From Nitrososphaerota archaeon (GTDB lineage: Archaea; Thermoproteota; Nitrososphaeria; Nitrososphaerales; Nitrosopumilaceae): 13,437 nucleotides of DNA. Numbering within the stretch: the first letter of the stretch is position 1; every line of letters starts with the position of its first letter. Below, one piece after another: positions 1 to 13,437 of this stretch. Both the position numbers and the translations under genes were made by a program. Under the pieces are notes generated by a model, which was not told the DNA's origin, did no database searches, and was given only the letters and a program-made list of their open reading frames with translations. The DNA is taken from assembly GCA_002317795.1 (NCBI GenBank), contig NVWC01000018.1, positions 16,713 through 30,149 on the forward strand, read 5' to 3'.

Positions 1-498
1 CCTCAATTAACTGCAGTAATGGATTGTGCAAAAGTTGGTTTGGATCATGGAGTACCAATAATTTCTGATGGCGGTACAAGAACTTCTGGTGATGCTACAA
101 AAGCATTAGCATCTGGAGCTTCATCTGTAATGGTTGGAAGTATGCTTGGAGGTACTGATGAATCACCTGGTACAGTTTTAACTAAAAATGGAAAACGCTT
201 TAAAATTTATCGTGGAATGGCTTCTCTTGGTGCTTCACTTGGTAGAAAATCAAAAGAAACAGGTTCATTTTCTTTTGATGATGATCTAAATGATTTTGTT
301 GCAGAAGGAGTTGAAGCTATGGTTCCTTACAAAGGATCAGTAGTTGATATTTTAAAACAACTTACAGGTGGTGTTCGTTCCGGATTAAGTTATTGTGGTG
401 CGCATACTATCCCTCAAATGCAAGAAAATGCAGAGTTTATCAAAATGTCAAGAGCTGGATTTGCAGAAAGTCAACCTCATGATGTTTCTTTAATGTAG
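1..498 (+). CDS. guaB: IMP dehydrogenase, C-terminal part (5' truncated by window edge)
   Basis: Frame is open from base 1 (PQLTAVMDCA...). It has the IMPDH motifs PIISDGG, ALASGASSVMVGSMLGGTDESPG, YRGMAS, AEGVEAMVPYKG, GGVRSGLSYCGA and ESQPHDV. Confidence 0.96.
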   Translation, partial: PQLTAVMDCAKVGLDHGVPIISDGGTRTSGDATKALASGASSVMVGSMLGGTDESPGTVLTKNGKRFKIYRGMASLGASLGRKSKETGSFSFDDDLNDFVAEGVEAMVPYKGSVVDILKQLTGGVRSGLSYCGAHTIPQMQENAEFIKMSRAGFAESQPHDVSLM

Positions 499-563
499 TA
501 AACAATTGTTATTCTAGCTGTTAACCTCTACTTTTTAGTAAGATTTAGTATTTTTACTAATTT

Positions 564-1694
564 GTGTTAGAATCAAACATTGAAAAACTAATTTCAGGAT
601 ATCTCGATTCTGTTTATGTAATATCTCATAGTCAAGCTTCAGTAGACTGTTACAAATCTGGTCTGAATCATTTCAACAAGTTTGTTCAATCAAAATATGA
701 AAAATCTCTAGAACAAATTCTTACTGCACTGAAAGATGATTCTATTGATAGATACAAAATATTTCAAGAATATGTAATCTATTTGGACAAGGAAGGAAAG
801 AAACCATCTTCAATCAAAATATTTGTGATAGCTCCAAAAGGCTTTGTAAAATATTGTGGCATCAAATTGTATAATGAAGACTTCAAAATGTCTGTAAAAC
901 TACCAAAAAGAATCCGTCAACGAGAAGAACCACTTACAAAAGAGATCATACTTCGATTACTCAATAATGTTTCAGCCAAGCTTAGAACCATTATCTTGGT
1001 TACCTCTTCTAGTGGAATGAGAATAGGCGAAACCACTCAATTGAAATTATCTGATATTGATTTTGATTCAAAACCAACTATGATTAGAATATGTGGTGTT
1101 ACTACTAAAACTCGAGAGTCTAGGGAAACTTTTCTTACTACTGAAGCTACAAATTCACTCAAAGACTATCTGACTAGATATTTTGATTGGAAAGAAAATG
1201 AGCCTAACAATTTACAAGATCTAGTGATTTTTGGAAGAACCTCAAAATCAAGAAAATCTATTGATGAGAGAAAGACAACTTTTCAGAAATCTAATTCTAG
1301 TGTATTGACTAATTCACTAAGAAGACATATTGAGAATATTCCTGAATTATCAAAACTTAATGAAAATGGACGCCTAATGGTGCATTTTCACGCCTTTCGC
1401 AAGTATTTCAGAACTGTTGTAGGTAATGCTGTAGGCAGAGATTTTGCAGAAGCTCTAATGGGACATCACTTCTATCTTGATACTTACTATAATTTGTCTG
1501 AGGAGAAAAAACGAGAAATGTATCTTCAAGCAGAACCGTTTCTTACAATTTCAGATTATGCACAAATTGAAAAAGATCTTCGTAGTGTAAAACAAAAACA
1601 AAAACAAATTGAAGAACAACACTTGGATCTAATTCAACTTATTCAAGAAGAACACGTGAAGCTTCCTGCAAGCTTACAAAAGTATGTGAAATAA
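564..1694 (+). CDS. Tyrosine recombinase / site-specific integrase 1
   Basis: Catalytic set is complete: R (SGMRIGE), K (TTKT), HxxR (HAFR), H (LMGH), Y (YLDTYY). It has an N-terminal core-binding region and a C-terminal coiled-coil tail. GTG start. Confidence 0.93.
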   Translation: MLESNIEKLISGYLDSVYVISHSQASVDCYKSGLNHFNKFVQSKYEKSLEQILTALKDDSIDRYKIFQEYVIYLDKEGKKPSSIKIFVIAPKGFVKYCGIKLYNEDFKMSVKLPKRIRQREEPLTKEIILRLLNNVSAKLRTIILVTSSSGMRIGETTQLKLSDIDFDSKPTMIRICGVTTKTRESRETFLTTEATNSLKDYLTRYFDWKENEPNNLQDLVIFGRTSKSRKSIDERKTTFQKSNSSVLTNSLRRHIENIPELSKLNENGRLMVHFHAFRKYFRTVVGNAVGRDFAEALMGHHFYLDTYYNLSEEKKREMYLQAEPFLTISDYAQIEKDLRSVKQKQKQIEEQHLDLIQLIQEEHVKLPASLQKYVK

Positions 1695-1695
1695 T

Positions 1696-2031
1696 ATGGG
1701 TCTTGAAGGTTTTTTTGTTGATGCATGTGTTCCACAAGGAGTTAAAGAATTATCTTCTGAACAATATTTGTCTAGTATTGATGTTCTTTCCCGTGACGCC
1801 TCTGATGATTGTATTTTTGAAGAAGCAAAGAAACGAAATAGAATTGTTATTACAAAAGATATTGGTTTTGTAATTCGAACATTAATTAAAAATGAAAATA
1901 TTATTCTTCAAACTTTTGATGGAAAACGTATTCTTTTATCTGGAATTACTATTGATGAAAACTGTCCTTCCAAAAGTCCAGACAAACGTACAAAATATTT
2001 GATTAAAAATAATGAAATCATGATTCCTTAA
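1696..2031 (+). CDS. DUF5615 / Mut7-C-like PIN-domain protein (putative RNase toxin)
   Basis: FFVDACV ... ASDDCIFEEAKKRNRIVITKDIGF matches the FLxDxx...D..I...A....RI.IT.D..F pattern of this PIN-like family. Confidence 0.72.
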   Translation: MGLEGFFVDACVPQGVKELSSEQYLSSIDVLSRDASDDCIFEEAKKRNRIVITKDIGFVIRTLIKNENIILQTFDGKRILLSGITIDENCPSKSPDKRTKYLIKNNEIMIP

Positions 2032-2203
2032 ATGGATATTGTGGCAATTCTTGCCAACTCTAGGTTACACTTTTTGTCATCAAAAATCCAAAATTAGGCA
2101 TACTATACATTTACATAATTTCTAGAAACACATCACTTGATTTCATTTTGGTAATATTCTGTATGTTTAGATTTTCATTAATACTCACAATCATAATATT
2201 TAC

Positions 2204-2410
2204 ATGGCTAGCACAGGTGTTGAACTAGATAAAATTACTACAAAACAATTTGATGATTTTTTGATTATTCCATTTTCAAAAGAATGGCTTTCTTTGAATG
2301 ATGGTAAACAAATTGAATTTTCAATTCATGTAACAGAAAATAATTTGGTCCTATCCGGAAAGCTGGCTAGCTTGGATAGAACCAAGGATGTTGATACTAA
2401 TGTTATGTGA
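2204..2410 (+). CDS. Small AbrB/MazE-like (swapped-hairpin) DNA-binding protein, putative
   Basis: DDFLIIPFSKEW...DGKQIEFSIHVTENNLVLS resembles the AbrB pattern (I.IPK.W....G..VEF......L.L). Pattern recognition only. Confidence 0.5.
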   Translation: MASTGVELDKITTKQFDDFLIIPFSKEWLSLNDGKQIEFSIHVTENNLVLSGKLASLDRTKDVDTNVM

Positions 2411-2654
2411 ATTAAATCATAAAAAAGTAGCATTAGATTACTCATTTTATTCAGTAAAAATACGTCTAAAATGTCCATTTTGTGCCTACAATTCAACTAA
2501 AAAATCCATTACTTACACAACTCTGAGACAATTAGTATTTCATATATCCAATCAACATGATAACGAGGGTAACTATTACCAATTTTCATTTCATGATATC
2601 AAATTTTTGATGCAAATGATTGCACTTTCAAAAGAATGGAGATTATTAGATTGA
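2388..2654 (+). CDS. C2H2-type zinc-finger protein
   Basis: CPFC-x14-LRQLVFHISNQH motif. It overlaps the upstream ORF; the real start may be ATG 2400. Confidence 0.6.
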   Translation: MLILMLCELNHKKVALDYSFYSVKIRLKCPFCAYNSTKKSITYTTLRQLVFHISNQHDNEGNYYQFSFHDIKFLMQMIALSKEWRLLD

Positions 2655-2714
2655 AATTAAAAATTAAAACGAAACCCGTTTGGTATCCTGTAATTAAAAG
2701 AGAATTTCCTGAAG

Positions 2715-4430
2715 ATGAAAAAGATTGTGGATATTGAAACTATGACTCTAGAAGAAGAAAATAAATTTAAAAATGAAAAAGGTTTTGATTTATCTTTTGT
2801 AATTGAAGAACTACAAAAGATACCAAATGCAGCAAAAGAAAAAATGAATCATTCAAAGAAGAGACCAATTACTCTAATTGAGGATTATCTGAATACAAAA
2901 ATTAAAAATGATCTACTACTTGTAAAAAGACTTCTCAGAGTTTATTTTTCTGCATACACTAATGAACCCATTAATTGCATTTTATTATCTCCAACTTCAG
3001 AAGGAAAGACATACTCTACAGTTCAGGTTTCAGAAATTTTTCCAAAAGATGATGTCATTAGTATAGGTAGGTTATCTCCTACCGCATTAATTCACCAATA
3101 TGGGGAATTAGTTGATCCAGATGGTTATCCTCTTAAAGAACGATTGGAAAAATTAGAACTAGATATTTTCAACGCTGAATCTGAACAGGATAAAAAATCA
3201 ATTCATGAGTTAAAACAAATCAAAACAGACATGATGAAAACTGCTAAAAATTTGGTTGATCTTACTCATAAAATTATTTTATTTCTAGATAACCCTAGTC
3301 CTCAAACTTATGAGATGCTCAAACCTATAATGTCTCATGACAAAAAAGAGATTCTTTACAAGACTACAAAAAGTGATGGTTCTTTGAGCGTAAAAGAGAC
3401 CATAATCAGGGGATGGCCTGCAACTATAATCTGTTCTGCCAAAAATGAAGCAAAAAATGAGGTATGGGCTGAAATTGCGTCAAGGGAAATTATCCTTTCT
3501 CCGAATACTGATGTAACAAAATATCATGCAGCAAACAAACTCACTTCTCAAAAAATGGGAATGCCTTCAATTCTAGAAAACAACAATAATGAAAAAAGAA
3601 TAATTGAGTTTTATGTTGAGAGATTACGATCATCTCTAGTAAAATTATGTGTTGATGGTAATCCTATAGTGAATCCATTTTATGAAATGTTGGCAGATTT
3701 GTTTCCTCATAATGAAGGAATTACAATGAGGCATTTCAAAAGATTGTTATCATTTGTAAACATTGAGACTTTGGTAAATGCAAAATCCAATATGAAGATA
3801 GAATTTATGCTCCATGAAAGAAAAGAAAAGAAAGTTTTTGTTGTTACATCATTAAAGATGATTGAAGATGCAATTAAGATATTGGGAAATATTTCAACCA
3901 TTGCACCAGAAAAAATAAAATTTTACAATGAAGTTTTTCTTCCATTAATCCAAGAAAAATCAACAACACAAATTTCACTTGGTGAAGATCCTCAAAGAAG
4001 ATTGGCTGAGACATTAGATAACATAACTGTAACAAAAGAAGAAGCTGCAGAAAAATTTACCAAAGTATTTCATAAAGTGATAACTCCTAAAGCAATTCAA
4101 GAATACTATTTGAAACAATTATCCGATGAAGGAATCCTTGATTGGAAAAAGAATGAGGATAACAAAAAACAATATCTTTATTTTCTTTCTAGTAAATTAT
4201 CCATTCATAATTTGACAACTGTCGTACGACAACTAAACGATAGACACGACAAAGATTTTCTATACGTATGGTCATGCCTAGTGAAACCTTTTCAATTGTC
4301 GTGTAAAATGGGGAAAATGATTAGGATATTTGATAACTCAAATTCAAACATCACATATCAAGAATTCAAAAAGAAAATTTCTGGTAGTATTCTAGATTTA
4401 CACGACAATCAAGGAGATAAAAATGACTGA
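2715..4430 (+). CDS. AAA+/P-loop ATPase with C-terminal winged helix; putative replication helicase/initiator of the element
   Basis: Walker A-like ILLSPTSEGKT, Walker B-like IILFLDN, sensor-1-like GWPATIICSA, Arg-finger-like EIASR, and MRHFKRLL. C-terminal wHTH-like segment TKEEAAEKF...IQEYYLKQLSDEGILDW. No primase domain is visible. Confidence 0.7.
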   Translation: MKKIVDIETMTLEEENKFKNEKGFDLSFVIEELQKIPNAAKEKMNHSKKRPITLIEDYLNTKIKNDLLLVKRLLRVYFSAYTNEPINCILLSPTSEGKTYSTVQVSEIFPKDDVISIGRLSPTALIHQYGELVDPDGYPLKERLEKLELDIFNAESEQDKKSIHELKQIKTDMMKTAKNLVDLTHKIILFLDNPSPQTYEMLKPIMSHDKKEILYKTTKSDGSLSVKETIIRGWPATIICSAKNEAKNEVWAEIASREIILSPNTDVTKYHAANKLTSQKMGMPSILENNNNEKRIIEFYVERLRSSLVKLCVDGNPIVNPFYEMLADLFPHNEGITMRHFKRLLSFVNIETLVNAKSNMKIEFMLHERKEKKVFVVTSLKMIEDAIKILGNISTIAPEKIKFYNEVFLPLIQEKSTTQISLGEDPQRRLAETLDNITVTKEEAAEKFTKVFHKVITPKAIQEYYLKQLSDEGILDWKKNEDNKKQYLYFLSSKLSIHNLTTVVRQLNDRHDKDFLYVWSCLVKPFQLSCKMGKMIRIFDNSNSNITYQEFKKKISGSILDLHDNQGDKND

Positions 4431-4476
4431 ATTTAGGCATAAAATTCATCAAAATACCATTTGTTCTGTTTGTCGT
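4214..4476. repeat. Cluster of ACGACAA motifs including a 13-bp inverted repeat
   Basis: ACGACAA occurs at 4226(+), 4246(+), 4296(-), 4402(+) and 4470(-). Palindrome TGTCGTACGACA at 4220-4231. ATTGTCGTGTAAA (4295-4307) is the exact reverse complement of TTTACACGACAAT (4397-4409). Confidence 0.6.
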
Positions 4477-4518
4477 ATTTCAATCGTAAATCAACAAGGA
4501 GATCCTGTCAATTGTTAG
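4423..4518 (+). CDS. 31-aa mini-ORF with CxxC (MTEFRHKIHQNTICSVCRISIVNQQGDPVNC)
   Basis: SD-like AAGGAGA at 4411-4417. It overlaps the ATPase stop and the probable TTG start of recombinase 2. Not in the ORF track. Confidence 0.35.
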   Translation: MTEFRHKIHQNTICSVCRISIVNQQGDPVNC

Positions 4519-5432
4519 TTGAACAAAAACTAGATCAAATTCTTCAGGAACTACAACTAATCAAAAATCATCTCAAGATTGTACCTGACAAGGATCTTGA
4601 AATCAAAGATCTTAAATCAAGTATATCTGAATATGAAACATTTGCAAAAGACGAACTAAAACTAAATGCAAAAACAATAACCAATCAACTTTCTACTCTT
4701 TCTAGATTTTTACATCATTGTAAGGGTTCAGTTAACAAAGAATCTGTAAAATCTTATCTGAATTCTAATGATTCTGATTCTTGGAAATCAAATCAACTAA
4801 AGGCTTTACGAAGATATTGTAGAGATTTTCTTCACTTGGGAAATTGGATTAATGAATTTCAATTTTTAAAACCAAGGGCAAAAATAAAGAAAATTCCTTC
4901 AGACTCAAAACTAGTTTCATTTTTCCTTGAGTTAGAAAATCAAGAACAATTAATTTTTCTGACGTTGTTAAACACTGGATTTCGTATAGGCGAAGTACTA
5001 GATCTTAAGATCAAGAACATTGATTTTGAAATCAACATGATGGATGCATCAAATATTCATGAAGGTGATACTAAACATTCATGGATTAGCTTTGTAACTA
5101 GTCAGACAATTGATTTTATCAATGAATATCTTAGTGAAAGATTCTCTGATGGAATAGATCCTGAAGCAAATCTATTTACAATTCATTCAAGATCACTTCA
5201 GAACACATTCAAGAGTATATCTAAAAAAACTGGAATTGTTATCAATCCTCATCTATTACGAACTATCTTTTCTGAAAAATGTACTAAAGCTAATCTCAAA
5301 GACAAGTACATTGATGCATTTTGTGGTAGAGTATCCCAAGGTGTTCTAGCTACAAACTACACAGACTATTCCTCTGAAGCTCTTAGAGTACAATATGATA
5401 AAATAGAATCTCTTTTGGAATTAGATTTGTAG
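4512..5432 (+). CDS. Tyrosine recombinase / integrase 2 (archaeal type with GR in place of LGH)
   Basis: R (TGFRIGE), K (GDTKH), HxxR (HLLR), IDAFCGR and catalytic Y in LATNYTDY. The ORF track starts it at 4461, but TTG 4512 follows an SD-like AAGGAGA (4496-4502) and is the more likely start. Confidence 0.9.
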   Translation: MLVEQKLDQILQELQLIKNHLKIVPDKDLEIKDLKSSISEYETFAKDELKLNAKTITNQLSTLSRFLHHCKGSVNKESVKSYLNSNDSDSWKSNQLKALRRYCRDFLHLGNWINEFQFLKPRAKIKKIPSDSKLVSFFLELENQEQLIFLTLLNTGFRIGEVLDLKIKNIDFEINMMDASNIHEGDTKHSWISFVTSQTIDFINEYLSERFSDGIDPEANLFTIHSRSLQNTFKSISKKTGIVINPHLLRTIFSEKCTKANLKDKYIDAFCGRVSQGVLATNYTDYSSEALRVQYDKIESLLELDL

Positions 5433-5720
5433 CTGTAGCTACAAAAGCTTCAATTTGAAACATTTTCTGACACAAATCTTGTAGCTGTTTTGAAACATGT
5501 CTCAGATGTATCTACTTTGTAGCTATGTTTCTAGGCGTAACACTTAGCTACATTTTGAAAAATGTTGTGAGGTAAAGCACTTCATGTATCTGTTTGTAGC
5601 TGTTTGTAGCTGTTTGTAGCTGTTTGTAGCTGTTTGTAGCTGTTTGTTGCTCACAACACTCTGCTTTGTAGCTGATTTCATATGTTTCACTTCATGAATC
5701 TAGTTGAATTTTGTAGCTGA
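5426..5720. repeat. TGTAGCT repeat field including a 10-bp tandem array (TGTTTGTAGC x5 plus variants)
   Basis: Five exact tandem units at 5591-5640 and a variant TGTTTGTTGC at 5641-5650. TGTAGCT also at 5428, 5434, 5480, 5518, 5667 and 5712; reverse copies at 5437 and 5546. Palindrome TTTGTAGCT-GT-AGCTACAAA at 5426-5445. Confidence 0.95.
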
Positions 5721-5748
5721 TTCCTAGTCACAAAATTTAGCTTCATGT

Positions 5749-5776
5749 TTGCATAATCTATAGTAGGATTGTGAAA
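5749..5776. other. 11-6-11 putative recombination site A
   Basis: TTGCATAATCT ATAGTA GGATTGTGAAA. Confidence 0.65.
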
Positions 5777-5831
5777 GAATGGTAAATTGTATTGGAACAT
5801 GTGTTATTGATTATTTTTAGGGTCGACCTTT

Positions 5832-5859
5832 TTTCATAACCCTTAGGTAGAATACGTAA
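5832..5859. other. 11-6-11 putative recombination site B
   Basis: TTTCATAACCC TTAGGT AGAATACGTAA. Confidence 0.65.
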
Positions 5860-5912
5860 ACTTTGTGACTAGTATTAAATTCAGTATTCTTAAAATTTTG
5901 TACAACCTTTTT

Positions 5913-6065
5913 CTACTTGAGGCCTTTACGTAAAATTTTGTTTATAGTATCTGAATAGCTTACTGATTTTGTAGATTGCATGTTTAGTTTTGCTTGGAGT
6001 AATTTTAATTTCTTATCCAAATCATCATCCATTACAACTGAACACTTTTTGCCATCCTTATTCAC
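5913..6065 (-). CDS. Small ribbon-helix-helix-like DNA-binding protein (50 aa; possibly frameshifted at the 5' end)
   Basis: Manual translation from GTG 6065: MNKDGKKCSVVMDDDLDKKLKLLQAKLNMQSTKSVSYSDTINKILRKGLK*. It resembles the small thaumarchaeal family with the pattern ..DDDLDKKL...QAK....S.SYS...N..LRK.LK. Not in the ORF track. Confidence 0.65.
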   Translation of the reverse strand: MNKDGKKCSVVMDDDLDKKLKLLQAKLNMQSTKSVSYSDTINKILRKGLK

Positions 6066-6285
6066 TTACGTATTTGTAAAATATCAAACAATGTATGCTT
6101 ATTTTGAGCATAACTCTTCTCTTATTCTACTCTTTTCTTAGTATTGTTGATGACTTCTTGGTGGTAGTGCATGAAAGTATTTTCCTTCTGCCACCAATCC
6201 CGATAATTTACTATTTTCTAAATTTTATACGACTTTTTTTATGATCTCTAGATTCATAAATTGTATCTTCTAATATCCACTCATT

Positions 6286-6501
6286 ATGGTTTGCAAAGGA
6301 ATCTGTACTCAACACAAAGCACAAAGAATTCACGGCATAAATCGATACATACAAGGACAAAAGATGTGTTCGGTATGTGCTATTTTCATATATTGGGATG
6401 GAAAACATTGTCCTTGTTGTAATTTTGTATTAAGAACAAAGCCACGCAACTCCAAAAATAGAAGACAATTACAAATAATCCAGACCGTAAAACGAATCTA
6501 A
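6286..6501 (+). CDS. Small Cys-rich zinc-binding hypothetical protein
   Basis: CKGIC...RY..GQKMCSVC......CPCC...LRTKPR, a pattern I recognise from thaumarchaeal small proteins. Confidence 0.8.
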   Translation: MVCKGICTQHKAQRIHGINRYIQGQKMCSVCAIFIYWDGKHCPCCNFVLRTKPRNSKNRRQLQIIQTVKRI

Positions 6502-6511
6502 TCGTATTCTA

Positions 6512-6539
6512 CTACATAATCATTATAGAGATTACGTAA
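6512..6539. other. 11-6-11 putative recombination site C
   Basis: CTACATAATCA TTATAG AGATTACGTAA, in the gap between two convergent stop codons. An extra half-site AATCGTATTCT is at 6500-6510. Confidence 0.7.
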
Positions 6540-6566
6540 ATTTTATGAGTAAACCATGACATTTCT

Positions 6567-6977
6567 TTATTTCAATCTCTTTGTTTTTCTACCCATGAAT
6601 TCTTCAAAGGTTCGTGATTTCTTATCTTTGAATACAACTTGAGGATAATGAAATATAGAATATGCTGCCATCTGTTCTAGAATGGGTTCTACTGACTTTC
6701 CTTTTGTAGTTACAACATATTCTACTCGTGGCGGGGTTTCGTTGAAGGATTTTCTAGTGATTAACCCATTTTCTTCCATTTCTTTTAGACGAATGGAAAG
6801 AATTTTTGTATTAATTCCCTCAATGTCATCCATAAATTCGTTAAACCGTTTTTGTTTTAGTAAAAGCATATTTCGTAAAATATGAATGGTGAATTTTTTT
6901 CCCAATATTCTAAAAGTTTGATCAATTGGACACCACTTTGTATCTTGAATTAAATGTTCAACTTCTTTTTCTTTCAT
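6567..6977 (-). CDS. HxlR-family (DUF24) winged-helix transcriptional regulator
   Basis: WCPIDQTFRILGKKF...KRFNE...GINTKILSIRLKEMEENGLITRK...PPRVEY..T.KG. Confidence 0.93.
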   Translation of the reverse strand: MKEKEVEHLIQDTKWCPIDQTFRILGKKFTIHILRNMLLLKQKRFNEFMDDIEGINTKILSIRLKEMEENGLITRKSFNETPPRVEYVVTTKGKSVEPILEQMAAYSIFHYPQVVFKDKKSRTFEEFMGRKTKRLK

Positions 6978-6989
6978 ATTGAATTCTAT

Positions 6990-7042
6990 TACTTACCATT
7001 ATTCTACTACTTGGTTTTAATACTTACCTTTTTACAGTATTA
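6990..7042. promoter_or_regulatory. Candidate HxlR operator region in the divergent promoter
   Basis: Direct repeat TACTTACC at 6990-6997 and 7021-7028. Inverted repeat TAATACT-N11-AGTATTA at 7018-7042. Confidence 0.35.
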
Positions 7043-7044
7043 TC

Positions 7045-7350
7045 ATGAATAAACCCACTGTTGAATTGGTACAATTCAAGCTAAAAGATGGAATAGACGA
7101 AGATGCTCTGTTAACTGTCACAAAAGAAAACATGGAATTTGTAAGAAAGCAAAGTGGATACATAAGAAGAGAATTAGTCAAAGGCCCAGATGGATTATGG
7201 ATTGACATAGTTCATTGGAAAAGTCTTTCTGAATCTCAAGAATCTGAAAAAAAGTTTTATGAATCATCTGATTGTCAAAATTATTCCAAAATAATTGATG
7301 AGTCTTCTGTGAAATTGACGCGTATGGAACAAGTACTAAATTTTGACTAG
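7045..7350 (+). CDS. ABM-like dimeric alpha/beta-barrel protein (antibiotic biosynthesis monooxygenase family)
   Basis: VELVQFKLKDG...FVRKQSGYIRRELVK...WIDIVHWKSL. Divergent from the HxlR gene. Confidence 0.75.
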   Translation: MNKPTVELVQFKLKDGIDEDALLTVTKENMEFVRKQSGYIRRELVKGPDGLWIDIVHWKSLSESQESEKKFYESSDCQNYSKIIDESSVKLTRMEQVLNFD

Positions 7351-7424
7351 TGTTTCCAAAAGGAAATCCACTCTATTTTATTTTTTATAATTGACACTTT
7401 TCGTAATCCTATACAAGAGTAAAC

Positions 7425-7452
7425 TTTCGTAATCTGTAGTTAGATTACGAAA
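7425..7452. other. 11-6-11 putative recombination site D (perfect arms)
   Basis: TTTCGTAATCT GTAGTT AGATTACGAAA; the arms are exact reverse complements. An extra half-site TTTCGTAATCC is at 7399-7409. Confidence 0.75.
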
Positions 7453-7545
7453 AGAATGATTTTAAGATCTAATGTTGTCTAATTATTTGATAATTAAAAA
7501 TGATGATCCAAAATTATTTTAATGGGAATTTTAGATGTGTATATT

Positions 7546-7890
7546 ATGAAAAAAATTGAAGCAATGGTACCTAGCTTAAGGCGAAAAGATATAGTTGATA
7601 GTATTCTTAACGCAGGTGCACAAGGTGTTACCGTAGTGGAAAGTAAAGGTAAAGGTAAAGGTAACAGACCATTGGTGAGCGGTGCTCGCGGTACTGCAAA
7701 ATATATCGCTGATTATAATAGAATAGACACTATAACTACTGTAGTTGATGATTCAAAAATTGATTCTATAGTTTCTATAATTATGAATACATCTTACAGA
7801 GGTAATAATGGAGATGGGATGATCTTTGTGTCTACAATTGATGAAGCATATCACATAGGTACCAAGTCAAAAATATCTTCATTGGATTAG
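7546..7890 (+). CDS. P-II family nitrogen regulator (GlnB/GlnK-like)
   Basis: MKKIEA start (ATG 7546 preferred over 7522), GVTV.ESKGKG, T-loop RGTAKY, GNNGDGMIFVSTIDEAYHIGT. Confidence 0.92.
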   Translation: MKKIEAMVPSLRRKDIVDSILNAGAQGVTVVESKGKGKGNRPLVSGARGTAKYIADYNRIDTITTVVDDSKIDSIVSIIMNTSYRGNNGDGMIFVSTIDEAYHIGTKSKISSLD

Positions 7891-7922
7891 TATTCTCATT
7901 TCTATTTAACGCATATCCATAA

Positions 7923-7950
7923 TTTCGTAATCTTACTATGGATTATGAAG
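7923..7950. other. 11-6-11 putative recombination site E
   Basis: TTTCGTAATCT TACTAT GGATTATGAAG, between convergent stops (P-II and the DUF1059-like gene). Confidence 0.7.
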
Positions 7951-7981
7951 TAGTAACAAGTTTATCGACAATCAGTAAAAA

Positions 7982-8149
7982 CTAGGCGGGGTATTTTCTC
8001 AGTATGAATTGCATCACAGCTTCTTTTCTATAGTCTATTCCATGTACTTCATTAGTGTGTTGCATAAATTGTACTACGACATATTCTCTATCTCCTTCTA
8101 CTTCAAAATCACACTCAAACCCGTAATCATTACATCTTAGTTTTACCAT
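7982..8149 (-). CDS. DUF1059-like small metal-binding protein (55 aa)
   Basis: Manual translation: MVKLRCNDYGFECDFEVEGDREYVVVQFMQHTNEVHGIDYRKEAVMQFILRKYPA*. It has the C.D.GF.CDF...H...HG pattern and an upstream GGAGGA SD. Not in the ORF track. Confidence 0.85.
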   Translation of the reverse strand: MVKLRCNDYGFECDFEVEGDREYVVVQFMQHTNEVHGIDYRKEAVMQFILRKYPA

Positions 8150-8159
8150 GATATTCCTC

Positions 8160-8399
8160 CTAACACTGTCCCTCTATCCCCATCAAAGTTATCGTTGAAC
8201 GGACATTGTAGATCTTTCTAATCTTTTCCGTGATCAACTGTCTTAATTCTTCAATCTGGCCACATTCTAAAGTTACTAAAATATCATAAACACCAAATAC
8301 TCCCTGGATATTTTTTATACAATCAATTGTTTTTAAATCCGATATAATTTTACTTTCAGACCCTAACTCGCAGTTTATTAAAACAAAGGCTTTTGACAT
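8160..8399 (-). CDS. Lrp/AsnC ligand-binding domain protein (no HTH)
   Basis: AFVLINCELGSE...GVFGVYDILV...IRKIYNVRSTITL. Confidence 0.9.
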   Translation of the reverse strand: MSKAFVLINCELGSESKIISDLKTIDCIKNIQGVFGVYDILVTLECGQIEELRQLITEKIRKIYNVRSTITLMGIEGQC

Positions 8400-8407
8400 G
8401 ATTTCTT

Positions 8408-8647
8408 CTAATTTTGTTCCGGAATTGTCATCAAGCTAAGAGTTGAACGTACATGCTCAAGTTTTCGGATGTTCCAAATAATAGTTTCACGAAGTTTTTC
8501 TCTATCTTGATTCTCTATCTTTGCAATTATATCATATGCACCAAATGTTCCATAAACTTCTTTAACTGAATCAATATGCTTTAGGTCTTCGATTACCGCC
8601 TCTTCAAAACTAAGATCACAATTAATTAGAACAAAAGCAATGTCCAT
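8408..8647 (-). CDS. Lrp/AsnC ligand-binding domain protein (no HTH), paralog of the neighbour
   Basis: AFVLINCDLSFE...GTFGAYDIIAKI...IRKLEHVRSTLSL. Confidence 0.9.
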   Translation of the reverse strand: MDIAFVLINCDLSFEEAVIEDLKHIDSVKEVYGTFGAYDIIAKIENQDREKLRETIIWNIRKLEHVRSTLSLMTIPEQN

Positions 8648-8820
8648 AGATAAATTTGTGTAAAAAAATATTTAAGCAGAACTATGAAAAAGATTTAAAA
8701 TTGTTTAATTATTGTTCATACACAAAAAATTAGTATAACTACATTTTTTAATTTATATCTATATTTCAAAAAGGAAAAAGTCTAGTTTTCATTCCTGTCA
8801 AAAGTAATAGGGTCAAAAAA

Positions 8821-9351
8821 TTATCTGAGAGGCTGCATTTCACGAGTCACAACATCTCCTGAAGAATGCATTGTAACTTCGGTATCAGTAATTTCTCCTA
8901 TAATGTCAAGACAATTAGTATTTTTAATAAAGTCTTCTGTAAATAGTCCATCTGCATATAGATTACGTTCATCATTCATAGTATGACATCTGGCATTAAC
9001 ATTGATAGAATCATTCCGTTTATCATGATACATTTCTAAAACAAGTTGATTATTGGTTTCAAAATTCATTATTCCTACTTGTAGAATGCCATTCCCTCTG
9101 CCTCGTGAATTAAGTTCCTGTTTTGCATCAGGGTATGTTTCATACATCGCAATATATGCTGGATGCGATTCAAAAATAGCTAAAAGTTTTTCATCAGATT
9201 GATAACCACTATTAACAATTTGCTCCCAATCACTGCCGGCATTTTGAATTATGCTAGGAAGAACAGCAAATAACAGCAGACTAAACAGTGTCACTCCCAT
9301 TCCAATTCCAAGAAAGATAATAAATTTGTGTAATTTATGCATCATACGCAT
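8821..9351 (-). CDS. Hypothetical membrane-anchored protein
   Basis: One N-terminal hydrophobic helix (FIIFLGIGMGVTLFSLLLFAVL) followed by a soluble domain with two Cys. The start may be 9345 or 9342. Confidence 0.75.
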   Translation of the reverse strand: MRMMHKLHKFIIFLGIGMGVTLFSLLLFAVLPSIIQNAGSDWEQIVNSGYQSDEKLLAIFESHPAYIAMYETYPDAKQELNSRGRGNGILQVGIMNFETNNQLVLEMYHDKRNDSINVNARCHTMNDERNLYADGLFTEDFIKNTNCLDIIGEITDTEVTMHSSGDVVTREMQPLR

Positions 9352-9501
9352 AGTGGCACATGGTCTCCAATATATGAGACGTTATCAATTACTGTATTCC
9401 ATTTTGCTATGACTGTTTTAGGATCTTGTCTTGCCCATATTCCTTTTACTCCCAAAGCATCAATAATTGCTACAACTCCATGTTCTATTGTTAATACTCA
9501 A
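9342..9501 (-). pseudogene. Truncated N-terminal fragment of a nucleotidyl-cyclase-like protein
   Basis: Frame 9497-9342 reads VLTIEHGVVAIIDALGVKGIWARQDPKTVIAKWNTVIDN...*. It has no in-frame start, and a TTG at 9501 is one base out of frame. VAIIDALGVK resembles the first-strand D motif (V.F.DILGF) of class III cyclase-like folds. Confidence 0.4.
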
Positions 9502-9573
9502 TGTGAATTTAGTATTAAAAATATTTTGCACTGATTTTACTAAAAATTTACAAAACACATTACTGATAATCTC

Positions 9574-9625
9574 TAAAAATAGAATGCCCCCGATTTACTC
9601 GTGAGAATACGACGGTTGTCGTAAT
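9574..9625 (+). repeat. Left terminal inverted repeat
   Basis: TAAAAATAGAATGCCCCCGATTTACTCGTGAGAATACGACGGTTGTCGTAAT. Confidence 0.95.
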
Positions 9626-9653
9626 ACTTTAGAATGAAGATCATTGTAACATA

Positions 9654-10943
9654 TTATGGAACATGAATTAAATTTATTTTATCTCTAAATTCTCGCCGAA
9701 TGATCTTTCTAGCAATGTGTAATTTACCTTCACTATCCTCAATTTCCTGGACACTAGGCCAAAAGATTGCTATGTGAAAATAAATCAAATCTTTCAGAAT
9801 TTTTTCACTTTGTATGTATACATTCATCATTAATCCTCTTAATTGCTCAGAATCCCTTTCAGATTCAAACTTGTTTTGATATTCTTCTAGTAATTTTAGA
9901 TAAGCAGAGATTCTGGAGATTTCAGTTGATATTGTAAATCCAAGTGCAAGTAACAAATATCGAATCAGATGATTTTTTTGAGTTACATAATCTAATCGAA
10001 TTAAACCCAATCGTTTTCCAATTTCTCTTAAATCATTCATCCCAAATTCATGATTTAGTATATCTTCAGGAGGTGTCATCAAACATTTTCCATATAATCT
10101 ATATTCTAAAGGTCCTGAAGAATAACCTTGTTCTTTTAGATGAATATCTAATGCAGTATCACTTGTTTTTTCTAAAACAAGAGATACAAGATCTTTGATT
10201 GGGTCCTCTGAAGAATTTACAATTATGCCATAAGGTGTGATTATACCAATTGAACGATGTTCTTCATCTTTGATATCGATAAATTGATTTTCTATTAAAA
10301 CAATGAACAAATTTTTAATGTCATCATCAGTACCATATATTGAAATTAATTGTTGAATTTCATCAGGAGAATAATTTTTGTTGATTAATAAATAATTTGC
10401 TAAGAATTTAGCATTATCACAAAAATGAGTTAAAGTTTCTTTTGTTACATATGCGGATAATAATTCAACTAAATCGTCTGCATCAAATCCACTTCTTTCT
10501 GCAATTGATCTGGTAATCCCTAAAGGTCTCACAACAGCTCGATGATGTTGGATTAAACTTGGAATTTGTTCATTTTGGATTAATTCTGGCAACAATTTTT
10601 CATAGTCTTTTAGATTTGAATGAGAAATTAAAATTCTTGTTAAATCGCCAACGTTAGATTTTGTAAATTTCCATTTTTTCTTATTTTGACTTAACTTCTC
10701 AGCAATAATTACAGATTCTTCTTTAGAAAATGCAGATAGTCCATCATTAATGAGATCTTTTTCTATGATTTCATCAAATGATGAAAGACCATACATCTTT
10801 TTTGAAAAGTTTGCTTCGTTTCCAGAATTAATTATTTGTTCAATTAATTTTTGATAGTTTGTAGATTTTGGTATTTTGAGATTTAAATTTTTGTTAACCC
10901 ATTCAAATAATCCGGCCTTACTATTTACTCGTAACCTAATCAC
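9654..10943 (-). CDS. Hypothetical 429-aa protein with repeated SAP/HeH-like helical modules; possibly C-terminally truncated
   Basis: Long ORF with GTG start. DLREIGKRLGL...QKNHLIRYLL is SAP/HeH-like. The stop lies 28 bp from the left TIR. Confidence 0.7.
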   Translation of the reverse strand: MIRLRVNSKAGLFEWVNKNLNLKIPKSTNYQKLIEQIINSGNEANFSKKMYGLSSFDEIIEKDLINDGLSAFSKEESVIIAEKLSQNKKKWKFTKSNVGDLTRILISHSNLKDYEKLLPELIQNEQIPSLIQHHRAVVRPLGITRSIAERSGFDADDLVELLSAYVTKETLTHFCDNAKFLANYLLINKNYSPDEIQQLISIYGTDDDIKNLFIVLIENQFIDIKDEEHRSIGIITPYGIIVNSSEDPIKDLVSLVLEKTSDTALDIHLKEQGYSSGPLEYRLYGKCLMTPPEDILNHEFGMNDLREIGKRLGLIRLDYVTQKNHLIRYLLLALGFTISTEISRISAYLKLLEEYQNKFESERDSEQLRGLMMNVYIQSEKILKDLIYFHIAIFWPSVQEIEDSEGKLHIARKIIRREFRDKINLIHVP

Positions 10944-11256
10944 CCGGATAATTTCACCATATTGGTGATTATTGGAGTTATTTTTTTTGATCTATAACAT
11001 CAATAGAATTTTTATCGGTTTTTTCCATTATGGGCTAGTTTCTCCTCGTAATTTCATATTAATTTTAGCATCATAAAAGTATGAAAGTATTCCTCAGTTA
11101 TTTTTCAAGATGATGAAAAATAGAATTATATCTTATAGTAGAATTCAGTTTGCTAATTAAAAATTCTTGAACCTGTGATCTCCAATACATCTCCAGTTGT
11201 ATGGGGTGGAGGGAGTATTGCGTCAGCTTCCAAAATTAATTACGTTACTATAAAAT

Positions 11257-11275
11257 AAAAATAGGATCTATTTTT
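11257..11275 (-). terminator. Possible terminator hairpin after the DoxX gene
   Basis: AAAAATAG-GAT-CTATTTTT with T-tracts, just past the DoxX stop. Weak AT-rich stem. Confidence 0.3.
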
Positions 11276-11287
11276 TATGAACCGTTC

Positions 11288-11740
11288 TTAAGTCGGTTGA
11301 ACTTCGGCATCCTTGCTTTTTGAGATCCGATAATCCAAACCGAACTTTCCTGAGCCATAAAGCAATAACATTATTGCAATACCAATTAGTGCAGGATCCT
11401 TCCATATTGCGGGCCCCATTGTAAAATCAAATCCAAACATCACCTGTGCACCTATTAGAACAACGAGCTGATACGAAACGGCTATCCTCGTAATCAAACC
11501 TATCCAAATTAATACTCCTGAAAGAATTTCTAGACTGCCAATAAGAAGAGCCATGTTTGGAGCCATCATTGGATCGATTCCAGCCATGTTTTGTAACATC
11601 ATTCCAAAAGCTGCAGGATCAGATACTTTGTTTATTCCTGCCCAAAGAAATCCAGCACCTAAGCCCAATCTAACAGCAAGTAAACCAACGTTTATGAGAT
11701 TTTTTGATGGTGGCGTCTGGAAAATGGTTCTTATTGTCAT
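11288..11740 (-). CDS. DoxX family membrane protein
   Basis: LLAVRLGLGAGFLWAGINK...EILSGVLIWIGLITRIA...WKD.AL...LLLYGSGKFGLD. Confidence 0.9.
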   Translation of the reverse strand: MTIRTIFQTPPSKNLINVGLLAVRLGLGAGFLWAGINKVSDPAAFGMMLQNMAGIDPMMAPNMALLIGSLEILSGVLIWIGLITRIAVSYQLVVLIGAQVMFGFDFTMGPAIWKDPALIGIAIMLLLYGSGKFGLDYRISKSKDAEVQPT

Positions 11741-12093
11741 TTCTTATCACTCACTTTATTCAATTTAGCAACAATTTCATCAAATACAAATTCACTATTC
11801 TCAAATAATGGTGAAACACAATATATTACATCATAATAATTTCCAATTTTTCTTACAAGATTATTTTTTTCAAGAACTTTTAGATGGTGTTGAATCGCTT
11901 TGTATTCAATACCAAGTTCTATTGCTAATTGGTTTCTATTGCTTGACATTTTTCTGAGTGCTGACATAATTCTAATTCTGTTAGGCGCTCCTCTACTTTC
12001 AACAAAGAGACCCCAAAACACTATTTTTGTCTGAAGAGGACTTTTGGCTTTAATTGTTCTAGTATTTAGAATTTGCATTTTCCACACTTCCAC
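11737..12093 (-). CDS. ArsR-like winged-helix transcriptional regulator
   Basis: SRGAPNRIRIM...NQLAIELGIEYKAIQHHLKVLEKNNLV. 4-bp ATGA overlap with the DoxX gene. Confidence 0.88.
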   Translation of the reverse strand: MEVWKMQILNTRTIKAKSPLQTKIVFWGLFVESRGAPNRIRIMSALRKMSSNRNQLAIELGIEYKAIQHHLKVLEKNNLVRKIGNYYDVIYCVSPLFENSEFVFDEIVAKLNKVSDKK

Positions 12094-12158
12094 ATATCCA
12101 ATAATTGACTACGTTATGAAATTACTTAATGATGATCAAACGTACACTGAAAGTTTGT

Positions 12159-12476
12159 TTAATTCATAGTTCTTAATTTGTGATACAGATTGTATTCAGT
12201 TCTAACATCACCAATTGCATATTTGTAAAAAATAGAATCAGAGCTTCCATTAGATCTGACAAATTGATTGTATGCATCTAAAATTGCCAAACCGCCACTG
12301 ATTAGATCCAAAACTCTTTTACGGCAAAATTCTAAAGACCAACCTTTGATACTGGTAGTTTTAGCACCTTCCATTTTTGCACGTTCGATAACATCTAACT
12401 TATTTTTGTATTGTAGGATTTTTACTTTTAGGACTTCTATCAATTTATGCTGGAAGTAAGTTCTTTTCGGACGCAT
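12159..12476 (-). CDS. Hypothetical protein (may be a fragment)
   Basis: 105-aa ORF with no recognisable motif. Confidence 0.4.
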   Translation of the reverse strand: MRPKRTYFQHKLIEVLKVKILQYKNKLDVIERAKMEGAKTTSIKGWSLEFCRKRVLDLISGGLAILDAYNQFVRSNGSSDSIFYKYAIGDVRTEYNLYHKLRTMN

Positions 12477-12582
12477 TTTTCATTGCATCATTAATCGGAT
12501 TAATTATTTGGATCGTTAACGTATCCGCAAGGATGATTTTACCGTCTGTATTTTTCTAGATGTATACGTTAATGTTTTAATC

Positions 12583-12634
12583 ATTACGACAACCGTCGTA
12601 TTCTCACGACTAAATCGGGGGCATTCTATTTTTA
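12583..12634 (-). repeat. Right terminal inverted repeat
   Basis: ATTACGACAACCGTCGTATTCTCACGACTAAATCGGGGGCATTCTATTTTTA; single mismatch to the left copy at 12610 versus 9598. Confidence 0.95.
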
Positions 12635-12844
12635 CTGATAATCTCTAAAAATACAAAGCCCAGTTTTTGTGTGTAAAAAGTTGATACTAACCTAAACTAT
12701 AACGTGAGTTTGTGTGATTATTCATTTAAGATATAAAATCACATGATTGATGAATTAATTCATCCCGAAGACGAAGATCTTTTTAAACAAATTTCATTTT
12801 TTTCAATAGGATTTTTATCTAATGATGAGAAACTATTGTGAAAA

Positions 12845-13437
12845 ATGCCCATAAAGACTGAATTGCATTGTCATAACTCATTTTCAAATTTTCATCTTGG
12901 ATACAAAGAGCCCCCACATGATTGTGATATTTCGATCAGAGAACAACTAGAACAATCATATCAATTGGGATTGGATACAATTTTTGTTACAAATCATAAC
13001 ACTTTGGATGGATATGATCAGTTATTAGAATACAAAAATGATCATACCAAATTTAAAAACATTGAAGTTTTTCCAGCTGAGGAGATCACAACGAATACTG
13101 GTGCACATGTTTTAGCATATGGAATTCATGATACAATTCCTGGAGGGATTTCTCTTGATGAGGTAATTGATGAGGTATCAAAACAGGGTGGTGTAACGTC
13201 TGCCCCTCATCCATTTAGTCTAATTGATGCTCTACGTGAAAGTGCCAAAAAATGTGATATGGTTGAAGTTTTCAATAGCAATAATGTTGATTTGGTGTCT
13301 AATGTACGTGCAGCTCAATTTGCATTGGATAATAATATGATTCAGGTGGCAGGTAGTGATTCACATGTAATATCTACTCTTGGTAGATGTGTTAACGTAA
13401 TTGATTCTGAAAATAATCTTGATGATATTTTACATGC
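12845..13437 (+). CDS. PHP-domain metal-dependent phosphoesterase (3' truncated by window edge)
   Basis: Manual translation: MPIKTELHCHNSFS...IFVTNHNT...PAEEITT..GAHVLAYG...SAPHPF...VEVFNS...AGSDSH. Missing from the ORF track because there is no stop in the window. Confidence 0.92.
   Translation, partial: MPIKTELHCHNSFSNFHLGYKEPPHDCDISIREQLEQSYQLGLDTIFVTNHNTLDGYDQLLEYKNDHTKFKNIEVFPAEEITTNTGAHVLAYGIHDTIPGGISLDEVIDEVSKQGGVTSAPHPFSLIDALRESAKKCDMVEVFNSNNVDLVSNVRAAQFALDNNMIQVAGSDSHVISTLGRCVNVIDSENNLDDILH

What the first reader, a model, noticed from the sequence alone, without database searches (positions are those of the whole stretch)
5749..7950. Array of 11-6-11 palindromic sites dividing gene modules downstream of two tyrosine recombinases: candidate archaeal cassette system
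Seen in sequence: five related 28-bp sites. A 5749 TTGCATAATCT-ATAGTA-GGATTGTGAAA; B 5832 TTTCATAACCC-TTAGGT-AGAATACGTAA; C 6512 CTACATAATCA-TTATAG-AGATTACGTAA; D 7425 TTTCGTAATCT-GTAGTT-AGATTACGAAA; E 7923 TTTCGTAATCT-TACTAT-GGATTATGAAG. All are intergenic and fall at module borders: B-[RHH<- ->Zn finger]-C-[HxlR<- ->ABM]-D-[P-II->]-E-[<-DUF1059, Lrp, Lrp]. C and E lie between convergent stop codons, where an operator is unlikely. Established knowledge: 11-bp inverted arms around a 6-bp variable spacer is the dif/pdif geometry of Xer-type tyrosine recombinases, and pdif sites delimit mobile modules on Acinetobacter plasmids. These arms end in ATCY..RGAT rather than the dif TAA..TTA, and they are not attC hairpins. 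Inference: this is an integron-like or pdif-like gene-capture platform run by one or both element recombinases. I do not know of such a system described in ammonia-oxidising archaea.
Basis: partly seen in the sequence, partly recalled or inferred. Interest (0 to 1): 0.92.

Follow-up and report, generated by a model that had tools for sequence, protein, structure and literature searches.

The report
Dif-like gene-module arrays in Nitrosopumilus
Short 28-base palindromic sites cut this archaeal genome region into swappable one- or two-gene modules, apparently exchanged by a Xer-like recombinase encoded next door, which would be an archaeal counterpart of bacterial integrons and Acinetobacter dif modules.

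Summary
The genome holds 57 such sites. Arm pairs occur only at a 6-base spacing (45 pairs, against 0-1 at any other spacing). They cluster in about a dozen intergenic arrays with 1-2 genes per module.

Four results point to recombination sites and away from operators or terminators:
- **Breakpoints:** 45 site pairs share one flank while the other flank is unrelated, with homology ending in the site. Only 4 pairs share both flanks.
- **Spacers:** they fall into few classes (41 among 120 distinct sites, against about 113 if random). The classes recur in a conserved order, while the cargo of a given slot always differs (8 of 8, 7 of 7, 4 of 4, 4 of 4).
- **Position:** sites lie between convergent, divergent and tandem genes alike, and the two arms vary independently.
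- **Recombinase:** a Xer-like tyrosine recombinase family (the window's Int2) has a site 30-510 bases downstream of its gene in several genera, and arm sequence changes with Int2 lineage.

The closest known system is the Acinetobacter dif module. This one differs in having near-symmetric arms, collinear sites, an element-borne recombinase and an ordered set of spacer types. My literature searches found no description of it. Nothing here is experimental.

The parts
564..1694 (+). Int1, a tyrosine recombinase directly downstream of guaB. It is probably the integrase of the surrounding element and is not the one linked to the sites.
   Evidence: PF00589 at 53.8 bits. Its paralogues in this genome (C24, C4, C26, C29) have no site within 4 kb.
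2715..4430 (+). 571-aa backbone protein of the element, function unknown.
   Evidence: No Pfam, PHROG or NCBIfam family. A 75%-identical copy lies on contig C29, near (about 2.2 kb from) another Int2-family gene.
4461..5432 (+). Int2, a Xer-like tyrosine recombinase and the candidate enzyme for the sites.
   Evidence: PF00589 at 47.5 bits. Best NCBIfam hit is recomb_XerA_Arch at 77.9 bits against a cut-off of 220. Nearest solved relatives are archaeal XerA 5hxy and 4a8e. R175, K205, R267, R290 and Y300/Y303 are invariant in 11 homologues. Homologues have a site 30-510 bases downstream.
5348..5718 (+). Iteron-like cluster of TGTAGCT repeats between Int2 and site A, including the tandem array at 5585-5651. 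It may hold accessory or arm-type binding sites.
   Evidence: The window has 15 TGTAGCT against 0.83 expected, and 13 of them lie in this stretch. Tandem repeat of 10 bases x 6.7 copies. Similar AGCT-rich repeats follow Int2 homologues in other genomes, judged by eye.
5749..5776 (.). Site A (spacer ATAGTA), the Int2-proximal site.
   Evidence: An Int2 homologue in G007 has the same spacer in the same orientation 272 bases downstream.
5832..5859 (.). Site B (spacer TTAGGT).
   Evidence: Its left flank is replaced by other sequence in contig C6 and in contigs of two runs (X2, X4) of one study.
5860..5916 (.). Conserved 57-base extension beside TTAGGT-type sites, function unknown.
   Evidence: 80-98% identical beside sites in C4, C6, C10, C11, C28 and C32, whatever cargo follows.
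5860..6511 (.). B-C fusion module: a small RHH-like ORF (5913-6065, - strand) plus a Cys-rich 71-aa ORF (6286-6501, + strand).
   Evidence: The first part matches cassettes in C28, C10 and G068. The second part matches cassettes in C4 and C6, each of which sits alone between two sites.
6512..6539 (.). Site C (spacer TTATAG).
   Evidence: It shares its left flank with C4 9226 (90%) while the right flank is unrelated.
6540..7424 (.). C-D module: HxlR regulator (6567-6977, - strand) and an ABM-like ORF (7045-7350, + strand). It ends in the orphan half-site at 7399.
7425..7452 (.). Site D (spacer GTAGTT), a perfect palindrome.
   Evidence: One flank is 100% identical to the end of contig C6 and the other flank is unrelated.
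7453..7922 (+). D-E module: P-II cassette (7522-7890).
   Evidence: PF00543. Its two ends continue into contigs C6 and C27, which carry different neighbours. A copy 87% identical in G068 is followed by a site of another spacer class.
7923..7950 (.). Site E (spacer TACTAT).
   Evidence: Its left flank equals C27 (100%) and its right flank equals C28 8663 for 36 bases. This is a three-way mosaic at one site.

Best explanation
The 28-base sites are core-type recombination sites for a tyrosine recombinase. Each has two roughly 10-11-base binding arms (consensus TTTCGTAATCY) around a 6-8-base asymmetric overlap region. They divide accessory DNA into modules of one or two genes.

The enzyme is most likely the Xer-like recombinase Int2. 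It is carried by an integrated element, and a site follows its gene within a few hundred bases.

The overlap regions come in a limited set of types that sit in a conserved order. Inference: two arrays, for example one on an incoming element and one on the chromosome, can fuse by a crossover at one shared site type and then resolve at another. That swaps everything in between, as proposed for Acinetobacter dif modules. A circle carrying one site can also insert, leaving a module flanked by two like sites.

What is shown: the site family and its geometry, the breakpoints at sites, the spacer classes and their order, and the linkage and co-variation with Int2. What is inferred: that Int2 binds and cuts these sites, that strand exchange happens at the spacer edges, and the route through a cointegrate.
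For: 1. **Geometry.** Arm pairs occur only at spacer 6 (45, against 0-1 at other spacings).
2. **Breakpoints.** Among 15006 oriented site pairs from 7 genomes, 45 have one flank at least 70% identical over 60 bases and the other flank unrelated. Only 4 share both flanks. In all 45 printed alignments the homology ends in the site. Window sites B, C, D and E all take part.
   - G158 site L020:9017 shares its left flank with G000 C5 and its right flank with G000 C10.
   - In closed genome G132, two loci are identical through the left arm and spacer and differ from the right arm onward.
3. **Spacers.** There are 41 classes among 120 distinct sites, against a mean of 113 (minimum 101) in 2000 random draws. 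Flanks of same-class sites are mostly unrelated.
4. **Order.** 44 of 88 slots belong to recurrent oriented site-pair types. Shuffling order and orientation 2000 times gives a mean of 15.2 and a maximum of 30. The same slot type always holds different cargo: 8 of 8, 7 of 7, 4 of 4 and 4 of 4.
5. **Mobile cassettes.** The same cassette occurs in different arrays or slots. G053 has a cassette between two direct TACTAT sites.
6. **Not a promoter or terminator element.** Sites lie between convergent genes 38 times, divergent 31 and tandem 46, out of 125.
7. **Not a hairpin under selection.** The G/A choice at arm position 5 is independent in the two arms (23, 14, 9, 7; p = 0.76). Only 2 of 120 sites are perfect palindromes. 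Folding is weak for 4 of the 5 window sites.
8. **Recombinase link.** In G000, 3 of 4 Int2-family genes have a site 199-317 bases away, while Int1-family genes have none within 4 kb. Of 17 other Nitrosopumilus genomes with an Int2 homologue, 11 have strict sites, against 24 of 133 without one. By my count, 16 of 19 Int2 loci from the species collection carry a site-like palindrome, including loci titled Nitrosotenuis and Nitrosotalea.
9. **Co-variation.** Int2 homologues at 38-44% identity carry CAATAATC arms instead. Of 8 exact matches to that variant in 151 genomes, 7 lie within 2.7 kb of an Int2-family gene. A 52-53% identity lineage has CTTAATC arms.
10. **Other samples.** In assembled contigs of four runs from two studies, 10 of 24 listed loose ends lie within 5 bases of a site edge, against about 0.5 expected by position.
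Against: - There is no experiment, and no circle or junction read from raw data. The runs were available only as contigs, which break at repeats by construction. The length laid beside most loose ends is not given.
- G132 has 11 strict sites and no PF00589 match, so sites persist, and have recently been rearranged, without a resident recombinase. This needs an enzyme acting in trans or one since lost.
- Many arrays have no recombinase within 5 kb (C28, C35, G068, G081).
- The test that each arm travels with its adjacent flank is not significant (24 pairs for, 12 against, 9 ties; p = 0.13).
- In 17 of the 45 one-sided pairs the spacers differ at two or more positions. Many of these reflect short conserved extension elements beside sites rather than shared cargo.
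- One cassette sits in different slot types in two species, so spacer identity is not an absolute rule.
- The assembly is a metagenome bin with strain-level redundancy. The count of 57 is therefore inflated, and within-genome comparisons are partly between strains.
- Arrays in related genomes are not independent samples.
- ORFs were called crudely, as the longest ATG ORFs.
- One Int2-family locus in G000 (C29) has no site nearby.
Confidence: 0.72

Rival explanations
1. The sites are true recombination junctions, but Int2 does not make them. Either they act as short conserved linkers for homologous recombination between related elements, or another enzyme that I did not identify uses them.
For: G132 has sites and recent site-bounded rearrangements but no tyrosine recombinase. 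Many arrays have no integrase nearby. Twenty-eight identical bases could support some homologous exchange (inference).
Against: The strict 11-6-11 dyad geometry is that of tyrosine-recombinase core sites (passages of PMC8371274). A site lies 30-510 bases behind Int2 genes across genera, and arms co-vary with Int2 lineage. Linkers for homologous exchange have no need to be palindromes with a variable centre.
Confidence: 0.12
2. The arrays are passive scars. Small elements integrated one after another at one attachment site and decayed, each leaving an att site. No cassette exchange is going on.
For: Arrays lie at integration hot spots, such as directly after guaB in both G000 and G081. Degenerate and half sites exist. 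Modules carry their own upstream regions, with a median of 122 bases from site to gene start.
Against: Serial integration at one att site would give the same overlap sequence throughout an array. Instead, neighbouring sites differ, and the order of types recurs across loci and species with different cargo. Identical cassettes occur in different arrays within one population.
Confidence: 0.08
3. The palindromes are operators of a dimeric transcription factor, for example one of the small regulators encoded in the arrays, or they are terminator hairpins. Their position at module borders is incidental.
For: They are palindromes in intergenic DNA. The arrays are rich in small putative DNA-binding proteins such as HxlR, Lrp-like, RHH-like and Cys-rich ORFs.
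Against: 38 of 125 sites lie between convergent gene ends and 31 between divergent starts. Discrete spacer classes in a conserved order are not expected of an operator. Homology breaks at the sites. Distribution is patchy, at 36 of 151 genomes, whereas the Cys-rich ORF family is in 149 of 151 genomes and so does not track the sites. The arms vary independently and folding is weak, which argues against a hairpin.
Confidence: 0.07

Closest known systems
Acinetobacter dif modules (pdif sites on Rep_3/OrfX plasmids, moved by host XerC/XerD)
   Same: Both use 28-base sites built 11-6-11. Modules of one to a few genes are bounded by sites, adjacent modules share a site, and the same module is found in different contexts. 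Fusion modules arise where a site has been lost. Exchange is proposed to run through a cointegrate that needs matching spacers on both sides (PMC13141974, abstract and passages). The outer arm bases are also alike: the pdif XerC arms listed begin (A)TTTCGTA, as do the arms here.
   Different: - This system is archaeal and chromosomal, or carried by an integrated element, not a plasmid.
- The two arms are nearly the same, so orientation comes only from the spacer. Sites in an array are collinear, with no alternation of C and D modules.
- The candidate enzyme is a single element-borne Xer-like protein. One closed genome of the genus has no Xer at all.
- Spacer types keep a conserved order across arrays.
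Integrons (IntI, attI, attC cassette arrays)
   Same: Both have a tyrosine recombinase gene at one end of an array of short gene cassettes of very diverse content. The first site is close to the recombinase gene, with repeats beside it. Arrays occur on chromosomes.
   Different: - The sites are 28-base sequence-conserved duplex-type sites, not 57-141-base structure-defined attC hairpins (attC features recalled).
- Cassettes point both ways and have their own upstream regions.
- Int2 scores far below the integron-integrase models: 27 bits against 265, and 18.5 against 435.
Archaeal and bacterial Xer/dif chromosome-dimer resolution
   Same: The 11-6-11 site architecture is the same. Int2's nearest solved and curated relatives are XerA proteins (PMC8371274 passages).
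   Different: There are tens of sites per genome, not one at the terminus. Int2 scores 77.9 bits against the XerA cut-off of 220. The sites bound accessory genes.
Engineered recombinase-mediated cassette exchange with heterospecific lox or FRT sites (recalled, not from a call)
   Same: The logic is the same. Sites with the same arms but different spacers do not cross-react, so a segment flanked by two different site types can be swapped for another segment with the same pair.
   Different: That is a laboratory design. Here the arrangement would be natural, with five or more site types in a fixed order.

Membership tests
Tyrosine recombinase superfamily (for Int2) | Phage_integrase catalytic domain above the curated threshold | tested here: met
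   PF00589 at 47.5 bits against a cut-off of 27.1.
Tyrosine recombinase superfamily (for Int2) | Catalytic residues conserved: Arg, Lys, His-x-x-Arg, His/Trp and the Tyr nucleophile (motif recalled) | tested here: inconclusive
   R175, K205, R267 (in PHLLR) and Y300/Y303 are invariant in 11 homologues. H264 is K in the two most distant. The position usually His or Trp is an invariant Arg (R290). Assignment is by alignment to XerA 5hxy only.
Archaeal XerA | Scores above the equivalog threshold of the XerA model | tested here: not met
   NF040815 at 77.9 bits against a cut-off of 220.
Xer/dif dimer resolution | One dif site per replicon | tested here: not met
   G000 has 41 strict matches. Other genomes of the genus have 1-22.
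Acinetobacter-type dif modules | 28-base sites with two 11-base arms and a 6-base spacer | tested here: met
Acinetobacter-type dif modules | Two distinct arms (XerC and XerD sites), so that sites alternate in orientation and modules come as C and D types | tested here: not met
   Both arms fit one consensus (one search counts). Sites in arrays are collinear by spacer orientation.
Acinetobacter-type dif modules | Recombination by the host's chromosomal XerC/XerD | tested here: not met
   Closed genome G132 has 11 sites and 0 PF00589 matches. The linked enzyme is element-borne.
Acinetobacter-type dif modules | The same module occurs in different contexts, bounded by the sites | tested here: met
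Acinetobacter-type dif modules | Partner sites share identical or nearly identical spacers | tested here: inconclusive
   Recurrent spacer classes and slot types fit this. Among the 45 one-sided pairs, however, spacers are identical in 17, differ at one base in 11 and differ at two or more in 17.
Acinetobacter-type dif modules | Recombination at the sites demonstrated | not testable with these tools
   Only assembled contigs were available.
Integron | IntI-type integrase | tested here: not met
   TIGR02249 at 27 bits against 265. PRK15417 at 18.5 bits against 435.
Integron | attC sites: long imperfect hairpins conserved in structure and not in sequence (recalled) | tested here: not met
   The sites are 28 bases and conserved in sequence. 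Single-strand folding gives -1.2 to -3.7 kcal/mol for 4 of 5 window sites. There is no compensatory variation between arms.
Integron | Promoterless cassettes, co-oriented and read from a common promoter (recalled) | tested here: not met
   Gene orientation is mixed, with 38 convergent and 31 divergent junctions. The median distance from a site to the next gene start is 122 bases.
Transcription-factor operator | Fixed position upstream of regulated genes | tested here: not met
   38 of 125 sites lie between convergent gene ends.

The most novel reading that the evidence does not exclude
This may be a natural form of recombinase-mediated cassette exchange. Nitrosopumilus and related ammonia oxidisers would keep several racks of slots, each slot addressed by a pair of heterospecific dif-like sites in a fixed order.

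Because no two sites in a rack match, a rack cannot delete itself. Any two racks can still trade the contents of equivalent slots. These could be on an incoming Int2-bearing element, on the chromosome, or in another cell's DNA.

The recombinase would travel with mobile elements and service chromosomal racks in trans. That would explain racks in genomes with no recombinase at all. The result would be a genus-wide shared pool of small regulatory and surface genes in organisms with otherwise streamlined genomes, and a gene-capture system in archaea that arose independently of integrons.
Probability: 0.35. Interest if true: 0.92.

Novelty: new variant of a known kind. Interest (0 to 1): 0.85.

Why it matters
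Ammonia-oxidising archaea are among the most abundant microbes in the sea and in soils. How their small genomes acquire and trade accessory genes is poorly understood.

A 2019 survey of integrated elements in this phylum stated that integron-like platforms had not been detected in archaea (Discussion passage of PMC6563490). Four full-text searches found no description of these sites, and a fifth found no dif modules reported in archaea. These searches cover only the held open-access library. I did not search for or read the published claim of integrons in archaeal metagenome bins, which I recall but did not see.

If real, the system would:
- be a second, independently evolved solution to gene capture;
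- show that dif-module logic exists outside Acinetobacter and outside bacteria;
- give a compact recombinase and a family of heterospecific 28-base sites that could be tried as genetic tools for archaea, which currently have few.

It also makes the origin of hypervariable islands in these genomes directly testable, because the sites can be found with a simple pattern.

Tried and rejected
- **RNA genes:** Rfam and tRNA scans of the window found nothing. The sites and the 57-base extension match no known RNA family, and the window holds no tRNA attachment site.
- **Viral contigs:** IMG/VR gave 113 stretches with the core pattern, each with a single site. None of the 80 fetched loci has two or more sites. 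This is about chance level and gives no support for virus-borne arrays.
- **Ammonia monooxygenase:** the PF02461 search was silent in the controls too, so it is uninformative. Genus identity comes from record titles.
- **Arm travels with flank:** not significant.
- **Cys-rich ORF as a site-specific partner:** rejected. The family is in 149 of 151 genomes.
- **Joints in the laid contigs** (for example 7452 to 7923): the shorter side is only 23-34 bases, about one site. They cannot be told apart from cross-alignment between similar sites and I do not count them.
- **Contig depth over the P-II module** is higher than over its neighbours in three runs. The tool states that contig depth is not a copy number, so I do not use it.
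- **A and E as an inverted pair:** they share the 6-base spacer in opposite orientation, but the flanking inner bases differ (T..G against C..A). If the overlap is 8 bases they are different types. I saw no sign of inversion.
- **MITE or transposon ends with target duplications:** rejected, because neighbouring spacers differ.
- **Supplementary tables** of PMC6563490 (lists of integrated elements and att sites) could not be consulted. They may already list some of these loci as cryptic elements.
Full report
**Observation.** The five sites are present exactly as quoted, at 5749, 5832, 6512, 7425 and 7923. Their arms are complementary at 8, 6, 8, 11 and 8 of 11 positions. They are the only full sites in the window. 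An orphan half-site lies at 7399, 26 bases before D. It keeps a left arm and a TATACA spacer but has a decayed right arm.

Pfam confirms two tyrosine recombinases (Int1 at 564-1694, Int2 at 4461-5432), HxlR, P-II, DUF1059 and two Lrp/AsnC ligand-binding domains. The 'RHH', 'Zn finger' and 'ABM' labels are not confirmed. The first two have no family, and ABM scores E 0.15. C and E do lie between convergent stop codons.

**More than chance.** The window is contig C15:16713-30149 of a 1.9 Mb, 37-contig assembly. A weight matrix built from the ten arms finds 58 sites genome-wide at a summed score of 14 or more and 57 at 16 or more. Arm pairs of 10 bits or more in inverted arrangement occur 45 times at a spacer of 6 and 0-1 times at every other spacer from 0 to 15. 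Direct and everted arrangements give 0-1.

The strict pattern CRTAATC-N8-GATTAYG matches 41 times, always inside those sites. The reversed control gives 0. The sites cluster in about a dozen arrays on C4, C5, C6, C10, C11, C15, C19, C27, C28, C32 and C35. They are intergenic, with one or two ORFs between neighbours.

A caveat on the count: the assembly is a metagenome bin with many 92-99% identical duplicated stretches. Some arrays are therefore strain variants of one locus, and 57 overstates the number per cell.

**Distribution.** Record titles of genomes that share contigs with my handles name the genus Nitrosopumilus.

| Group searched | Genomes with the strict pattern |
|---|---|
| Genus, species representatives (G000 included) | 36 of 151, with 1-22 copies each |
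| Order | 21 of 301 |
| Own genus within the order sample | 9 of 31 |
| One sister genus | 2 of 6 |

The reversed control gives 0-1 per genome. In the order scan, two or more copies per genome occur only in the own genus and that one sister genus. The order tallies include two genomes the tool flags as unpublished, G392 and G383. The sister-genus figure rests on G392 and G403.

Such a patchy, multi-copy distribution is that of an accessory system, not of a core regulon.

**Breakpoints.** I pooled the 57 sites of G000 with 68 sites found in 20 fetched loci of six other genomes, four of them closed chromosomes. I then compared the 60 bases on each side of every pair of sites, in both orientations. 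Of 15006 comparisons, 45 have one flank at least 70% identical and the other unrelated. Only 4 share both flanks. In all 45 printed alignments the homology runs up to the site and stops there.

Every window site from B to E takes part:
- D has one flank 100% identical to the end of contig C6 and the other unrelated.
- E shares its left flank with C27 (100%) and its right flank for 36 bases with C28.
- C shares its left flank with C4.
- B shares its right flank with C6.

Contigs C6, C10 and C27 end in or beside these shared pieces. This is what an assembler does when one segment has two contexts.

Between species, site L020:9017 of G158 shares its left flank with G000 C5 and its right flank with G000 C10. 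In the closed genome G132, two loci are identical through the left arm and spacer and differ from the first base of the right arm.

Some of the 45 pairs reflect short conserved elements beside the sites and not shared cargo. The clearest is a 57-base extension next to TTAGGT-type sites (window 5860-5916). It recurs at 80-98% identity whatever gene follows. I cannot say what it does.

**Spacers.** The 120 distinct sites have only 41 spacer classes, where random spacers of genome composition would give about 113 (minimum 101 in 2000 draws). Seven classes have 8-16 members. Their flanks are mostly unrelated, so the spacer is conserved without flank homology.

The classes also keep an order. Read from the Int2 gene on contig C32, it runs AGTACC, TTAGGT, (TAGTAG-like), GTAGTT, TACTAT, TATACA. 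Window sites B to E follow this order. A second series (TGGTAT, TCCTTA, TATCTA, CCATTA) recurs in G132, G160, G071 and G024.

Of 88 inter-site slots in 30 arrays, 44 belong to oriented site-pair types seen more than once. Shuffling order and orientation within arrays gives a mean of 15.2 and a maximum of 30 in 2000 trials. Shuffling orientation alone gives a mean of 25.4 and a maximum of 37.

The cargo of a given slot type is always different: 8 cargos in 8 ATAGTA>AACTAC slots, 7 in 7, 4 in 4, and 4 in 4. The last set lies at four loci of the one closed genome G132.

Conversely, the same cassette can sit in different arrays or even different slots. The window's B-C interval is a fusion of two cassettes that elsewhere each stand alone between two sites. 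G053 has a cassette between two direct TACTAT sites, as a single-site insertion would leave. These arrays are related to one another, so the permutation figures describe the pattern and are not independent-sample probabilities.

**Against regulatory readings.**
- Of 125 sites, 38 lie between convergent genes, 31 between divergent genes, 46 in tandem, 5 inside crudely called ORFs and 5 at locus edges.
- The G/A choice at arm position 5 is independent in the two arms within G000 (23, 14, 9, 7; p = 0.76).
- The innermost arm base is usually non-complementary.
- Only 2 of 120 sites are perfect palindromes.
- As single strands, four of the five window sites fold at only -1.2 to -3.7 kcal/mol.

So each arm is kept as sequence, as a protein-binding half-site would be, and not as a stem. 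The Cys-rich ORF family that recurs in arrays is in 149 of 151 genomes and does not track the sites.

**The recombinase.** G000 has 18 PF00589 matches in three families. Three of the four Int2-family genes have a site 199-317 bases beyond their stop. Int1-family genes have none within 4 kb.

Int2 is Xer-like but is not XerA. Its best curated model is the archaeal XerA equivalog, at 77.9 bits against a cut-off of 220. Its only solved relatives are XerA of 5hxy and 4a8e. Eleven homologues keep R175, K205, R267, R290 and Y300/Y303.

In the genus, 17 of 150 other genomes have an Int2 homologue. Of those, 11 have strict sites, against 24 of the other 133. In G099, G160, G007, G083, G081, G067 and G066 the first site follows the gene by about 30-330 bases.

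In the species collection, by my count 16 of 19 Int2 loci carry a site-like palindrome. These include loci titled Nitrosotenuis (three sites within 1.1 kb) and Nitrosotalea, and several unnamed Nitrososphaeria.

The arms change with Int2 lineage:
- Homologues at 48-61% identity have CGTAATC or CATAATC.
- A 52-53% lineage has CTTAATC.
- Those at 38-44% have CAATAATC.

Of the 8 exact matches to that last variant in 151 genomes, 7 lie within 2.7 kb of an Int2-family gene. G099 and G160 carry both arm types behind one Int2, so the correspondence is not one to one.

Between Int2 and site A the window holds 13 of its 15 TGTAGCT repeats, where 0.83 are expected. Comparable AGCT-rich repeats follow other Int2 genes, judged by eye. 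They could be accessory binding sites.

**Limits to the recombinase link.** The closed genome G132 has 11 strict sites and recent site-bounded duplications, yet no PF00589 match at all. Many arrays have no integrase within 5 kb. In G081 an array follows guaB directly with no recombinase gene in the fetched 11.5 kb, while in the window the Int1-Int2 element sits between guaB and the array. If Int2 is the enzyme, it must often act in trans from a mobile element or have been lost afterwards.

**Other samples.** The stretch is held by runs of five studies, available only as assembled contigs. Laid on 4400-9400, contigs of four runs from two studies give 24 listed loose ends, with 41 more not shown. 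Ten lie within 5 bases of a site edge, where about 0.5 would be expected by position. One more lies inside C and one at the half-site at 7399. One contig matches 5831-6222 and then continues for 1.6 kb with other sequence, starting exactly at B's outer edge.

Contigs of this kind break at repeats, and the laid length is not given for most of them. I take this as consistent with alternative neighbours at the sites in a second study, not as proof.

**Mechanism.** Two 11-base inverted arms around a 6-base spacer is the geometry of dif, with cleavage at the spacer ends (passages of PMC8371274). [quoted passage not shown] Replacement is explained by cointegrate formation at one matching pair and resolution at a second (PMC13141974, abstract and passages).

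The Nitrosopumilus arrays fit the same logic:
- Spacer classes are compatibility groups.
- A fixed order lets two arrays exchange equivalent segments.
- Unlike neighbouring sites protect an array from self-deletion.

This part is inference. My confidence that these are tyrosine-recombinase sites at which modules are exchanged is about 0.7. My confidence that Int2 is the enzyme is somewhat lower.

**Comparison and novelty.** The system fails defining features of integrons: the integrase type, attC structure and co-oriented promoterless cassettes. It also fails features of chromosomal dif (copy number) and of dif modules in the strict sense (two distinct arms, alternating orientation, host XerCD). 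The tests are listed in the membership table. It works most like dif modules.

Four full-text searches found no description of these sites, and a fifth found no dif modules reported in archaea. A 2019 survey says integron-like platforms were not detected in archaea (PMC6563490 Discussion passage). I read only passages of the three papers named here. I saw the other papers only as search listings and could not see supplements. I recall, but did not read, a later report of integrons in archaeal metagenome bins.

I rate this a new variant of a known kind, of high interest, resting entirely on comparative evidence.

Noticed in passing
window 5348-5718: A dense cluster of TGTAGCT repeats lies between the end of Int2 and site A: 13 of the window's 15 copies, against 0.83 expected. 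It includes a 10-base tandem repeat of 6.7 copies at 5585-5651. AGCT-rich repeats also follow Int2 homologues in other genomes, judged by eye.
   Followed up: partly
window 5860-5916; also G000 C4 8900-8952, C6 938-993, C28, C32: A 57-base element, conserved at 80-98% identity, lies on one side of TTAGGT-type sites regardless of the gene that follows. It ends in AAAATTTTGTACGACCTTTTT-like sequence, and a similar box sits upstream of the Cys-rich ORF at about 6226-6250. No Rfam match. Function unknown; it could be a promoter, a terminator or an accessory site.
   Followed up: partly
window 7399-7426: An orphan half-site with a perfect left arm, a TATACA spacer and a decayed right arm lies 26 bases upstream of site D. 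It looks like the remnant of the site that once closed the HxlR/ABM-like module.
   Followed up: no
window 1-498 and 12714-13437: The guaB end and the PHP-domain gene at the two ends of the window are conserved across the genus but lie hundreds of kilobases apart in closed genomes. The window therefore spans a synteny break. In G081 an array follows guaB directly and leads to pheA-like and TPR genes. Those genes sit beside the array on contig C10 of this genome, and the end of C10 overlaps window 6124-6226.
   Followed up: partly
G160 L011:8145-9377; G000 C28:20741-21982: A solo Cas1 gene (PF01867, 202 bits in L011) lies about 0.5 kb from a site in G160. An ORF with a similar N-terminus lies 1.3 kb from a site in G000 (similarity judged by eye only). 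Casposon-like elements may sit next to arrays.
   Followed up: partly
G000 contig C22, 1-1514 and 24691-26207: This 26 kb contig has 98.7%-identical 1.5 kb direct repeats at both ends, each containing a TGTATA-class site. It could be a circular molecule, a duplication or strain mixing.
   Followed up: no
whole genome G000: The bin holds many duplicated stretches at 92-99% identity (for example C18/C31 for 8.6 kb and C18/C3 for 6.5 kb). It therefore mixes closely related strains despite an estimated contamination of 1.7%.
   Followed up: no
window 6286-6501 and genus-wide: The 71-aa Cys-rich ORF belongs to a family present in 149 of 151 genomes of the genus, at 1 to 39 copies per genome. One version appears to be a conserved core copy within a longer ORF of about 150 aa. 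It matches no Pfam family.
   Followed up: partly
G009:C1 558323 and 594546: Two variant sites (CAATAATC arms) carry the same spacer in opposite orientation 36 kb apart, each beside an Int2-family gene or fragment. This could be an invertible or composite segment.
   Followed up: no

What the first reader, a model, noticed from the sequence alone, without database searches (positions are those of the whole stretch)
9560..12661. Transposase-less 3.06-kb cargo element with 52-bp TIRs and an 11-bp duplication whose target mimics its own end
Seen in sequence: TIRs 9574-9625 and 12583-12634 match at 51/52, flanked by CTGATAATCTC on both sides. The direct repeat extends to 22 exact bp (9560-9581 = 12632-12653) and 28/30 (to 9589/12661), because the right flank TAAAAATACAAAGCCC resembles the TIR start TAAAAATAGAATGCCC. 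Excision through the core would give a circle junction that is a 52-11-52 near-perfect palindrome. The cargo (hypothetical, DoxX, ArsR-like, hypothetical) has no recognisable mobility gene. Inference: either a recently inserted non-autonomous, Pack-MULE/MIC-like gene carrier moved in trans, or a site-specific integrant with attP-like arms. Casposons are known in Nitrosopumilus and have TIR plus TSD ends, so a casposon derivative should also be tested.
Basis: partly seen in the sequence, partly recalled or inferred. Interest (0 to 1): 0.8.

Follow-up and report, generated by a model that had tools for sequence, protein, structure and literature searches.

The report
Casposase-less mini-casposon carrying passenger genes
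The 3-kb element is a stripped-down relative of the casposons, the Cas1-driven transposons of marine ammonia-oxidising archaea: it keeps their ends and target-site duplication but has lost its own integrase and polymerase genes and now holds only passenger genes.

Summary
The repeats are real. [quoted passage not shown]

The ends begin AAAAATAGAATGCCCCC. The same terminus bounds casposons that encode Cas1 and protein-primed PolB in related genomes. One of these sits at the 3' end of an Iso_dh (leuB-like) gene with TSD ACTGACAATCTCT. Another has the 13-bp TSD published for the Ca. N. koreensis family-1 casposon, whose apparent repeat is also 22 bp.

The element has no Cas1 and no PolB. Its 429-aa ORF is a C-terminally truncated copy of a ~600-aa gene. 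On a metagenome contig that gene lies 1.6 kb from a casposon PolB. So the element is an internal-deletion, non-autonomous casposon derivative.

The "target that mimics the end" is explained by a decayed TIR of an older casposon just beyond the right TSD. The assembled genome holds only fragments of a family-1 casposase.

Five more Cas1-less units with TIRs and TSDs (0.9-5.1 kb) occur in five other genomes of the genus. Whether this one moved in trans after the deletion is open.

The casposon lead is supported. The attP reading is not.

The parts
9523..9544 (+). Flank homologous to the sequence downstream of tRNA-Glu(ctc) in genome G017.
   Evidence: Window 9523-9629 matches L018 11008-10902 at 87% over 108 nt. 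The tRNA-Glu lies at L018 11038-11112. The sequence is shown.
9545..9561 (+). Leader: 17 nt identical to the last codons of the genome's Iso_dh (leuB-like) gene. Here it is a copy outside that gene, a pseudo-target.
   Evidence: Window 9545-9591 equals C28:5867-5913 at 47/47. The C28 gene is Iso_dh, 1.8e-101. In the window a stop at 9541-9543 leaves only ten codons of that reading frame.
9562..9574 (+). Left copy of the 13-bp target-site duplication, ACTGATAATCTCT.
   Evidence: Identical to 12634-12646. It has A1, T3, ATAA at positions 5-8 and T13, as in the mapped N. koreensis TSD ATTGATAAAGAGT (PMC8464041).
9575..9625 (+). Left terminal inverted repeat, 51 bp, starting AAAAATAGAATGCCCCC.
   Evidence: 50/51 to the right TIR. 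The same terminus is found on Cas1+pPolB casposons in G104, G012, G081 and G108.
9626..9644 (+). Subterminal casposon sequence shared with other copies. The deletion junction lies between 9645 and 9669.
   Evidence: Window 9572-9644 matches C31 and C18 at 93%. Window 9545-9644 matches the G086 element at 94%. Homology to the full-length cargo gene on L080 starts at 9670.
9654..10943 (-). 429-aa ORF: a C-terminally truncated copy of a 592-608-aa protein of unknown family. The truncated end abuts the left TIR.
   Evidence: It aligns to residues 30-451 of P0002 (608 aa) at 76% identity. No hit in Pfam, NCBIfam or PADLOC.
11288..11740 (-). DoxX-family membrane protein (passenger gene).
   Evidence: PF07681, 3.8e-10. 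A paralog at 59% lies on C22.
11737..12093 (-). ArsR/SmtB-type winged-helix regulator (passenger gene). It overlaps the DoxX start by 4 nt.
   Evidence: PF01022, 8.6e-9. NF033788, 2.2e-8. Paralogs at 59-62% lie on C10 and C26.
12159..12476 (-). 105-aa ORF with no relatives found.
   Evidence: Only a sub-threshold Pfam hit, RNase_H_2 at 0.058. No match in four casposons or elsewhere in the genome.
12583..12633 (-). Right terminal inverted repeat, 51 bp.
12634..12646 (+). Right copy of the 13-bp target-site duplication.
12647..12690 (+). Decayed left TIR of an older casposon (tandem insertion). This is why the flank resembles the element's own end.
   Evidence: Local alignment to the G085 TIR variant over 43 nt scores 40. 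None of 2000 shuffles reached that score.

Best explanation
The element (9575-12633) is a non-autonomous derivative of a family-1 casposon, the type found in Nitrosopumilus.

**How it got there (inferred from the anatomy).** A Cas1-family casposase joined the 3' ends of its two TIRs to the two strands of a specific target, 13 bp apart. Gap repair then produced the duplication ACTGATAATCTCT.

**The target.** It has the form leader + TSD that this casposon lineage uses at the 3' end of an Iso_dh (leuB-like) gene. Here the target is a 30-bp copy of that gene end. It lies inside a mosaic genomic island, next to the remnant of an earlier casposon.

**How it lost autonomy.** An internal deletion between the left subterminal region and the middle of a ~600-aa cargo gene removed the casposase, the protein-primed PolB and the 3' part of that gene. 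What remains is the TIRs, one truncated gene, a DoxX-ArsR pair and a small ORF.

**What is shown and what is inferred.**
- Shown: the anatomy; homology of the ends and target to Cas1+pPolB elements; truncation of the cargo gene; absence of an intact family-1 casposase and of pPolB in the assembled genome.
- Inferred: the integration chemistry, and the single-deletion origin.
- Open: whether the deletion came before the last integration (a true trans-mobilised mini-casposon) or happened in place. I put trans-mobilisation at about 0.3.
For: **1. The ends belong to a repeat family tied to Cas1.**
- The TIR terminus occurs at 8 exact places in this genome.
- One of these, C27:16571, lies 0.77 kb from a 161-aa family-1 Cas1 fragment.

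**2. In related genomes, inverted pairs of the same terminus enclose Cas1 and pPolB, with identical 13-bp TSDs on both sides.**
- G104: 13.1 kb at the ef-2 3' end. Its TSD is ATTGATAAAGAGT, the same as the published N. koreensis TSD.
- G012: 14 kb.
- G081: 8.2 kb.
- G108: 5.9 kb at the Iso_dh 3' end, with leader ...TTTACCAAGCACATT and TSD ACTGACAATCTCT.
- Pfam for G104 and G108: Cas1 1.4e-49 and 2.3e-47; DNA_pol_B_2 1.4e-23 and 1.6e-23; Iso_dh 2.3e-97; EFG_C.
- Cas1 lies inside the TIR pairs of G012 and G081. Their PolB-like regions match L080's PolB by tblastx.

**3. G086 carries a near-identical left end at its real Iso_dh gene.** The TIR plus subterminal region is 94% identical over 100 nt, and the TSD is the same, ACTGATAATCTCT.

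**4. The published family-1 case shows the same layout.** PMC8464041 (passages read) reports an apparent 22-bp repeat of which 13 bp is the true TSD, an ATAA ruler at TSD positions 5-8, and critical A1 and T13. The window has a 22-bp exact repeat, ATAA at 5-8, A1 and T13.

**5. The interior has no Cas1 or pPolB.**
- Pfam finds neither.
- tblastn with G108 and G104 Cas1 and pPolB finds nothing on contig C15.
- The element shares only its termini with four autonomous casposons.

**6. There is a deletion signature.**
- The 429-aa ORF matches residues 30-451 of 592-608-aa homologs.
- Its truncated end faces the left TIR.
- On metagenome contig L080 the 79%-identical full-length gene lies 1.6 kb from a 595-aa pPolB that is 63% identical to the G104 pPolB. 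The small genes that accompany pPolB in casposons are there too.

**7. The right flank is a decayed casposon TIR**. Tandem casposon insertions are described in PMC6563490 (passages).

**8. Artificial mini-casposons can be moved.** Constructs of 1-4 kb with 20-bp TIRs are integrated by the family-1 casposase in vitro (PMC8464041). A mini-casposon moved in vivo in M. mazei (PMC10359463, passages).
Against: - TSD position 11 is T here. A11 was essential for the N. koreensis enzyme. The Iso_dh-targeting G108 casposon also has T11, so this may be lineage-specific.
- The leader ends ATT, not TTT.
- The target is not the Iso_dh gene itself but a 30-bp copy of its end in an island. How that copy arose is unexplained.
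- No intact family-1 casposase and no pPolB were found in the 95.6%-complete assembly. No present-day partner is therefore identified. The only intact Cas1 (C28, 413 aa) is most like the solved chain 6opm (4.4e-72) and shares 25% identity over 126 aligned residues with the family-1 fragment.
- The cargo occurs once in this genome. The 429-aa protein was found in 1 of 121 genus genomes, this one only. There is no copy-number evidence for mobility.
- No empty site and no excision joint were seen. Contigs cannot show absence.
- The left junction is not bridged by a single unitig.
Confidence: 0.85

Rival explanations
1. The element is a site-specific integrant moved by a tyrosine recombinase. The 22-bp direct repeats would be attL and attR, and the inverted arms would be the two halves of a palindromic attP.
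For: - Two Phage_integrase genes lie in the window, at 564-1694 (2.6e-14) and 4461-5432 (2.2e-12).
- The whole region after 502 is an insertion relative to G007.
- Fragments of gene 3' ends typical of att sites are nearby: the cofE-like end at 12714-12802, and tRNA-Glu 3' fragments beside TIR copies on C31 and C18.
Against: - The same termini and 13-bp duplications bound elements whose only recombinase is Cas1.
- The repeat breaks down as in the experimentally mapped casposon site.
- No integrase lies within or next to the element. The nearest is over 4 kb away, in a different module.
- An attP made of 51-bp perfect inverted arms around an 11-13-bp core is not a layout I know for tyrosine recombinases (my own knowledge).
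Confidence: 0.04
2. The element is an ordinary IS-derived MITE or composite transposon moved by a DDE transposase unrelated to casposons.
For: It has TIRs plus a TSD and no transposase, which is the generic layout of non-autonomous DNA transposons.
Against: - No DDE transposase is associated with any of the TIR copies examined.
- Every complete TIR pair with a recombinase gene that I examined had Cas1: G104, G012, G081, G108 and G122.
- The target is sequence-specific and sits at gene 3' ends, as described for casposons.
Confidence: 0.03
3. The layout is an assembly artefact: short repeats (the 47-nt leader/TSD/TIR stretch and the 51-nt TIRs) were joined wrongly in a metagenome-assembled genome.
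For: - The genome has 37 contigs with scattered N.
- The 47-nt stretch is repeated exactly on C28.
- No single Logan unitig bridges 9570-9584.
- Three other places in the window coincide with contig ends of 99-103 nt.
Against: - The interior with the inner 41 nt of both TIRs is one unitig. The right TIR-TSD-flank is another (X1).
- Pieces from two further runs, one from another study, agree at 0-1 differences over the TIR-proximal parts.
- Contig-end overlaps of 99-103 nt suggest a final k-mer near 99. That is longer than these repeats (my inference).
- A wrong left partner would move the element to the real Iso_dh gene. It would not change what the element is.
Confidence: 0.04

Closest known systems
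Family-1 casposons of Nitrosopumilus, such as the Ca. N. koreensis AR1 casposon (PMC4046053 seen in a search listing only; PMC6563490 and PMC8464041 read as passages)
   Same: - TIR terminus AAAAATAGAATGCCCC(C).
- 13-bp TSD of the form A..GAT.A....T with ATAA at positions 5-8.
- An apparent 22-bp direct repeat.
- A target at the 3' end of a protein-coding gene.
- Tandem insertion next to an older copy.
   Different: - No casposase, no protein-primed PolB, and none of the conserved small genes.
- 3.06 kb, against the 4.6-14 kb of the Cas1-encoding elements seen here.
- TSD position 11 is T, not A. The leader ends ATT, not TTT.
- The target type is the Iso_dh gene end, not ef-2. Here it is a displaced 30-bp copy of that end.
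Solo-TIRs and inactive casposon remnants in Methanosarcina mazei and Methanococcoides burtonii (PMC4779613, passages read)
   Same: A casposon-derived sequence that has lost the core genes.
   Different: - Those remnants are single TIRs, or elements without TIRs and TSDs.
- This one keeps both TIRs (50/51) and an intact TSD, and encloses passenger genes. In principle it is still a casposase substrate.
Artificial mini-casposons: 1-4 kb between 20-bp TIRs, family 1, in vitro (PMC8464041); and a mini-casposon in vivo in M. mazei, family 2 (PMC10359463). Passages read.
   Same: TIR-cargo-TIR with no casposase in cis, in the same size range. Integration duplicates the 13-bp target.
   Different: Those are laboratory constructs supplied with the enzyme. 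This is a natural element with no identified enzyme source in its genome.
Non-autonomous cargo-carrying DNA transposons (MITEs, Pack-MULEs)
   Same: Works like them in outline: the ends are kept, the transposase is lost, and host-like genes lie inside.
   Different: - A different transposase superfamily (Cas1).
- Strict target specificity.
- Single copy.
- The cargo appears to be left over from a larger element rather than captured between the ends.

Membership tests
Casposon (autonomous, family 1) | Encodes a Cas1-family casposase between the TIRs. | tested here: not met
   No PF01867 hit among the four ORFs. tblastn with G108 and G104 Cas1 gives no hit on contig C15. The genome-wide PF01867 search hits only C28 and C27.
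Casposon (autonomous, family 1) | [quoted passage not shown] | tested here: not met
   No hit in the genome with the G108 pPolB or with the G108 and G104 pPolB by tblastn. The positive control on L080 gave 63% identity over 597 aa.
Casposon (autonomous, family 1) | Terminal inverted repeats homologous to those of Cas1-encoding elements. | tested here: met
   The TIRs match 50/51 within the element. The first 16-17 nt are shared with G104, G012, G081 and G108. The left end is 94% identical over 100 nt to the G086 element at its Iso_dh gene.
Casposon (autonomous, family 1) | Target-site duplication of the length and form made by the family-1 casposase (13 bp). | tested here: met
   ACTGATAATCTCT lies on both sides. 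The 13-bp frame is shared by all eight complete TIR-TSD pairs listed. The published mapped TSD is 13 bp. That the enzyme made this particular duplication is inferred.
Casposon (autonomous, family 1) | Insertion at a specific leader+TSD site at the 3' end of a gene. | tested here: inconclusive
   The leader and TSD are identical to the end of the genome's Iso_dh gene (47/47 including 17 nt of TIR). G108 and G086 have such insertions at the real gene. Here the site is a 30-bp copy away from that gene.
MITE-like or other non-autonomous transposon | Multiple dispersed copies of the same transposase-less unit. | tested here: not met
   Each cargo gene is present once in the genome at 100% identity. 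The 429-aa protein was found in 1 of 121 genus genomes. Only the TIRs are repeated.
Tyrosine-recombinase integrative element | An integrase gene within the element, and att direct repeats without TIRs. | tested here: not met
   No integrase lies between 9575 and 12633. The element has 51-bp TIRs. The window's two integrases lie at 564-1694 and 4461-5432.

The most novel reading that the evidence does not exclude
Cas1-less mini-casposons may be a working class of trans-mobilised gene cassettes in marine ammonia-oxidising archaea.

- Casposases supplied by co-resident or incoming casposons would move TIR-bounded cargo. The cargo seen includes transporters, regulators, and defence-like TIR-domain, SRA-HNH and NERD genes.
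- The cassettes would land in portable 28-30-bp 'leader + TSD' landing pads that have themselves spread to islands and other loci. Copies occur on C15, C29, C27 and C35 in this genome and next to tRNA-Glu in G017.
- The resulting arrays have the form leader-TSD-[TIR..TIR]-TSD-[TIR remnant]. That is a natural intermediate between a transposon insertion site and a leader-repeat array of the CRISPR type.
Probability: 0.2. Interest if true: 0.75.

Novelty: new variant of a known kind. Interest (0 to 1): 0.5.

Why it matters
Casposons are the transposons from which the CRISPR adaptation machinery is thought to derive. Their biology has so far been described from complete elements, solo TIRs and laboratory mini-constructs.

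This window shows a natural element with intact ends and duplication that has no casposase or polymerase and carries ordinary passenger genes. At least five similar Cas1-less units occur in five other genomes of the genus.

If casposases mobilise such units in trans, casposons would move host genes around in abundant marine archaea. [quoted passage not shown]

Two further points follow:
- The Iso_dh (leuB-like) gene end is a second, recurrent casposon target besides ef-2. I found no paper that pairs the two terms (0 papers; no mention in PMC6563490).
- Short leader+TSD modules copied to other loci remain unexplained.

Tried and rejected
**RNA genes and known RNA families**
- No tRNA in the window.
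- No Rfam family in the window or at three TIR loci, apart from one tRNA.
- I dropped the idea that the conserved GC-rich box is an RNA gene or a promoter once Cas1 linkage appeared.

**Island boundaries**
- I looked for a repeat of the IMPDH 3' end as an island att site. Nothing above chance.

**An autonomous partner in this genome**
- The intact Cas1 on C28 belongs to a different element with different ends (AGGTGTATTTT-type repeats).
- It shares only 25% identity over 126 aligned residues with the family-1 fragment.

**Function of the 429-aa / ~600-aa cargo family**
- No hit in Pfam, NCBIfam or PADLOC.
- Atlas scores were at most 0.77, so no lead.
- No structure was predicted.

**Relatives of the cargo gene**
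- None in genome contigs.
- Two metagenome loci. L081 (39% identity, 3.2 kb) was not analysed beyond blastn.

**Empty site or excision product**
- No joint across the TSDs in four runs of contigs.
- One X5 joint, 9609 to 12577 with a side of 26 nt, does not fit precise excision. I take it to be another TIR copy.
- Parts without cover and small-share runs were not interpreted.

**Literature**
- 'casposon' with 'non-autonomous' gave 14 papers, 11 listed. 'casposon' with 'MITE' gave 7. Neither term pair appeared in any listed title, and the abstract beginnings shown did not mention such derivatives. Passages read in two papers do not describe them.
- Supplementary tables of PMC6563490 and PMC4779613 could list such remnants. 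I could not see them.


Full report
**Observation**

- Arms 9574-9625 and 12583-12634 are reverse complements at 51/52, and CTGATAATCTC lies outside both.
- A direct repeat of 22 exact bases, 28/30 in all, spans 9560-9589 and 12632-12661 (D7).
- This inverted pair is by far the longest of 210 in the window: 66 nt at 91%. The next is 34 nt at 71%.
- The four ORFs inside are a 429-aa protein with no family, DoxX, an ArsR-type regulator and a 105-aa ORF. No recombinase or transposase domain was found.

**The ends belong to a repeat family**

- The left junction recurs in the window's own genome. G000 has 37 contigs and is 95.6% complete. The window is C15:16713-30149.
- The 47 nt at 9545-9591 are identical to C28:5867-5913. 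That stretch is the last 30 nt of a 337-aa Iso_dh (leuB-like) gene (Pfam 1.8e-101) plus the 17 nt after its stop.
- Further copies of the arm, with or without this gene-end module, lie on C29, C27, C35, C1, and C31/C18 (two near-duplicate contigs). In relatives they lie in G017, G026, G023 and G012.
- In one search the 67-nt arm matched in 5 of 61 genomes, counting G000.

**Link to Cas1**

- A Pfam Cas1 search of the genome gave two hits.
  - One is a 413-aa protein on C28 (2.7e-60).
  - The other is a 166-aa fragment on C27, 0.77 kb inside the C27 arm.
- The two share only 25% identity over 126 aligned residues. The long one is most like the solved chain 6opm (4.4e-72). I recall that entry as the Methanosarcina mazei family-2 casposase; the recollection comes from no call.
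- Using the C27 fragment as query, 31 of 121 genomes of the genus (G000 included) have a match at E <= 1e-5. Many of these are open frames of 338-367 aa.

**Bona fide casposons have the same ends**

- I searched five complete genomes for the 15-nt terminus with up to 2 mismatches. Four of them held pairs that I examined. Three were inverted pairs enclosing the Cas1 genes:
  - G012, 14 kb.
  - G104, 13.1 kb.
  - G081, 8.2 kb.
  - G108 held a head-to-head pair instead.
- Read out, every end has the form leader | 13-nt duplication | AAAAATAGAAT(G/C)CCCC....
- G104 lies at the 3' end of ef-2 (EFG_C). It has Cas1 (2.3e-47) and a DNA_pol_B_2 polymerase (1.6e-23). Its duplication, ATTGATAAAGAGT, is the one mapped experimentally for the Ca. 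N. koreensis AR1 family-1 casposon (PMC8464041, passages read).
- G108 has a 5.9-kb element directly after an Iso_dh gene (2.3e-97).
  - The gene ends ...EFTKHITDNL*.
  - ACTGACAATCTCT lies on both sides.
  - It holds Cas1 (356 aa, 1.4e-49) and pPolB (628 aa, 1.4e-23).
  - A second left TIR follows it.
- G086 has, at its own Iso_dh gene, the same duplication as the window. Its left end is 94% identical to the window's over 100 nt.

**Re-reading the boundaries**

- The paper reports that the N. koreensis element seemed to have an exceptionally long 22-bp duplication. Mapping showed that the first 4 bp belong to the leader and the last 5 bp to the flank, leaving a 13-bp TSD.
- In that TSD, A1, A11 and T13 matter, and ATAA at positions 5-8 acts as a ruler.
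- The window has the same layout: CATT | ACTGATAATCTCT | AAAAATAG..., with a 22-bp exact repeat, A1, T3, ATAA at 5-8 and T13.
- Position 11 is T. It is also T in G108.
- I therefore read a 13-bp TSD (9562-9574 and 12634-12646) and 51-bp TIRs (9575-9625 and 12583-12633, 50/51).

**Why the target mimics the end**

- The 44 nt after the right TSD align to a casposon TIR variant, the left TIR of the G085 element, over 43 nt. None of 2000 shuffles reached that score.
- At fixed position, 13 of 17 bases match the element's own TIR (P about 1.6e-5).
- The element therefore sits beside the remnant of an older casposon.
- Tandem casposon insertions at one target are described for this group (PMC6563490, passages).
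- The same head-to-head TIR-TSD-TIR layout occurs at C1:49846-49891 and in G108.

**The element is a deletion derivative**

- It shares only its termini with four autonomous casposons by blastn, tblastx and tblastn.
- The 429-aa ORF has 12 relatives in the large protein database besides itself. Nine of these are 591-608 aa. It aligns to residues 30-451 of a 608-aa one at 76% identity, so about 157 C-terminal residues are missing.
- The gene is on the minus strand. Its truncated end therefore faces the left TIR, 28 nt away.
- A metagenome contig (L080, 8.4 kb) carries the gene at 79% DNA identity. The match runs from window 11092 down to 9670.
- On that contig the gene continues. It is followed 1.6 kb on by a 595-aa ORF that is 63% identical over its full length to the G104 pPolB, and by the small genes that lie upstream of pPolB in the four casposons. 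Pfam itself missed this polymerase.
- Subterminal casposon sequence reaches window 9644.
- One deletion with its junction between 9645 and 9669 would account for the loss of the casposase, the polymerase and the 3' part of the cargo gene. This is an inference.

**No partner in the genome**

- tblastn with the G108 and G104 Cas1 finds three pieces of a family-1 enzyme in G000:
  - the 161-aa C27 fragment (70% identical to G108's);
  - 30 residues at C28:7209-7298, which is 1.3 kb beyond the Iso_dh gene, so that site holds a decayed casposon too;
  - 25 residues at C28:19707-19781.
- It also weakly matches the C28 413-aa Cas1 (28-30% identity), the family-2-like enzyme already noted.
- pPolB is not found at all.
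- The assembly is incomplete, so absence is not shown.

**Context**

- Relative to G007, the closest complete genome found, everything after the IMPDH stop (window 502) is an insertion. G007's sequence continues on G000 contig C10.
- The island starts with a tyrosine recombinase and holds a second one.
- The PHP gene to the right of the element is preceded by an 88-nt decayed copy of the 3' end of a gene that I take to be cofE-like, judging from its translated end. That gene is intact on C20, and in G007 it sits directly before PHP.
- The 22 nt left of the leader match the sequence downstream of tRNA-Glu in G017. There the same leader-TSD-TIR follows as a solo end.
- The surroundings are thus a mosaic of mobile-element junctions. 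How a 30-bp copy of the Iso_dh gene end came to lie here is not explained.
- Similar 28-30-bp leader+TSD modules lie on C29, C27 and C35.

**The element is not alone**

- The terminus with up to 1 mismatch occurs in 67 of 121 genus genomes. This tally includes an unrelated coding-sequence match (...GAATGCC[T/A]C) that I did not remove.
- From the list I picked by eye six same-contig inverted pairs less than 6 kb apart and fetched them. I did not examine the G098 pair or pairs split over contigs.
- All six have matching 13-nt duplications.
- Five of the six are Cas1-less:
  - G085: 1.7 kb.
  - G086: 2.4 kb at Iso_dh, with a Na/sulfate-symporter-type transporter.
  - G003: 5.1 kb at ef-2, with TIR-domain, SRA-HNH and NERD proteins.
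  - G143: 0.9 kb, inside a tandem array whose neighbouring unit fuses a Cas1 N-terminus to a pPolB C-terminus.
  - G080: 3.2 kb at ef-2, with only the last ~95 residues of pPolB.
- The sixth, G122 (4.6 kb), has both Cas1 and pPolB.

**Is it mobile now?**

- For: intact TIRs and TSD. Laboratory mini-casposons of 1-4 kb are integrated by the family-1 enzyme in vitro, and one moved in vivo in M. mazei, where a circular TIR-TSD-TIR intermediate was hypothesised.
- Against, or open: a single copy, no cognate enzyme found, and no empty site or excision joint in contigs of four runs from three studies. Contigs cannot show rare forms.

**Assembly**

- One unitig covers 9585-12613 and another 12585-13200 in X1. 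X3 and X5 agree over the parts listed.
- The left junction rests on the assembly alone.

**Verdict**

- This is a casposon-derived, non-autonomous element: a new variant of a known kind.
The attP reading is not.
- Searches for 'casposon' with 'non-autonomous', with 'MITE', and with 'isopropylmalate dehydrogenase' found no description of such elements or of this target. Supplementary tables that I could not open might list some.

Noticed in passing
window 502-6226; G000:C10:44742-48873: Everything after the IMPDH stop codon is an insertion relative to G007, whose sequence continues on contig C10. The island begins with a 376-aa tyrosine recombinase (564-1694) and holds a second one (4461-5432). 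C10's last 103 nt equal window 6124-6226 in reverse, so the true path through the island may branch there.
   Followed up: partly
window 12714-12802 and 12845-13435; G000:C20:10639-10765: An 88-nt decayed copy of the 3' end of a gene I read as cofE-like precedes the PHP-domain gene. In G007 the intact gene and PHP are neighbours. In G000 the intact gene on C20 has no PHP after it. This looks like another gene-3'-end att fragment or a relocation.
   Followed up: partly
window 7426-7452 and 7923-7949 (also 5749, 5832); G000:C28 around 16300-19430: A palindromic motif of the form TTTCGTAATCT...AGATTACGAAA flanks the P-II gene as 27-nt inverted repeats. The ends of contigs C6 and C27 overlap exactly these places (99-103 nt). 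The same motif recurs in and beside the element with the 413-aa Cas1 on C28. It may be a cassette boundary or a repeated operator.
   Followed up: no
window 5575-5654: A tandem array of a 10-nt unit (TGTAGCTGTT), about seven copies, in an intergenic stretch.
   Followed up: no
G000:C28:19590-25176: A second Cas1 element of a different kind lies next to tRNA-Glu(ctc). It holds a 413-aa Cas1 most like PDB 6opm, a CcdA-like protein and a SAP-domain protein. Its ends carry repeated AGGTGTAT(T) motifs (34-nt inverted repeat at 74%). No PolB was seen.
   Followed up: partly
G000:C29:230-299, C27:16543-16587, C35:6883-6915; G017:C1:1390901-1391008: Short modules of 28-30 nt (TTTACAA.....ATT + 13-nt TSD-like + TIR start) copy the Iso_dh gene end at loci that are not that gene. 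In G017 the module lies about 53 nt downstream of tRNA-Glu. The copies start at the same point, which suggests that the module travels as a unit. The mechanism is unknown.
   Followed up: partly
G000:C31:84297-84366 = C18:2622-2691; G023:C47 (L012): The TIR is followed about 60 nt later by a partial tRNA-Glu 3' end and its downstream sequence. On C31 a second, ef-2-type leader/TSD/TIR-like stretch then follows. Casposon ends and tRNA att fragments are interleaved.
   Followed up: partly
G003:C19:56593-61699 (L085): A 5.1-kb Cas1-less, PolB-less unit bounded by TIRs and TSDs at the ef-2 3' end carries a TIR-domain protein, an SRA-HNH protein and a NERD nuclease. This is defence-like cargo.
   Followed up: partly
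G143:C10:20199-21037 (L086 700-1537): The first 73 residues of a family-1 Cas1 run directly into the last ~200 residues of pPolB. This is a clear internal-deletion derivative, next to a 0.9-kb ORF-less mini unit in a tandem array.
   Followed up: partly
window 2715-4430; G000:C29:4510-6278: The 571-aa ORF with no Pfam family has a 75%-identical DNA copy on C29. C28 also holds a 571-aa ORF with no Pfam family, but blastn found no DNA match between it and the window. The second integrase has 70% copies on C11 and C32. The island modules are repeated in the genome.
   Followed up: no
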